From Paludibacteraceae bacterium (GTDB lineage Bacteria; Bacteroidota; Bacteroidia; Bacteroidales; Paludibacteraceae), in assembly GCA_016285885.1 (NCBI GenBank), contig JAEERP010000003.1:127510-191509 (forward strand): 64,000 bases of DNA. The letters run 5' to 3'. Below, in pieces: positions 1-64,000 of the stretch. Each line of letters opens with the position of its first letter. Positions within the stretch are counted from its first letter, which is position 1. Below the pieces are notes generated by a model. That model saw only the letters and a program-made list of their open reading frames with translations, was not told the origin of the DNA and did not search any database. Position numbers and translations under genes: made by a program.

Positions 1-1077
1 ATCTTTGCTTTTGAACTTAGGCATATACAAAGAGACCTTTTCATACTTGAAAGCTATGGAATCCCATTGGATAGTAGGCAACACCTCGTTCAGGTCATGA
101 CCGCTCTTTGGCAATATGACGACCATGTCATAAGCGTTGTGGAAGAGTGTGGATTCCGATATGGTGCCGTAATCCAAGTTGATGGCCTGGTAGTTGCTTG
201 TTTCCGCATAATTCTGATACTCGTCAATAATGCTCATGAATTTTGCCGTCTGCGTTCCCTCTTTCCCCTCGAATTCAGCTACCGAATCCTCTGCGAAAGG
301 GGAGATCCATGCGCCTTTAAAGTAGCAAGCATTGTTGATTACAAGTCTCGTCAATTCCGATACTCTTATTTGGAGATCATCGATGCGATTGTTGGTCATG
401 AGCGCCGCCCAATGGTCGATGGTGTCTTTGGATCCTAGGGGATCTCCTTCGAAATCAAGGTTTCTGACAGTTGCGTAGTAAGATTCCTTGGCGGTCTTCA
501 CGAAATTCTCCTTGGCCACGGAACTCTCGTTGATCCACAATGCGTTGGCGGTATGGACATCCACGCTGTCAACCCCCGAATTGATGGAGAGGTATAACTT
601 ATGGAAGAAATCATTCATGTCTTCCACAGCGTTCTCCGATTGGAAGCCCAATGCGTTGGCTATCTCTGTCGCCCCTCCCTTTGAAGCACCGTTGGCGCAG
701 AAGCCCAGTGCGAAGTTGAGGCTAACAGGAGAGAAGAAATGAATTGGGAGATTAGTCCCGTCTTTCTTTTTTGTCTCACGCAATTTTGCGAAACATTTCA
801 ATCCGAACTCATTGTTTCGCTTAATATATGCTAACTCCTGAGCGTTCACCTCAAGCGGAATAGGCGCAGCGAATGTCGGTGGCATGGTGTTCTCGGTCAG
901 CAGGTTATGCTCCTGTTGCTGAGCCACGCCGAAGGTGACGCTATCCACTTGGCTGATGTCGAATACCCTTTGTTCACCGTTCTTCAGCCAGACCTGCATG
1001 TTGTCCGGTGTGCCGGCGAAGGAGGCGAGGCTGGTCGCCAATGCTGAAAATACTATGAGTAATGTTCTTCTTCCCAT
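1..1077 (-). CDS. Serpin family protein, N-terminal 359 codons only (C-terminus lies beyond the left window edge)
   Basis: Absent from the ORF track because it has no stop codon in the window. My minus-strand translation from the ATG at 1077 gives MGRRTLLIVFSALATSLASFAGTPDNMQVWLKNGEQRVFDISQVDSVTFG...FFSPVSLNFALGFCANGA...NNACYFKGAW. The frame stays open to position 1. It is a paralog of the serpin at 1294..2676. Confidence 0.85.
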   Translation of the reverse strand, partial: MGRRTLLIVFSALATSLASFAGTPDNMQVWLKNGEQRVFDISQVDSVTFGVAQQQEHNLLTENTMPPTFAAPIPLEVNAQELAYIKRNNEFGLKCFAKLRETKKKDGTNLPIHFFSPVSLNFALGFCANGASKGGATEIANALGFQSENAVEDMNDFFHKLYLSINSGVDSVDVHTANALWINESSVAKENFVKTAKESYYATVRNLDFEGDPLGSKDTIDHWAALMTNNRIDDLQIRVSELTRLVINNACYFKGAWISPFAEDSVAEFEGKEGTQTAKFMSIIDEYQNYAETSNYQAINLDYGTISESTLFHNAYDMVVILPKSGHDLNEVLPTIQWDSIAFKYEKVSLYMPKFKSKD

Positions 1078-1105
1078 AAAAATATATTTATTCAAATTCA
1101 TAATT

Positions 1106-1262
1106 CCTAGGGCGTTGCCCTAGGCTATATAATGTTTCGCCCCTTCAGGGCTATATCGACACCCGCCACATTGCGCACAGGGGTTAACACCCCTGCCTGG
1201 GGGATGTCGCCCCTTCAGGGCTAAGGGTGTGCGCATCATGTAAAGATACGCACATCCCCCCC
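1106..1262. repeat. GC-rich structured intergenic element between the two serpin genes
   Basis: Contains the palindrome CCTAGGGC-GTT-GCCCTAGG (1106-1124) and two direct copies of TCGCCCCTTCAGGGCTA (1137-1153, 1207-1223). TGCGCACA (1172-1179) pairs with TGTGCGCA (1228-1235) around an AGGGG/CCCCT hairpin. It is embedded in AT-rich spacer. Confidence 0.6.
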
Positions 1263-1293
1263 AAAAAATTCATAATTCTTAATTCAAAATTCT

Positions 1294-2676
1294 CTATTCT
1301 TTAGACACTTCTTCCACCTCCGTCACCTTGCCCATGAAGAGCAGCATGCCAGTGGTCATTTCACGGATGGCGAACCCGAACGGACGGTTGACGAACATTT
1401 CGGCCATATCTTCCGGAGGAACGGCACCGGTCATCCCGATGGATGTGACAGCGGCGGCCTCCGTTCCCTCCTCATCCACCGCGACGTAGGAATCCTGCAC
1501 GATTTGTGTTACTGAAGCAGGAGCATTGATGGCGTTAGGACAGCTTGAGAATATGTCTGTGATGCCAAATCCGGCCACTGTTTCATTTAGGTTAAGACTG
1601 CTGCGGATTCCGAATTTCGGGAAGCGGAGGAATACGTAGTCCCTAGCTAGTGGCAAGTTGTTCCAATCGATGGAGTTGAGCGTCGTGTCCAAGTTTTTGC
1701 CCTCCGCAGGCAAGACAATCACCATGCTGTAGGTACCCTTGCCGTTGTTGGATATCATGCGATCTGAAGGACCGTAGACGAGTTCCACCATTTGGTAATC
1801 GTCAGTTTTCGCATAGGAGTAAAAGTCTAGCGTTTGCATCATGTTGACGCTTTGGGTCTTATTTGGGGCGTTCCAGAACGTATCTGTCCTCGTCATGCGT
1901 TTTTCGATAGGTGTTCTCCATTTGCCTTTGAAATAGCATGCGTTATTGAGGACGAGGACGGTGGAATTGTCTATGAGGACACTCAGTTTCTTGATACAGT
2001 CGTTGGTCATGAGCGCCGCCCATTGGTCTATGGTGTCTTTCGCCGCAGCAGGATCAGACGCGAAATCCAGGTGTCTGACCGTGGCGTAGTATTTCTCATG
2101 TGCCGCCTTGAGGAAGTCATCGTACACGGCAGCTCCCCAGATTGGCCATGCGGCGTTGTTCACGCTTAGAATCACGCTGTCCACCTGCGAGTTGAGCGAG
2201 AGGATGACCTTGTTGAAGTAGTCGTTCATCTCTTCCAATGGTTTCTTCCCTTGGATGCCGAACGCGTCCGCTATCTCCTTGGCGCCCTTGTCGGTGGCTG
2301 CGTTGGCGCAGAAGCCCAAAGCGATTTGCAGGCTAATCGGGGAATAGAACGTATTAGGGTGGGTACTGTCTGTCTCGCAGATAGTGGCGAACGATTCCTT
2401 GGCGAATGTGTTGCCTGCGCGGACGAACTCCTTTTGTTCGTCGGAAAGCATGAGGGCGGTCGGGCTCTCAACCGTAGGAATGTAAGTCCAATCACATAAT
2501 GGCTTAAACTCAGGTGTTAAGCGCTCCCCAAAAGTGATGCTGTCTACTTGATTAATATCAAATACTTGTTGTTCTCCATTTTTCAGCCACACCTGCATTT
2601 TGTCTGGTGTCTCTGCGAACGATGCCGCACAGAGCAATAAGGCTGAAACCCCTGTGATAAATTGTCTCTTTTTCAT
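1294..2676 (-). CDS. Serpin family protease inhibitor with signal peptide
   Basis: 460-aa ORF. Signal peptide MKKRQFITGVSALLLCAASFA. Serpin core motifs FYSPISLQIALGF and NNACYFKGKW. Inhibitory-type hinge EEGTEAAAVT, then a reactive-centre loop and FVNRPFGFAIRE. Confidence 0.9.
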   Translation of the reverse strand: MKKRQFITGVSALLLCAASFAETPDKMQVWLKNGEQQVFDINQVDSITFGERLTPEFKPLCDWTYIPTVESPTALMLSDEQKEFVRAGNTFAKESFATICETDSTHPNTFYSPISLQIALGFCANAATDKGAKEIADAFGIQGKKPLEEMNDYFNKVILSLNSQVDSVILSVNNAAWPIWGAAVYDDFLKAAHEKYYATVRHLDFASDPAAAKDTIDQWAALMTNDCIKKLSVLIDNSTVLVLNNACYFKGKWRTPIEKRMTRTDTFWNAPNKTQSVNMMQTLDFYSYAKTDDYQMVELVYGPSDRMISNNGKGTYSMVIVLPAEGKNLDTTLNSIDWNNLPLARDYVFLRFPKFGIRSSLNLNETVAGFGITDIFSSCPNAINAPASVTQIVQDSYVAVDEEGTEAAAVTSIGMTGAVPPEDMAEMFVNRPFGFAIREMTTGMLLFMGKVTEVEEVSKE

Positions 2677-3028
2677 ACGAAATCCTATTATATTTATAGC
2701 ACTATTAGACTCTAAAATCAGACTCTAAAAATCGATTGTTGATTGTTAAACCCTTATGTAATAAATGGTCGAATGTGTGTCTTTCTATGCATTTCCCGCA
2801 GATCAGGCTGAGGGTCAGATCCGTTTTTCATCCTAAATAATACACTCCACCTGTTTTCTGCAAATATACAAATGATCGCATTATTTCCAAAGATATCATG
2901 TGAAAATGTTGTTATTTGCCAAAAAAACGCCTCAAATCAACATTTATAACATACTTGAAAAAACTTTCAAAAACATAGAGCGATATGTTTGGCGAAATCG
3001 ATAAATTAATTAAATTCGCGGAACAATT

Positions 3029-3111
3029 GCCCAAGTGGTGGAATGGTAGACACGCTAGTTTCAGGGACTAGTGGCTGCAAGGCTGTATGAGTTCGAGTCT
3101 CATCTTGGGTA
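3029..3111 (+). tRNA. tRNA-Leu (anticodon CAG)
   Basis: Cloverleaf folded by hand. Acceptor GCCCAAG/CTTGGGT, anticodon stem CTAGT/ACTAG with loop TTCAGGG, long variable arm, T-arm ATGAG-TTCGAGT-CTCAT. Close to the E. coli tRNA-Leu(CAG) layout. Confidence 0.9.
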
Positions 3112-3126
3112 CAAAATTATCGAGAG

Positions 3127-6111
3127 GTGGTGAAAACGCATATTCTTTCCATCATAGTCTTCCTTACCATTTCTTTTGATGTTTTTGCACAAAACTCGGA
3201 TTTGGACAATGCTATCGCTCCAGTTTACGCTTTCTTACAGAAAGAGTTTTCTGTATTGAAGCACAACAAGTTAAGCAACGATAGTTCACTTCTTGATGCA
3301 AATAAAAAACGAATTGACATCTACTTGGCCAAGCCTTTGGAGGGCATTGCGTTGCGGGAGGAACTAGTGGACCGCATCTATGATTCCGTCTCCGCCAATC
3401 TGCCAAGGGCGTACAAAAACTACGACCTCAACCTCTACATCAATCGTTACGAATTACATGATTTGGTGCCAAATTGGACCCGTTCGGAGATGAAACTGGA
3501 CAAGAACCGTTTCGAGAAGGAGTATTTCAAGGGCCATCAACTGGTGCGCAATATGAGCAAACCCTACGAAGTGACGAAGGGCTTGAGCAACCGTCACATC
3601 GCCATGTGGCCGAGCCACGGTTGGTACTTCGAGTCGAACACCAAGGGGAGCCAGTGGCAGTGGCAGCGGCCTTGCATCTTTCAGGTGGTGGAGGATACCT
3701 ATACCCTGGGATATGTCCTGCCCTATATCGTACCGATGCTGGAGAATGCGGGGGCGACCGTGCTGTTGCCTAGGGAGCGTGACACGCAGTTCAACGAAAT
3801 CATCGTCGACAATGACACCAACGGAGACTATCTCTACGAGGAGCTGAACGGCAAGGACTGCATCTGGATGGGCTGCGACTCCGCCGGTTTCGCCAACAAA
3901 AAGAAAATGTACGTGGAGGGTGACCATCCCTTCAGCATGGGTACTTGCCGCCAAGTGAAGACAGCGAAGGAGAAGAGTGCGGAGGCGCATTGGATCCCTG
4001 AAATTCCGGAGGATGGCGACTATGCGGTCTACGTCTCCTACCAATCCCTGCCCGAGAGCACAGCGGAGGCGCACTACAAAGTGAACCATGCGGGCGGATC
4101 CACGGAGTTCATCGTCAACCAACGCATGGGCGGCGGCACATGGATCTACTTGGGCACGTTCCGTTTCAAGAAGGGACTCCATCCTTCCATGGGTATGGTG
4201 GTCTTGACGAACCAATCCAAGAGTGGCAAGGTGGTCACCGCCGATGCTGTGAAGTTCGGTGGCGGCATGGGTAATATCGGTCGACCGGTGGTCACCGCGG
4301 AAGGCGACACGGTGGTGCAAGTCAGTGATAGGCTCCGTTTCCTGGAGGGCGCACGCTATTGGCTGCAATGGGCAGGATACCCCGACTCCATCTTCTCACG
4401 GAACGATGCCTTGAATGATTACAAGGACGACTACATGTGCCGTGGCGAGTGGGTGAACAACCTGATCGGAGGATCGCCTAGGGCGAAGGATCATCCTGGC
4501 AAACGGATCCCTATCGACGTGGCTTTTGGCCTCCATACGGATGCGGGACAACTCTTGCGTGACTCGATCTACGGAACGCTTGCGATATACATGTCCGAAA
4601 GCAACGGAGAACGCTCCTACTGGAACGGACAGAGCAGGCTATCCGGACGCGACCTGACCGACATGGTGCAGACCCAGGTGGTGGAGGATATCCGCCGCAC
4701 TTTCCGCCCGAACTGGACACGACGCAAGATGACGGACGCCTCCTACTACGAGGCCCGCGTGCCTGAGGTGCCGACCATGTTGCTAGAGTTGCTCTCCCAT
4801 CAGAACTACACGGACATGCGATACGGGTTGGACCCTAACTTCCGCTTCACAGCGAGCCGCGCCATCTACAAGGCACTCCTGAAATACATCGCCTATCAAT
4901 ACAAGACCGATTATGTGGTGCAACCCCTGCCAGTGACGAACTTCAGCACTGAATTCTACGATAAGAAGAATCGCAGCGTGTTCCTGAGCTGGGAACCTCA
5001 GGAGGACAGCTTGGAAGAGAGCGCCACCCCGACCCACTACGTGGTCTACACCTCCCGAAATGACGGAGGATGGGACAATGGAACGCTGGTGGATGCGCCA
5101 CACTTCGTGATGCCGATTGACTCCGGCGTCATCTATAACTTCAAGGTGACCGCCCTAAACAGTGGCGGCGAAAGTTTCCCGACCGAGGTACTCTCTGTAT
5201 GCAAGGGCAAATCGTCCCAAACAGCGCTGATCATCAACGGATTCGATCGTGTCTCCGCACCTGACTACTTTGACACGGGCGACTACTCCGGCTTTCTGGA
5301 TAAGTATGACCAAGGCGTGCCAGACCACTATGACCTGAGCTACGTCGGCGAACAATATGGATTCCGCAAACGACAGAAATTCCGCAGCAATGCGGAGCCT
5401 GGGCACGGAGCTTGTAAAGTAGATTACGAGGGGGTGGTCATCGCGGGAAACACGTTCGATTTTCCTTTGTTGCACGGTAAATCAATTAAAAAAGCGGGCT
5501 ATTCGTTCGTCTCCTGCTCCAAGGCGGCCGTCACGGAGGGCAACTACAACATCAGACGATTCGCCTTCGTGGACCTGATATTAGGCGAGGAGAAAGAGAC
5601 CCAAAGCGGCATGGAGATGCGCTACAAAACATTCCCCGAAAAACTACAAGAGGAGTTGCGCAACTACCTTTACCATGGCGGAAGACTCTACGCAAGCGGC
5701 GCCTACATCGCATCCGACCTGATGGAGCGGGACTCCACTTGCGTCGAGGACGACATCTACTTTGCGGAGAAGGTGCTGAAATACACCTTGAAACAGAGCA
5801 ACGCCGAGACGGAAGGCAGGATATCCAACTACTTCTCCGTCAACAAAGAATTCTCCAAGAAATTTTATAATTACAACAAGTCGTTAGGCAAGTTCCAATA
5901 TGCCGTAGAATCGCCGGACGCGATCGATTGCGTGAACGGTTCCACGGTGGTCCACTCCTTCGAGGGGTGCAACCTGCCTTGCGCCGTAGCCTACAAAGGC
6001 AGATATAGAACATACATCTCCTCTGTCCCATTTGAGTCGATTGTCACGCAATCCGCCCGAGACACCTTGATGAAGGAGATTGTGGATTTCTTACTAAAAA
6101 AACGTAAGTAG
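3127..6111 (+). CDS. Large secreted protein, split N-acetylmuramoyl-L-alanine amidase-like fold with a golvesin-C-like insert and an FN3-like region (function uncertain)
   Basis: 994-aa ORF with a GTG start and signal peptide ILSIIVFLTISFDVFAQ. Motifs WPSHGWYFE, FGLHTDAG and LLELLSHQN resemble Amidase_3 metal and active-site segments. AHYKVNHAGGSTEFIVNQRMGGGTWIYLGTF resembles golvesin C-terminal-like domains. Confidence 0.6.
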   Translation: MVKTHILSIIVFLTISFDVFAQNSDLDNAIAPVYAFLQKEFSVLKHNKLSNDSSLLDANKKRIDIYLAKPLEGIALREELVDRIYDSVSANLPRAYKNYDLNLYINRYELHDLVPNWTRSEMKLDKNRFEKEYFKGHQLVRNMSKPYEVTKGLSNRHIAMWPSHGWYFESNTKGSQWQWQRPCIFQVVEDTYTLGYVLPYIVPMLENAGATVLLPRERDTQFNEIIVDNDTNGDYLYEELNGKDCIWMGCDSAGFANKKKMYVEGDHPFSMGTCRQVKTAKEKSAEAHWIPEIPEDGDYAVYVSYQSLPESTAEAHYKVNHAGGSTEFIVNQRMGGGTWIYLGTFRFKKGLHPSMGMVVLTNQSKSGKVVTADAVKFGGGMGNIGRPVVTAEGDTVVQVSDRLRFLEGARYWLQWAGYPDSIFSRNDALNDYKDDYMCRGEWVNNLIGGSPRAKDHPGKRIPIDVAFGLHTDAGQLLRDSIYGTLAIYMSESNGERSYWNGQSRLSGRDLTDMVQTQVVEDIRRTFRPNWTRRKMTDASYYEARVPEVPTMLLELLSHQNYTDMRYGLDPNFRFTASRAIYKALLKYIAYQYKTDYVVQPLPVTNFSTEFYDKKNRSVFLSWEPQEDSLEESATPTHYVVYTSRNDGGWDNGTLVDAPHFVMPIDSGVIYNFKVTALNSGGESFPTEVLSVCKGKSSQTALIINGFDRVSAPDYFDTGDYSGFLDKYDQGVPDHYDLSYVGEQYGFRKRQKFRSNAEPGHGACKVDYEGVVIAGNTFDFPLLHGKSIKKAGYSFVSCSKAAVTEGNYNIRRFAFVDLILGEEKETQSGMEMRYKTFPEKLQEELRNYLYHGGRLYASGAYIASDLMERDSTCVEDDIYFAEKVLKYTLKQSNAETEGRISNYFSVNKEFSKKFYNYNKSLGKFQYAVESPDAIDCVNGSTVVHSFEGCNLPCAVAYKGRYRTYISSVPFESIVTQSARDTLMKEIVDFLLKKRK

Positions 6112-6114
6112 CTT

Positions 6115-7557
6115 ATGGTGGATTTTTTCTTGCCCTACGTGCATGGGGATGAGTCATCCTTGTCCACACTTGCCGCCGCCAAAGGAATCGGCAATGTCAC
6201 GTTGCTCTATTCGGAGGGGATGCCTTCGGTGGAGGGGATGCGTTCGTCGCGTATCGACCGTCTGGACTCGTTGGACACTTTGCGCATGATGGCGGAGCAT
6301 GTCACCGCCCCGTACCTCGCCTTGGCCTGCGATGTCCGCCCGTTCCGTCTGGGGCAGAACGCCCTGCACAGGATCTCCCAAGTGATGATCGCCACGGGCT
6401 CCACCCTACTCTACGCGGACTTCAACGAACGCTCCGGAGAGAGCACCGTCGCACATCCTCTAATCGACTACCAATTGGGTAGTGTACGGGATGATTTCGA
6501 CTTCGGTCCGCTGCTCTTCTTCGAATCCGCCAGCTTTAAGCGTTGCGTCTCAGAGATGGATGAATCCATTTCATATTCAGCGCTTTACGACTTACGGTTG
6601 CGTCTTTCGGAGCAATCCCTTCCCTTCCATCTGAACGAAACAGTGTACACCGTGCTTTCCGCCGAGAAGGCTACTTCCGAGGAGAAGCAGTTCGCCTACG
6701 TGGATGCCCGCAACCGAGCGGTGCAGATCGAGCGGGAGAAGGTCTTCACCGCCTACCTGAAGCGTGTGGGAGCCTATCTGAAGCCTGAATTCACGCCCGT
6801 CTCCTTCGACGACAACTCATTCAAGGTGGAGGCTTCGGTCATCATACCCGTACGCAACCGCGTGAAAACCATTTCGGACGCTATACACTCCGTGCTCTCC
6901 CAAAAGGCCGATTTCGCCTTCAACCTAATCGTGGTGGACAACCATTCCACGGATGGCACGACCGAGGCCATAGATGCCCTCGCGAAACAGGACGCCCGCA
7001 TCATACATGTCATCCCTTCCCGTGACGACCTTGGCATCGGAGGGTGCTGGAACGAAGGGGTGAACCATCCGCAGTGCGGCAAATTCGCCATCCAGCTGGA
7101 CAGCGACGATGTCTATAGCGGAGAGGATACCATCCGCAAGATCGTGGCGGCCTTTTATGAACAACACTGCGCCATGGTGGTGGGAACCTACGCCATAACC
7201 AATTTCAAGATGGAGACCATCCCGCCGGGCATCATCGACCACAAGGAATGGACCCTTGAGAACGGAAGGAACAACGCATTAAGAATAAACGGATTAGGCG
7301 CACCGCGCGCCTTCTATACCCCTCTGCTCAGGGAGCTCCAACTGCCCAACACCAGCTATGGAGAGGATTATGCGATGGGGCTGACCATATCACACAACTA
7401 CCCTATCGGCAGGATATACGACGTGCTGTACCTCTGCCGCCGCTGGGAGGGCAATTCAGATGCCAATCTGGATGTCATTAGACTGAATAAGAACAATTTA
7501 TACAAAGATAAACTGCGGACAATTGAAATGATGCGCAGGATAAGAGAGTCAAAATAA
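6115..7557 (+). CDS. Glycosyltransferase family 2 with a ~230-aa N-terminal extension
   Basis: 480 aa. GT-A motifs [34 protein letters not shown] and QLDSDD. Starts 3 nt after the upstream stop. Confidence 0.85.
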
Positions 7558-8438
7558 TGGATGTCAAGAAATTTTATAAGGAACAATTGGCCGAGTGGCC
7601 GGAATTTAGGCAAAGAGTAGAACAGCTAAAGGAAGTGACGTTGCGTGAGTTCAAGATAAACGGATTCACCATACTAGCCCAATTCAACCCAGCCCGCGCC
7701 ATATCATCAGGCGCCAAGCTGGACAAAGACTCCATCGCAAACAGGAAATGCTTTCTGTGCGGGGAGAACCGCCCGACGGTACAACGGGGGCTTAAGATGA
7801 ACGAGCGTTTCACCCTGCTCGTGAACCCCTTCCCCATCCTTCAAGAGCACTTCACGATCGCCTGCGACGAGCATTGCCCGCAGGAGATAAAGAATAACTT
7901 GTCCGACATGCTGGATTTCGCCCAACAGATGCCCGACCACATCCTCTTCTACAACGGGCCACGTTGCGGTGCCTCCGCACCCGACCACCTGCATTTCCAA
8001 GCGGTTGCGAAAGGTCAGTTGCCTTTGGAGAAGGAGTGGAGAAAGGCGGAGAAGCGGGTGCTGTCCGAATGGAACGGACATCGGTTGGAACAGTTGGTGG
8101 ACTACGGCCGGCGGTGCCTCCATGCGGAATCGGAACGGAAAGATGCGTTGGCATCGCTCTTCAACCAGACCTACACGCAATACATGATGATGGAGGGAGG
8201 CAATGAGGAGCCTCGCCTGAACCTATTCGCCATGTACGAAGAGGGACGCTGGCATCTCTTCATCTTTCCGCGCAAGACACATCGCCCCACACAGTATTAC
8301 GCGGAAGGCGATACGTACCGTATGATCAGCCCGGGGGCAATCGACATGGCCGGTGTCCTCGTCCTGCCACGCAAGGAGGACTTCGATGCGTTGAACCTCA
8401 GTGAATTAACAGACGTCTTCAACCAAGTATCCCTCTAA
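7557..8438 (+). CDS. DUF4922-like HIT-superfamily protein (GDP-hexose phosphorylase / nucleotidyltransferase-like)
   Basis: 293 aa. Histidine-triad-like APDHLHFQAV. TAATG overlap with the GT2 stop. Family assigned from memory of the DUF4922 architecture. Confidence 0.6.
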   Translation: MDVKKFYKEQLAEWPEFRQRVEQLKEVTLREFKINGFTILAQFNPARAISSGAKLDKDSIANRKCFLCGENRPTVQRGLKMNERFTLLVNPFPILQEHFTIACDEHCPQEIKNNLSDMLDFAQQMPDHILFYNGPRCGASAPDHLHFQAVAKGQLPLEKEWRKAEKRVLSEWNGHRLEQLVDYGRRCLHAESERKDALASLFNQTYTQYMMMEGGNEEPRLNLFAMYEEGRWHLFIFPRKTHRPTQYYAEGDTYRMISPGAIDMAGVLVLPRKEDFDALNLSELTDVFNQVSL

Positions 8439-8443
8439 CCCCT

Positions 8444-8917
8444 ATGTTGACGATGAAACACATCATACTTTCCATTCTGTCGTGTTGCCTCTTCATGGGC
8501 GTCTATGCGCAGGGGCCAGCCACTCCGGCGGAGGATATCAACATCAGGGAGGTGAGCCGTGGCGGACTGCTACGGGCGAAGGAAGACTCTCCCTCGATCA
8601 TCTTCATGCGTGAGGGAAGCACCACCCGCTATTTCCTCGAGATGATCACAACGTATAAGCTGGACAACCTCATGTTGTTCTACCTTGGCAAATCGAAAGA
8701 GCAAGTCAGGGAGTGTCTGGAGTATTTCCAAAAGATCTTGGAAGAGAAGGTACAGGTCACCGTGAGGGATGACGTCAAGAGCGTCTATTCCATCTCCTAT
8801 CAGCAGGAGGATGGCCGAAACCTGCGCTTCTCGACGAAAGGATTCGTGGGGGATGGCCACCTCAGCAAAGCCAACCTCAGGAAGTTCATCTCAGACCTGG
8901 AGAAATTCACGGAGTAG
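8444..8917 (+). CDS. Small secreted hypothetical protein
   Basis: 157 aa. Signal peptide MKHIILSILSCCLFMGVYAQG. Lies 5 nt after the upstream stop, so it is probably the last gene of the operon. Confidence 0.7.
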   Translation: MLTMKHIILSILSCCLFMGVYAQGPATPAEDINIREVSRGGLLRAKEDSPSIIFMREGSTTRYFLEMITTYKLDNLMLFYLGKSKEQVRECLEYFQKILEEKVQVTVRDDVKSVYSISYQQEDGRNLRFSTKGFVGDGHLSKANLRKFISDLEKFTE

Positions 8918-8965
8918 ATTTCGAGACGCCAATCCGTTTCGAGACATCCTTGAATTGAAGGGAAC

Positions 8966-9005
8966 AAAAAAGCTCAATGTGGGACGCACACTGAGCTTTT
9001 TCTTT
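8966..9005 (+). terminator. Rho-independent terminator candidate
   Basis: AAAAAGCTCA...TGAGCTTTTTCTTTT stem-loop immediately downstream of 8444..8917. Confidence 0.5.
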
Positions 9006-9080
9006 TGGTAGTCGAGCCGGGAATCGAACCCGGATCTAAGGTTTAGGAAACCCGTATTCTATCCATTGAACTACTCAACC
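9006..9080 (-). tRNA. tRNA-Arg (anticodon CCT), CCA encoded
   Basis: Minus-strand fold. Acceptor GGTTGAG/CTCGACT, anticodon loop TTCCTAA, T-arm CCGGG-TTCGATT-CCCGG, discriminator A followed by CCA. Confidence 0.85.
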
Positions 9081-9289
9081 AAACCCATGATATCCTTTTC
9101 TGGAATCATTGCGCGAATTTAAGAGAAAAATGCTCCGCTCCCAACTCTTTGGGGAATAAAATTTACGTTTTTCCATGATTTCGCCTAAGAATATATTTTT
9201 TGTGGATGGGGCCTATTTAAGGTTACTGGTGAGGCTGGGGTCGCAAACCGTGTTGTTGGAATGGGGGGCTTGGGTTCATGGGTGATATC

Positions 9290-9327
9290 AAAAAAGGCAG
9301 GTTGAAGGGGAATCCTTCAGCCTGCCT
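9290..9327 (-). terminator. Rho-independent terminator of the 9351..12017 gene
   Basis: On the minus strand, GGCAGGCTGAAGG-ATTCC-CCTTCAACCTGCC is followed by TTTTTT. Confidence 0.7.
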
Positions 9328-9350
9328 TGGGTTAGTTGTGGAAGAATAAT

Positions 9351-12017
9351 TTATTTCAATAGTATCTTTTCCACTATCGTATTTTCATTTGTTGTAATCT
9401 TAACAAAGTAGAGATTCTTCTCCCAATTAGAGAGGTCAAATACGGAGACATCTTCGTTCACTTCCTTAACCATCAGGACTATGCCATTGGCGTCCATCAA
9501 CGACAGGCTCTTTATGGTTTGTCCATCGCCGCAAGCGACATAGAGCAGTCCGGAAGTCGGATTCGGATAGACGGCGATATCGTTGGTCACTGAGATTTCA
9601 TCGTCCACATCTGTAGGCATAGATGGCTTTGGAGCGGCATGTGGTTTTTTTTCTGTAATGTTATTTATGGTTTTTATGTATTCTCTTAATTTTTGTTTTA
9701 CAGCATTATACAGTTGCCTCCCTTTCTTCTTATTCTCATTTTCGTTCTTTCCTTTTGCTTTTGTGTCGAACATAGCGATATCTGCACATAATTCTATTCC
9801 AATAGGTTTTAGGGACTCATGTGTCAAGCGATCAATTTTTACGGAATCAAGTTCAATAGGTTTAGGTTCTGAATTAAATTTCAGGTATTCAATCATGCCA
9901 AAATTACCTTGAATTTTGTTGGCATCGTTATTTGTATCAGTATACATGAAATCATTCATTCTAAATACTACAACGGTGTTGACAAACCCCATGTCTTTAG
10001 CCTGTTCTAAACAATAGTATAAATAATCGGCATTCGTTTGCTGATTATCTTGTGTGTATCTTTTCCAAGATTTATAGGTGCTATCGGCCTCGTCTGTAAA
10101 TCCGAATTCCGTAAACCATACAGGAATTGTTTTGCCTTCGGATGTTCTGTGTCCATTGTCAATAGTGATTCTATAAATCTCCTCCACATGGCTTCCCCAA
10201 TCATCATAATTCTTACATGCACACGAGGTGTCGGGTTGTACATGATGAAATAAATAGGGATGGATATTTAGAATTTGGAAATAGTTGTTAGGATCGGCAG
10301 TTCTTTCTCTGCTACCGACTCCCGTTGGTTGTCCGATAGCAATTTTATCGTACATTCCTTTAAGGAAATCAAACGATTCTCCTGTTGTCGTGAATGCAGG
10401 CGATAGCAATTTTTTGGGATTCTCACTGAGTCTAGCGCTTTCTTTAAGAGCTTTAGAGATGTAAAAGCACAAGTCGGTTTGTATCTTATATAACAATTCG
10501 TTAGGATACTTAGCTGTCTTTGCTTCATTTATCTGGCTACGTAATAAAGATTGAGCCGTACTTTTGTTAATATCAGCAGAATATTTCACAATTGTATCTG
10601 CCTTGGAGTTGAAATCTGCTGTGCCTGGTTTCAAAGACCTCAGAACCTGCCATTTGTCACCTAGATTAACTCCAAAATCCGGTTCGTTGGATGCCTCAAA
10701 GAATTCGACATCAGGGAATGAGTCCGCTAATATTTTGAATACTTTTTCTTGGTTTTTTAGGAACCTTAAATAAGCATCGGATTCAGTGTTTGGGTTTGGA
10801 GAACACGAATAGGCATACCTTATCTGTTTTTTACCTTTCCCATTTTCCCCCTCCAAATCATTGGCACTATACCAATTAAGGCCTTCCCCATCCCAGCAGA
10901 GATAATTGGGGTAGTTTCTGTCCACAATATAACCGTCTGATACAAAACATATCCGATCGATGCCTTTGTCCTTCAATTTCGTCACAAAATCTTTTAAACT
11001 TTTCCACCCCTTTGTTTTATGGTAAACCTCACCATTTTGTATAACAAACAGGTTGTTAAAATTCATCCATACTCTAAAAGTGCTAACACCAAAAGCGGCA
11101 GCCATGTCACTAACATAATCATTGTCGGCATATTCCAACGTTGAGTGCTGGGTTGATACCTGATAACTTGGTTCACCTAAGCCGATATAGAAATCCTCTT
11201 CTGTATAGGAAACATTTCTCTTTATAGGTCTTATCGGGAGGCCTTTATAGCGGGTTGTCGAATAGCTACTAATAACGGTTTTAGTCAACTTTATACAAAC
11301 AGCTTTTGAAGGGTTGCTCTTATCAGGGTCAGAAGTCCAATAATAACCACTGTTGTTTTCCTCTAGACATGATGTGAACTCTTTCATTCCTGTCAACGGG
11401 AAAGAAATTGAATTGCCATTTATTATGGATGTAAAAGTAATAATATTATTAGATCTAGATCTAGATATGCTGCGGGTCGTGTATTTGAACAATTCCTGGA
11501 AATCCTTTTGGGATGGGATAACACAGTTTTTGCCCCATGCTTGGGTCGCCGCATCATAAACGGCAGGCAAAGAGCGTCCGCCATGTGTGTAAGATCCTAC
11601 AGTTACTGGGACTACGCAAAATAGTGGGTCCTTAAGTGTGCCACAATCCACAGAAGAGAATCCACTAAATATGACATTATTGTTAGTTTTATTAGGATCT
11701 AACAGATATATATGTTTTTGACTTTCTGGAAGTGCTTTCTTTTCATCAAAGTATGTTTCCCACGAGAAATAGGCGTCAGCCCACTTTGTTACCTTTTTAT
11801 TTTTATTTGCTTTGATTTCTCCCCATGCATAATAGGATGTGGAAGCTGACCCTAAGTTTTCTTTGGCCCACAGATTTCCACTTGGCAACCCTAAATCCAC
11901 GAACTCAATTGCATGCACACTAAATGCCACCATGCTGCTTAACGCAAGCATGATTGAAAAAAAATAACGATACATAAATTTACTTGTCGATTTAATTAAC
12001 TTTATAAATATATTCAC
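9351..12017 (-). CDS. Secreted multidomain protein: FISUMP/DUF1566-like lectin domain + clan GH-A glycoside hydrolase-like domain + T9SS type-A C-terminal sorting domain
   Basis: 888 aa. N-terminal LGLPSGNLWAKENLG...YYWTSD...GLPIRPIK. Catalytic-type motifs FFEASNEPDFG (acid/base) and VWFTEFGF (nucleophile). C-terminus VYPNPTSGLLYV...NLYFVKITT...KILLK. Visibly AT-rich compared with its neighbours. The start could instead be the downstream Met at 11975. Confidence 0.75.
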   Translation of the reverse strand: MNIFIKLIKSTSKFMYRYFFSIMLALSSMVAFSVHAIEFVDLGLPSGNLWAKENLGSASTSYYAWGEIKANKNKKVTKWADAYFSWETYFDEKKALPESQKHIYLLDPNKTNNNVIFSGFSSVDCGTLKDPLFCVVPVTVGSYTHGGRSLPAVYDAATQAWGKNCVIPSQKDFQELFKYTTRSISRSRSNNIITFTSIINGNSISFPLTGMKEFTSCLEENNSGYYWTSDPDKSNPSKAVCIKLTKTVISSYSTTRYKGLPIRPIKRNVSYTEEDFYIGLGEPSYQVSTQHSTLEYADNDYVSDMAAAFGVSTFRVWMNFNNLFVIQNGEVYHKTKGWKSLKDFVTKLKDKGIDRICFVSDGYIVDRNYPNYLCWDGEGLNWYSANDLEGENGKGKKQIRYAYSCSPNPNTESDAYLRFLKNQEKVFKILADSFPDVEFFEASNEPDFGVNLGDKWQVLRSLKPGTADFNSKADTIVKYSADINKSTAQSLLRSQINEAKTAKYPNELLYKIQTDLCFYISKALKESARLSENPKKLLSPAFTTTGESFDFLKGMYDKIAIGQPTGVGSRERTADPNNYFQILNIHPYLFHHVQPDTSCACKNYDDWGSHVEEIYRITIDNGHRTSEGKTIPVWFTEFGFTDEADSTYKSWKRYTQDNQQTNADYLYYCLEQAKDMGFVNTVVVFRMNDFMYTDTNNDANKIQGNFGMIEYLKFNSEPKPIELDSVKIDRLTHESLKPIGIELCADIAMFDTKAKGKNENENKKKGRQLYNAVKQKLREYIKTINNITEKKPHAAPKPSMPTDVDDEISVTNDIAVYPNPTSGLLYVACGDGQTIKSLSLMDANGIVLMVKEVNEDVSVFDLSNWEKNLYFVKITTNENTIVEKILLK

Positions 12018-12261
12018 ACTGAAGTTTTGTATCTGTTTGATTCCTATTGTTTTAAATAAAAAACAAATATTCTATTTATAGATATTCGTAACTTTGATGC
12101 GAAGTTTATAAAAGTTATTGTGATTCGCAAATAAATTATATGAAAATTACATAAACAGCACATGTGCTTCGGTGATTCGTTTGGTGGGTTGATGTAATAT
12201 TGACGAAATCTATCGTGGGAGTTGCCGGTTACTCATTCGTCTCTTGTTTTACCATTCCAAA

Positions 12262-13626
12262 TCACTTATCATAGTACTCGAGTTCGTATATGGAGCCGTT
12301 CTTAAATTCGCCTTTCTCGTAGGTGAGGATCTCCGTGGCGTTTGTGTGGCTATCGGTTTTAGACAATGTGGCACGAAACACTTTCCCTTCGTGGTAAACC
12401 TCGCTTTTAGTGGGGCGGTTATACCCTTCGTAGCGGGCGGCCATGGCGAGATGGCAGTCGCCGTATGCGTCGCAGGAAGTGTAGGCGGTTTTGTTCCCCC
12501 ATTGGTCGTATTCGAAGATGGCTTTGGAGTCCGCCCATGGCTCGTCCACATATTCGTATGGCGAGACGAAGATCACGTCTTCGTCCGAATCGGTGCTAGT
12601 CACCTTCTTGCGGTACTTGTCGCCTCTGCCGTAGTAAGTGGTGACCGACGTCTCTTTCCCGTTCTTGTATTCCCAGACCCGTTTTTTCCAGTTACCATCA
12701 CTTTCCCTCACGAGCGATTCTAGTTGGTTGTCCTCCGCATCGTAGGTGTAGATGATTTCCTTCCCCTTCTCGTTTGGCTTGGAAATGCTACATTTCATCA
12801 ATCTCACCTCCCTGCCAGCCTGGTCATATTCCACGGAATCCTTGCGGTCCTCCCGCATGTCATAGGTGCACACGACACGTCCCGAATCATCATAGAGACG
12901 CGATTCGACGAGCCCTGCCACCTGTTTGTAATGCTTCCTACAGTGCAATTTCCCCGAGTTGTTGTATTCGTATGTGAACCGGGATTCTCCGTTCCATTCT
13001 TGTTCTACCCTTTCAACGATTTTACCCTCCATGTCGAATGTGTTGTGGATGACCGAATAGGGGACGCATTTGTTCTCCGAGTGGGAGTAGCTGGCATAGA
13101 CCGAGTCAAGCATGTTCCCCTGCTTGTCGTAGGTTATCTTCAACTCGCTGTAGGGTATGTCTTGCGCATGGTTATAGCAGTTTGAACTGATCAGTCTATT
13201 CTTTTGGTCATAGGAGTTCTTTTTCTCCATGCTCAGTTTGCCTCTCTTGAATACCTGTTCCTCGGTCAATAGATTCTTCCCCTTGAATTTGCGTAACGTT
13301 TGTTCGTAGACGACAGAGTCTGAATTGATGTACGTCTCCTCGATGCAATCACCGTTTTTGTCGTAGCGCATGATTCTCTTTTTCCATGGACAAGCGTATT
13401 CCGTAAGCTGTTTTTCCTTGTTGAACCTCCACGAGTTTATCACCTGGTCCTTCTGCGGCCGGTCCTTCACCCATTTCACGGAGTATTGGGTCACTGATTT
13501 TACATTCCCGACGAATCCGGCTCTTTCGACGTCGTTCTCCTTTTCGGGGTGAGGGAATTCGGACTGCGCATTTATTGATGTGCAGAATGCAAATACGGAA
13601 AGAATAAATAAATGTCTGAAATCCAT
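12262..13626 (-). CDS. Secreted hypothetical protein with repeated YD / YwqK-MORN-like beta-hairpin motifs
   Basis: 454 aa. Signal peptide MDFRHLFILSVFAFCTSINAQ. Recurring motifs: ITYDKQGNM, VEYDQAGRE, YTYDAEDNQ, FEYDQWGNK. Confidence 0.65.
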   Translation of the reverse strand: MDFRHLFILSVFAFCTSINAQSEFPHPEKENDVERAGFVGNVKSVTQYSVKWVKDRPQKDQVINSWRFNKEKQLTEYACPWKKRIMRYDKNGDCIEETYINSDSVVYEQTLRKFKGKNLLTEEQVFKRGKLSMEKKNSYDQKNRLISSNCYNHAQDIPYSELKITYDKQGNMLDSVYASYSHSENKCVPYSVIHNTFDMEGKIVERVEQEWNGESRFTYEYNNSGKLHCRKHYKQVAGLVESRLYDDSGRVVCTYDMREDRKDSVEYDQAGREVRLMKCSISKPNEKGKEIIYTYDAEDNQLESLVRESDGNWKKRVWEYKNGKETSVTTYYGRGDKYRKKVTSTDSDEDVIFVSPYEYVDEPWADSKAIFEYDQWGNKTAYTSCDAYGDCHLAMAARYEGYNRPTKSEVYHEGKVFRATLSKTDSHTNATEILTYEKGEFKNGSIYELEYYDK

Positions 13627-14110
13627 AACAATTGCTTTTTCAATGGGTATTGGAACTCACCTTAATGTAATAGTGCAAATGTAAGAAAAAGGGTTGAAGC
13701 CACAATATGGCGGCTCAGCTTCTTTTTGCGTGTTATATATCACTGATAATGAATTGTTTAAAAATTTGCTACTGATTGATATGATAGTAAATACAAACAA
13801 TTCTATATATTTTTATCACAAATTAGACATATTAATATCAAACAAACATAAATACATTACGAAATATGCGCATTGTGCTATTTTTCGCACGCATAAATTT
13901 GCATTTTAAAAAATTTTAAGTTATCTTCGTTATATACGAAATGAGATAATAAAATATAGATGTGATATATGTGACATGAGAACGACAATAAATGGAAAGT
14001 GAAGTTTACGAATAAAGGGTATGTATTTTTAATTTTTTAGTTATGAGTTTTAATTTGTAGGGAGGAGTTTCGATGGCATCGGGACTCCTCCAAAAATTTG
14101 ATGCGGGTAG

Positions 14111-14154
14111 GATTTACGATTTAGCTATTTACGATTTACCATTTGCCATTTACG
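14111..14154. repeat. Heptamer-periodic array, ATTTACG orientation
   Basis: GATTTACGATTTAGCTATTTACGATTTACCATTTGCCATTTACG. Confidence 0.8.
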
Positions 14155-14182
14155 TCGGGTATGTTAGGAGGAGTATAGGAAT

Positions 14183-14213
14183 AAAAAAAGTGCGGACACC
14201 TAAGCGCCCGCAC
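14183..14213 (-). terminator. Rho-independent terminator of the 14238..14684 gene
   Basis: On the minus strand, GTGCGGGCGCTTAGGTGTCCGCAC is followed by TTTTTTT. Confidence 0.75.
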
Positions 14214-14237
14214 CTCGTTTCCTGTAATCAAGAAAGA

Positions 14238-14684
14238 TTATTCAGCGATTTCAACGATGTGAGTGATTTTCTCCTTAGCATCGTCCAACCAGTAGCTAAC
14301 CTTCTTGTTGTTCAAGATTGATTTCTCGATGTTAGCGAAAGGTATCGTGTCGAATGCGCCGTCCTTGATAAGGATTACTTGAGCGTCGTTGGTCAAGAAG
14401 ATCTTCTTGAGGTCGCCAGTAGTTTCGCCATTAGCGTCAGTGTCCTTCAAGTTAAGAGTCCAACCACCGTCAGCCTCTTCGTGCAAACCGAAAGACTTAG
14501 CTGCGATACTGTTCTCCTGCAAGAAGTTGTTTACAGCCTCAACAGCGGCGGTAGCTGCGCTTTCTGCAGCGTCAGCAGCAGCCTCGACAGTCTCTTGAGC
14601 TTCGTTCTCTACCTTCTTTTGTTCCTTTTTACAACCTGCCATGATGAGAGCCAAGCAACCCATCAAAAGAAAAATCTTTTTCAT
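14238..14684 (-). CDS. Small lipoprotein, unknown function
   Basis: 148 aa. Lipobox LALIMAGC, followed by an Ala/Glu-rich linker. Confidence 0.75.
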   Translation of the reverse strand: MKKIFLLMGCLALIMAGCKKEQKKVENEAQETVEAAADAAESAATAAVEAVNNFLQENSIAAKSFGLHEEADGGWTLNLKDTDANGETTGDLKKIFLTNDAQVILIKDGAFDTIPFANIEKSILNNKKVSYWLDDAKEKITHIVEIAE

Positions 14685-14728
14685 TGTACTAAAATTTAAT
14701 GATTTATAAAATTGATTATTGTTTCTGA

Positions 14729-15385
14729 TTATTTAACGAACACTGTATCGATAGCGCCCTTAGCGATCTTTTGGTTAGAAACCAAAGAAGCGGAAACCAA
14801 CTTTGTTGTTCCACCCTTCAAGGCGAACAATACCTTTGTAGGGTCAGCCTCAGCGTCAGCCATCTTGATCTCCTTGTAGTCGTTGCTGATGTAAGAAGCG
14901 GCTTGGTCAGCCAACTCGATGACGTCGCCGTCCACTTGGATCGTCACAGCGCCAGCCTTTGCGTCCAACACATTGACTTCGCCAGTCTTTCCGAGGTGGT
15001 TGAAGCGAACCATGGTAGAATCCTTCAGGCCTGATAATTCCAATTCCTTGCTGCCTTGAGCGAAAGTAGTCTCGTTAGCAGGACCGCTGATAGCGGAGTT
15101 TGAGCTCTCTGTCGGAGAGATGAGTGTCGTAGACTTTGCGCCCAATGCCAACAATACGCCAGCAGGGTTAGCCTCTGCCTTAGCCTTGTTGATAGCCTCC
15201 AAAGAAGTGCTCAAGTAAGAGCATCCGGCGTCGGACAAGTTGATCGTCTTTCCGTCGATGATGAAAGTAACGTTACCAGCAGCGATTTTGCCCGCTACGA
15301 TCTTGATTGCTCCTGCATAGTTCGCATTGTTGCATGCGATGATGTCGTTGGCGCCGAATTTTGCTAAATCGATTGAATTTGCCAT
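14729..15385 (-). CDS. Hypothetical cytoplasmic protein with an internal two-fold domain duplication
   Basis: 218 aa with no signal peptide. The halves align: VTFIIDGKTINLSDAGCSYLSTSLEAINKAKAEANPAGVLLALGAKSTTLIS against VTIQVDGDVIELADQAASYISNDYKEIKMADAEADPTKVLFALKGGTTKLVS. Confidence 0.7.
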   Translation of the reverse strand: MANSIDLAKFGANDIIACNNANYAGAIKIVAGKIAAGNVTFIIDGKTINLSDAGCSYLSTSLEAINKAKAEANPAGVLLALGAKSTTLISPTESSNSAISGPANETTFAQGSKELELSGLKDSTMVRFNHLGKTGEVNVLDAKAGAVTIQVDGDVIELADQAASYISNDYKEIKMADAEADPTKVLFALKGGTTKLVSASLVSNQKIAKGAIDTVFVK

Positions 15386-15761
15386 CTTTCTATAAGCGTT
15401 TAAAAGTTAAAAAATATATGTTCTTCAATATCGAAATTATCGGGTCACTAAATTATGAATATATTATGAGAATTCAAAATTAAAAGAAAGTATTTCTTTT
15501 TTCTTTGATATATTTAGTTTTTAGACTCTCTGACCTATATTTTGTCTTTCATGAAGATGCAATAGGGAAGAAAAGCTTTAATGTAATGAATAACAATACC
15601 TCCTACTTTAGACTAAACTTTTAACACATTTTTATTGGCGGCAAAGGATTCTCCTAATGTATTGCCAAATATTCGTCATTCCATCCATACACATTACTCG
15701 TTTGCAAAGTAGCTGATTTAAATTGAGAATAACAAGCATATCCGATAGTTTTTTAGTCATG

Positions 15762-15836
15762 AAATAGCAAATCGCATATAGCTAAATAGGAAAATAGTAA
15801 ATCGTAAATAGTTAAATCGTAAATAATCGTAATAAA
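15762..15836. repeat. Heptamer-periodic array, AAATAGN/AAATCGN orientation (inverse of the 14111 array)
   Basis: AAATAGCAAATCGCATATAGCTAAATAGGAAAATAGTAAATCGTAAATAGTTAAATCGTAAATAATCG. Confidence 0.8.
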
Positions 15837-15969
15837 TCCCCATGACCATCCACCCTCCCAGCCGATTTTTATTTCTTAACTCTTAATTTCCCAGCCAGTT
15901 GCCCGCATATCGTTTTTTATGAGTATCTTTGCGCCGGAATTTTTTTTGCGCAATAATTGATTCGATAAT

Positions 15970-17268
15970 ATGAAGTACTACAGTACCAACAAACAAGCGG
16001 ACAAAGCCACGCTGCAAGAGGCGGTGGTGAAGGGATTGGCCTCTGACAGGGGCTTGTTCATGCCCGAAGTAATCAAACAGTTACCTGCTTCCTTCTTCGA
16101 TAAGATGAAGGACATGTCTTTCCAAGAGATCGCCTACGTGGTGGCGGACGCCTTCTTTGGGGAGGATGTGGACGCGGAGTCGCTGAAGAAGATCGTGTAT
16201 GACACTTTGAGCTTCGATGTGCCTCTGGTGCACGTCAACGACCATATTTTCAGCTTGGAGCTCTTCCACGGACCTACCTTGGCATTCAAGGACGTGGGCG
16301 CCCGCTTCATGTCCCGCCTGTTGGGCTACTTCATCAAGAAGGAGGGCCAGAAGGAGGTGAACGTGCTGGTGGCTACCTCCGGCGACACGGGTTCGGCTGT
16401 GGCGAACGGATTCCTCGGTGTGGAGGGCATCCACGTCTACGTGCTCTACCCGAAAGGAAAGGTGAGCCCGATCCAGGAGTGCCAGTTCACTACCTTGGGC
16501 AAGAACATCACCGCCTTGGAGATCGACGGCGTGTTCGACGATTGCCAGGCGCTTGTGAAGTCCGCCTTCATGGATAAGGACCTGAACAACCACATGAAGC
16601 TCACTTCCGCCAATTCGATCAACGTGGCCCGTTTCTTGCCGCAGGCGTTCTACTACTTCTACGCAGTGGCGCAATTGCATAAGTTGGGCATCAAGGATAA
16701 CATCGTGATCTGTGTGCCTTCGGGCAACTTCGGCAACATCACCGCAGGCCTCTTCGGTAAGCGCATGGGTATGCCGGTCAGCCGTTTCATCGCGGCCAAC
16801 AACCGCAACGACATCTTCTTCAACTACTTGAAGAGCGGCAAATACGAGCCGAAACCTTCCGTCCAGACCATCGCCAACGCCATGGATGTGGGCGACCCAA
16901 GCAACTTCGCTCGCGTGTTGGCGCTCTACGGTTCGCACGAGGCCATCTGCAAGGACATCGCGGGTTGCACCTACACGGACGAGCAGATCCGTGAGACACT
17001 GAAGAATTGTTACCAACAACATAAATACCTCCTCGACCCTCACGGTGCGGTGGGCTACCGCGCGTTGTGCGAGTACCTGAAGCCGAATGAGGTGGGTGTC
17101 TTTCTGGAGACGGCCCATCCGGCTAAGTTCAAGGACACCGTGGAGGCGATCATCGGAGAGCCTGTCGTGATCCCTGCCAAGCTGCAGGAGTTCATGAAGG
17201 GTAAGAAACAAAGCATCGAATTGCCTAAAACATTCGAGACATTCAAATCCTATCTGATGGCGCAATGA
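15970..17268 (+). CDS. thrC: Threonine synthase
   Basis: 432 aa. FHGPTLAFKDVGARF (PLP lysine motif), TSGDTGSA, and typical length. Confidence 0.95.
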   Translation: MKYYSTNKQADKATLQEAVVKGLASDRGLFMPEVIKQLPASFFDKMKDMSFQEIAYVVADAFFGEDVDAESLKKIVYDTLSFDVPLVHVNDHIFSLELFHGPTLAFKDVGARFMSRLLGYFIKKEGQKEVNVLVATSGDTGSAVANGFLGVEGIHVYVLYPKGKVSPIQECQFTTLGKNITALEIDGVFDDCQALVKSAFMDKDLNNHMKLTSANSINVARFLPQAFYYFYAVAQLHKLGIKDNIVICVPSGNFGNITAGLFGKRMGMPVSRFIAANNRNDIFFNYLKSGKYEPKPSVQTIANAMDVGDPSNFARVLALYGSHEAICKDIAGCTYTDEQIRETLKNCYQQHKYLLDPHGAVGYRALCEYLKPNEVGVFLETAHPAKFKDTVEAIIGEPVVIPAKLQEFMKGKKQSIELPKTFETFKSYLMAQ

Positions 17269-17867
17269 AAGTAGTGATCATTAAATACAACGCGGGCAAT
17301 ATCTTCTCGGTAGACTATGCGATGAAGCGCTTAGGCGTGGAGGCGGAGATCACGGGCGACATCGAGAAGATCAAGGCGGCCGATAAGGTGATTTTCCCGG
17401 GCGTGGGTGAGGCGGAGACGACGATGAAGTACCTCCGTGAGCACCGCTTGGACGAGGTGATCCGTGGCTTGAAACAGCCTACGTTGGGCATCTGCATCGG
17501 CATGCAACTCATGTGCAAATCCTCCGAGGAGGCGGCCTCCGGCAATGTGGAGTGCCTCGGCATCTTCGATGAGGAGGTGAAACTGTTCATCCCTGACGCG
17601 CACATCAGCAAGGTGCCCCACATGGGCTGGAACACCGTGGCGGCGAAGGAGAACCCTCTCTTCAAGGGCTTGCCGGCCGACCCGTACTTCTACTACGTGC
17701 ACAGCTACTACGCTACGGTAGGCAAAGACACCATCGCCACGACAGACTATATCCACCCATACAGCGCCGCACTCGCCAAAGAGAATTTCTATGCGGTGCA
17801 GTTCCACCCTGAAAAGAGTGGCTCGGTGGGCGAAACGGTTTTGAAAAACTTCTTGGAATTATGCTAG
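17265..17867 (+). CDS. hisH: Imidazole glycerol phosphate synthase, glutamine amidotransferase subunit
   Basis: 200 aa. GICIGMQLM (Cys nucleophile), HSYY, QFHPEKS. ATGA overlap with the thrC stop. Confidence 0.93.
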
Positions 17868-18622
17868 CGAAACGTATCATACCTTGCCTTGACATCAAAG
17901 ACGGGCAGACCGTCAAAGGCATCAACTTCGTGAATATACGCAATGTGGGCGACCCTGTGGAGCTGGGCGCGGAATATAGCCGCCAAGGCGCTGACGAGCT
18001 TGTCTTCCTCGACATCACCGCCTCGCACGAGGGGCGCAAGACCTTCGTGGACTTGGTGAAGCGCATCGCCGCCCATATCTCCATCCCCTTCACGGTGGGT
18101 GGTGGCATCCATGAGCTGAAGGATGTGGATACGCTATTGGGGGCAGGTGCGGATAAGGTATCCATCAACTCCGCGGCGATCAAGAACCCTGACCTGATCT
18201 CGGAGGTGGCGAAGAACTTCGGCAGCCAAGTCTGCACGGTGGCCATCGACGCCAAGCTGGACGAGAGCGGGGAATGGACCTGCTACCTGAACGGCGGACG
18301 TGTGCCGACGGAGAAGAAACTCTTCTCCTGGGCGAAAGAGGCGCAGGAGCGTGGCGCGGGTGAGATCCTCTTCACCAGCATGAACCATGACGGTGTGAAG
18401 CAAGGCTTCGCCAATGAGGCGCTTGCCAAGCTATCCGATAGCCTATCCATCCCTGTCATCGCCTCAGGCGGCGCAGGCAACATGGAGCACTTCAAGGACG
18501 TCTTCGAGCAAGGAAAGGCGGACGCTGCCCTGGCGGCCTCCATCTTCCACTTCCATGAGATCGCTATCCCAGACCTAAAGCAATACCTTGCGAAGGAAGG
18601 CATCCCCATGCGCATCGTATAA
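17861..18622 (+). CDS. hisF: Imidazole glycerol phosphate synthase, cyclase subunit
   Basis: 253 aa. [13 protein letters not shown]...[13 protein letters not shown]...TVGGGI. Overlaps hisH by 7 nt. Confidence 0.95.
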
Positions 18623-18655
18623 GTAATTCATAATTCAAAATTCATAATTCCCACC

Positions 18656-19165
18656 ATGGTTGAATATTTCCCTGTCATCGATGAGGATGGTAACGTAATA
18701 GACCGGGCCACTCGCCAAGAGTGCCACAACGGTTCCAAGATACTCCATGCGGCCGTGCACCTGCACGTCTTCAACAAGGAGGGTGACCTATACATGCAGA
18801 AACGCGCCGATTGGAAGGATATCCAACCCGGCAAGTGGGACACCGCAGTGGGTGGCCACATCGACTTCGGCGAGAGCGTCGAGATCGCCCTGCTACGCGA
18901 GGCGCGCGAGGAGCTGGGGCTGGAGAACATCCAACCCGAACGTCTCTTTAACTACATCTGGGAAAGCCCGAGGGAGCGCGAGATGATCTACGTGCACCGC
19001 ATCACGTATGACGGAGAACCGCAGCCAGACCATTCCGAGGTGGTGGACGGCAGGTTCTGGAAGATCTCTGAGATCGAGGAGAGCCTCGGCAAGGATGTCT
19101 TCACCCCTAATTTCGAACTGGATTTCAAGAAGCTGAAGGAAGTGGGCGCTATCACTTCCAAATAG
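18656..19165 (+). CDS. NUDIX hydrolase
   Basis: 169 aa. Nudix box GGHIDFGESVEIALLREAREELGL. Confidence 0.9.
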   Translation: MVEYFPVIDEDGNVIDRATRQECHNGSKILHAAVHLHVFNKEGDLYMQKRADWKDIQPGKWDTAVGGHIDFGESVEIALLREAREELGLENIQPERLFNYIWESPREREMIYVHRITYDGEPQPDHSEVVDGRFWKISEIEESLGKDVFTPNFELDFKKLKEVGAITSK

Positions 19166-19175
19166 ATATAAAAGC

Positions 19176-19985
19176 ATGGATTACAAGGTTTTAGTATTGG
19201 ATATCGACGGTACGTTGACCAACTCTAAGAAGGAGATCACCAAGGAGACTAAAAAGGCGCTGCACGAAGCGCAGGAGCATGGCGTGATCGTGGTCTTGGC
19301 TTCCGGTAGGCCTACGCCTGGCATCGTACCGATTGCGGATGAGATCGAATTGGACAAGTTCGGCGGCTATATCCTCTCCTTCAACGGAGCCGTCATCACC
19401 AATTACCAGACCAAAGAGGTGGTCTATGAGACCGTCCTGCCGATGGACGAGCTCTCGAAGCTCTACCAATCCTCCAAGGAGCATGGCGTGACCATCGTCA
19501 CCTACAAGGATGACTCCATCATCACGGAGAACGAAGAGGACCAGTACGTGGCCATCGAGGCGCGCATCAACAAGATGCCGGTGCGCAAGGTGGACAACTT
19601 CGTGGCGCAGATCACGAAACCCGTGACCAAATGCCTGATGGTGGGCGATGGCGATTACCTCGCCGAGGTGGAGCAGGACATGTGCAAGGAGTATGGAGAC
19701 CGCCTGAACGTCTACCGTTCCGAGCCTTTCTTCCTCGAAATCATGCCACAAAACATCGATAAGGCTTATTCATTAAGCAAATTATTGAATATCATAGGAT
19801 TAACAAAAGACGAAATGATCGCTTGCGGAGATGGTTTCAATGACCTTTCCATGATCAAATATGCAGGCTTGGGCGTCGCCATGGGCAATGCGCAAGAGGT
19901 GGTGAAGGAGTCCGCCAACTACGTGACCGCCACCAATGATGAGAACGGAGTAGCCAACGTCGTAAACGAATTCATTCTGTCATGA
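19176..19985 (+). CDS. Cof-type HAD-IIB family phosphatase
   Basis: 269 aa. LDIDGTL, ASGR, GDGFNDLSM. Confidence 0.9.
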   Translation: MDYKVLVLDIDGTLTNSKKEITKETKKALHEAQEHGVIVVLASGRPTPGIVPIADEIELDKFGGYILSFNGAVITNYQTKEVVYETVLPMDELSKLYQSSKEHGVTIVTYKDDSIITENEEDQYVAIEARINKMPVRKVDNFVAQITKPVTKCLMVGDGDYLAEVEQDMCKEYGDRLNVYRSEPFFLEIMPQNIDKAYSLSKLLNIIGLTKDEMIACGDGFNDLSMIKYAGLGVAMGNAQEVVKESANYVTATNDENGVANVVNEFILS

Positions 19986-20593
19986 AAGCGTATGTGAAGG
20001 CGTTCGTTTCGATCTCCGACAAGGAGGTTAAGCTGAATGGAGACAACCTCCCCATCCAGGTGGAGGAGGGTAAGCCATGGCTCACGAACATCTACTATTC
20101 CTTAGGCTTCCAATACCCTAAGTTCTTCAAGATGGACAACCTATGCAAGGCAGGTTTCCTGGGTGCGGAGCTGTTGATGGGTAAGTTGGGGCTCACCCCT
20201 GAGGAGCCTAAGCGCAATTGGTCCGTCGCACTGATGTCGCGCTCCGGTTCGCTGGATGATGACCAGACCTACCAGCAGACGATACAGTCCGCCGACAACT
20301 ACTTCCCAAGTCCCGCCGTCTTCGTCTATACCCTCTCCAATATCGTGACGGGGGAGATCGCCATCCGCCACAAAATCATGGGAGAATCCACCTGTTACGT
20401 GACGAAATCCTTCGAGCCTAAGACCGCCATTGCCCTCTCCGAGTGTGCTTTTTTGCCTGAGAAGGAGGTGGATCATCAGATCTTCGGGTGGTGTGACTAT
20501 TTGGACGGACAGCTCTCCGTCAAGATGTTCGCCCTCTCTTTGGACAGTGAGGGGGCTTTGAGGGAGTGGGAAACGAGTATATTTACTATTTAA
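19982..20593 (+). CDS. Short ketosynthase-like (thiolase-fold fragment) protein without a recognisable catalytic Cys
   Basis: 203 aa. ATGA overlap with the HAD stop. The PSPAVFVYTLSNIVTGEIAI segment resembles KS-like accessory proteins found next to ACP/KS cassettes. Assignment is tentative. Confidence 0.5.
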   Translation: MKAYVKAFVSISDKEVKLNGDNLPIQVEEGKPWLTNIYYSLGFQYPKFFKMDNLCKAGFLGAELLMGKLGLTPEEPKRNWSVALMSRSGSLDDDQTYQQTIQSADNYFPSPAVFVYTLSNIVTGEIAIRHKIMGESTCYVTKSFEPKTAIALSECAFLPEKEVDHQIFGWCDYLDGQLSVKMFALSLDSEGALREWETSIFTI

Positions 20594-20684
20594 CTATTTA
20601 CAATTTACTATTTTCCCATTCAGTCATTTACGATTTTCCTATTTCCCTATTTAGCTATTTATTGTTTGGCTATTTACTATTTGG
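20581..20684. repeat. Heptamer-periodic array, ATTTACN orientation, overlapping the last codons of the upstream CDS
   Basis: ATTTACTATTTAACTATTTACAATTTACTATTTTCCC...CTATTTAGCTATTTATTGTTTGGCTATTTACTATTT. Confidence 0.8.
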
Positions 20685-20740
20685 GGACGTTTGCCTGTGA
20701 GTTGAAAAGAGAAAGAAGCTTGGTGGGTCTGCACCGCAGC

Positions 20741-20785
20741 AATAGTAAATCGTAAATAGTCCAATCGTAAATATTTCTAAATATC
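20741..20785. repeat. Heptamer-periodic array, inverse orientation to the 20581 array
   Basis: AATAGTAAATCGTAAATAGTCCAATCGTAAATATTTCTAAATA. Confidence 0.75.
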
Positions 20786-20874
20786 CGATACGTAAAAGAA
20801 CGCTACCGTGGGGAAGGTTGCCTTTCCGTTTCTTTTTTTATATCTTTGTTGGCAAAATAAAAAGATGATTTGTA

Positions 20875-21150
20875 ATGAATGAATTGATATCCACTTTGAA
20901 AGAAGAGATCATCGAGGTGCTGAACCTCGAGGGTATGACACCTGATGGTATTGATGACAATGCGCCACTATTCAACGGGGGTGACCCTTCAGTGGCTGGT
21001 TTGGGCCTGGATTCCATCGATGCGCTTGAACTGATTGTCTTGATGGAAAGGAACTACGGCATCAAGTTGAAGAACGCAAGCGAAGGGAAAGAGATCTTCA
21101 AATCCGTCGCTACGATGGCGGACTATATCTCCAAGAACAGAACAAAATAA
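20875..21150 (+). CDS. Acyl carrier protein
   Basis: 91 aa. Phosphopantetheine site LGLDSIDALEL. Confidence 0.9.
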   Translation: MNELISTLKEEIIEVLNLEGMTPDGIDDNAPLFNGGDPSVAGLGLDSIDALELIVLMERNYGIKLKNASEGKEIFKSVATMADYISKNRTK

Positions 21151-21158
21151 TCTTTTGT

Positions 21159-22346
21159 ATGGGTAGTATCGTCGTAACCGGTATGGGCATCATCTGCGGC
21201 TTAGGCTGCGGGACGCAAACTGTTTATGACGCGCTCCGTGCGGGCAAACCCGCTATAGGCACTGTGCGCCACCTGCGCACGTCACACACGGAACTCCCGG
21301 TCAGCGAGGTGGCGATGAGCGACGAGGAGATGATCGAGATGCTTCGCCTGCCCTCCGACATGGTGGTGACCCGCACCCCGCTATTGGGCATGGTGGCCTT
21401 CCAACAGGCTGTGAAGCAGTCTGGCTTGACAGACGCTGTGCGCACCGCCTTCGTCAACGGAACGACCGTGGGGGGCATGGAGAAGAGTGAGCAGTACTAC
21501 CTGGAATTCTTCGAAGGAAAACATACGGAATATATCGCTGCGCACGACTGCGGGGCAGGCACGGAGCAGATCGGCCGCCTCTTCGGTCATCTGGATGCGA
21601 TGTATACCATTTCAACCGCCTGCTCCTCCGCCACCAACGCCCTTATCATGGGCGCTAACCTGATCAGAAGCGGCAAGGCGGACGCGGCGATCGTGGGCGG
21701 CACGGAGTCGCTCAGCAAGTTCCACCTGAATGGCTTCAACTCCCTGATGATACTGGATCATGAGCCCTGCAAACCATTCGACAAGAACCGCAACGGACTG
21801 AACCTGGGCGAGGGCGCCGCCTACCTGGTCATCGAGACCGCCGAGAGCGCACAAAAGCGGGGCGCGACCCCCTTGTGCGAACTGAGCGGATACGCCAACG
21901 CCTGCGACGCATATCACCAGACAGCCACCTCACCCGAGGGCGAAGGACCTTTCCTCGCCATGACCGGCGCCTTGAGCAAGGCCGGACTGAAACCCACCGA
22001 CATCGATTACATCAATGCGCACGGAACCGGTACGGGCAATAATGACCTGTGCGAAAGCGTGGCGATCAAGCGGGTCTTTGGCGACCATGTGCCACCATTC
22101 TCCTCCACGAAATCCTTCACGGGCCACACTACCAGCGCCGCCGGTGCGGTGGAGGCCGTCATATCGATCCTTTCCCTGACGAACGGATTCATCCCGGCGA
22201 ACCTCAACTTCTCTTCCGCGATCGAAGAGAGTGGTTTGACCCCCGTGACCAAAGGCGTGGGCGACGTGGAACTGCGTCATGTGATGAGCAATTCGTTCGG
22301 CTTCGGAGGCAACGACTCCTCCTGTATCTTCTCTAAAATCAGTTAA
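21159..22346 (+). CDS. Beta-ketoacyl-ACP synthase (KAS I/II type)
   Basis: 395 aa. Active-site ISTACSS, HGTGT and GHTTSAAG, ending FGFGGNDS. Confidence 0.9.
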   Translation: MGSIVVTGMGIICGLGCGTQTVYDALRAGKPAIGTVRHLRTSHTELPVSEVAMSDEEMIEMLRLPSDMVVTRTPLLGMVAFQQAVKQSGLTDAVRTAFVNGTTVGGMEKSEQYYLEFFEGKHTEYIAAHDCGAGTEQIGRLFGHLDAMYTISTACSSATNALIMGANLIRSGKADAAIVGGTESLSKFHLNGFNSLMILDHEPCKPFDKNRNGLNLGEGAAYLVIETAESAQKRGATPLCELSGYANACDAYHQTATSPEGEGPFLAMTGALSKAGLKPTDIDYINAHGTGTGNNDLCESVAIKRVFGDHVPPFSSTKSFTGHTTSAAGAVEAVISILSLTNGFIPANLNFSSAIEESGLTPVTKGVGDVELRHVMSNSFGFGGNDSSCIFSKIS

Positions 22347-22349
22347 GCC

Positions 22350-23402
22350 ATGGCAGTCTATATACAATCAGCGGCACAAATAACCATCCAATCGCCCTTG
22401 TGCGACGATTGGTTCACCTCCCCGATACGGAGGGAAGGACGTTATTTCCGCTCCGTGGAGCCCGATTTCAAGGCATTCATCGACCCGATGGCCTCCCGAC
22501 GGATGGGCAGACTGCTGAAACGGGCCATCGCCTCCGCCATGACCGCCCTCGACGGGTATGAGGCGCCGCTGGACGCGATCGTGACAGGGACAGGCTTGGG
22601 TTGCATAGAGACCACGGAGAAATTCCTCAACGCTATGTTGCGGGACGGTGAGCAGGCTTTGCCGCCCTCCTTCTTCATGCAATCCACACATAACACAATC
22701 GGTTCCGTCATCGCCCAAAGGCTGAAATGCCACGGCTATAACAACACGTTCACACACCGTGGCACCTCGTTCGACTGTGCCTTGCAGGATGCGCTTGCGC
22801 AATTCGAGCTGAACGACATATCCTCCGCCTTGGTCTGCGCCAACGACGAGATGACGGAGGCCTACTTCCAACTATTCGACCAAATCGGTTACTGGAAAGC
22901 CGAAAAGGTGACGGAAGCGATGTTCCATCACCCGACCACGGAGGGCAGTTTCGCCGGTGAGGTCTCCGCCGCTTTCCTTTTGAACACCCAACCCACCCAA
23001 CAGACGCTCTGCCGCATAGAGGGGTTGGAGGTGCTCTTCGAGCCTACGGACGAGCGGTTCCGGCAAGCCGTCGAGGCACTTCTCGGCAAGGCGGACATCT
23101 CACGTGAAGAGGTGGATGCGGTAGTCTGCGGATACAATGCGGACCGCACGAACGACGAGGTCTATACCCGTCGGCTAACGCCCCTCTTCCCGCAAACCAC
23201 CCAGATCTATTACAAGCACCTCTTCGGAGAGGGCTTCTCCGCCTCCGCCATGGGTTACTACGTGGCGGCGACCTGCCTGAAACGAGGCGAGATACCTGCC
23301 CACATCCTCTACAAGGAGGGAAAGGCGATCCGGCCGAAACATATATTAGTCTATAACCATTTCCAAGACAAGGATCATTCCATCGCACTACTATCATGCT
23401 GA
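22350..23402 (+). CDS. Ketosynthase-like partner lacking the active-site Cys (chain-length-factor-like)
   Basis: 350 aa and thiolase-like. MQSTHNT sits where the Cys motif is expected, and there is no HGTGT. Starts 3 nt after the KS stop. Confidence 0.7.
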   Translation: MAVYIQSAAQITIQSPLCDDWFTSPIRREGRYFRSVEPDFKAFIDPMASRRMGRLLKRAIASAMTALDGYEAPLDAIVTGTGLGCIETTEKFLNAMLRDGEQALPPSFFMQSTHNTIGSVIAQRLKCHGYNNTFTHRGTSFDCALQDALAQFELNDISSALVCANDEMTEAYFQLFDQIGYWKAEKVTEAMFHHPTTEGSFAGEVSAAFLLNTQPTQQTLCRIEGLEVLFEPTDERFRQAVEALLGKADISREEVDAVVCGYNADRTNDEVYTRRLTPLFPQTTQIYYKHLFGEGFSASAMGYYVAATCLKRGEIPAHILYKEGKAIRPKHILVYNHFQDKDHSIALLSC

Positions 23403-23749
23403 AGCTATTGTTACTATCCATCGTGCAGTCTTTCTGCTTGGCCATGGGACAGGTGTTCCTGAAATTCGCTGTGGCGAAGATGCATAAATTCGCCTTCACA
23501 TGGGAGTGGTTCAAGGAGGTGCTGACCAATTATTGGCTGGCCCTCACAGGCGTTTCGATGGGCCTTGCCACAGTTTTGTGGTTGTATATCTTGCGCCATT
23601 ACCCGCTGTCGGAGGCGCATCCGCTCACGTGCCTGAGCTTCATCTTCGCATTGCTCGCCTCCGCCTTCTTCCTGCACGAGTCGGTGCCCGTCACAAGGTG
23701 GATAGGCGTGGGCATCATCATGGTCGGTGTGTTTTTTGTGGCTAAATGA
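23396..23749 (+). CDS. Small 4-TM EamA/SMR-like membrane protein (ArnE/ArnF-like flippase subunit candidate)
   Basis: 117 aa with four hydrophobic segments. Overlaps both neighbouring genes. Confidence 0.6.
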   Translation: MLKLLLLSIVQSFCLAMGQVFLKFAVAKMHKFAFTWEWFKEVLTNYWLALTGVSMGLATVLWLYILRHYPLSEAHPLTCLSFIFALLASAFFLHESVPVTRWIGVGIIMVGVFFVAK

Positions 23750-24117
23750 TGAAAGAGATGTTTACCATAGAACCCTATGACACGAAGGAGGGAAACCTCT
23801 TCGGCCATACGCTTCGTTTCGACGAGACGCATGAAGTGTTCGCGGCGCATTTCCCCGGCAATCCGATCGTGCCAGGGGCGGTACTGGTGGATGTGATGCG
23901 TGCGGTCGCCACAGAGATTCTAGGCGTTGAGGCGCAGGTGGTGACGGTCAAGAACGCTAAGTTCATCACCGTGATCGTGCCTAAAAACGATGTGCTCCTG
24001 AAAATCACGACACGCTATACCCCTGCCGGAGAGGACTACCTGTTCAAGTCCGTCATAGCCGATGAGGAAAAGATATATGCCAAGTTCGATTTATTGGTGA
24101 AAGGGAAAGCCTTATGA
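23746..24117 (+). CDS. Hotdog-fold 3-hydroxyacyl-ACP dehydratase (FabA/FabZ-like)
   Basis: 123 aa. HFPGNPIVPGAVLVDVM. Confidence 0.8.
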   Translation: MMKEMFTIEPYDTKEGNLFGHTLRFDETHEVFAAHFPGNPIVPGAVLVDVMRAVATEILGVEAQVVTVKNAKFITVIVPKNDVLLKITTRYTPAGEDYLFKSVIADEEKIYAKFDLLVKGKAL

Positions 24118-24887
24118 CGGCGGAAGAGACCAAACAACTATTCGCTACGAAGCGCATTGGTGTATTGATACCCACCTACAACAACGAGAAGACCATTTCG
24201 CAAGTGGTGGCCTCCGTTGAGCCCTACTGCGAAACAGTGATCGTAGTGGACGATGGCTCCACCGACACGACCAAAAGCCTGTTAGACCAACTGCCGGAAA
24301 ATATACATGTAGTCTCCTATGCGAAGAACAGAGGGAAAGGCTATGCGTTGAGGAAGGGCTTCGAGAAGGCCATGGAGCTAGGGCTCTCCGCCGTGGTGAC
24401 CATGGATTCGGACGGGCAGCACTTCGCGAGTGACCTCCCTCTCTTTGCGGAAGCGTGTGCGGCCGCCCCCGATGCGTTGATTGTAGGCAGCCGTTCGTTC
24501 CTCAACCCTAACATGCCGCAGAAGAATAGCTTCGCCAATAAATTCTCCAACTTCTGGTTTACCGTGCAGACCGGCATCCGCCTGCCAGACACCCAGACCG
24601 GCTATCGGCTCTACCCGTTGCAAAGGATGAAAGGGATGAAACCCCTCTGCCACCGCTACGAGGCGGAACTGGAGCTCTTGGTGCGCAGCGCATGGCTGGC
24701 CATTCCGCTGAAGAGCATCTCCATCAACGTCTTCTATCCCTCCAAGGAGGAGCGGGTCACGCACTTCCGGCCTACGGTGGACTTCATTAGAATCAGCCTG
24801 TTGAACACCCTGCTTTGCCTGTTAGCGATCGTGTACGGCTACCCGTCCATGGCGCTCCGCAAGCTCTTCCGCAAATGCTTTAAATAA
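24114..24887 (+). CDS. GT2 polyprenyl-phosphate glycosyltransferase-like enzyme (DPM1/ArnC/GtrB type) with a C-terminal TM helix
   Basis: 257 aa. VLIPTYNNEKTI, VVDDGSTDTT, NRGKGYAL, DSDGQH. C-terminal hydrophobic LLNTLLCLLAIVYGY. Confidence 0.8.
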   Translation: MTAEETKQLFATKRIGVLIPTYNNEKTISQVVASVEPYCETVIVVDDGSTDTTKSLLDQLPENIHVVSYAKNRGKGYALRKGFEKAMELGLSAVVTMDSDGQHFASDLPLFAEACAAAPDALIVGSRSFLNPNMPQKNSFANKFSNFWFTVQTGIRLPDTQTGYRLYPLQRMKGMKPLCHRYEAELELLVRSAWLAIPLKSISINVFYPSKEERVTHFRPTVDFIRISLLNTLLCLLAIVYGYPSMALRKLFRKCFK

Positions 24888-24906
24888 ACCTATAAGCACA
24901 GCCCTG

Positions 24907-24992
24907 AAATAGTAAATTGTAAATAGCTAAATAGTAAATAATTACATCATAAATAGCCAAATAGTAAATCGTAAATAGCTAAATAGTAAATA
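24907..24992. repeat. Heptamer-periodic array (about 12 units) between convergent genes
   Basis: AAATAGTAAATTGTAAATAGCTAAATAGTAAATAATTACATCATAAATAGCCAAATAGTAAATCGTAAATAGCTAAATAGTAAATA. Confidence 0.8.
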
Positions 24993-25064
24993 TCGTGTTC
25001 TCCAAGCACAAAAAAGGCCAGCTCCTTGCGAAGCCAGCCTTGTTCGAAAAAATCGTATGATCGA

Positions 25065-25808
25065 TTAGAACGCCCAACCCAAGCGGAGGGAAGGAACAGC
25101 CTGAGGTTGGAAGTTCAAGCTGTGGACTTTCGTCTCTGTGGTTGTGGTTCTTCCGTCAGCCTCAACAGAAAGCTTCTTGTCAACCTGCATGTCAACACCA
25201 AGTTTCACCTCTGCGCCGATGAAGATATTCTTAGCGAAGTAGTAGTTGAAACCAGCGACAGCAGCCACGCCAAACGTGTTGAAGCCACCTTCGTTCTTCG
25301 TGATTGTCTTGTTGTTCTCAGACTCGTCGGTCACCTTTGTGGAATAGATTCCGAAACCGAGCTCACCACCGATGTAAGGCGCCAACTTGTTCGTTCCGTC
25401 GAACACGTAGTTGATGCCAGGGCAGATGGAGAAGAGAGAGATACGGTTCGTGCTCTTGTGCCAAGCGTCACCCTTCTCGTTATTGTCATTTACATCCTTG
25501 TGGATGCTAAGGCCGAAGCCCAATTTCAACTGGAGGTTGTCCGATATGACATACACGCCTCTCAAAAGACCACCTTGAAGGTTAACCAAACTACCATTGG
25601 TTCTTGTTCCTGCTTCCTCGTCAACAATTACACTATGGAAAGGCGCGAAGCCAACCTCCATCATGAAACTGCCCTCTTCTGGTTTGTAAGACTCTGAGGA
25701 AGCCGTTTGATTTGAACTGTTAGACTCACTGATAGAGTCAGAATCTGATTGCGCACTTGCTGCCATCGCCGATATCACCATCGCAACAGCTAAAAATAAC
25801 TTTTTCAT
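25065..25808 (-). CDS. Outer-membrane beta-barrel protein (OmpW / porin-family-like)
   Basis: Start moved to MKKLFLAVAMVISAMAASAQ (ATG at 25808). Alternating beta-strand pattern and terminal LRLGWAF. Confidence 0.8.
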   Translation of the reverse strand: MKKLFLAVAMVISAMAASAQSDSDSISESNSSNQTASSESYKPEEGSFMMEVGFAPFHSVIVDEEAGTRTNGSLVNLQGGLLRGVYVISDNLQLKLGFGLSIHKDVNDNNEKGDAWHKSTNRISLFSICPGINYVFDGTNKLAPYIGGELGFGIYSTKVTDESENNKTITKNEGGFNTFGVAAVAGFNYYFAKNIFIGAEVKLGVDMQVDKKLSVEADGRTTTTETKVHSLNFQPQAVPSLRLGWAF

Positions 25809-25965
25809 CGCAATAAATTTTAGGGATCCAAATAGTATTAGATTTTCTTTCAGGAAATGCGGATCCATTCATTTCCCAAAGAAAGTGTTCGCAAACATAG
25901 AGAAAAAAATCGAATAAATGACTATCTTCGCGGAGCAAAACAAATAAATATAATTTTTCAGAAGT

Positions 25966-28389
25966 ATGAAAGTCTTGAAATTTGGTGGAGCGTCCGTAGG
26001 CTCCATAAAAAACTTGCAGCAAGTCAAGAGGATTGTTGAGGGCGTTAACGAGCCCGTTGTGATTGTTGTTTCAGCTGTGGAGAATGTCACCGACATGTTG
26101 ATTGATACCACAATGTTAGCTGCGAAAGGAAATGCTTCATATACAGAGAAATTAGATACAATCATCACTACACATAACCAACTGATCGAAGGCCTGATGT
26201 CCGCTCCTCTCTGCGAGGAGGTGAAGAAGGAGGTCTCCACTCTCCATGAGGAGTTGCAGAACATCCTGAAGGGCGTCTACCTGATCAAGGACTTGACGGC
26301 TAAGACCGAGGACGTTATCCTCTCGTATGGCGAACGTATCTCCTCGCTCTTTATCAGTAAATTCCTGGGCGCTAAGTTCTTGGATTCACGTAACTTCATC
26401 AAGACCAATAACTCGCTCGGCAACGCAAACGTCGATTCCGAGCTGACCTATAAGCTGATCCGCGAGGAGTTCTCCTCCTCCAACGATAAACGTACCGTGA
26501 TCGCGGGCTTCATCGCGAGCGATGCGGAGACGTCCGACGTGACCACCCTGGGACGTGGCGGTTCGGACTGCACCGCAGCCTTGGTGGCAGCCGCTTTGGG
26601 CGCTTCTAAGATCGAGATATGGAACACGAACTATGGCTTCATGACGGCCGATCCTTCCGTGACCCGCAAGGCCTACAAGATCGACCACCTGAGCTACTCC
26701 GAGGCGATGGAGCTCTGTAACTTCGGCGCCACGGTGCTCTTCCCACCGTCCATCTATCCGGCTTATGTGGCGAACATCCCTATCCAGATCATGAACATCG
26801 AGGATCCTGAGGTTTGCGGCACGCTGATCTCAACGGACGTGAAGGACGAGAAGACCATCAAGGGTATCTCTTCCATCGAAGACTCCGCATTGGTGACCAT
26901 CCAAGGCATGGGCATGATGAACGTGCGCAACGTGAACGGTCGTATCTTCCTGACGTTAGACTACAACGGAATACATACCTTCTTCGTCTCCCAAGCCTCT
27001 TCCGGCAGCTCCATCTCCATCGGTGTGAAGACCGAGGATGCGGAGACCGTGACGGAGCTCCTCAGCGAGGAGTTCAACGAGGAGATGACGATGGGCGCCA
27101 TCAACTCCATCAACACGGAGAAGGACCTCTCCACCATCGCCATCGTGGGCGATAACATGAGGCAGGCGACGGGTACGGCAGGTAAGCTCTTCAATGCGCT
27201 GGGACGTAATAACATCAACATCATCGCGCTGGCGCAGGGTTCCGCCGAGACGAATATCTCCTGCGTGGTGAAACGCGCGGATCTGCGCAAGGCGTTGAAC
27301 TGTATCCACGAGTCTTTCTTCCTCTCCGAATACCAGCAACTGAACCTCTTCGTGGTCGGTACGGGTACGGTGGGCGGTAGCCTCTTGGAGCAATTGCACA
27401 CCCAAAAGGATCTGCTGATGAAGCAGAACAACCTGATGGTGAAGGTGATCGGTATCGCAGACGTGAGCAACTACATCCTGGACCGTGACGGCATAGACCT
27501 GACGCAATACCAGGAGTTGCTGAAGAGCGGCAAGACCTCCACGCCTGAGATCATCAAGCAGGCGCTGATCGATTTGAACATCTACAACTGCGTCTTCGTC
27601 GATTGCACGGCGAGCGGCGCGATCGCGAACATATACAAGGATCTTTTGTTGCATAACATCTCTGTCGTGGCGGCCAATAAGATCGCTGCTTCAGGTGATT
27701 ATGACAACTACATGGAGCTGAAGAACATCGCCCGCAAGCGTGGCATCAAGTACTTGTACGAGACCAACGTGGGCGCCGGTCTTCCAATCATCAACACAAT
27801 CAACGACTTGATCTTCAGTGGTGATAGGATCGTGAAGTTGGAGGCTGTCCTTTCCGGTACGCTGAACTTCATCTTCAACACGATCAGCAAGGATATTCCT
27901 TTGAGCAAGGCCATCCGCATGGCGATGGAGGCGCGTTTCGCCGAGCCTGACCCTCGTATCGACCTGAGCGGTAAGGACGTGATCCGTAAGCTGGTCATCC
28001 TGGCCCGTGAGTCGGGTATCCGTGTGGAGCAGGACGATGTGGAGAAGAACCTCTTCATCCCGAACGACTTCTTCGAGGGCTCGTTGGACGACTTCTGGAA
28101 GAAGGTGGAGGGCTACGACGCCGTGTTCGAGGAGAAACGCAAGGCTGTCGAGGCGGAGGGCAAACACTTCTGCTTTGTCGCCAAACTCGAGAACGGCAAG
28201 ACCAGCGTAGGCTTGCAGGCGGTGGGCCCATCTCACCCATTCTTCGATTTGAGGGGCAGCAACAACCTGATCATCATCAACACGGCGCGCTACCAGGATC
28301 CTATGATGATCCGTGGCTACGGCGCAGGTGCGGCGGTGACGGCTGCGGGTGTCTTCGCCGACATCATCAGCATCGCGAACATCCGATAA
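25966..28389 (+). CDS. thrA: Bifunctional aspartate kinase / homoserine dehydrogenase
   Basis: 807 aa. MKVLKFGGASVG kinase N-terminus, ACT region, VVGTGTVGG Rossmann motif and homoserine dehydrogenase C-terminus. Confidence 0.95.
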   Translation: MKVLKFGGASVGSIKNLQQVKRIVEGVNEPVVIVVSAVENVTDMLIDTTMLAAKGNASYTEKLDTIITTHNQLIEGLMSAPLCEEVKKEVSTLHEELQNILKGVYLIKDLTAKTEDVILSYGERISSLFISKFLGAKFLDSRNFIKTNNSLGNANVDSELTYKLIREEFSSSNDKRTVIAGFIASDAETSDVTTLGRGGSDCTAALVAAALGASKIEIWNTNYGFMTADPSVTRKAYKIDHLSYSEAMELCNFGATVLFPPSIYPAYVANIPIQIMNIEDPEVCGTLISTDVKDEKTIKGISSIEDSALVTIQGMGMMNVRNVNGRIFLTLDYNGIHTFFVSQASSGSSISIGVKTEDAETVTELLSEEFNEEMTMGAINSINTEKDLSTIAIVGDNMRQATGTAGKLFNALGRNNINIIALAQGSAETNISCVVKRADLRKALNCIHESFFLSEYQQLNLFVVGTGTVGGSLLEQLHTQKDLLMKQNNLMVKVIGIADVSNYILDRDGIDLTQYQELLKSGKTSTPEIIKQALIDLNIYNCVFVDCTASGAIANIYKDLLLHNISVVAANKIAASGDYDNYMELKNIARKRGIKYLYETNVGAGLPIINTINDLIFSGDRIVKLEAVLSGTLNFIFNTISKDIPLSKAIRMAMEARFAEPDPRIDLSGKDVIRKLVILARESGIRVEQDDVEKNLFIPNDFFEGSLDDFWKKVEGYDAVFEEKRKAVEAEGKHFCFVAKLENGKTSVGLQAVGPSHPFFDLRGSNNLIIINTARYQDPMMIRGYGAGAAVTAAGVFADIISIANIR

Positions 28390-28440
28390 GGTAGGTCCCC
28401 CTATAGAGACTATCGCTGAACTCTTTCAGCGTCAAAATAA

Positions 28441-28475
28441 TGGAGACGGTGTATATGCATCGTCTCTGTTTTTTT
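28441..28475 (+). terminator. Rho-independent terminator candidate after thrA
   Basis: GAGACG-N12-CGTCTC followed by TGTTTTTTT. Confidence 0.6.
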
Positions 28476-28656
28476 ATGAGCATATCCTCTCTGCCGTTTT
28501 TATGTTTTTTAGGCGAAAACCATTCATTTAATCGTTCAAAAACACGCTCTTTTTTTGCGTATGTCGGCGGAAAATGCTATATTTGTTCGCTTTATATTGG
28601 TGCATGTGCGAAACCATGAAAGCATAAAACTGAGAAGAATAAAAGTCATATAAAGT

Positions 28657-30603
28657 ATGAGTGAACAAAACAAAGAGACCTCTTATTCCGCCAAAAACAT
28701 TCAGGTGTTGGAAGGCCTTGAGGCAGTGAGGAAGCGTCCTGCGATGTACATCGGAGACATCAGCGAGCGCGGTTTGCACCACCTGGTATATGAGGTTGTT
28801 GACAACTCCATCGACGAGGCGTTAGCCGGATATTGTAAGAATATCAAGGTGGATATTTTGGAAGATAATTCTATTTCGGTAGAGGATGATGGTCGTGGTA
28901 TTCCTGTTGACCTCCATGAAAAGGAGAAGAAATCAGCGCTCGAAGTCGTCATGACGGTGTTGCACGCCGGTGGTAAGTTCGATAAGGGAACGTACAAGGT
29001 CTCCGGTGGTCTCCACGGTGTGGGTGTATCCTGCGTGAACGCCCTCTCCACGAAATTGGTCGCCGAGGTGTGCCGTGGCGGCAAACGCTACATCCAGGAG
29101 TACGCCTGCGGTAAACCGCTGTACGCTGTGAAGGAGGTGGGCACCGCCGACAAGACGGGTACGAAGGTCACCTTCCACCCTGATAGCTCCATCTTCACGG
29201 AGACGGTCTATAAGTACGATATCCTCGCCAACCGTCTGCGCGACTTGGCTTACCTGAATGCGGGTATCCGTATCACTCTCACCGACCATCGTGCCGATGC
29301 GGAGGGCAATATGCGTTCGGATGTCTTCCACTCGGAGAGAGGTCTGGGCGAGTTCGTCGAGTACTTGGACAGCACCCGTGAGCACCTGATCCCTGACGTG
29401 ATCCACATCAATACGGACAAGTACGGTACGCCGGTCGAGGTGGCGATGACTTACAACACTTCTTACAACGAGAACATCCACTCCTACGTCAATAACATCA
29501 ACACCATCGAGGGCGGTACGCACGTGACCGGCTTCCGCATGGCACTGACGAGGACGTTGAAGAAATATGCCGAGGACTCCAAGATGTTGGAGAAGGCGAA
29601 GGTGGAGATCAATGGCGATGACTTCCGCGAGGGTCTGACCGCCGTCATCTCCGTAAAGGTGGCTGAGCCTCAGTTCGAGGGACAGACGAAGACGAAGTTA
29701 GGTAACGATGAGGTTTCCGGTATCGTGCAACAGGCTGTCGGTGAAGCCCTCACGAACTACTTGGAGGAGCATCCGAAGGAGGCGCGCATGATCGTCGACA
29801 AGGTGATCCTCGCCGCCCGTGCCCGTATCGCCGCCCGCAAGGCACGCGACCTCGTGCAGAGGAAATCTCCGATGGGTGGCGCTGGTCTGCCGGGTAAGCT
29901 GGCCGACTGCTCCGACAAGAACCCTGAGAACTGCGAGCTGTTCCTCGTCGAGGGAGACTCCGCAGGTGGTACGGCTAAACAGGGCCGTAACCGTATGACG
30001 CAAGCGATCCTGCCTTTGCGTGGTAAGATCCTGAACGTCGAGAAGGCTATGCCTCATAAAGTGCTCGAAAGCGAGGAAATCAAGAATATCTACACCGCCT
30101 TGGGCGTCACGATCGGTACGGAGGATGACGCGAAGGCGCTGAATATGGAGAAACTCCGTTACCACAAGGTGATCATCATGACCGATGCCGATGTCGATGG
30201 TAGCCACATCGACACGCTGATCCTTACCTTCTTCTTCAGACACATGCGTGAACTGATCGAGAAGGGTTATGTCTACATCGCCGCACCTCCGCTCTATCTC
30301 TGCAAGAAGGGCAACGTGGAGGAGTATTGCTGGACTGACCAGCAGAAGCAGGCCTTCGTGGACAAGTACGGAAGTGGTAACGAGAGCTCGGTGAACATCC
30401 AACGATACAAAGGTTTGGGTGAGATGAGTGCGGAGCAGTTGTGGTCCACGACCATGAACCCTGAGAACCGCACCCTCAGACAAGTGTCCATCGAGAATGT
30501 GGCACAGGCCGATTACACCTTCTCCATGCTGATGGGTGACGACGTGGCTCCTCGCCGCCAATTCATCGAAGAAAACGCCACATACGCCACTATCGATACT
30601 TAA
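28657..30603 (+). CDS. gyrB: DNA gyrase subunit B
   Basis: 648 aa. LEGLEAVRKRPAMYIG, GGLHGVG, EGDSAGG, PLRGKILNVE, DADVDGSHI. Confidence 0.98.
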   Translation: MSEQNKETSYSAKNIQVLEGLEAVRKRPAMYIGDISERGLHHLVYEVVDNSIDEALAGYCKNIKVDILEDNSISVEDDGRGIPVDLHEKEKKSALEVVMTVLHAGGKFDKGTYKVSGGLHGVGVSCVNALSTKLVAEVCRGGKRYIQEYACGKPLYAVKEVGTADKTGTKVTFHPDSSIFTETVYKYDILANRLRDLAYLNAGIRITLTDHRADAEGNMRSDVFHSERGLGEFVEYLDSTREHLIPDVIHINTDKYGTPVEVAMTYNTSYNENIHSYVNNINTIEGGTHVTGFRMALTRTLKKYAEDSKMLEKAKVEINGDDFREGLTAVISVKVAEPQFEGQTKTKLGNDEVSGIVQQAVGEALTNYLEEHPKEARMIVDKVILAARARIAARKARDLVQRKSPMGGAGLPGKLADCSDKNPENCELFLVEGDSAGGTAKQGRNRMTQAILPLRGKILNVEKAMPHKVLESEEIKNIYTALGVTIGTEDDAKALNMEKLRYHKVIIMTDADVDGSHIDTLILTFFFRHMRELIEKGYVYIAAPPLYLCKKGNVEEYCWTDQQKQAFVDKYGSGNESSVNIQRYKGLGEMSAEQLWSTTMNPENRTLRQVSIENVAQADYTFSMLMGDDVAPRRQFIEENATYATIDT

Positions 30604-30611
30604 TCTGAATA

Positions 30612-31223
30612 ATGATGAAAGAGGAAATCGAGCGGATAATCAAACACGAGGCCGAGGCGGTCTTGAACATCCCGATCACGGATGATTACAAGAAGGCGGT
30701 GGACTTGATCGTGAAGCATGTCCACGAAAAGCATGGCAAACTCGTGACCAGTGGTATGGGCAAGGCGGGTCAAATCGCTTTGAACATCGCCACGACATTC
30801 AGTTCCACGGGTACGCCTGCCGTATTCCTGCACCCGAGCGAGGCGCAGCATGGCGACTTGGGCTTGCTGCAGGAGAATGACATCATGCTCCTGATCTCCA
30901 ACTCGGGTAAGACGCGTGAGATCCTGGAATTGATGCCTTTGGCACGCCGCCTCCGTCCGGACATTAAGTTCATTGTCATCACGGGCAATGCGGAGAGTTT
31001 GTTGGCCCACGAGGCGGACGCACTCCTCTACACGGGCAACCCGAAGGAGGTGTGCGCCCTTGGTCTGACGCCTACCACCTCCACCACCATCATGACGGTC
31101 ATCGGTGACATCCTGGTGGTCAGCACCATGAAGGCCATCGCATTCACCAATGAGGAGTATGCGAAACGTCACCATGGCGGGTACCTCGGCGAAAAGTCCA
31201 GGGAGCAGAGCAATAACGGATGA
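30612..31223 (+). CDS. Single-domain SIS protein, likely arabinose-5-phosphate isomerase (KdsD-like, no CBS domains)
   Basis: 203 aa. GMGKAGQIA, ISNSGKT. Single-domain APIs of this kind are described in Bacteroides. Confidence 0.7.
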   Translation: MMKEEIERIIKHEAEAVLNIPITDDYKKAVDLIVKHVHEKHGKLVTSGMGKAGQIALNIATTFSSTGTPAVFLHPSEAQHGDLGLLQENDIMLLISNSGKTREILELMPLARRLRPDIKFIVITGNAESLLAHEADALLYTGNPKEVCALGLTPTTSTTIMTVIGDILVVSTMKAIAFTNEEYAKRHHGGYLGEKSREQSNNG

Positions 31224-31247
31224 TGATATATATCCAACCTTATAGCA

Positions 31248-31283
31248 AAGACGGTGAGTCTCAGGATTCACCGTCTTTTGTGT
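31248..31283 (+). terminator. Rho-independent terminator candidate
   Basis: AAGACGGTGA-loop-TCACCGTCTTTTGTG. Confidence 0.65.
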
Positions 31284-31351
31284 TTCAGCCCTTTATTTAT
31301 AAGGGATAGCGTCTATTCTTGACTTAACGGAGGAAAAAAACAATAAAAATA

Positions 31352-31383
31352 TTTGTCAGATAAAAAAATAGGCATTACTTTTG
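31352..31383 (+). promoter_or_regulatory. Bacteroidetes-type promoter candidate for tRNA-Glu / rpsT
   Basis: TTTG (31352-31355), a 20-nt spacer, then TACTTTTG (31376-31383), which matches the TAnnTTTG -7 box. Confidence 0.5.
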
Positions 31384-31422
31384 CACCGCATTTGAGACAC
31401 AGAACTCAAACGCAAAAAGGCT

Positions 31423-31494
31423 GGCCTCTTCGTCTATCGGCTAGGACGAGAGATTTTCATTCTCTAAAGAGGGGTTCGACTCCCCTAGAGGCTA
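31423..31494 (+). tRNA. tRNA-Glu (anticodon TTC)
   Basis: Acceptor GGCCTCT/AGAGGCT, anticodon stem AGAGA/TCTCT with loop TTTTCAT, T-arm AGGGG-TTCGACT-CCCCT. Confidence 0.88.
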
Positions 31495-31521
31495 CTAATA
31501 AACAATAAAGACATATTAAAA

Positions 31522-31773
31522 ATGGCAAATCACAAATCATCAATCAAAAGAGTAAGACAAGCTGAGGCCAAGAGATTGCAGAACAGATACTACGCAAAGA
31601 CTGCGCGTAACGCTGTCCGTGACTTGAGGGCTATGAAGGATAAAGAGGAAGCTGCAAAGAGACTTCCTGAGGTATCTTCTATGTTGGATAAGTTGGTTAA
31701 GACACACGTTATCCACAAGAACAAGGCTTCTAACTTGAAGTCTAAGTTGAGCATCATGATCAACAAGCTGTAA
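31522..31773 (+). CDS. rpsT: 30S ribosomal protein S20
   Basis: 83 aa. [21 protein letters not shown]. Confidence 0.95.
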
Positions 31774-31801
31774 TTAGAGGCGACTTGTTTGAAAGGAATA
31801 T

Positions 31802-31832
31802 GAAGCCCATCTTTTCAGGTGGGCTTCTTTTT
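31802..31832 (+). terminator. Rho-independent terminator of rpsT
   Basis: GAAGCCCA-loop-TGGGCTTC followed by TTTTT. Confidence 0.8.
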
Positions 31833-31842
31833 CGTGTATAAT

Positions 31843-33123
31843 ATGCAACTAGAGTCTGCGCCTGAATCGTTGTCCCTAAAGGACTTCCTTGCGAGCGTCA
31901 AGGGAGTGCTTGCGGATGCCTATGCGGAGACATATTGGGTCCGCGCGGAGATCAGCGAAATGCGCGAGAACGCCAACGGAAACTGCTACCTCGTTTTAGT
32001 TGACAAGGGATCCTCGGAGAGACTCATCGAGGCGAAGGTCAGCGCCATCATCTGGCAAAACATCTATAAACTGATGAAGCCCTTCTTCTTCGCGGAGACG
32101 CAACGGACGCTCTGCCCCGGCATGAAGGTGCTGGTGGCGGTGAGCCTCACCTTCCACGAAGTATATGGCATGCAACTGGTCATCCGTGACATAGACCCCT
32201 CCTTCACGATAGGTGACATGGCGAGGAAACGTCAGGAGACGATCAACCAGTTGAAGAAGGATGGCGTATGGGACATGAACCGCCAAGTGGAGTTCCCTGT
32301 TCCTGCAAGGCACATCGCCGTGATCTCCTCGGGTACGGCGGCTGGCTACGGTGACTTTTGCGATCAACTGCTGGCGGACGGCAACCGCTTCGGCTTTGCG
32401 CCCAAACTCTTCCCGGCGGTGATGCAGGGAGACCAGACCGCAAGGAGCATCATCAATGCACTAGATAAGATTTACGAAGAGATAGACCGTTTCGACGTGG
32501 TGGTGATCATCCGAGGCGGTGGCGCCACAACCGACATGGCCGCCTTCGACGAGTATAATTTAGCCTGCAATGTGGCGAACTTCCCGCTGCCTATCCTTAC
32601 GGGCATCGGACACGACCGTGACGAATCTGTCGTCGACATGGTAGCGGCTATCCGTTGCAAGACACCTACCGCAGTGGCAGCATTCCTGGTGGAGACGATG
32701 ATGGAACTGGAGGCGGAGCTCAACACCGTGTCCACCCAAATCATACGAGCCATCCACCAACGACTCTCCGATGAGGAACATGAGGTGGAACACCTCTCCC
32801 ATGCCCTGGCGAGTGTCTGCCGCTTGGCGATACAATCCGCCAACCAATGGGTGGAGATGTGCGGTGTACGATTGTCCTCCGCCCTGCATACCCGTCTGAT
32901 GGAGGAGAGCCATCGTTTGGAGATGATGGAGAAATCGCTGTCGTTGGTATCCCCGGAGGCGATCCTCAAGAAAGGATATAGCCTGACGATGTGCGGAGGA
33001 AAGGTGGTATCGTCCGTCTCAAGCCTTCGGGAAGGCGATGTGATCACCACCTATCTGCGAGACGGCAACATACAAAGTGTAATCAATAAATGCGAGGAAA
33101 ATGAAGAAGGAGATGACCTATAA
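31843..33123 (+). CDS. xseA: Exodeoxyribonuclease VII large subunit
   Basis: The ORF-track start at 31819 lies inside the rpsT terminator, so I moved the start to the ATG at 31843 (MQLESAPESLSLKDFL). OB-fold N-terminus plus IIRGGGATTD and GIGHDRD motifs. Confidence 0.92.
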   Translation: MQLESAPESLSLKDFLASVKGVLADAYAETYWVRAEISEMRENANGNCYLVLVDKGSSERLIEAKVSAIIWQNIYKLMKPFFFAETQRTLCPGMKVLVAVSLTFHEVYGMQLVIRDIDPSFTIGDMARKRQETINQLKKDGVWDMNRQVEFPVPARHIAVISSGTAAGYGDFCDQLLADGNRFGFAPKLFPAVMQGDQTARSIINALDKIYEEIDRFDVVVIIRGGGATTDMAAFDEYNLACNVANFPLPILTGIGHDRDESVVDMVAAIRCKTPTAVAAFLVETMMELEAELNTVSTQIIRAIHQRLSDEEHEVEHLSHALASVCRLAIQSANQWVEMCGVRLSSALHTRLMEESHRLEMMEKSLSLVSPEAILKKGYSLTMCGGKVVSSVSSLREGDVITTYLRDGNIQSVINKCEENEEGDDL

Positions 33124-33289
33124 AGCGGCCATGGCCGAGTTGAAAGAGATACTGGACCTCTTGGAGAGCGGACAAACAGACATGGATGAGCTGACAAAGA
33201 AAGCCAAACGTGCGAAAGAACTATTGCAGTTCTGCAAAGAGAAACTCTATCACACCTCGGAAGAGGTGGAGAGCCTCATCGACAAATAG
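33101..33289 (+). CDS. xseB: Exodeoxyribonuclease VII small subunit
   Basis: 62 aa. TYKAAMAELKEILDLLESG. Overlaps the end of xseA. Confidence 0.88.
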   Translation: MKKEMTYKAAMAELKEILDLLESGQTDMDELTKKAKRAKELLQFCKEKLYHTSEEVESLIDK

Positions 33290-33411
33290 GCTTCTGAGTT
33301 TGTCAACTCACCCATGTGATTCTGTCAACCCGCTTACCTATATGGATTCTAACCATCCACTATAGGGTAAGGCATCATCGCTGATGCGGGGAGGCCTATC
33401 GCCCCACCCCT

Positions 33412-34941
33412 TTATTTTTTGAATGTCAGTTTGTTAACGCTAAACACGCGACGCTTCCCGTCGTCAGATTTAATCTTCAACAAACCTGTTATTAAGAAAT
33501 TATTCTCATACCAATAATCAGTGTCAAGGAGTTCAGCCGTCTTCAGCCTCTCTCCTTCATCAACATATGGCACCTCATCCCTTTTCGTCAACTCGCCATC
33601 CAAGCCAAACGTGATATAGTTCATCTTGCCATATTCAGGATAGACGAGGTCTATGCTATTCGCCTCCTTGCTGATAGAGATGTGGCGGGAAAGCTTCTTA
33701 GACAAAGGCGCCGAGAAAGGAGCGGCATTACTCCATATCACATTACCATGCTGGTCATATTCGATTATAAAGAAATGGGTGAACGCATACCCGTCAAATA
33801 CCCTGTGCCACGTGGTTTTAGCCTTACCATCCATGCCTATCTCGGTTCTCGCCTCCATGTGAGTCTGCTCATAATAAGACTCTCCGAGCAAGATGTATTT
33901 ATCGTTATCAATGATAATCTTATGAGGCAACATCAAATAGTTGACATTTAACTCCTCACCTTTCTTCGCCTTCTTTTCCTTGCCCTTCTCTACCCTTTTC
34001 TGGTATCTATCCGAGAAACATTCGAGATAATTTCGTATGTCATGGAAATTGGTGTAATTTGAGAAGACGGTCGCCCCATTCTTAATCTTCTTCATATATA
34101 CACCAGAAGCAATCTTGGTGCTCGCATTTTTGGCCTTAGATCCTTCTATAGAGTAAGTTCCTGATATGATGTAAGATCCATCATCCGTTTTGCAAGCATA
34201 CACCGTTGAAGGAATCTTGCCATCCCCCTCAGAAGTGATGGTATAGTTCTGAACGATTTTGTTTTTGGAAATCACATAAAACTTCAGCACATACTCCTTG
34301 TTCACTCTTTCCTTCAGGAACAGATATGATTCTTCCACATTATCCGCCGTTTCGAACGATACATAGACGGAACTTCTCTTGTCCTCCACCGGCACTTCGA
34401 TCACATTCTTCTCTCCCGTCTTTACATTGATGCAAAGCACGTATGGTAATTTATCCGCTATACCCATAATGTAGGCATAACCACCCGCCGCGCGTCGAGC
34501 CTTCACATCCGACCTCCTGTCAATGTCTCCCTGGAAGAAGGTTGGCGTCAAAGTTTCTCCGTCAAGGTATAGGAGTTCATAATCTCCACGGCGGAACATA
34601 CACGCCCTAAAGAGATTGCTGCCATCCGTGAAATAGTCGTTTTCAGGCCTTATTCTCTGTTCTGCGCAAAGAACATCTGCCGTCTTCACCATCTTCAACG
34701 CTGTATCATATTTGCAAAATGTGATGATCTCCTTGTTATTTTCCAGCCTCTTCTGCTTTTCATCTGATTTCAGCGTCAACAACATTCCTCCTTTGCCGAT
34801 TGGATCACATCTTTGGATATCAACATCCTTTTCATTCTCAATCTCTGTGCGCTTAATCTGCACCTTCCTACTCTGAGCACTTAATGATGTCCACGTAGAA
34901 GACATAAGAAGCACCAGAATGACTGCAAAAATTTTCTTCAT
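33412..34941 (-). CDS. Secreted hypothetical protein (about 509 aa)
   Basis: Start moved to MKKIFAVILVLLMSSTWTSLSAQ (ATG at 34941). No recognisable motifs. AT-rich. Confidence 0.7.
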   Translation of the reverse strand: MKKIFAVILVLLMSSTWTSLSAQSRKVQIKRTEIENEKDVDIQRCDPIGKGGMLLTLKSDEKQKRLENNKEIITFCKYDTALKMVKTADVLCAEQRIRPENDYFTDGSNLFRACMFRRGDYELLYLDGETLTPTFFQGDIDRRSDVKARRAAGGYAYIMGIADKLPYVLCINVKTGEKNVIEVPVEDKRSSVYVSFETADNVEESYLFLKERVNKEYVLKFYVISKNKIVQNYTITSEGDGKIPSTVYACKTDDGSYIISGTYSIEGSKAKNASTKIASGVYMKKIKNGATVFSNYTNFHDIRNYLECFSDRYQKRVEKGKEKKAKKGEELNVNYLMLPHKIIIDNDKYILLGESYYEQTHMEARTEIGMDGKAKTTWHRVFDGYAFTHFFIIEYDQHGNVIWSNAAPFSAPLSKKLSRHISISKEANSIDLVYPEYGKMNYITFGLDGELTKRDEVPYVDEGERLKTAELLDTDYWYENNFLITGLLKIKSDDGKRRVFSVNKLTFKK

Positions 34942-35131
34942 GGTATAAATATTTAAATTAATAATTACAAACAAAGAAGGACACTCTCCATCGGACCCGA
35001 CAGATGTCCTACATTACAAAAATAATAAAAAAAATAAAAAGCGCAAGAACGAAAGTTGCTGCATACGTGACAAATTCCCCAAAAACAACATCTGTCAAAC
35101 ACGCCAAGGATCAATGGCTGGGAAAGAAAGG

Positions 35132-36004
35132 TCACTCATTGTCGTCAATCTCAGGGAACTTGCGATTACGATCATATTTATAATACTCATACTCCTCGTC
35201 CATAATGATACATCCATTTGCGGTCGTATACCTAATGCCATTCCTGACCAACGTCGAGAATATTTGGTTTATCAAATCTACATTTTCCTTGCTGTTCTCA
35301 AGACGAAGGAGCCCCTCCGCCGCATATATCCTGCCTGCCGGATGATCCCCCTTCAACAAGGAAATGAAAATATCCTTATCATTTAGCTTTAACAATTTTT
35401 CCATGGCAATTCTACCATCAGGCTTAGCGCCAGCAATACCATAGGCATAGCCATAAATGTTACTTGACAATGGCTCGCATTCATCTACCGAGTATAAACG
35501 ATCATAATATTCTTTGTATTCTTGGGGAATTACAACGGCTTTACACTCTCCCACAATTTCCTTTTTGTAGTCATTGTATTTTTCATAATTAAGGTCATTC
35601 TCGTATCTATATTTATAACCACCATATCTTGAAAAGATTTTGGAATATCGTTCTTGCAGATCTGCCCCAATATGGTTTTTGATATTATCGTAACCATAGA
35701 TTTCAATGGACATCTTGATAAGTTGCTCCTTAAATACGACATAATTAATATTCACTGACACACCACCTCCGGAGATTCCGTCGCAATACTGTTGTAGTCC
35801 GAAACCTAGCTGGATCGAATTTTCATTCACATTTCCAGTTAATTTACGAATGGAGCTATCCGTAAAATCATTCTTCTCTATAAAATCCAATGTGGAACGA
35901 AGAACAGCCTCACCTTTATGAACCTGATTCATGTTCACATCCTCTGAGAAGGAATTGAAGACACTGCATAAAAGCAATATAATAGAGAATAATTTCTTTG
36001 TCAT
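35132..36004 (-). CDS. Secreted hypothetical protein
   Basis: 290 aa. Signal peptide MTKKLFSIILLLCSVFNSFS. AT-rich. No recognised family. Confidence 0.7.
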   Translation of the reverse strand: MTKKLFSIILLLCSVFNSFSEDVNMNQVHKGEAVLRSTLDFIEKNDFTDSSIRKLTGNVNENSIQLGFGLQQYCDGISGGGVSVNINYVVFKEQLIKMSIEIYGYDNIKNHIGADLQERYSKIFSRYGGYKYRYENDLNYEKYNDYKKEIVGECKAVVIPQEYKEYYDRLYSVDECEPLSSNIYGYAYGIAGAKPDGRIAMEKLLKLNDKDIFISLLKGDHPAGRIYAAEGLLRLENSKENVDLINQIFSTLVRNGIRYTTANGCIIMDEEYEYYKYDRNRKFPEIDDNE

Positions 36005-36033
36005 ATCCAGTGGTTTATGAATCGTTGCTAAAT

Positions 36034-39000
36034 TTATTTCACCAACACCTTCTCCCCCTTGATGATATACACTCCCTTAGGCATATCCTCTAGATTTTCA
36101 GGGCTTTTGCGCACGAAACGTCCCTGGAGATCATAGACACGGTCGCTGCCGGAAGGGTCGGAACTGATGTCTTCCACGTCTGTCGTGCCTCCCTCATAAC
36201 GGAGTTGGAAGTGGTCGTAAGCTACCCAGTCGGAGGAGACGATCGCTTGCTTGCGAAGGCCCAACCGTATAGTCTTTTCCTCGTTGAGGTCAATGCTCAC
36301 GGAGACGGGCGCATAGGCGCTTGCGTCATTGAGCGCGGAAGAGGCTTGTTTGAGGTTGTCAGGGTAGGTATAAGGGTTGTACGTGTAGGCGGAAGAACTG
36401 AACAGATTAGACACTGTGGTGGCGACATCGTTCATATAGAGTTGTGCATTTTGTGTCGAACTGGCGTTGCTCCGCCATGCTTGATAGCCTGCTTCGATTG
36501 AGCCTGTCCGATAAAAGGCTTTGCACGTGAGGGTGTAGGTGCCTGCCGGAAGTCCTTGAAGCTCCTGCCAGATATCGAACGGACGTGAATACTGCTCCGC
36601 TGTCTCGTTGGCATAGGCATTGTAGGCGACACTGAGGTCCGCCCCCTGCCATCCCACATTGTAGCGTGTGAAGGAACTGTTGGTGATGAGGAAGGTGAGG
36701 TTGGCTGGCCGACCGCTTCGTGCAAGTGCCAACTGACTCTGCTGATAGGCGGCTACCGCTTCCTTCAAGGTCTCGTATGCGTTATTGATTGCGGAGGCGG
36801 AGGAGCTTGACGAGTTGAGGACTCGTGACGCCGAATTGTATGCCTGCTTGAGGTCATCATCCCCGCAGTCGTTGACATAGTTTTTCACCTCCATCACTAA
36901 ATTCTTGAAGTCCTGACGCTCGGCATCAGGATTCTTGTAGTCGGTGTACTCCATGGCCGTTGCGCATCGTCCCAGCTCCATCACCTGCTCGGCTGAGAGG
37001 GCGGTGTCGAAGATGAGGAAGTCGTCGAACAGGGCATTCTCCATGATCGCATCAGAGGTGAATGGCGAGTGACCGATGGTGAAACGTGTGATGTCATTGA
37101 TGAACGATGATGGTTTAACCGTCACGTCCACCTCGTTTTTGAGGTGACCATCCACATAGATGCGACCGACATTGCCCTGTTGCGTGTAGGTGATATTATG
37201 CCAGTCGCCGATGCTGACGCCAGCGTATGAGTGCGCCCCCTCGGTGCTTCCTCCCTTGATTTCGTAGTACCAATCGCTGTTACCTCCCTTGTTGACAAGT
37301 CCGATGTAGTGATCGGTGCCCTGTTCCATGGAGTATGCCCAGCAGAATTTGCCCGTATTGTTTCCGACACGTTGCAACATATTGATACTTATGGTATAAT
37401 CCTTTACAGTAGCGAACGTCTGTTTGGCAGCGGCCACAGGTATGTTCATATAACTGCCTTCACCCTTACTGCCCGTGGCAAGCACATGGTTACCGTCGTC
37501 GAGGGTGACGATGGAGGCCTTCCCCATCAGTTCGCAGGTATATTTACCACCATCGTCTATGGCTTTCCCCTTTTCGAAGCTAAAGCTCAGGACAGGCTCC
37601 GGCAGAGGGTCTGGCTGTGGCGGTGTGACATTATTGACCTGCAGACGTATCACGCCTACGGAATAGGCGGGACAAGTATAGGCTATCGTGTTATCGCTCT
37701 CGACGGAGAGTTGTTGTGTGCGAGGCACGATGCGTTGCGGATTCGAAGTGGTGTTCTCGTCAGTGCCTCTGGAGGCGGAGAGTATTTCGGCTTCCGCAGC
37801 CTCAACATGGCCACCTGCAAGGGAAAGCTTCACATCCCTCTGGGTACCGGATGGATTGACTATCTTAACGTACATCATGCCCGTCTCATCGTCGATGCTG
37901 GCTGAGGTGTAGACGGTACGGGCGCCGTATGTGCGGAGAGTGGCTTCGATGATCACCTCACCGTCGAGGTAGCAGCGCACATGCTGACCCTCTTTTTGGA
38001 TACGGATGGTGTAGTCTTTCCCTGTGGTAAGTGTTCCGGCTTTTTCTCCGAGAACACTCTTGAAACCGTTCTGACACTGCTCCACGGCGTGTTTCGAATT
38101 GCTCCATCCACCGAGGTTGAGCCATGCATAGTTGTTTTCATCAATGTAATTGAAGATGATGAGGAAGCCTTCCGAACCGCTTTGCTTCGTGGCGTGAACG
38201 GTCATATCGAGAGTTGTCAGGTCATAGGCGTTCTTCAGCCAGCAGCGGACATCCGTCTGTGAGGCATTGGTCTGTCGGAAAGTACCGTTGCTGATACTCC
38301 ATGAGCCACGTACTGTAGACCAGTCTGACGAGGCTGTTCGATTGCCCGTGATGACCGTGCCATCCGCGATCTTCGCCTGCAGGTCAGTGAAGGTGGCGGC
38401 GGTGGCCCATGTGGCGAAACCGATGGAGCCTTGGTTGGCGTTGAGGCTGGTGCCATTGTTCTTCTCCGTCCAGCGGATATTCTGTTTGCCTATGTTGTTT
38501 GAGAACATTTTTTGGACGTGGTACGAAGGCGTGCCGTAGCTCATAGAGCTGTTGAAACGTATCATATCGGGACGCCAGTTGAAGTTGTCCTCATGGGTGA
38601 AGATTGGCGCGTAGCTCATCATCCTGACCGCCTCGCTATTGTTCTCGCAACCCTGCATGAAGACGGCTTCGCCAATGGCTGCGTTCATGTTACCAAGCGT
38701 TCCGTAGTCCTTCGTCACGGCATATTCGCCCACATAGATATGGGTCGTGGATTTGGACTGGTTGTCATAACGTCCGTATTGGCTGATGAAGAAGTCGGGG
38801 GATTCGTAGTAGTGCTCATCCTTCAGTTCCACAGGTTCCGTGATATCGTCGAACAAGTAGCTGTCGGCGATGAGGTGCAGATTGGGCCAACGAGTCCTGA
38901 TGGCGTGGTAGAACTGCATATAACGTTTCATGTAGTCGTTGCGGTTGAGCATGAACTCCTGCTCGTTACCGATCTCCAAATATTTCAGGTTGAATGGCTC

Positions 39001-40065
39001 CGGGTGACCGTTCTGGGCACGCAGGCGTCCATAATAGGTATCGGTGCTTCCGTTGGCATACTCGATAGCATCGAGGGCCTCTTGGATGAAGGGGTCGATG
39101 TCGTTTTCATCCACCCTCCAATCGTGTCCGATACCCATGTTCACCACAAACATAGCGTTGGCGCCGAGGTCTTCGGCCAATTCGAGGTATTCGTGGTAAC
39201 CCTGTCCGTCGGTCACCTTATAATCCCAGTTGCGGTTCATGTGGCCCGGACGCTCCTCGATGGGACCGATGGTTTTCTTCCACTCAAAACGGTTGGTTTG
39301 TCCGTCACCCCACGAGCCCTCGATGTAGCAGCCTCCAGGGAAACGCATGAAACGAGGATGCATGTCGGCCAACATCTGAGCCAAATCAGGACGGCAACCG
39401 TTTTTGCGCCCCTTGAACGTAGGAGGGAACAAGCTGACGACATCCAGGAAGATGACCCCTCTCTTGTCGCCCTTCAAAGCCAGGTAACCATGGGCATCCG
39501 AACCCGTGGCAGTGATTTTGGCGGTATATTTCTGCCATTCCTGAGTAGCCTTGACGCTGATAGTCGCACGGCCTAAGTTTTGTCCATTACCATTTTGCAG
39601 TTCAGCGACGATATTACCATCGTAGCTATCCTCAGCGCGGAGCCAGAAGGAGAGGTCATATTCACGACCGTTGACGATATTGATACCCCAGTACCCCTCG
39701 TTGCGCACGCCAGCATTGTCAGATTTCAGGTTAACTTTCAGTGCACGCAACTGAACAGCGTTGAGCAGTTTATCCGTCGTAAGGCTCATCTCCGCATTCC
39801 CCACGGAGCTCCAGCCAATAAGCTTGCTCATATCCTCCTCGAAAGAGCGGTTACGAACCAGTTCGGCATAGAGTCCGCCGTCACCCGCATGGTTAATCTC
39901 CTCGTAGAAGATACCGTAGTGATCTTCCGTAACGAGGTCACCACGGTTGTTCAGGTCAAATTTAAGTTCTATCTGAGCCTGCACCGATGTAACGCAGAGA
40001 GCCAGAAGGAAGAGAGACATGAATCGATGTCCCATATGTATGATTTCAGAAAGAGGATGTCTCAT
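36034..40065 (-). CDS. Giant secreted GH51-type alpha-L-arabinofuranosidase with an N-terminal CBM-like domain, extra beta-sandwich and LamG-like modules, and a T9SS type-A C-terminal domain
   Basis: GGLYAELVRNRSFE, LEIGNEQE (acid/base), YVGEYAV. LamG-like ending NALFDDFLIFDTALSAEQV. C-terminus VYDLQGRFV...KGVYIIKGEKVLVK. The ORF-track GTG start at 40116 sits inside a hairpin repeat. The likely start is the ATG at 40065 (MRHPL) or at 40035 (MGHRF). Confidence 0.85.
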   Translation of the reverse strand: MRHPLSEIIHMGHRFMSLFLLALCVTSVQAQIELKFDLNNRGDLVTEDHYGIFYEEINHAGDGGLYAELVRNRSFEEDMSKLIGWSSVGNAEMSLTTDKLLNAVQLRALKVNLKSDNAGVRNEGYWGINIVNGREYDLSFWLRAEDSYDGNIVAELQNGNGQNLGRATISVKATQEWQKYTAKITATGSDAHGYLALKGDKRGVIFLDVVSLFPPTFKGRKNGCRPDLAQMLADMHPRFMRFPGGCYIEGSWGDGQTNRFEWKKTIGPIEERPGHMNRNWDYKVTDGQGYHEYLELAEDLGANAMFVVNMGIGHDWRVDENDIDPFIQEALDAIEYANGSTDTYYGRLRAQNGHPEPFNLKYLEIGNEQEFMLNRNDYMKRYMQFYHAIRTRWPNLHLIADSYLFDDITEPVELKDEHYYESPDFFISQYGRYDNQSKSTTHIYVGEYAVTKDYGTLGNMNAAIGEAVFMQGCENNSEAVRMMSYAPIFTHEDNFNWRPDMIRFNSSMSYGTPSYHVQKMFSNNIGKQNIRWTEKNNGTSLNANQGSIGFATWATAATFTDLQAKIADGTVITGNRTASSDWSTVRGSWSISNGTFRQTNASQTDVRCWLKNAYDLTTLDMTVHATKQSGSEGFLIIFNYIDENNYAWLNLGGWSNSKHAVEQCQNGFKSVLGEKAGTLTTGKDYTIRIQKEGQHVRCYLDGEVIIEATLRTYGARTVYTSASIDDETGMMYVKIVNPSGTQRDVKLSLAGGHVEAAEAEILSASRGTDENTTSNPQRIVPRTQQLSVESDNTIAYTCPAYSVGVIRLQVNNVTPPQPDPLPEPVLSFSFEKGKAIDDGGKYTCELMGKASIVTLDDGNHVLATGSKGEGSYMNIPVAAAKQTFATVKDYTISINMLQRVGNNTGKFCWAYSMEQGTDHYIGLVNKGGNSDWYYEIKGGSTEGAHSYAGVSIGDWHNITYTQQGNVGRIYVDGHLKNEVDVTVKPSSFINDITRFTIGHSPFTSDAIMENALFDDFLIFDTALSAEQVMELGRCATAMEYTDYKNPDAERQDFKNLVMEVKNYVNDCGDDDLKQAYNSASRVLNSSSSSASAINNAYETLKEAVAAYQQSQLALARSGRPANLTFLITNSSFTRYNVGWQGADLSVAYNAYANETAEQYSRPFDIWQELQGLPAGTYTLTCKAFYRTGSIEAGYQAWRSNASSTQNAQLYMNDVATTVSNLFSSSAYTYNPYTYPDNLKQASSALNDASAYAPVSVSIDLNEEKTIRLGLRKQAIVSSDWVAYDHFQLRYEGGTTDVEDISSDPSGSDRVYDLQGRFVRKSPENLEDMPKGVYIIKGEKVLVK

Positions 40066-40104
40066 TTTTTTGTTATTTATTTCATAGGATTTCGGATTTG
40101 TCAC

Positions 40105-40291
40105 GTAGAGACGCACGGCCGTGCCTCTACACGACCATGCGTTTCCACATGTGTAAAACCGTGTGTTTCTGCAAATACAATGCCGTGCATTTCCACGAAT
40201 GCAATATTAAACAATTATTCTTGAGTTGTGAAATTTATTTGGATATCTTCCATTATTAAATTATATGGAGACGCACGACCGTACGTCTCTA
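40105..40291. repeat. Intergenic hairpin and degenerate 24-mer repeat cluster
   Basis: GTAGAGACGCAC-GGCC-GTGCCTCTAC (40105-40130). Three degenerate ~24-bp tandem units (40133-40205; CCATGCGTTTCCAC / CCGTGTGTTTCTGC / CCGTGCATTTCCAC). A second GGAGACG...CGTCTCT hairpin at 40268-40291. Confidence 0.65.
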
Positions 40292-40313
40292 CGCCGTCCT
40301 CCCCTCTTTTGGT

Positions 40314-40378
40314 TCATTATTTTACTTGTACTGGACAAAAAAGGTGCTTTTTTGTCCAGTATGGGAATAATATTGGAC
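40314..40378. repeat. Copy A of a ~64-bp repeat carrying the 13-bp inverted repeat TACTGGACAAAAA / TTTTTGTCCAGTA
   Basis: Arms at 40329-40341 and 40349-40361 with a 7-nt spacer. About 80 percent identical to copy B at 41741-41806. Confidence 0.85.
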
Positions 40379-40470
40379 GTAGGGTGAAGATATAAGGGGG
40401 CATTTTTATTGCCCAATCCTCCTGTTCAGTTGGTTAGCACCACTAACCAACTGAGGATAATGATTTATAA

Positions 40471-41766
40471 CTATTTGAAAGATAACACTTTCCACTTGTA
40501 AAATGGAACGACATTGATTACCAATCCATTTTTCTCGATTACTTGCTCATCATTCCACGCAACTACGGTGAGCCGATCGCACTTTAGTTCACCAGCACAT
40601 TCCACCAGGGCTGAGAGTTCCCTTTTTTGCACGGATGGAGACGAGAAGTCATAACAAACCTGCACCAATTCTTTTATCCTATTTTCAGACCTCAGGACAA
40701 AATCTATCTCTTTGTCGTTTCGCGAACGATAGTAAAACAGGTTTTGCTCCACGTTCAGCCCTGATTGAATGAGGCGCATGAAGACCGCATTCTCCAATAG
40801 CCTGCCCAGATTCTGCGACAACTGGAATGCCTTCGCACAAATCAGACCGTTATCGACGATGTAAACTTTACGGGCGGACTTCTGCATTAATTGGAGCTTG
40901 TTATTGTATTGTGGCAAGAAAAAGAACAAATAAGACTGCAACAAATAGCCACAAAACTTCTGTGTGGTGGACTTGCTCGACAACCCCAGCTCCTGCGTGA
41001 TGTTCGTGTAGGAGACAGGATTGGTGAAATTCGCCAGCAGATAGGAGGCAACGTTTGATAAATCATTGACACGCCGTATCTTAAAACGATTCACGATGTC
41101 TTTCAAAAGCACGGAGTCATACACACTGCTCAAATAGGTCTTGATGATGGACGGGGTGAGGATGGTTTCGGCGAATCCTCCGTTATGGAGATAGTCATCG
41201 ACAACACTCAGCAGTTTTCCCTTCTGCTCCGGTGTTTCAGTCTCCGGACTAACATTTCGGTACGACAAATACTCAGGGAGAGAGAATGGCAAAATCTCAA
41301 TATTCAGGAAACGACCCGTGAGCGATGTCGCCATTTCCGAGGATAGCAACTTAGAATTAGAACCCGTTACGACAAGGTTAATTCCTCTACGGTACAATTT
41401 GTTCACCCAGAGCTCCCACCCCGACAGGTTCTGTATCTCATCCAAAAGCAGATATTGGAAATTTGGGTACACCTCCTGCAAGGATTGCATCACCTCATCT
41501 TCGTTGAAACGATGCAACAACTGAGCGTCATCAAAATTCAGGTAAGCGAAGTTGACGTTCTGCAGGATAAGCAAAGCGCAAACCGATTTCCCTGCCCGAC
41601 GAGGACCGGTGATCAGCTTGATAAGAGGGGACTGCAGATAATCCGACACGGGCAGATTCAACGAGCGAGGCTGATACGTTTTCCCCAAAAGCGCATCCCG
41701 TTCATATTTTTGCTGAAGTATTGTTTCTCTCATCTTTTTGTCCATTATTTCACTTATACTGGACAA
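40471..41766 (-). CDS. AAA-type ATPase with a DUF4143-like C-terminal domain
   Basis: 431 aa. Walker A GPRRAGKS, Walker B YLLLDEIQ. The alternative start at 41745 (MDKKMRE) is equally plausible. Confidence 0.85.
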   Translation of the reverse strand: MSSISEIMDKKMRETILQQKYERDALLGKTYQPRSLNLPVSDYLQSPLIKLITGPRRAGKSVCALLILQNVNFAYLNFDDAQLLHRFNEDEVMQSLQEVYPNFQYLLLDEIQNLSGWELWVNKLYRRGINLVVTGSNSKLLSSEMATSLTGRFLNIEILPFSLPEYLSYRNVSPETETPEQKGKLLSVVDDYLHNGGFAETILTPSIIKTYLSSVYDSVLLKDIVNRFKIRRVNDLSNVASYLLANFTNPVSYTNITQELGLSSKSTTQKFCGYLLQSYLFFFLPQYNNKLQLMQKSARKVYIVDNGLICAKAFQLSQNLGRLLENAVFMRLIQSGLNVEQNLFYYRSRNDKEIDFVLRSENRIKELVQVCYDFSSPSVQKRELSALVECAGELKCDRLTVVAWNDEQVIEKNGLVINVVPFYKWKVLSFK

Positions 41767-41806
41767 AAATAGTACTTTTTTGTCCAGTATGCAAGTGCTA
41801 TTGGAC
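41741..41806. repeat. Copy B of the ~64-bp palindrome-bearing repeat, overlapping the 5-prime end of the ATPase gene
   Basis: Arms at 41757-41769 and 41777-41789. Same 13-bp arms as copy A. Confidence 0.85.
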
Positions 41807-41826
41807 TTTTATGATGGACAATTCAC

Positions 41827-42420
41827 CTATTTTTTTATGATATATTGTTCAATCAGCCCCCTAAACTGCTCCTTGTTTTCCTTAGCATACCGTACACTAA
41901 GACCCGTAATGGAATCTTCGGAAGCATAGAAGGCATCATCACATGGGTTTAGTTCCTCGATGACACTATCCTCTTCCACATTTTTCGCATAAATCGCCAA
42001 TGCCTTTCTGCATATCTTCGCGATATCATAGGCTTTGATCGCCTCGGCTGACGAGACAAGAATATCATTGTAATGACCGTCTGTATTGTGGAAGAACTGG
42101 TCGAACCCACCGTTGTTCACCTCCATATCCAGTTTATCCATCACAAGAAAAACTTTCTCATACTCATTGAGTTTGGAGAACTCCTCCCCATAATTGCTTT
42201 TCTCACAAAGCGCATTGTAGATGTGATATTGGATGATTCTATCTTCCTGCTCCCATATATCGCCCTGAAAAGCATAAGCGGAGTCGAGGGAAGAACGCAT
42301 GTTATCTATCGGGGATTCTGTGATATCGTTGGATGCGGCTGAAGCCTTCTTTTGGAAAAACATGTACAGAATTCCTGCTACGACAACAGTCGCCACTATC
42401 ATAATTAATTCGGTTCTCAT
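41827..42420 (-). CDS. DUF4375 / DMP19-like protein with an N-terminal transmembrane helix
   Basis: 197 aa. TM segment IMIVATVVVAGILYMFF. EVNNGGFDQFFHN motif, recalled as typical of DMP19-family C-terminal domains. Confidence 0.55.
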   Translation of the reverse strand: MRTELIMIVATVVVAGILYMFFQKKASAASNDITESPIDNMRSSLDSAYAFQGDIWEQEDRIIQYHIYNALCEKSNYGEEFSKLNEYEKVFLVMDKLDMEVNNGGFDQFFHNTDGHYNDILVSSAEAIKAYDIAKICRKALAIYAKNVEEDSVIEELNPCDDAFYASEDSITGLSVRYAKENKEQFRGLIEQYIIKK

Positions 42421-42514
42421 GTTGGATTAGTTTTGGGGCTGTTAATGATTCTTTTTCAGTTTGTTGGATACATCGGATTGTGATAATTTTATTATTGGGG
42501 GATTACATTGAATG

Positions 42515-43588
42515 CTATTCTTCTGTATCTATATTATTTTCAAGCCGTTGCTTGGCCGATTCCAATGATTTCTGAATCTGACGTATCAGAACCTCTCTTG
42601 GCGGCAGTTCGGTCATATACTGGGCGACCTTGATGCCCGACTTGTCGAGTTGCAGCAATTCGATCTGTTCTTCGCTACCTTCGGTGCATAGCAACAAGCC
42701 CAACGGTGTTTCCTCACCAGGTTCCATCTCGTTCTGCTCCAGCCAACGCAGATAAAGCTCCATCTGACCTTTGTATTGAGCCTTGAATCTGCCAAGTTTC
42801 AAGTCGATGGCAATGAGTCGGTGCAGACGACGGTGATAGAACAGCAAGTCGAGGTAAAAGTCTTCTCCGTCGATAATCATCCGTTTCTGACGAGCCACAA
42901 AGCTGAAGCCATTTCCTAGTTCTATGATAAACTGCTCCAAATGAGCCACTAGACTGTCTTCCAGACTCTTCTCACTATACATTCCTTTCAGACCTGTGAA
43001 CTCAAGAAAGTAGGGACTCTTAAATACCAAGTCGGGCGAAAGCACATTTCCCTCACGCAATTGCGAGAGTTCCTGTCTGACGAGCGCATCGGGTTTGCCG
43101 CTGATAGCGGTGCGTTCATAGAGCATGCTGTCGATTTCCTTGCGAAGTTGACGAATAGACCATTTTTCTGAAGCAGCAAGTGTCAAATAAAACTCCCGCT
43201 GAAGGTCATCATTCAAAGATATAACTGCCACAAAATGAGACCATGACAATTGTCGTGACAGTGTCACGACAATTTGAGAATCAGGAATCATCTGTGCAAA
43301 TTGCATCATTCTTCTGATGTTTTTCTCATCAAACCCTTTTGCTCCATATTCCTCTTGCAATTGTGTCGACACTGTTGACACAATCTGCTTCCCGTACTCA
43401 GCACGTTGGTTACTCAGCACATCACGGTTGATGCGCTCGCCAATGTGCCAGTACATCATGGTTAGCTCACTGTTGACGGTGGAGGCCACACGCCCGCGCG
43501 CTTGCTCTATAATCTGCCGCAAGTCTTCCACCAAAGATTTGGACACCAGTGGTGCGACAATTCTATTATTCAAGTCGGTTGTACTCAT
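42515..43588 (-). CDS. DUF1016 / YhcG-family PD-(D/E)XK nuclease
   Basis: 357 aa. LSWSHFVAV, and FYLDLLFYHRRLHRLIAIDLKLGRF (D...D-x-K core). Confidence 0.8.
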   Translation of the reverse strand: MSTTDLNNRIVAPLVSKSLVEDLRQIIEQARGRVASTVNSELTMMYWHIGERINRDVLSNQRAEYGKQIVSTVSTQLQEEYGAKGFDEKNIRRMMQFAQMIPDSQIVVTLSRQLSWSHFVAVISLNDDLQREFYLTLAASEKWSIRQLRKEIDSMLYERTAISGKPDALVRQELSQLREGNVLSPDLVFKSPYFLEFTGLKGMYSEKSLEDSLVAHLEQFIIELGNGFSFVARQKRMIIDGEDFYLDLLFYHRRLHRLIAIDLKLGRFKAQYKGQMELYLRWLEQNEMEPGEETPLGLLLCTEGSEEQIELLQLDKSGIKVAQYMTELPPREVLIRQIQKSLESAKQRLENNIDTEE

Positions 43589-45429
43589 TTTGTGGCAATT
43601 ATTAATCTGTATTTTTCGATTTCTTTATTCAACAATTCAATCATTTCTTTTTTATGCTCCTCTACCATAGTTTTGTCCCAAACATTTCCATTCTTTTTCA
43701 TTTTATCACACATTAAGCTAAGCTTTGGGCTCTGTTTTATCGCTTCTGGATAACTAGCATCTTTAGACTGTGGATCTAAATTGGAGAACTTAGAATTCGT
43801 TGAAACTGTTATTAATGCAAGATTTCCAAAACTATTTAAATGAGCATCATCCCAGCATTCTTTCTCAATCGGATGCTGAGGATAAAAATGCTCTATAGAG
43901 GTTCTAAATTGAAATTGGAAATTAGAGATTTTCGATATAGAATCCCTATCCAAAATATAATCCAAATAGGTAAATACAATTCTATCTATTCCAAATCCAC
44001 TAGCTTCTGTATAGTTTGCTTCTTCTATTTTACCACATGCATATTTTTCCAAGAGTTTTGTTAAATCAGCATTTTGATCTTTGTTTAGTTCTGTAAAAAC
44101 TATCGAAATCCAATGCATTGTTTTGGGCGAAGTATATGTAATTCTTAAAGCGGACTGCAAACTTCTTAAGGTTTCTGTTTTTTCATCAGTATCCTTTTCC
44201 CCATTGCTATATGTTAATTTATAATCTGGTTTGTCTTGATTTCTGTTTTGATCATAATACTTTTGCAACTTTTGAAGAGACCATCTCCCTTCTTCTTTAT
44301 ACTCTTTAGCAAATTCTCGTTTTATGATATATTTGTCAAACAAGTATCTGCACTTCAGAAGATAAAAGATAAAACGTACTGCATTATCTCCATTTTTCCA
44401 ACGTATTTTTAATGTATCAATAAACTTTTTATCGTCGAGAGAAGCATCATTTTCGTTTGAGTCCTCTTGCATTGATTCGTTGACAATTAAAAGAAAATTC
44501 GGAAAAGAAATTATTGATTCAAATCGCTCATTTTCGCCATCATTTTCACTTTTTTTATTTGATGATTTGATTGGGTCCTCTATCTTTTCTAACAATGAAA
44601 ACCTTTTTTCTTTTTCTTCGTCTTTAATCGATATCTTCGATTTTATTTCGTCAATATTTGAGCATTCAAATGAATCCCAATTTTCGCCAAAAAGGATTTT
44701 CCTACTTATTGTGTCAAAATTCATTTGTACGTAGCTATCCATCTGAGAACACTTATCCCAAATCAATGCTGAAATAGCCTTATATTCTGGTTTATCCTTA
44801 TCAATAACACTTAAAATCTTACCTTTTGCAATTTCATGAATCTCAAGTTGTTCTCCACGAGTATTCATAATCTCAAAATAGTGATTTAAATCTATTTGTT
44901 TAGGAACTTGAGTTCTGATTATCAATATATTATGAAGCTTTGATTTGAACTGTTTTTCATATTCTATGTCCTTTGAATTAGCAACAGCAAAAAAATTTTT
45001 AATAATTTCAAATCCATTAACAATTTCCTTTGAGTAATAAAATTCTTTATCAATTTGTTTTTTTTCGTATATGTCTTTTAAGGCGATGTTCGATTTTTCT
45101 CTGGCTTCAAATCGTAGCGATTTCACTGATATTGTTTCATCTTTTAAAAAAGATAGAAGAAGAAAAAGTGTTGTTAATCTTTGTTGTCCATCTATCACAG
45201 AAAATGTATTAGGAGCGGTTTCATCTACAATTAAACTACCAAGGTAATATCTGCCGTTGGAATCATAAATGTCATTGAGCAATAACTCAATTTCGTCTTT
45301 TTCCCAAGCATAACTCCTCTGATATATGGGTACTATATATTCACTACCAACAAATATATTCTTTAAATTGAATTCTTCTGGTTGTTTTACTGCATGCATA
45401 TTTAATTCCCTCCAAAAATATAATCCCAT
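43585..45429 (-). CDS. GmrSD-like fusion: DUF262 (ParB/NTPase-like) N-terminus + DUF1524 His-Me-finger nuclease C-terminus
   Basis: 614 aa. IVPIYQRSYAW, IDGQQRLTTLFLL, EIMNTRGEQL. C-terminal TSIEHFYPQH...NSFGNLALI...SKFSN. Very AT-rich. Confidence 0.8.
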   Translation of the reverse strand: MGLYFWRELNMHAVKQPEEFNLKNIFVGSEYIVPIYQRSYAWEKDEIELLLNDIYDSNGRYYLGSLIVDETAPNTFSVIDGQQRLTTLFLLLSFLKDETISVKSLRFEAREKSNIALKDIYEKKQIDKEFYYSKEIVNGFEIIKNFFAVANSKDIEYEKQFKSKLHNILIIRTQVPKQIDLNHYFEIMNTRGEQLEIHEIAKGKILSVIDKDKPEYKAISALIWDKCSQMDSYVQMNFDTISRKILFGENWDSFECSNIDEIKSKISIKDEEKEKRFSLLEKIEDPIKSSNKKSENDGENERFESIISFPNFLLIVNESMQEDSNENDASLDDKKFIDTLKIRWKNGDNAVRFIFYLLKCRYLFDKYIIKREFAKEYKEEGRWSLQKLQKYYDQNRNQDKPDYKLTYSNGEKDTDEKTETLRSLQSALRITYTSPKTMHWISIVFTELNKDQNADLTKLLEKYACGKIEEANYTEASGFGIDRIVFTYLDYILDRDSISKISNFQFQFRTSIEHFYPQHPIEKECWDDAHLNSFGNLALITVSTNSKFSNLDPQSKDASYPEAIKQSPKLSLMCDKMKKNGNVWDKTMVEEHKKEMIELLNKEIEKYRLIIATK

Positions 45430-46736
45430 ATAACACCATACTTTTCTGACTTATATGAATTTAACTTTTCTCGTTCAACTTTTTCTAATACGATGCTATC
45501 CATTTCATATGGGTTTTGCATTTCAGATATCATATTAAAAAGATTCAGTCCTTTATTCACTCGACAATTCTCATTTCCAAGGGCATATCTATTCACTGTT
45601 TGTGGATATACAGAATGCATAACGACCCTTAAAGAATATGCCCATTGATAAAGAAATCGTAATCTACTATCAGTCAACTCACTAGCATTGAATTTGTCAA
45701 TAAAAAAGATTATGATATTTATGAATAAATTTCTAATGTAGGAATTGCCCGAACCACATGAAGAAATCAAGTGGGAGTCAAATTTTGTTTCAATAATATT
45801 TATTATATATTTATAAAGATTGAAATAATAAAGTGTGTATTGAAAAAATCTTTTCCCTGCTATTAAAGGTTGTGTTAACTGAAATTGACGGACCATCTCT
45901 CCACTTGTCAATTCATACATTCCATCTGAATTAAAATGTTCAATATATAAATTTGCCGCTTTGTGATAAATAGAGTAATTATAATTGTAATTTTTCTTTA
46001 TGCCCTTAAAAGTTTTTATCTTCTTTGAAGAATAATAAAGTCCTTCTCTGTTCTTATACCATTGAACTAACGGGAATAAATTATTTTCAAAAAAAAGAGA
46101 TAGATCCTTTGGGGGTTCATTCTCCCATTCATTTATTATTTTTATCTTTTCAGTTTCAGAGCTATCTGACATTTCTCGAAGATGGTATGATTTTAATAAA
46201 TCTTGAGGAGCTAGAGCTTTCCCTCTGTGATTTTGAGAATCAAAAAATTGAAAAGCCTCTTGTTCTGTACTTGTTATAATTTTCACAAATGTACAACTAT
46301 CTAATGCATATTTTATAAAACCATTCAACTCATTGGCTATTATCTCACAATGTCTCTTGAGAACCTCGTAATTATCGATTATTGATTTAGATGAAAGATC
46401 ATCAAATGTGTTTTTTTTATCCAACAACTTTGAAAGCCTTAAATACTCATCATTCTTTGAAATATGATAAAAACAATAGGTAAGAATGGTTAGTGTTGTT
46501 ATACGTTGTTGTCCATCTACTATTTCAAATTCATTTCCATTGTCATAAAGGACAACAGAACCTATTCTATATTCTGGAATGTGATTTTTATATGCAAAAT
46601 AAATGTCATTGAAAAGTGTAGACGCACTTTCTGTGGACCATCTATATGGACGTTGGTAACTTGGTATTGAAATATTTATATTCAACACATCTTTTAATGA
46701 TACTATTTTCAACCTTTCGCTTTCCATTACTTTCAA
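45402..46736 (-). CDS. Stand-alone DUF262 domain protein
   Basis: 444 aa. IPSYQRPYRW, VDGQQRITTLTIL, FFDSQNHRGKALAPQDLLK. No nuclease tail seen. Overlaps the downstream gene by 28 nt. Confidence 0.8.
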   Translation of the reverse strand: MKVMESERLKIVSLKDVLNINISIPSYQRPYRWSTESASTLFNDIYFAYKNHIPEYRIGSVVLYDNGNEFEIVDGQQRITTLTILTYCFYHISKNDEYLRLSKLLDKKNTFDDLSSKSIIDNYEVLKRHCEIIANELNGFIKYALDSCTFVKIITSTEQEAFQFFDSQNHRGKALAPQDLLKSYHLREMSDSSETEKIKIINEWENEPPKDLSLFFENNLFPLVQWYKNREGLYYSSKKIKTFKGIKKNYNYNYSIYHKAANLYIEHFNSDGMYELTSGEMVRQFQLTQPLIAGKRFFQYTLYYFNLYKYIINIIETKFDSHLISSCGSGNSYIRNLFINIIIFFIDKFNASELTDSRLRFLYQWAYSLRVVMHSVYPQTVNRYALGNENCRVNKGLNLFNMISEMQNPYEMDSIVLEKVEREKLNSYKSEKYGVIWDYIFGGN

Positions 46737-46939
46737 TAATTAATTCCACAGAAATAAATTATTTGGACCAAGTAGTATCCTAAACGACTAAACAATTTTA
46801 TCACGTAGTATCTTTATCTTTTATTACTGCTTTTTTATTCCAAAAAGGAGCAAGAAGCCTCAGCTCCTTGCTCCCCTATCATATCCGAGCCAGAAAAACT
46901 CTTAACTCTTAATTCAAAATTCTTAATTCATAATTATCC

Positions 46940-49336
46940 TCATCCCATCGTCACAACCACCTCGTTCACACTCTTCATCTTACTGAATGGAACGACGTTG
47001 CCTTCGATGGCCTTTCCGTTCAAAGTAACGGAAACAACACCCTTCTCCACCTTCTTAGGGTTCTTAACGGTGATGTTGACCGTCTTGCCACGGAAACGAC
47101 GGGTGGCTGTGAAGCCCTTCCATCCTGGGATACATGGATCGATCATCAATCCATCGTAGTCTGGACGGATACCCAAGATGTATTGAGCCGCTGTGAAGTA
47201 TGCCCATGAAGCGGTACCGCTCAACCATGGACAACGGCTTTGTCCCGCACGCATGTTGTAGGTAGAGCAGGTCGTCTGCGCATATACGTAAGGCTCGATC
47301 TGACGTACCTCGGCACGCTCGTTGTATGCTGCTGGCAAGTAGTTCTTGTAGTTCTTGAAAGCACGCTTACCGTGACCCAAGATACAATCCGCCATGATAC
47401 CCCATCCTTGCGTGTGCTGGAATACGGCCGCATTCTCCTTCATACCCTTGATGAACAAAGGTGCCTTGATTACAGATGCCTCAGTCTTCTCATACGGAGG
47501 ATCGCAGAGCACCAAACCGTACTTGATGGCCAAACGCTTCTCGATGCTGTTCATGACCGTCTCGGCACGCTCGCCTGTAGCCTGTCCTGAGATGACTGAC
47601 CATGAGTTAGGGTTCAACCAGATGGTACCCTCGTTGTTTGGATCCTTCTTCGTACCGAACACGTAACCATCTTCCTTGATGGCACGCACGTACCATTCGC
47701 CATCCCAAGCTGCCTTGTCGATGTCTTTGGTCAGCTGAGTCAAGTGACCCTGTGCCCACTTCACCTCATCAGCCTTGTTGAGACGAGTACAGATATCGAT
47801 GTAAACCGTCAACGCATAACGCAACTGCATGGCCACGAAGACAGTCTCACCCTTCGCACCCAATACCAAGCAGTCGTTCCAGTCTGCCTTCAAACCGCAA
47901 GGCAAGTTGTTCTTACCACGACGGTCGAGGTTGAATTGGATGGCACGTTTCAAGTGGTCAAGGACAGTACCCTCACCCTTGTCCGAGTAAGGCAATACTT
48001 TATTATAGTAATCCAAGTTACCCAACTCCTTCACGTAGGTTGGTACCGTGTTGAAGAGCCACATACAGTCGTCTGAACGGAACTCGTTCTCCGGTGTAGG
48101 TGCCTCATGACCTGGATTGTGGGCAAACGGTTTAACGACTGGCATCGCACCACCGTTGGAGTTCTGACCCGTCAACATCAACTCAAGGCGTTCTACCACC
48201 TCTTCAGGAATGTTGTGGATCACACCCAACATATCTTGGATTGTATCACGATAACCCATACCGTCACGCTCACCACGATAGATCAAAGAAGCCGCACGGC
48301 TCCATGCATAGGTGATGAGGTTGTTGAATGGGTTCCACATATTGATCATGCTGTTGAACGCAGCGTCTGGAGTCTTTGCTGAGAGTCCCTCGATACGTCC
48401 ATGCCAGTATTTCACCACCTTGTCGAACTCAGCCTGAACCTTAGCAGGGGTAGCCACCATCTTAGCGGCCTTCTTACCCTCTACCCAAGCCTTACCGATA
48501 CCAAGGACAACGGTGAACTCTTTTGTCTCGCCAGCCGCAAGATCCAAATCCACCTGCAACGTACCGCAACCGTTGTCACCCTCTGTCACTGTGTTACCGC
48601 ACTGACCGTTGACCACTGAAAGCGGATTAGCGTAAGTATGGTAAGGGCCGATGAACTTATCACGGTCGCTATCGTAACCTGTCACCTTCTGACCCACTAC
48701 ACCGATGAAAGAGTGGCGAGCCTGGTCTTTGTTTTGGAAGTTCTCAGGCTCCTCAGGCATATAGAGGTTGTTACCATGGTCGATGAAACCGTTCTTGTAG
48801 GCGGTCTTCACGATGTACTGCGTATATTGCAAGTTGTTGCTATCGTCGTTCATGTTCCAGTTGGAAGCGAACTCAGCGTAGGTGAAAGCGCGAAGCTTAC
48901 GAGCCTTCTTGCCCATGTTGGTCACCTTCACGTGCCAAACTTCGAACTCCTGACCCTTAGGCACGAAGTAGAGAGTCTCTGTCTTGATATCGCTATACTC
49001 GGAAGAGATCTTCGTATAGGCGGAACCGTGGCGGCACTCGCTCTTGTATTTATCGAGCGGTTTGCCCACAGGTTGCCAAGAGCCAGACCAGAAGTCTTTC
49101 GACTCGCAGTCGTGCAAGTAGATGTAGCGACCAGGTTGGTCCAGTGGCACGTTGTTGAACTTGATTCTTAGGAAGCATCCTTGAACTGAAGAGCGGAAGA
49201 AAGAATAACCTCCCGCGTTGTTGGTGATGATGGCGCCGTAGCGAGTATCACCCAAGTAGTTACTCCAAGACTTCGGAGTGTCTGGTTTGGTGACGACATA
49301 TTCCTTGTTTTCGTCGTCGAAAAATCCGTATTGCAT
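46940..49336 (-). CDS. GH94 glycoside phosphorylase (cellobiose / chitobiose phosphorylase-like)
   Basis: 798 aa. MQYGFFDDENKEYVVTKPDTPKSWSNYLG...AGGYSFFRS aligns by eye with the cellobiose phosphorylase N-terminus. Host-like GC content. Confidence 0.88.
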   Translation of the reverse strand: MQYGFFDDENKEYVVTKPDTPKSWSNYLGDTRYGAIITNNAGGYSFFRSSVQGCFLRIKFNNVPLDQPGRYIYLHDCESKDFWSGSWQPVGKPLDKYKSECRHGSAYTKISSEYSDIKTETLYFVPKGQEFEVWHVKVTNMGKKARKLRAFTYAEFASNWNMNDDSNNLQYTQYIVKTAYKNGFIDHGNNLYMPEEPENFQNKDQARHSFIGVVGQKVTGYDSDRDKFIGPYHTYANPLSVVNGQCGNTVTEGDNGCGTLQVDLDLAAGETKEFTVVLGIGKAWVEGKKAAKMVATPAKVQAEFDKVVKYWHGRIEGLSAKTPDAAFNSMINMWNPFNNLITYAWSRAASLIYRGERDGMGYRDTIQDMLGVIHNIPEEVVERLELMLTGQNSNGGAMPVVKPFAHNPGHEAPTPENEFRSDDCMWLFNTVPTYVKELGNLDYYNKVLPYSDKGEGTVLDHLKRAIQFNLDRRGKNNLPCGLKADWNDCLVLGAKGETVFVAMQLRYALTVYIDICTRLNKADEVKWAQGHLTQLTKDIDKAAWDGEWYVRAIKEDGYVFGTKKDPNNEGTIWLNPNSWSVISGQATGERAETVMNSIEKRLAIKYGLVLCDPPYEKTEASVIKAPLFIKGMKENAAVFQHTQGWGIMADCILGHGKRAFKNYKNYLPAAYNERAEVRQIEPYVYAQTTCSTYNMRAGQSRCPWLSGTASWAYFTAAQYILGIRPDYDGLMIDPCIPGWKGFTATRRFRGKTVNITVKNPKKVEKGVVSVTLNGKAIEGNVVPFSKMKSVNEVVVTMG

Positions 49337-49534
49337 AAAACTAATCTATAATAAATTTCGTTATTAGATATTTTTTCAAATATAGTGAAACTTCGAGATA
49401 ATGGGAATTTTTTTTGGAGGAATTTCGCTAAAATAGTTGGTGAACCGAAAAAAAGCAGTACCTTTGCGTCACCAGAACCCGCCAAGCCTCTCAACGATGC
49501 TCAAATGTGCGGGTCGTTTTATTTATGAAAAAAC

Positions 49535-50434
49535 ATGAAAATACCGTTTTGTAAACCCTACACAAGTCCGCCTGACTTGGTTGAACTCCTACAATCACGT
49601 GGTTTGACAATTGAAGATGCCGCAAAAGCTCAGCATTATCTTCAACACATTGGATATTATCGTCTATCCGCCTACATGTATCCCTTTTTACGAATCCCCA
49701 AGAAACAACATCGATATAAGCCAGAAGCAACATTTAGAAAAGTGATGATGCTATACCGCTTTGACAAGAAGCTTCGTCTTTTTATATTCAATGAGATCGA
49801 AAAGGTTGAAGTTGCCATACGTTGTGCCATAGTTAATGTGGGGTGTGAAATTACTGGAGATCCTTTTTGGATGACTGACAGCCAAAATTTCACGAATCAA
49901 ACAAAGTACCTTCAAACCATGCGATTGGTTAATGATGAGCTTCGACGTTCACGAGAAGACTTCATCAATCACTTTAAGCAAAACTACACGAACGATTATC
50001 CTCCTGCATGGATGCTTTCAGAAATCCTTCCTTTTGGTGTCATGACCAATCTCTATGACAATGTCAGGAATATGCGCATAAAGAAGAAGGTGGCTCAGAA
50101 ATTCGGACTTCAAGTCGCTCCATTCGAATCCTGGATGACAATCATAACCCTTACACGTAACTCATGCTGCCATCATGCCCGTGTGTGGAATAAGCAAAAT
50201 ACGATTCGTCCGATGTTACCTAATCGAATAAACCATCCGTGGATAAACTTGTCAACAGACCTGCTACGTGTCTATTTTGATTTATGTATCATCAAATATT
50301 TTCTTAACATCATATCACCGATGAACGACATGACAAAGAAATTAAAATCCTTGCTGGCTGAATATCCTGATGTTGACACATGTGCAATGGGATTCCCTAT
50401 GGGGTGGCAGACTGAACCACTATGGGGATATTGA
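49535..50434 (+). CDS. Abi_2 (AbiD/AbiF-like) abortive-infection family protein
   Basis: 299 aa. LQHIGYYRLSAYMYPF, EILPFGVMTNLY, RNSCCHHARVWN. Confidence 0.8.
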   Translation: MKIPFCKPYTSPPDLVELLQSRGLTIEDAAKAQHYLQHIGYYRLSAYMYPFLRIPKKQHRYKPEATFRKVMMLYRFDKKLRLFIFNEIEKVEVAIRCAIVNVGCEITGDPFWMTDSQNFTNQTKYLQTMRLVNDELRRSREDFINHFKQNYTNDYPPAWMLSEILPFGVMTNLYDNVRNMRIKKKVAQKFGLQVAPFESWMTIITLTRNSCCHHARVWNKQNTIRPMLPNRINHPWINLSTDLLRVYFDLCIIKYFLNIISPMNDMTKKLKSLLAEYPDVDTCAMGFPMGWQTEPLWGY

Positions 50435-50623
50435 GAAGATGTGCTTTTTTACCTGTTATATTAATAGAAATGCAATATGCTCTTCTATGTGTCAAATGGC
50501 ATTTTCTAGTGATATATTTTATCATATAGAAAATATTCAACATCTTTGTATGCAATATGACATGAATTACAAAGTCTGGAATATTGCTTTATAACAAAAA
50601 CGGTTGAACAAAATAAAAGCGAT

Positions 50624-51256
50624 ATGGAATACGGAATAGTTTATCTTCTAACCAACCCAGTAATGCCAGGACTTGTTAAAATTGGTATGACTGCGCAAGA
50701 AGATATTGATAAAAGGATGAAAGAACTCTACACAACAGGCGTGCCTGTGCCTTTTGAGTGTCAATTTGCTTGCCGAGTGAAAAAATCAGACTGCGTAAAA
50801 ATTGAGAAGGCCCTTCACACAGCTTTTGAACCACAAAGGATCAATGCTAATCGGGAGTTCTTTCGAATCCAAGTTAACCAAGCGAAAGCTATTCTTGAAC
50901 TATTCCACCACACAGACGTGACAGAAGAAGTAACTGATGAAATACAAAACGATTTAACTGAAAATGACAAAGCCGCATCAATTAAAGCTCAATCCAAACG
51001 TCCTGCATTAAACTTTTTTGAGATGGGCTTGCAAAAAGGTGACGTCCTTAGATGGAAAGAGAACCCTTCAATATCTGTAACCATTGTGTCAGAGCGTAAA
51101 ATCGAATATGAAGGAGAAGAAACTTCCATCAGTTCACTTTCAGCAAAACTGAAAGGATATAACACAAAACATATCGCTCCTGGCGCATATTGGTTATTCA
51201 ATGACAAATTGCTTGGCGATATATACGATGAAACATATCCTTTTGAAGCAGAATAA
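50624..51256 (+). CDS. T5orf172 / GIY-YIG-like nuclease family protein with a C-terminal extension
   Basis: 210 aa. GIVYLLTNPVMPGLVKIGMT...RMKELYTTGVPVPFE...REFF. Confidence 0.75.
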   Translation: MEYGIVYLLTNPVMPGLVKIGMTAQEDIDKRMKELYTTGVPVPFECQFACRVKKSDCVKIEKALHTAFEPQRINANREFFRIQVNQAKAILELFHHTDVTEEVTDEIQNDLTENDKAASIKAQSKRPALNFFEMGLQKGDVLRWKENPSISVTIVSERKIEYEGEETSISSLSAKLKGYNTKHIAPGAYWLFNDKLLGDIYDETYPFEAE

Positions 51257-51356
51257 ACAAAATAAACATTTAGTCAGGAGGAAAATCATTGACTGAACTT
51301 GGATTGCAAATCCAAACATCTAGACTTAGTTGAACTACGTCAATGAAAACATCACT

Positions 51357-51488
51357 CGACATTTCTGTGTCCAGACACACTTTTCTCGACTGGACTCCAC
51401 CGAAACGTGATCGATAAAGGCACGTTATTAAACAAGAAAAACCTTGCAATTCCTGTTCCGTTTGTATAACTTTGTAAGTGGCAGACAG
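51357..51488 (+). promoter_or_regulatory. Copy X of a conserved upstream module (near-palindrome + promoter boxes)
   Basis: About 80 percent identical to 53607-53735. Near-palindrome TGTGTCCAGACACA at 51366-51379. TAACTTTG -7 box at 51467-51474, with a TTG 20 nt upstream. Confidence 0.7.
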
Positions 51489-51584
51489 AAAGAGAGTGGT
51501 ATTTATTGCGTTAGTGTGTTCCAAAACAGGGCCTTTCTCTTCCGTCCGATTAAGGATTATCTAACTATTTTGAAATTTATACAG

Positions 51585-53468
51585 ATGAAAAAATTTTTTA
51601 CACTAATTGCTCTATTTGCGTTTGCATTCTCGGCTTATGCATTGGAAGGATTGAAGTTGGTAGGTACCCAATTGTGTACGGAAAGTGGGAAGCCCATTCA
51701 ATTGAGAGGATGGAGTACCCATGGCTCATGGTTTAAGGAGTGCTATGACGAGGAGGAGGATTTCTCCGCCATGAAAAGGAAAGGCGCTAATGTGGTGCGT
51801 ATTGTCACTTACTTCAACGAAGGTGAGGGCGTAAATGAAGCGTGGGTTAAGAATTGCATCGATTTTTGCGCCAACCAGAACATGTATTGCATCGTCGATT
51901 GGCACTTGACAAAAGATCGAGAAGAGTTGAAAGGTAACCCGATGACCAGAGTGGAAGACGCGAAGAACTTCTTCCATGACATCTCCGAATACGTCAGCGA
52001 AAAGGATTACAATCATGTATTGTACGAGATATGCAACGAACCTGTCTACGATTCCATATCGGATGGTTGGGGGTCGAAGGATCCTTATGAAGTTGGGAAA
52101 GAATATGTGTGGGGTTGGATAAAGGATTATTGCAAGGAAATCCTTCCGGTCATCAAAGCGAACGACTCCACCTCGATCGTATTGGTAGGCACGCCGCAAT
52201 GGGACCAAGCCTTAGTATTTCCTTTCCTGGATCCAATCGACGAGATGGGCATGAACGTGATGTACAGTTTCCACTATTACGCGTATGACCAGGAAATATA
52301 TCTGGGCGAGCTGAGCAGCGCATCGGCTTTTATCCCTTTGTTCGTAACGACATGGAGCCTTTCCAGCCAAGAAAATGGCACAAAGATATCGACAGAAAAC
52401 GCTGATAAGTTGATGACCGTATGCAACGGAAAGAATATTGGCGGACAAGTCATCAGTTGGGTCAACTGGAGTTGGAGCTACCTGGATTCACCAGAAAATT
52501 CTTTCAGCTCAATAGAGAATTACGACAAGAAAAACTTTTCAGAGGCTGGGAAATATGTTATGAAACAATTGTCGAAAGGTGACAATTTTGTCTTTGGTGA
52601 ATCTCAGGCGTATGATAGCGCACAAGTGTTTGACGGTGTGAACGACTTCTACTTGACACTGGAGAAATACGACCAGGGAGGAATCAACAATGCCTACTAT
52701 GACTTTGACGAGGATTGGGTAGCGTGTGCACCTACCCCATGTAACAGTGGAGTTGCCGGTATGTATGACGGTGTTCGTGGCGACGATGCTGTAGACATAG
52801 GTTACACCAATGAGGAGAACCCAGGAGATGGCTACTATAGCTTGAGCTACATCGGTCGAGGCGAATGGGTGAAATATACCATCAATGTGAAACATCCTGG
52901 CGACTATGAATTCGAGACTTACACGAACAACCATATAGATTACAACATCATCGCATTCACGGTTGATGGCAAGAACGCACTTGTCGATGAGGATGGGAAG
53001 GAGATATACCGCGCATTGGAATTGCAACCCAGTGGCGAAGGTGAAAAAATGGATGGTTACAATGATTGGGGATGGACGAAACCTATATGCCCATACGCAC
53101 CAGAGAAAAAGTTCCGTCTGCGCTTCAATGAGACGGGTGAACATAAATTGGGCATTGTCTTCATGACAGACGGTTCCGGTTTGGGTTCCCTTAAAATCAT
53201 TGGTAAACCTGAGAATGCGGTGAACGTTGAGGACGTGAACAACCTAGTCGTTCGGTTGTGGCCTAACCCATCCGAGGACGGTTCCCTGAACGTCTCCGTC
53301 AACTACGATTCCGACATCACCATCTATAGCGCACAAGGAGTTGCTGTATTCTCCAAAACAGTAGCCGCCGGTGTGACAACATTGAACACCTCATTGGATG
53401 CAGGCGTCTATTACGTGAAGGTGCGAAATGAGAACGGTATTTTCACAAATAAATTCATTGTGAAATAA
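51585..53468 (+). CDS. GH5 (subfamily 2-like) cellulase-fold protein + CBM6/35-like module + T9SS type-A C-terminal domain; catalytic nucleophile position is Thr
   Basis: Start moved to MKKFFTLIALFAFAFSAYA (ATG at 51585). QLRGWSTHG, IVDWH, LYEICNEP, MYSFHYYA, PLFVTTWSLS. CBM-like GEWVKYTINVKHPGDYEFE. C-terminus LWPNPSEDGSLNV...GVYYVKV...KFIVK. Confidence 0.85.
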   Translation: MKKFFTLIALFAFAFSAYALEGLKLVGTQLCTESGKPIQLRGWSTHGSWFKECYDEEEDFSAMKRKGANVVRIVTYFNEGEGVNEAWVKNCIDFCANQNMYCIVDWHLTKDREELKGNPMTRVEDAKNFFHDISEYVSEKDYNHVLYEICNEPVYDSISDGWGSKDPYEVGKEYVWGWIKDYCKEILPVIKANDSTSIVLVGTPQWDQALVFPFLDPIDEMGMNVMYSFHYYAYDQEIYLGELSSASAFIPLFVTTWSLSSQENGTKISTENADKLMTVCNGKNIGGQVISWVNWSWSYLDSPENSFSSIENYDKKNFSEAGKYVMKQLSKGDNFVFGESQAYDSAQVFDGVNDFYLTLEKYDQGGINNAYYDFDEDWVACAPTPCNSGVAGMYDGVRGDDAVDIGYTNEENPGDGYYSLSYIGRGEWVKYTINVKHPGDYEFETYTNNHIDYNIIAFTVDGKNALVDEDGKEIYRALELQPSGEGEKMDGYNDWGWTKPICPYAPEKKFRLRFNETGEHKLGIVFMTDGSGLGSLKIIGKPENAVNVEDVNNLVVRLWPNPSEDGSLNVSVNYDSDITIYSAQGVAVFSKTVAAGVTTLNTSLDAGVYYVKVRNENGIFTNKFIVK

Positions 53469-53488
53469 TCGATCGTATCCATTCTCGT

Positions 53489-53566
53489 CCACCAATAGGA
53501 GGAAAGGGGTGAGACATCTATACTATAGATGGCATCGCTTCCCTCTTGTTGGTGGTTCGTTTTTTT
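53489..53566 (+). terminator. Long imperfect hairpin plus T-tract after the GH5 gene
   Basis: CCACCAATAGGAGGAAAGGGGTGAGACATCTATA pairs with CTATAGATGGCATCGCTTCCCTCTTGTTGGTGG, followed by TTCGTTTTTTT. A degenerate half-copy recurs at 53761-53815. Confidence 0.6.
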
Positions 53567-53606
53567 ACAATCATTTGAATATCATGCTATTTCTCTATAT
53601 TCCATT

Positions 53607-53735
53607 CGATATTTCTGTGTCTAGACACACTTTTCTCGAATGGACTTCGTACAAACGTGATAGATAACGGTACGTTATTAAACAAAAAAAATTGTGCTTT
53701 CTATTCCGTTTGTATATTTTTGTGAGTGACAGATT
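53607..53735 (+). promoter_or_regulatory. Copy Y of the conserved upstream module
   Basis: Perfect 14-bp palindrome TGTGTCTAGACACA at 53616-53629. TATTTTTG -7 box at 53715-53722. Confidence 0.7.
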
Positions 53736-53844
53736 CAATAATCGATCATTTCCACTTTCGTCCACCAAAAGGAGGAAAAGGGTGGCATCTTCAGCGCAGA
53801 TGGCAACATTGCTCGTGTCTGTAAAAACAATAAAAATATTACCC

Positions 53845-55185
53845 ATGAAAAAGCATCTTATTTTAGTCATTTTTTCTCTTATTGGTGGTTCGCTATTCGC
53901 CCAACCGTTGGACAAAGAGGCTGCCGAGTCGGCCAAGAAGCAGGTCATCGCGGAATGGAAAGCCCAGATGTCCGCTATATATGACCAAGCATATCAAGAA
54001 CATATCATCCGTCGTGACGGGTTACAGTTAGGATTGGGATACTTCATCCGAGGCGCGGAACCTGCAGGGGGACGTAGCCTTTGGATCTCCATGCACGGTG
54101 GCGGAAACGCCCCCAAGGAAACGAATGACCAACAGTGGGAGAACCAAATATACCTTTACCAACCGCAAGGCATCTACGTGGCGCCGAGAGCTCCATGGGA
54201 TGATTGGGACATGTGGTTCAAAGCGCCTATCGACTCCCTCTTCCAGGACTTGATCACCATGATGATCGTCAAGGAGAATATCAATCCTGATAAAGTATAT
54301 ATCATGGGCTATTCCGCCGGAGGTGACGGTGTCTGGCGACTGGCACCTCGCCTCGCCGACCATTGGGCCGCCGCCGCCATGATGGCCGGTCACCCGGGCG
54401 ACGTGGGACTACGTAACTTGGTTAACACTCCTTTCACCATTTGGGTGGGCGCCCTCGACTCCGCCTACGACCGCAACAAGGAGGTGCAGAAGAGAGGGAA
54501 GGAAATGGATGAACTTAGCCAGTCTGTGCCAGGGAAATATATCCATGAGACCCATATCGTCGCAGGGAAAGGTCACTGGATGGACCAGGTGGACACCGCC
54601 GCCGTCAGCTGGATGCAACGCTACACCCGCGACGCCCATCCGCAACAGATCATCTGGACGCAGGAGGAATGCTTGCGGAACGCTTTCTATTGGGTCTCCT
54701 TGCCTCCTTCCGTGAAACCCATGCGGGGCAACACCTTCGAGGCGAAGATCGAGGGGAACACCATCACCATCGATAAGATGGATTATGATGAGGTGGTCAT
54801 CTGGCTGGACGATGACATGGTGGAGCTCTCCCAGCCCGTCACCATCCAATACGACGGGAGGACGCTCTTCCGGCAAGTGGTGGAGAGAACAGAAGAGAGC
54901 ATGCGGCAATCCATCTACGAACGCAAAGACCCATCCTTCTGTTTCCCTGCCAACGTCACTATCTCAAAAGATATGACAGCGGAAGACACTGGTGTAGAGG
55001 AGATTGAAGCCTCCCTATTGTGGCGTGATGATATCCGACGGATCGAAGCCTATGACCTGCAAGGACATACGCTCTGCTCCACCACACAGCGGGACGAATA
55101 CCTGAGATTCGCACAAAAGTACGGATGCATCCACATCATAAGGTTGCATTTTGACAACTTCAGCAAGGTGGAAACACGGAAATAA
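53845..55185 (+). CDS. Secreted alpha/beta-hydrolase (esterase / S9-like serine hydrolase)
   Basis: Start moved to MKKHLILVIFSLIGGSLFAQ (ATG at 53845). Nucleophile elbow GYSAGG. ISMHGGGN oxyanion-type segment. Confidence 0.75.
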   Translation: MKKHLILVIFSLIGGSLFAQPLDKEAAESAKKQVIAEWKAQMSAIYDQAYQEHIIRRDGLQLGLGYFIRGAEPAGGRSLWISMHGGGNAPKETNDQQWENQIYLYQPQGIYVAPRAPWDDWDMWFKAPIDSLFQDLITMMIVKENINPDKVYIMGYSAGGDGVWRLAPRLADHWAAAAMMAGHPGDVGLRNLVNTPFTIWVGALDSAYDRNKEVQKRGKEMDELSQSVPGKYIHETHIVAGKGHWMDQVDTAAVSWMQRYTRDAHPQQIIWTQEECLRNAFYWVSLPPSVKPMRGNTFEAKIEGNTITIDKMDYDEVVIWLDDDMVELSQPVTIQYDGRTLFRQVVERTEESMRQSIYERKDPSFCFPANVTISKDMTAEDTGVEEIEASLLWRDDIRRIEAYDLQGHTLCSTTQRDEYLRFAQKYGCIHIIRLHFDNFSKVETRK

Positions 55186-55264
55186 TAAGAATTTGGCTCA
55201 ACTACATTTGCCACTCCGTTCATTTATCATAATTTCGCGGCATTAAAACCACACATGGGAGAAC

Positions 55265-56065
55265 ATGGGCAAGGAGAGCACGTTATTTAACCGGCTTACC
55301 CTTCTTTTGGGGAGGGAGACGATGGATGTCATCAGCAAGAAGAGAGTCATTATTTTTGGTGTTGGTGGCGTGGGTAGTTGGTGCGCCGAAAGTTTAGTGC
55401 GCAGTGGCATCAGCCATCTCACGATCGTCGATAGCGATAGGATATGCGTCACAAACGTCAATCGACAGTTACAAGCGACAAGCAAGACGGTCGGCCTTGT
55501 GAAGGTTAACGTACTGAAGGATAGATTATTGGATATCAATCCACAAGCTGAGATCGAGGCAATTCAGGAGATCTATTCCGCTGAGAACGACCCGATGTTC
55601 CATCTTGAGGAATATGACTACATCATTGATGTCATTGACAGTCTGGAGAACAAAGTTCACTTGATATTGCGCGCCACGGAGTGCCCAGGGAAGTTTTTTT
55701 CTGCAATGGGAGCCGCACTTAAGATTGACCCGACACAGGTTCAGGTAGCGGATTTCTGGAAGGTTCATGGATGTCCGTTGGCTCGGGCTATTCGGAAAAG
55801 ATTTAAGCGCATAGATAAATATCCTCGGAAAAAATTCCTTTGCGTCTTCTCGCCAGAGTTGCTATCCAACAAAGGAGAAGCATCCACCTGCGGGACAAGC
55901 GCATGCATATGTCCCAAGTCGGCCCTCATCACCGGCAACCCCAACCTCGTCAACCACGAGTGGTGTTCCTCAAAAGCGCAAATCAACGGGACCACGGCGC
56001 ATATAACAGCCATCTTCGGATTTACCATAGCTGGATTGGTGATGCAGGATATCGCTCAAGTATAA
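55265..56065 (+). CDS. tcdA: tRNA threonylcarbamoyladenosine dehydratase (ThiF/E1-like)
   Basis: 266 aa. IFGVGGVGSW, VDSDRICVTNVNRQ. Confidence 0.88.
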   Translation: MGKESTLFNRLTLLLGRETMDVISKKRVIIFGVGGVGSWCAESLVRSGISHLTIVDSDRICVTNVNRQLQATSKTVGLVKVNVLKDRLLDINPQAEIEAIQEIYSAENDPMFHLEEYDYIIDVIDSLENKVHLILRATECPGKFFSAMGAALKIDPTQVQVADFWKVHGCPLARAIRKRFKRIDKYPRKKFLCVFSPELLSNKGEASTCGTSACICPKSALITGNPNLVNHEWCSSKAQINGTTAHITAIFGFTIAGLVMQDIAQV

Positions 56066-56350
56066 TTGTCTTCGGATATAATCGTAGGAGTAGTGTATCC
56101 TGCGAATCAGCAATTATCCGGATAGAACATTGTGTGGTAAAAACGAGGGGATATAGGACGAACGCAATATGATCCGCCTATTATACTGAAAGAACAAACA
56201 ATTTTTTGCATATTTAATATTAATAGAAAAAACACAATAGAAACGCGAAATAATTTTTATTTTTGTACAAGAGAGACATCGTGCACTTTCCTTACGGGAG
56301 GAAATCATGCGCAACTGCTTGTAAAAGAAAACTTTAATGATCGTCAGTGT

Positions 56351-59300
56351 ATGTGGATAAAAAAATATATTACTGGATTTTTGGGTGCGATATTTATATC
56401 GTTGGGAGCCTCTTCTCAGGATATCTTCATCGACGGAGCAAGCAGCTCATTGGGAGGATTTATCTGTGGCGAATCGCACACCATCCAATTATCGGATCCG
56501 CAGACGTGGGGCATCACCTTCACATCCCCCTATTGCCTATGGCAACGATCGGACAATAATGGCACATCATGGCAGAACATCGTCGAGAGCGGGACGAACA
56601 CCACCTCTATCGATGTGGTCAACTACGACGGCACGAAACAACTATACCGAGTCATCATTGGCGAATCGGAAACGGTTGCGAGCGATTACGCCAGATATGG
56701 CGTCGCGACTGGAGTGATTTCGGTGCCCAACTTCGTCAGCATGCAATGCGACCCTACCATCTGTGGCGATGGAGAGAACCGCCTTGTGGTTTGGAAGGAG
56801 GACTTCAAGAGCGTGCCGAGGGGCGAAAGAAGAGAGTGCGCAGATGTAAGAACTAGAAAATTCGCGGGACGATACAACACGAGTTCCAGTACAAATATAG
56901 GCGACAGCTGTTATGCCATCGTATCCCACTCGGAAGATGGTTCTACCCCATCATACAATTGGTTCTCCGGTGGCACAGACCATACCGGCAACAAGGATGG
57001 TGGCTTCTTATTGATCAACAACCCAGACAAGTTGCGGAATAAACACGAACTCATCTTCGAGAAAAAGATCGATTTTGACTTATGTTCCGACACATGGTAC
57101 TATTTTTCCATGTATGCCATGTGCGTCACGGGTGGCTTCATCAGAAACCCCAATTCCTCTGGCGCCTATCCGAATTTCTTGTTCGAAATCATTGGAGAAG
57201 ACGGAACCACGGTTTTGGCGTCTAATCAGTCAGGGGAGGTCCCCGTTTCAGTCTATGGTATTTCAACATGGATCAACTATGGCGTCAGTTTTAATTCGGG
57301 GAACAATCGGAACGTGACGCTACGGATCTATGACGATGCGGAAAAGGGTGTGGGTGGCGACGATATGGCCATCGACGACATATCACTGATCGCTTGCGAA
57401 AAGCCTATTCCGGAGGCTATCCTCAGCGTCGGCCAGGAGCAGGACAAGGAGGGAATCTGCGGCGAAACCGCACAGCTAACGCTATCAGACATGTCAAAAT
57501 GGGAGGCCTTGCTGCCTGACGTTTACTGTGTCTGGCAAACCTCCGATGATGGCGGGGCCACATGGACCAACATGCCGGAAAGCGGCGAGAAGGTCTACTC
57601 CGTCGAGGTGCCTTTCCAAAAGTCGGCCGTGGGCATGCGCTACCGTGTGATCATCGCAAAGGACCAAACCTCCGGACTATTCATCGCGGACCACGGTTTT
57701 TCGGACGATGCCTGCTCCCTCTACAAAATCAGCAATGTCTCCACGCTCACTTGCCACTGCGAGACGCCTCAAATATCCGTCACCGCCAGCAGCTCATTTT
57801 TCTGCACGGACCCGGTAGAACTCTCCGCCATAGTGAACAATGGTGTGACGGCGGATAGCATCTCATGGAGCCAACAGGACGTCAGCACAGGGGATTGGGT
57901 CGCCATCGCAGGCCAACAGGGGTCTTCCATCTCTGTTCTCGACCAAATAGAGAGACACTATTGCGCCGTGGCTTGGAATGACACCTGCCATTCCGACTCG
58001 GTGTTCATCACGATAAAAGAGAGCCACACGGACAGTGTGCCGCTAAAAATAACAGGAGATGGAACAATCTGCGAGAATGGCTCGACGACGCTCATCCTGA
58101 CGGGCAACGCCCTCGATCAAATCACCTGGATGAAGAGGGAGGAGGGGGAGAGTGACTTCTCTCCTTTGGGTGCCGCTGACGCTCCGCAGGCAACGGTCAG
58201 CCCAAGTAAGACCACCTACTACCGCGCAGAGTCCGCCGGCCTCCCCGGCCAGTGTATCCAAGGCATCTCCGACACGTTCACCGTGAAGGTGGATGTCCCT
58301 GCCACACTCACCCTCGCATCATCCGCCAATGCGGTCTGCGTGAACGATAACGTGACCCTCTCGGCAAGCTATGGCACAGCCACCGCCATCGTCTGGGAGA
58401 AGAAGGAGGAGGGCGAAACCGCCTTCGCGGACTTCTCCACCGACCTTGCCCAACAGCAGGTTGTCAACCCTGCGCACAAGACCACCTACCGCATCCGCTC
58501 CGCACAGAACAACGCTTGTCCAGAGAGCTATTCGGACGAGGTGACCGTCTCCACGGAAGATTCCCTGCGGGTCTCTGTAGAGCCTATCCAAACGACACTC
58601 TGCGAAGGAACGGCGGTAAGCCTGAAAGCCTCCGTCACGGGTACGCCCGCTTCCGTCACGTGGGAGAAGCAGGTGGGCGGACAGACCTCCGTCCTGGCTA
58701 ACGACAAGGAGACCACAGACACGCCTACCCAATCTTGCGAATACACGGTGACAGCAGCCGGTCAACTCTGCCCGGACGCTACCCAAAGCCTCTCCGTCAC
58801 AGTGGGCAACAAAGCATCGCTAACCTTGAGCGCCTCCGCCAATGCGGTCTGCGTGAACGATAATGTGACCCTCTCGGCAAACTATGGCACCGCAACCGCC
58901 ATCGTCTGGGAGAAGAAGGAGGAGGGTGAAACCGCCTTCGCGGACTTCTCCACCGACCTCATCCAACAGCAGGTTGTCAACCCTGCGCACAAAACCACCT
59001 ACCGCATCCGCTCCGCACAGAACAATGCTTGTCCGGAGAGCTATTCGGACGAGGTGACCATCACCACGGAAGACTCCCTGCGGGTCTCTGTAGAGCCTAT
59101 CCAAACGACACTCTGCGAAGGCACGGCAGTGAGCCTGAAGGCATCCGTCACGGGTACGCCCGCATCCGTCATGTGGGAGAAGCAGGTGGGCGGACAGACC
59201 TCCGTTTTGTCCAATGACAAAGAGGCCACAGACACACCTAACCAATCTTGCGAATACACGGTGACGGCAACCGGACAGTTCTGCCCGGATGCTACCCAAA

Positions 59301-61861
59301 ACCTCTCCGTCACAGTGGACCACCAAGCATCGCTAACCCTAAGCGCCTCCGCCAATGCGGTCTGCGTGAACGATAATGTGACCCTCTCGGCAAGCTATGG
59401 CACCGCAACCGCCATCGTCTGGGAGAAGAAGGAGGAGGGCGAAACCGCCTTTGCGGATTTCTCCACCGACCTCATCCAACAGCAGGTTGTCAACCCTGCG
59501 CACAAAACCACCTACCGCATCCGTTCCGCACAGAACAACGCTTGCCCGGAGAGCTATTCGGACGAGGTGACCATCACCACGGAAGACTCCCTGCGGGTCT
59601 CTGTAGAGCCTATCCAAACGGCACTCTGCGAAGGCACGGCGGTGAGTCTGAAGGCATCCGTCACGGGTACGCCCGCATCCATCACGTGGGAGAAGCAGGT
59701 GGGCGGACAGACCTCCGTTTTGGCCAATGACAAAGAGGCCACAGACACGCCAACACAGTCTTGCGAATACACGGTGACGGCAGCTGGTCAGTTCTGCCCG
59801 GACGCTACCCAAAGCCTCTCCGTCACAGTGGATCACCAGGCATCGCTAACCCTAAGCGCCTCCGCCAATGCAGTCTGCGTGAACGATAATGTGACCCTCT
59901 CGGCAAGCTATGGCACGGCGACCGCCATTGTCTGGGAGAAGAATGAGGAAGGCGAAACCGTCTTCGCGGACTTCTCCACCGACCTCACCCAACAGCAGGT
60001 AGTCAACCCTGCGCACAAAACCACCTACCGCATCCGCTCCGCGCAGAACAACGCTTGTCCGGAGAGCTATTCGGACGAGGTGACCGTCTCCACGGAAGAC
60101 TCCCTGCGCATGAACCTTCAACCTATCGCAGAGACAGTCAAGGAAGGGAATAGTGTTAGCCTCAAGGCAAACATTGCCCAGGGCACCCCGACCTCGTTCA
60201 CATGGGAGAAGGAAACCGACTCAGGGAAGAGCACGTTAGGCACCCAATACGAGGAGACTGACACGCCAAGCGAAAACAGCACCTACATCGCCACCGTCCA
60301 TGCGGCGTATTGCCCTGAGGTGACCCTTAGCCAAAGCATCATCTTCAAGCCACTGATTATCCTTAGCCTATCGTCCGCAGTGGATACGATATGCGAAGGC
60401 GAGGAAGTGGTGCTCACCGCCAACTATGGAGTGGCAGAGGGTATTGCATGGGAAAAACAGGAGGAGGGATCCTCTGGTTACGAGGAATTCGCCACTGACT
60501 TAACCACGCAGAAGAATGTGACACCAATGGTGACAACCCGCTACAGAATACGCTACACAGGAGATGATGTGGTCTACTCCAACGATATCACCATCCATGT
60601 GATGAAACAAGTTGAAGTCGAACTTACAGGAGACGAGTCCACATGCAAGGGAAGTGACTATACCATTAACTTCCGCATAAAGAACGGGCAGGATGTATCA
60701 TCCGTCATCCTATACGAATCCGTCAATGGAGAGATCGTCAACCGGGAAAAGATTGAAGGATATAGTTCTGGCGACTATAATGGGTCCTCCCTCTATACAC
60801 TTCAAGATGAGACAACCTTCAGTTTGAAAGCCACTTCCCAATATTGTCCTGAGAAGGAGGTGACCCACACCGTAAAAATCGACACGGTCCCTACCCTCTA
60901 TGAACTGACCGCTTCGGCAGACTCGATCTGTAGGGGTGACCTTGTGGAGCTCTCCACAGACTTCCCATTCTCCGCGAACAATCTGTTGCTATCCGCGACA
61001 TCCGTCACAACGGGTCACCCGGAGGAGATCTACATGGCTTCCGACAAGGAGAGTTTCAATCCAGATGAGACCACCAACTACACCCTTATCCCACGCACGG
61101 AGAAGGGGTGCATAGGGGAAAAGAAGGAACTCACCATCCATGTGTTCGAGCCAACGGAAGGCACGACGAAGGACACGATGATCTGCATCGGGGAGCGCGC
61201 CTTCCTGCGTGTGAATGATGGTGCTGCTGACAACCGATATGTCTGGTCCACCTCCCCTGAATTCACCGATACCATCGCCATAGGCAACAGACAGGAGGTG
61301 TTCCCGGAAGAGACTACCACCTACTACGTGAAGGCGACAAACGGTACGTGCGAAAAGCAACTAGAGCAGACGATACACATTGCGCCACAACCTAATATTA
61401 TCGTGAATCAGGAAGAGGCGCAGATCATCACCCTCGAAGGGGAAGGCGGGACAGCCCCTTATCTCTTCGACTTGGGCTCTGGATTCGAACAAACAAACAC
61501 AATCACACCGGTGGTTTCCGGCTGGACCTATACAGCCAGGGTCAAAGACGAGATGGGCTGCGTCAGCGAAATGACCTTCGTGGCGGAACGTCATGATCTG
61601 ATTATCCCTGAATACTTCACACCTCAGGGCGATGGAACCAACGACACATGGAAGATCATCAACTTGAATAGATATGCCAACGTGAGAGTATCCATCTTCA
61701 ACCGATTCGGCAAGAAACTATTCGAGTCGACAGACCCTGAGCAAGAGTGGGACGGAACATACAATGGCTATGCCTTGCCTTCGGAGGATTATTGGTATAT
61801 CATCAACCTTTATGACACAAGGGTAACATACAAGGGTCATTTCACGTTAATACGAAACTAA
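56351..61861 (+). CDS. 1836-aa Ig-like-repeat surface protein / adhesin with a T9SS type-B (gliding-motility-associated) C-terminal sorting domain
   Basis: Signal peptide ITGFLGAIFISLGASSQ. Many ~85-aa Cys-containing Ig-like modules. C-terminus IPEYFTPQGDGTNDTWKI...IFNRFGKKLF...WDGTYNG...YWYII...GHFTLIRN. Confidence 0.9.
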   Translation: MWIKKYITGFLGAIFISLGASSQDIFIDGASSSLGGFICGESHTIQLSDPQTWGITFTSPYCLWQRSDNNGTSWQNIVESGTNTTSIDVVNYDGTKQLYRVIIGESETVASDYARYGVATGVISVPNFVSMQCDPTICGDGENRLVVWKEDFKSVPRGERRECADVRTRKFAGRYNTSSSTNIGDSCYAIVSHSEDGSTPSYNWFSGGTDHTGNKDGGFLLINNPDKLRNKHELIFEKKIDFDLCSDTWYYFSMYAMCVTGGFIRNPNSSGAYPNFLFEIIGEDGTTVLASNQSGEVPVSVYGISTWINYGVSFNSGNNRNVTLRIYDDAEKGVGGDDMAIDDISLIACEKPIPEAILSVGQEQDKEGICGETAQLTLSDMSKWEALLPDVYCVWQTSDDGGATWTNMPESGEKVYSVEVPFQKSAVGMRYRVIIAKDQTSGLFIADHGFSDDACSLYKISNVSTLTCHCETPQISVTASSSFFCTDPVELSAIVNNGVTADSISWSQQDVSTGDWVAIAGQQGSSISVLDQIERHYCAVAWNDTCHSDSVFITIKESHTDSVPLKITGDGTICENGSTTLILTGNALDQITWMKREEGESDFSPLGAADAPQATVSPSKTTYYRAESAGLPGQCIQGISDTFTVKVDVPATLTLASSANAVCVNDNVTLSASYGTATAIVWEKKEEGETAFADFSTDLAQQQVVNPAHKTTYRIRSAQNNACPESYSDEVTVSTEDSLRVSVEPIQTTLCEGTAVSLKASVTGTPASVTWEKQVGGQTSVLANDKETTDTPTQSCEYTVTAAGQLCPDATQSLSVTVGNKASLTLSASANAVCVNDNVTLSANYGTATAIVWEKKEEGETAFADFSTDLIQQQVVNPAHKTTYRIRSAQNNACPESYSDEVTITTEDSLRVSVEPIQTTLCEGTAVSLKASVTGTPASVMWEKQVGGQTSVLSNDKEATDTPNQSCEYTVTATGQFCPDATQNLSVTVDHQASLTLSASANAVCVNDNVTLSASYGTATAIVWEKKEEGETAFADFSTDLIQQQVVNPAHKTTYRIRSAQNNACPESYSDEVTITTEDSLRVSVEPIQTALCEGTAVSLKASVTGTPASITWEKQVGGQTSVLANDKEATDTPTQSCEYTVTAAGQFCPDATQSLSVTVDHQASLTLSASANAVCVNDNVTLSASYGTATAIVWEKNEEGETVFADFSTDLTQQQVVNPAHKTTYRIRSAQNNACPESYSDEVTVSTEDSLRMNLQPIAETVKEGNSVSLKANIAQGTPTSFTWEKETDSGKSTLGTQYEETDTPSENSTYIATVHAAYCPEVTLSQSIIFKPLIILSLSSAVDTICEGEEVVLTANYGVAEGIAWEKQEEGSSGYEEFATDLTTQKNVTPMVTTRYRIRYTGDDVVYSNDITIHVMKQVEVELTGDESTCKGSDYTINFRIKNGQDVSSVILYESVNGEIVNREKIEGYSSGDYNGSSLYTLQDETTFSLKATSQYCPEKEVTHTVKIDTVPTLYELTASADSICRGDLVELSTDFPFSANNLLLSATSVTTGHPEEIYMASDKESFNPDETTNYTLIPRTEKGCIGEKKELTIHVFEPTEGTTKDTMICIGERAFLRVNDGAADNRYVWSTSPEFTDTIAIGNRQEVFPEETTTYYVKATNGTCEKQLEQTIHIAPQPNIIVNQEEAQIITLEGEGGTAPYLFDLGSGFEQTNTITPVVSGWTYTARVKDEMGCVSEMTFVAERHDLIIPEYFTPQGDGTNDTWKIINLNRYANVRVSIFNRFGKKLFESTDPEQEWDGTYNGYALPSEDYWYIINLYDTRVTYKGHFTLIRN
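58300..60108 (+). repeat. 3.5 tandem copies of a 513-bp (171-aa) unit inside the adhesin gene
   Basis: The anchor TCCGCCAATGCGGTCTGCGTGAACGATAA recurs at 58322, 58835, 59348 and 59861 (one mismatch in the last copy). The period is exactly 513 nt. Only scattered substitutions separate the copies. Confidence 0.95.
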
Positions 61862-61881
61862 GAAATTATAGAAAAATTATT

Positions 61882-62277
61882 ATGGAATATATCTTTGAAT
61901 ACGAATTTGAGGTGCGCGACTACGAGTGCGATGTGCAGGGTATTGTAAATAACGCTAATTATCAGCATTATATGGAGCATGCGAGGCACCGCTACATCCA
62001 GACGATCGGTTTAGACTTCATGGAGCTGACCAACGCCGGGGTCATCCTCGTCGTCGCAAAGGCTGAGCTGCAATACAAGCAACCGTTGAAGAGCAACGAC
62101 AAGTTCGTCTGCCGCCTCAACGTGAAGAAGGAGGGTATCCGTTATGTTTTCTATGAGGATATTTACCGTCTATCCGACAATAAGCTTTGTACACAAGGTA
62201 AATTCGACATCGTCTCCGTCATCAATGGCAGACTAAAGACTTCGGAGATCGTCGACAAGGCACTCTTCGGTGAATAA
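61882..62277 (+). CDS. Acyl-CoA thioesterase, YbgC / 4HBT hotdog family
   Basis: 131 aa. FEVRDYECDVQGIVNNANYQHYMEHARHRYI. Confidence 0.85.
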   Translation: MEYIFEYEFEVRDYECDVQGIVNNANYQHYMEHARHRYIQTIGLDFMELTNAGVILVVAKAELQYKQPLKSNDKFVCRLNVKKEGIRYVFYEDIYRLSDNKLCTQGKFDIVSVINGRLKTSEIVDKALFGE

Positions 62278-62290
62278 TTAGTTATTACGA

Positions 62291-64000
62291 TTAACTATCT
62301 GATTGATCCTTCTCCTTCTTCTGCGAAGGAGGATAGCCGAAGTATTCCTTGTACTTACGGCTGAAGTAGTATGGGCTGCTGAAGCCAGTCGTGAAGGCCA
62401 CCTCCTTGACCGGCAAGTTCGTGGTCCGCAACATCTCGTCCGCCTTCTTCAAGCGATGGACACCGATCATCTCTACCGGTGTCTGCTCCGTCAGCGGTTT
62501 CAGCCTACGGATGAGGGTGGATTTACTGGTGGACATCTCCTTGGCCAACTCCTCCACAGAGAACTCCGGGTTCATATAGTTGCGTTCTATCACCTCCATC
62601 ACCTGCGCCATGAACGGGTCAACAGCAGGTTGTTGCGGTGAATCCTCCACTGCCTCCTTCTCCTCTGTAGGCTCGTTACTGATAGCGGTCTCCGTGATCA
62701 CCACCGGACGCTTCATCCTTCCATATACCCAATAAAGCAAGGCCAGCAGGGAGAGCACCACTAAGGTGATGAACCACCACGAGCGCCACCATACCGTCGA
62801 GACGATGATCGTCATGTTCAGTTGGGTCGCATTCTTTTCATTACCAGCCTTATACACAGATAATTCCAACTCATATTTTCCAGAAGGAAGATGATCCAGC
62901 ACCACGTCCCGCTTTCCTCCCAACTCTTTCCAATCGTCGTTCCAACCCTTCAGGCGGTAGCGGCACACAACATCCATTCCGGAAAGGGAGACCACATCGA
63001 AGGATATGCGCGTCTCCACATTTTCTCCATCCAAGCGTAACCTGTCCTTGCGCAGTTCCAACATGTTCCATTGTCCGTCCTCTTTCTTCCCGATCGCTTG
63101 GGTCCACGCCAAGAAATCGATTTTCCCGGAAGAGCCCATCTCGCTTGGATTCAACGTGATGAAACCATTCGCGCAGCCAAAAAACACATTACCCTTGGAG
63201 CTTTCGTATATCGCACGAGGCTGGAAGAAAAGTTTTCCATACTTATCCACAGGGAGCGGAATCATCCTAAACGTCCGTTCCTTCAAGTTCACCCGATAGA
63301 TGCCCGCCGTACCGTCACACCATAGGAACCCCTGTCTATCGAAGTAGACAGAGACATACTTCGCCGTAGGAAGATAATCCAAAAGGGTCAGCGCCCCAGT
63401 CTGTTTGGAGACCTCGATGATTCCGTAGTTGGAGGCGACGAGGAGATTCCCCTCCCCATCGCAGGCCCCATCGACGAATATGCATAGCTCCGATGCGTTC
63501 GGATCGTTCTTCCATGCATAGAAACGCATTCCCGTGCTGTCGCATCGCCAGGCGTTATAAGGAGAAAGCACCCACATCGTACCATCCGGCGCCTCTTCCA
63601 TATCATCGATCCATAGGTCAGTAACCTCATCATTCACCACAAAGGATTTCTTCTCCCATACCCCATCCGCTTGGCGCACGTAGACACCATCGCCTTGCGT
63701 GGCGACCCATATATCTCCGTTACGCATGTGGCGCACGCATTTGGAGCTATTGACCGTATTTTCCAATCCATCGTACTTGAGGGGAGAGACCCTGCCATCC
63801 GCCGAAACGACCCCGATGCCGCCGAACCAAGAGGAAACCAACGATTCGCCCCCCCTCCAACGACAAAAGGAGAGGATGCTCCTTCCCATGCAGGAGAAGC
63901 CATCCAGGTTTTGCATGAACTTCCCTTCGCCCGACACCAGGTAGGCGCCAGAGCCATCCGACCCCACGAATATATTACCATCAGGACGTTCCATAAAACA
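62291..64000 (-). CDS. Membrane-spanning sensor-regulator: periplasmic beta-propeller repeats + Y_Y_Y domain + TM helix + AraC-type HTH (N-terminus beyond the window)
   Basis: The frame stays open through 64000. YRLKGWNDDWKELGG...LPSGKYELELSV (Y_Y_Y), TM WWFITLVVLSLLALLYWVY, C-terminal AraC HTH TGFSSPYYFSRKYKEYFGYPPS. Confidence 0.85.
   Translation of the reverse strand, partial: CFMERPDGNIFVGSDGSGAYLVSGEGKFMQNLDGFSCMGRSILSFCRWRGGESLVSSWFGGIGVVSADGRVSPLKYDGLENTVNSSKCVRHMRNGDIWVATQGDGVYVRQADGVWEKKSFVVNDEVTDLWIDDMEEAPDGTMWVLSPYNAWRCDSTGMRFYAWKNDPNASELCIFVDGACDGEGNLLVASNYGIIEVSKQTGALTLLDYLPTAKYVSVYFDRQGFLWCDGTAGIYRVNLKERTFRMIPLPVDKYGKLFFQPRAIYESSKGNVFFGCANGFITLNPSEMGSSGKIDFLAWTQAIGKKEDGQWNMLELRKDRLRLDGENVETRISFDVVSLSGMDVVCRYRLKGWNDDWKELGGKRDVVLDHLPSGKYELELSVYKAGNEKNATQLNMTIIVSTVWWRSWWFITLVVLSLLALLYWVYGRMKRPVVITETAISNEPTEEKEAVEDSPQQPAVDPFMAQVMEVIERNYMNPEFSVEELAKEMSTSKSTLIRRLKPLTEQTPVEMIGVHRLKKADEMLRTTNLPVKEVAFTTGFSSPYYFSRKYKEYFGYPPSQKKEKDQSDS

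Follow-up and report, generated by a model that had tools for sequence, protein, structure and literature searches.

Described GmrSD-like systems with DUF262 proteins

TgvAB, a two-protein type IV restriction system, was published in 2024 (PMC11411939; Gomez & Waters 2024, bioRxiv 10.1101/2024.04.05.588314). In Vibrio cholerae, TgvAB is sufficient for defence alone, requires both of its proteins, and targets phages with glycosylated hydroxymethylcytosine (PMC11411939). Mutation of the DGQQR motif of TgvA abolishes defence, and residues H571 and N602 of TgvB are essential for function (PMC11411939). The system owes its name to its embedding in a type I restriction-modification (R-M) operon, which is not required; stand-alone homologues are 17 times commoner (PMC11411939). 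A second two-protein system, GrwAB, was described from the V. cholerae WASA lineage (PMC12137116; review, PMC12409362). GrwA is a DUF262-DUF1524 fusion, and GrwB, unlike TgvA, has an extended C terminus with several unknown domains (PMC12409362). Members of the single-chain GmrSD family (i.e., Eco94GmrSD; BrxU, 7p9m; SspE, 6jiv; and DndI, 9jfl) work as one polypeptide, whereas the DUF262-only partner is obligatory in V. cholerae TgvAB (PMC11411939).

Gene content of the locus

We analyzed a 64,000-nucleotide stretch (referred to here as the window) of contig JAEERP010000003.1 from a Paludibacteraceae bacterium (GCA_016285885.1). Longest-ORF calls gave three co-directional reading frames on the minus strand (45402..46736, 43585..45429, and 42515..43588; genes 1 to 3). 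The first-pass annotation had read them as a candidate novel three-gene defence operon composed of a stand-alone DUF262 protein, a GmrSD-like DUF262-DUF1524 fusion, and a YhcG/DUF1016 nuclease. All three frames and all of the motifs quoted there were present in the sequence. The genes and motifs in the window are as follows.

45402..46727, minus strand: tgvA-like gene (gene 1), 441 aa (Pfam; homology to TgvA)
46638..46658, minus strand: TgvA YQRPYRW ("QR") motif of DUF262 (invariant in family alignment A1)
46503..46517, minus strand: TgvA DGQQR NTP-binding motif (motif check and alignment A1)
46212..46247, minus strand: TgvA FFDSQNHRGKAL (FxxxN) motif (motif check and alignment A1)
43585..45399, minus strand: tgvB-like gene (gene 2), 604 aa from the homologous start (Pfam; start set by homologue alignment A2)
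45178..45192, minus strand: TgvB DGQQR motif (invariant in alignment A2)
43780..43896, minus strand: TgvB His-Me finger, i.e., IEHFYPQH (catalytic His), FGNLALI (Asn), and STNSKFSN (Asn) (invariant in alignment A2)
42515..43588, minus strand: resident yhcG gene (gene 3), 357 aa (Pfam; PADLOC PDC-S02)

Gene 1 was found to encode more than the stand-alone DUF262 protein first proposed: its N-terminal GmrSD_N/DUF262 domain (Pfam, 1.9e-31) is accompanied in the C-terminal half by a full-length DUF7834 (4.7e-57). Pfam detected no nuclease domain (i.e., no GmrSD_C/DUF1524) in this protein, which can be described as a ParB-like NTPase domain (DUF262) joined to a helical DUF7834. The fusion assigned to gene 2 was borne out by GmrSD_N (1.2e-29) and GmrSD_C/DUF1524 (3.5e-12) matches in Pfam, in the order DUF262, helical linker, and DUF1524 His-Me finger nuclease domain; the DUF262 motifs YQRSYAW, DGQQR, and FEIMNTRGEQL are present. 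The YhcG/DUF1016 nuclease fold of gene 3 was likewise confirmed, with DUF1016_N (5.8e-47) and the PD-(D/E)XK domain YhcG_C (9e-45) in one 357-aa protein.

The frames had also been described as overlapping at both junctions. The stop of gene 2 and the start of gene 3 do share an ATGA in the sequence. The overlap of 28 nt at the junction of gene 1 with gene 2 hinges on the longest ORF of gene 2, which begins at 45429. Homologues of gene 2 (603 aa; N terminus, MNQTIKQPEEF...) instead align with the ATG at 45399 (MHAVKQPEEF..., 604 aa), which lies 2 nt past the TAA of gene 1; thus, the 28-nt overlap is probably a longest-ORF artefact. For gene 1, the most likely start codon is the ATG at 46727, which we preferred over the TTG at 46736.

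The two DUF262 genes are AT rich (GC content, 0.292 for gene 1 and 0.301 for gene 2), and composition jumps at yhcG (0.466), a gap of 17 points between tgvAB and yhcG; the glycoside hydrolase genes flanking the trio have a GC content of 0.51 to 0.53. As originally noted, the GC step at the tgvAB/yhcG border reflects modular assembly.

Insertion of tgvAB in front of a resident yhcG gene

Comparison with sister strains lacking tgvAB delimited the following features.

43618..46840, minus strand: inserted tgvAB cassette, 3223 bp, 29.6% GC (boundaries from blastn, window versus L100 and L102)
43585..43617, minus strand: chimeric 3' end of tgvB, i.e., the last ~7 codons (RLIIATK) and TGA, from the yhcG leader (comparison with L100)
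46841..46939, minus strand: GH94 hairpin resembling a terminator (GGGGAGCAAGGAGCTGAGGCTTCTTGCTCCTTTTT), which forms the left border of the insertion hotspot (end of homology to the tgvAB-less strains)

The cassette stands in place of 31 bp found in the tgvAB-less strains, and the blastn homology of the window to these strains ends at 46841. No direct repeats were found flanking the cassette. At its other end, the sequence ...ATTAATAATAGCTATGAAATGAGTACAA already precedes yhcG in L100, which lacks tgvAB, and the window TgvB ends in ...KEIEKYRLIIATK (stop), whereas its closest homologues end in ...KEI(E/D)KYKKA (stop). Judged from these alignments, the ATGA overlap is built from the leader of the resident yhcG gene and is no sign of operon coupling, because its sequence preceded yhcG before the cassette arrived.

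The same chromosomal site occurs without tgvAB in two forms, one with the order GH94-yhcG-DMP19-... (L100 to L103) and the other with yhcG preceded by a Fic-domain gene and a gene for a 90-aa protein (L104 to L107). Conversely, two strains (L001 and L002) have kept tgvAB at 99 to 100% identity with yhcG largely deleted, down to 97 aa. Since each unit is found without an intact copy of the other among the sister strains, yhcG is independent of tgvAB and does not belong to the TgvAB unit.

A broader survey was consistent with this result. A YhcG homologue was located near the pair at only 1 of 79 TgvA loci, the exception being an unrelated locus in a Fibrobacteraceae MAG (L018) in which yhcG is directly upstream of tgvA. 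Neither TgvA nor TgvB was found near YhcG at any of 40 informative YhcG loci (YhcG, 77 to 92% identical). The DUF262 pair itself was kept: at 68 of 71 informative species-representative loci, the TgvA-like gene is followed immediately by a TgvB-like one. The co-occurrence survey that the first-pass annotation had suggested therefore supports the pair as a unit and not the trio.

Could the trio nevertheless be a true three-component system, in which YhcG is a second nuclease effector or an accessory that is translationally coupled to TgvB? The genes are co-directional, no terminator-like site was found between tgvB and yhcG in the window sequence, and the tgvB-yhcG arrangement recurs in several independent metagenome contigs (at least four, L096 to L099). 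Given the overlapping genes and the lack of a terminator between them, tgvB and yhcG are probably cotranscribed in the window strain and in these contigs, and some functional cross-talk between them may occur; the distant L018 locus adds a further case of proximity. We nonetheless regard a three-component system as highly unlikely. Of the 79 TgvA loci, 78 lack the trio, as do all 40 informative YhcG loci; the same-site sister strains have either yhcG without tgvAB or tgvAB with a deletion in yhcG; and the overlap comes from an older yhcG leader that gives TgvB a nonhomologous 7-residue tail. The 17-point GC difference and the ability of V. cholerae TgvAB to defend without further genes (PMC11411939) point in the same direction. 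The three-gene layout is an accident of insertion and does not constitute a new system; the claim of a novel operon fails because the trio is not conserved and because, as described below, the genes match a named system.

The most convincing explanation, which we hold with high confidence, is that two independent defence-type units, tgvAB and a resident yhcG, were brought side by side by insertion. The site is a strain-variable hotspot between the GH94 and alpha-L-arabinofuranosidase genes of an uncultured rumen Bacteroidales host, in which yhcG, along with a DMP19-like gene, was resident first. The 3.2-kb, 29.6%-GC tgvAB cassette then entered the gap between yhcG and the terminator of GH94, at a point 29 nt before the ATG of yhcG. 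On this model, the tgvB frame lost its own last codons, reads into the yhcG leader, and stops at a pre-existing TGA. The outcome in the window strain would be the ATGA overlap and probable cotranscription with no functional integration.

Assignment of genes 1 and 2 to TgvAB

The layout of the two DUF262 genes had been considered unnamed, a view that the published TgvAB system supersedes. By sequence homology, genes 1 and 2 form an ordinary pair of the TgvAB family, an assignment that follows from their strict A-then-B adjacency and from their 70 to 74% identity to listed TgvAB hits. These hits are those of the TgvAB authors' own MacSyFinder listing (Table S5, in which hit #23 is Treponema succinifaciens), to which the window pair is linked by sequence identity. 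Gene 1 is 74% identical to AEB13727.1 and gene 2 is 70% identical to AEB13728.1, the TgvA and TgvB hits listed for T. succinifaciens; the identities to the listed Syntrophomonas wolfei hits are 48% and 49%, respectively. V. cholerae TgvA (compared as AAF94916.1, first 399 aa; Table S5 of PMC11411939) likewise consists of GmrSD_N and DUF7834 (DUF7834, 3.4e-38), and DUF7834 is also present in four other TgvA hits listed by the authors.

The resemblance extends to tgvA lying upstream of, and tightly coupled to, tgvB, to DUF262 and DUF7834 in TgvA and DUF262, linker, and DUF1524 in TgvB, to the QR, DGQQR, and FxxxN motifs in both proteins, and to the H...N...N His-Me finger in TgvB, in which the essential V. 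cholerae residues have their equivalents in gene 2. The window pair differs from the tested V. cholerae proteins in being only 31% identical over the DUF262 domain of TgvA (BLASTP E value, 4e-25) and 24% identical over ~400 aa of TgvB (4e-26), and in the chimeric 7-residue C-terminal tail of its TgvB. Moreover, the window copy does not sit within a type I R-M operon, as tgvAB of V. cholerae does; no hsd genes were found near it, the neighbors being GH94, yhcG, DMP19, and AAA_14/DUF4143 genes.

Every contig inspected among the closest relatives also showed the A-then-B pair. In relatives with 72 to 73% identity, the A and B genes overlap by 4 nt, and the Campylobacter and Butyrivibrio pairs (~58% identical) keep the same order. 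The subclade of the window pair is marked by FQFFDSQN in TgvA and by NHYFEIMNTRGEQLE in TgvB; we found no experimental test of this FQFFDSQN/NHYFEIMNTRGEQLE subclade in the literature.

Less likely again than a three-component system is that genes 1 and 2 represent a GrwAB-like system or two independent single-chain enzymes of the GmrSD/BrxU/SspE type. PADLOC (2023), which had been proposed as a check, identified gene 3 (as PDC-S02); genes 1 and 2 matched its HEC-06, Orf5, and SspE models only in part, in their N-terminal portions. The best Foldseek matches of the gene 1 model were DndI, SspE, and BrxU, and the best PDB matches of the gene 2 sequence were single-chain GmrSD-family structures, although these were weak (E values of 1e-6 or worse) and confined to the N-terminal domain. 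Gene 2 does have the DUF262-linker-DUF1524 layout of the single-chain family, but gene 1, lacking DUF1524, cannot act as a GmrSD enzyme alone, and a DUF262-only partner is encoded alongside in the 68 of 71 loci noted above. GrwAB is, like the window pair, a two-protein GmrSD-like type IV system with DUF262 in both proteins and DUF1524 in one. We rejected identity with GrwAB because, going by its description, GrwB carries an extended multidomain C terminus, whereas the partner here is a 441-aa protein of DUF262 and DUF7834, as in TgvA, encoded upstream of the fusion. The strict adjacency and the 70 to 74% identity to listed hits also favor TgvAB over either alternative.

Proposed function of the pair and status of yhcG

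By analogy with V. cholerae TgvAB, genes 1 and 2 most probably encode a modification-dependent (type IV) GmrSD-like anti-phage system. The proposal of a type IV-like anti-phage operon with two nuclease effectors is thus retained in its first part for genes 1 and 2 and set aside in its second, as yhcG falls outside the unit. If the pair works as V. cholerae TgvAB, BrxU, and SspE do, the two ParB-like DUF262 NTPase domains would jointly form a sensor of, and a switch responding to, modified phage DNA, which the His-Me finger of TgvB would cut; TgvA and TgvB would each be inactive alone.

The TgvAB family is very large, with movement between phyla at 50 to 60% identity, and its neighbors elsewhere include integrases, ToxN, SIR2, RelE, and an SRA-HNH gene; tgvB is split or interrupted in some relatives (L094 and L053). 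The least probable of the readings that we weighed, a pair without anti-phage function (e.g., a regulator of the DndB/ParB type accompanied by an unrelated nuclease, or a system in decay), could draw on these broken tgvB genes, on the occurrence of the DUF262/ParB-like fold in regulators such as DndB, and on weak DndB Pfam hits for some TgvA homologues, but neither ORF here is disrupted and all catalytic motifs are conserved, the spread and neighbors of the family argue against it, and the homologous V. cholerae system is experimentally anti-phage (PMC11411939).

Gene 3 matched the PADLOC single-gene candidate PDC-S02 over its full length (5.3e-126). We found no experimental support in the literature for a defence function of YhcG/DUF1016 proteins, and PDC-S02 has candidate status. 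Homologues of gene 3 number in the thousands, the best 120 being 74 to 100% identical and, where named, from Bacteroidales. Gene 3 is a full-length, typical member of this family, distinct solely by its accidental overlap with tgvB; by inspection, its candidate E, D, and D-x-K residues lie in ELGNGF, LDLLF, and IDLK.

Gene models and domain content

Three consecutive minus-strand ORFs are present in the window, as the first-pass annotation had described, and all of the motifs quoted there were found in the three proteins. The longest ORFs and their Pfam domains are as follows.

45402..46736, minus strand: gene 1 (tgvA-like), longest ORF, 444 aa; GmrSD_N/DUF262 (1.9e-31) and DUF7834 (4.7e-57)
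43585..45429, minus strand: gene 2 (tgvB-like), longest ORF, 614 aa; GmrSD_N (1.2e-29) and GmrSD_C/DUF1524 (3.5e-12)
42515..43588, minus strand: gene 3 (yhcG), 357 aa; DUF1016_N (5.8e-47) and YhcG_C (9e-45)

Gene 1 had been described as a bare DUF262 protein, a description that must be amended because a complete DUF7834 domain makes up the C-terminal half of the protein. For this gene, the ATG at 46727 is the probable start; the database copy of the same protein has 441 aa. The 28-nt overlap reported between genes 1 and 2 is a product of choosing the longest ORF; TgvB homologues (603 aa; N terminus, MNQTIKQPEEF...) align with the gene 2 ATG at 45399, positioned 2 nt past the gene 1 TAA. The overlap of the gene 2 TGA with the gene 3 ATG (ATGA) is real, as is the jump in composition (GC, 0.292 for gene 1 and 0.301 for gene 2 versus 0.466 for gene 3). 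The flanking glycoside hydrolase genes have GC values of 0.51 to 0.53.

Genes 1 and 2 as a TgvAB pair

The TgvAB family dates from 2024, when it was named and tested; its authors counted >1,300 homologous operons, some of them in Bacteroidales (PMC11411939). This two-protein type IV restriction system from Vibrio cholerae VPI-2 combines a DUF262-only protein with a DUF262-DUF1524 fusion; TgvA and TgvB are both required, as are the DGQQR motifs of both proteins and the His-Me histidine and asparagine of TgvB (PMC11411939). Its targets are T-even phages whose DNA contains glycosylated hydroxymethylcytosine; T2 mutants that escape it have lost glucosylation (PMC11411939).

Membership in this family was examined in four ways (i.e., architecture, similarity to the founding proteins, similarity to the listed hits, and conservation of the pair). 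The comparison set was Table S5 of PMC11411939, which provides ~400 N-terminal residues for each founding protein and for each of the authors' MacSyFinder hits. V. cholerae TgvA consists of GmrSD_N plus DUF7834 (3.4e-38), an architecture that was also detected in the Table S5 sequences of the Pasteurella, Cytophaga, Bifidobacterium, and Syntrophomonas TgvA hits. Thus, DUF7834 is the C-terminal domain of TgvA, and gene 1 carries it at full length. Gene 1 was 31% identical to V. cholerae TgvA over the DUF262 domain (E = 4e-25), and gene 2 was 24% identical to V. cholerae TgvB over ~400 residues, extending into the helical linker (E = 4e-26). Identities of genes 1 and 2 were higher to the pairs from Treponema succinifaciens (74% and 70%; AEB13727.1 and AEB13728.1, the authors' hit #23) and Syntrophomonas wolfei (48% and 49%). 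The catalytic motifs are intact in both genes. Judged by sequence, the pair formed by genes 1 and 2 is TgvAB, a further member of a known family.

NCBIfam contained no model matching gene 1 or gene 2. PADLOC-DB 2.0.0 (2023) was unable to name the pair because the library is older than TgvAB and its matches (HEC-06, Orf5, and SspE models) were only partial and N terminal. Pfam DUF7834 may be interpreted as the C-terminal domain of TgvA, which neither PADLOC-DB 2.0.0 (2023) nor NCBIfam states. A PDB sequence search yielded no match for gene 1 and only weak N-terminal matches (DndI and SspE) for gene 2; no TgvAB structure was found with either gene.

Conservation and spread of the pair

The gene 1 family comprises >5,000 database clusters, of which the best 120 were inspected for domains; all 120 listed homologues had the GmrSD_N-plus-DUF7834 architecture. 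A scan of species-representative genomes detected at least 576 TgvA loci. We fetched 79 of these, and 71 were informative (i.e., downstream sequence of 2 kb or more). A TgvB-like gene directly followed TgvA in 68 of the 71 informative loci. This two-gene unit, A before B, was also present in the closest relatives (72 to 73% identity) and in the Campylobacter and Butyrivibrio copies, and its genes frequently overlapped by 4 nt. The family is spread across phyla at 50 to 60% identity, and its neighbors elsewhere include integrases, ToxN, SIR2, RelE/HTH, and an SRA-HNH gene. TgvAB neighborhoods are typical of mobile defence cargo.

The marker sequences of the window's subclade are FQFFDSQN for TgvA and NHYFEIMNTRGEQLE for TgvB, whereas Vibrio-type TgvAB has FFETQNTGG and LFATMNTAGIQLE instead. 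This subclade spans Bacteroidota, Spirochaetota, Bacillota, Fibrobacterota, and Campylobacterota and is far more widespread than the tested Vibrio type; our literature search found no experimental test of it.

Several loci had unusual forms of the pair. tgvB was split into ORFs of 440 and 175 aa in L094 (8305-10117), and its DUF262 and DUF1524 parts lay ~2.5 kb apart in L053 (9289-12858). L047 retained only the N-terminal DUF262 part of TgvB, and L038 was without any TgvB-like match. Four TgvA homologues (P0024, P0026, P0031, and P0033) were 628 to 659 aa long, compared with the usual ~440 aa. In the profile of the TgvA family alignment, residue 9 of the window TgvA falls at match column 196, which fits an N-terminal extension of ~190 residues in the long homologues.

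DUF7834 and the proposed mechanism

A literature search on DUF7834 found no papers. With hhalign, the TgvA and TgvB families aligned in their DUF262 domains alone, and the comparison did not link DUF7834 to the TgvB linker/nuclease region. The AlphaFold model of gene 1 (mean pLDDT, 77.9) has a helical C-terminal half. Foldseek matched this model only to the GmrSD-family enzymes DndI, SspE, and BrxU through the common N-terminal part (TM, ~0.3); at the level of the predicted fold, these matches confirm the GmrSD-type family and are uninformative on DUF7834. By analogy with V. cholerae TgvAB, BrxU, and SspE, we infer that the two DUF262 NTPase domains would work together, detecting modified DNA and activating the His-Me nuclease of TgvB. 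Because TgvA is without a nuclease, it would act as the obligatory sensor or regulatory partner.

yhcG as a separate unit

Gene 3 encodes a standard YhcG/DUF1016 PD-(D/E)XK protein that matches the PADLOC single-gene candidate PDC-S02 (5.3e-126). YhcG homologues number in the thousands, and the best 120 were 74 to 100% identical and, where named, from Bacteroidales. For DUF1016 and PDC-S02, the literature search yielded survey papers only and no functional test.

We compared the same chromosomal site, defined as the content between the GH94 and arabinofuranosidase genes, in sister contigs from rumen samples. Flanking genes in these contigs had 87 to 98% nucleotide identity with the window, which is itself 100% identical to NCBI record JAEEGK010000020.1.

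Gene content between the GH94 and arabinofuranosidase genes in the window and sister contigs
Window, L096-L099: tgvA - tgvB - yhcG - DMP19 - AAA_14/DUF4143
L100-L103: yhcG - DMP19 - Fic - AAA_14/DUF4143 (no tgvAB)
L104-L107: Fic-domain gene - 90-aa gene - yhcG - DMP19 - 178-aa gene
L001, L002: tgvAB (99 to 100% identical) - yhcG cut to 97 aa - DMP19 - AAA_14/DUF4143

In L001 and L002, 82 bp (L001 13390-13472) replace 875 bp between window positions 42462 and 43338. The tgvAB-less and yhcG-truncated contigs demonstrate that each unit occurs without the other in near-isogenic backgrounds, and this same-site natural experiment is the strongest evidence for yhcG as a separate unit. Surveys from both sides agreed. 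A YhcG homologue lay within the fetched flanks of only 1 of the 79 TgvA loci, and neither TgvA nor TgvB was beside YhcG in any of the 40 informative loci (at least 2.5 kb upstream) among 80 metagenome loci with YhcG 77 to 92% identical. The trio is thus not conserved across genomes and the genes match the named TgvAB, two findings that the first-pass annotation had itself set against its three-gene system, which is not supported; its defence-related, modular reading was right for genes 1 and 2. In this defence hotspot, whose content varies between strains, a new member of the TgvAB family has an unrelated and common yhcG gene as its neighbor.

The one other TgvAB-YhcG neighborhood among the 79 loci was in a Fibrobacteraceae MAG (L018), where a 36%-identical YhcG homologue (6931-7899) is encoded on the tgvA strand, ~100 nt upstream of that gene. 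The 97-aa yhcG remnant of L001 and L002, contigs that carry identical TgvA, is a DUF1016_N fragment.

Cassette edges and origin of the ATGA overlap

Homology to the tgvAB-less strains ends at window position 46841, directly past the GH94 terminator hairpin, and restarts at 43617, 29 nt upstream of the yhcG ATG. The horizontally mobile cassette in between (43618-46840; 3,223 bp; 29.6% GC) replaces 31 bp of the tgvAB-less contig L100. Its right edge lies inside the present tgvB ORF. The closest TgvB homologues end in ...KEI(E/D)KYKKA*, and the window TgvB ends in ...KEIEKYRLIIATK*. Ahead of yhcG, the tgvAB-less strains read ...ATTAATAAT(A/C)...ATGAAATGAG(T/A)ACAA. Since these strains already hold this leader, the TGA overlapping the yhcG ATG is older than tgvB at this site; given this preexisting TGA and the cassette edge within tgvB, the tgvB frame is missing its original final codons and continues to the resident stop. 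The ATGA overlap is a by-product of insertion and no evidence of an evolved operon. At this locus, the arrival of a defence cassette in a hotspot can be traced to the base, together with the chimeric end of an ORF and the stop/start overlap that it produced. The case warns against taking gene overlaps that resemble operon coupling as a sign of functional units.

No terminator was found between tgvB and yhcG. Because of this and because 29 nt of resident leader are left upstream of the ATG, yhcG is probably transcribed by read-through in the window strain, as far as the nucleotide sequence can indicate. In this rumen Bacteroidales lineage, the chance joining of tgvB, at its 3' end, to the leader of yhcG might have created a new functional linkage, with YhcG, expressed only via read-through and translational coupling from tgvAB, recruited as a second, modification-independent nuclease. 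YhcG would in that case broaden or back up TgvAB defence, and the locus would represent an early stage of multi-effector system assembly in a defence hotspot. We regard such a linkage as very improbable and retain the reading of two neighboring, separate units.

A search of the cassette ends for direct and inverted repeats detected neither a target-site duplication nor an att-like repeat. The longest direct repeat in the cassette, and the only long one, is the paralogous DGQQR-coding segment of tgvA and tgvB; the DGQQRxTT-coding segments (45146-45194 and 46471-46519) share 73% DNA identity over 49 nt.

Other genes of the island

The gene after yhcG in every locus configuration (window 41827-42420, minus strand) encodes a DMP19-like protein of a DNA-mimic family (PF14300; 2.4e-20), which raised the idea of a putative nuclease/inhibitor pair with YhcG. 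As a conserved pair, this candidate was rejected: of 66 other YhcG genes, just 1 is followed by a DMP19-like gene, and the adjacency therefore looks like shared locus ancestry rather than a functional module. The DMP19-like protein of L001 and L002 was only 81% identical, compared with 98 to 100% for other island genes, and the yhcG/DMP19 divergence in these contigs suggests that recombination or deletion has a hot spot here.

An AAA_14-plus-DUF4143 ATPase gene (window 40471-41766, minus strand; PADLOC candidate PDC-S01, 5.3e-102) is the third defence candidate in this 6.7-kb low-GC island between two glycoside hydrolase genes. A second variable spot, on the opposite side of GH94 (window 49535-51256, plus strand), holds an Abi_2 gene (2.4e-55) and a T5orf172/MUG113 gene. 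The same spot contains a NERD-plus-Zn-ribbon gene in L001, AAA_15/AAA_21 plus RloB in L100, and three DnaJ-domain genes in L104.
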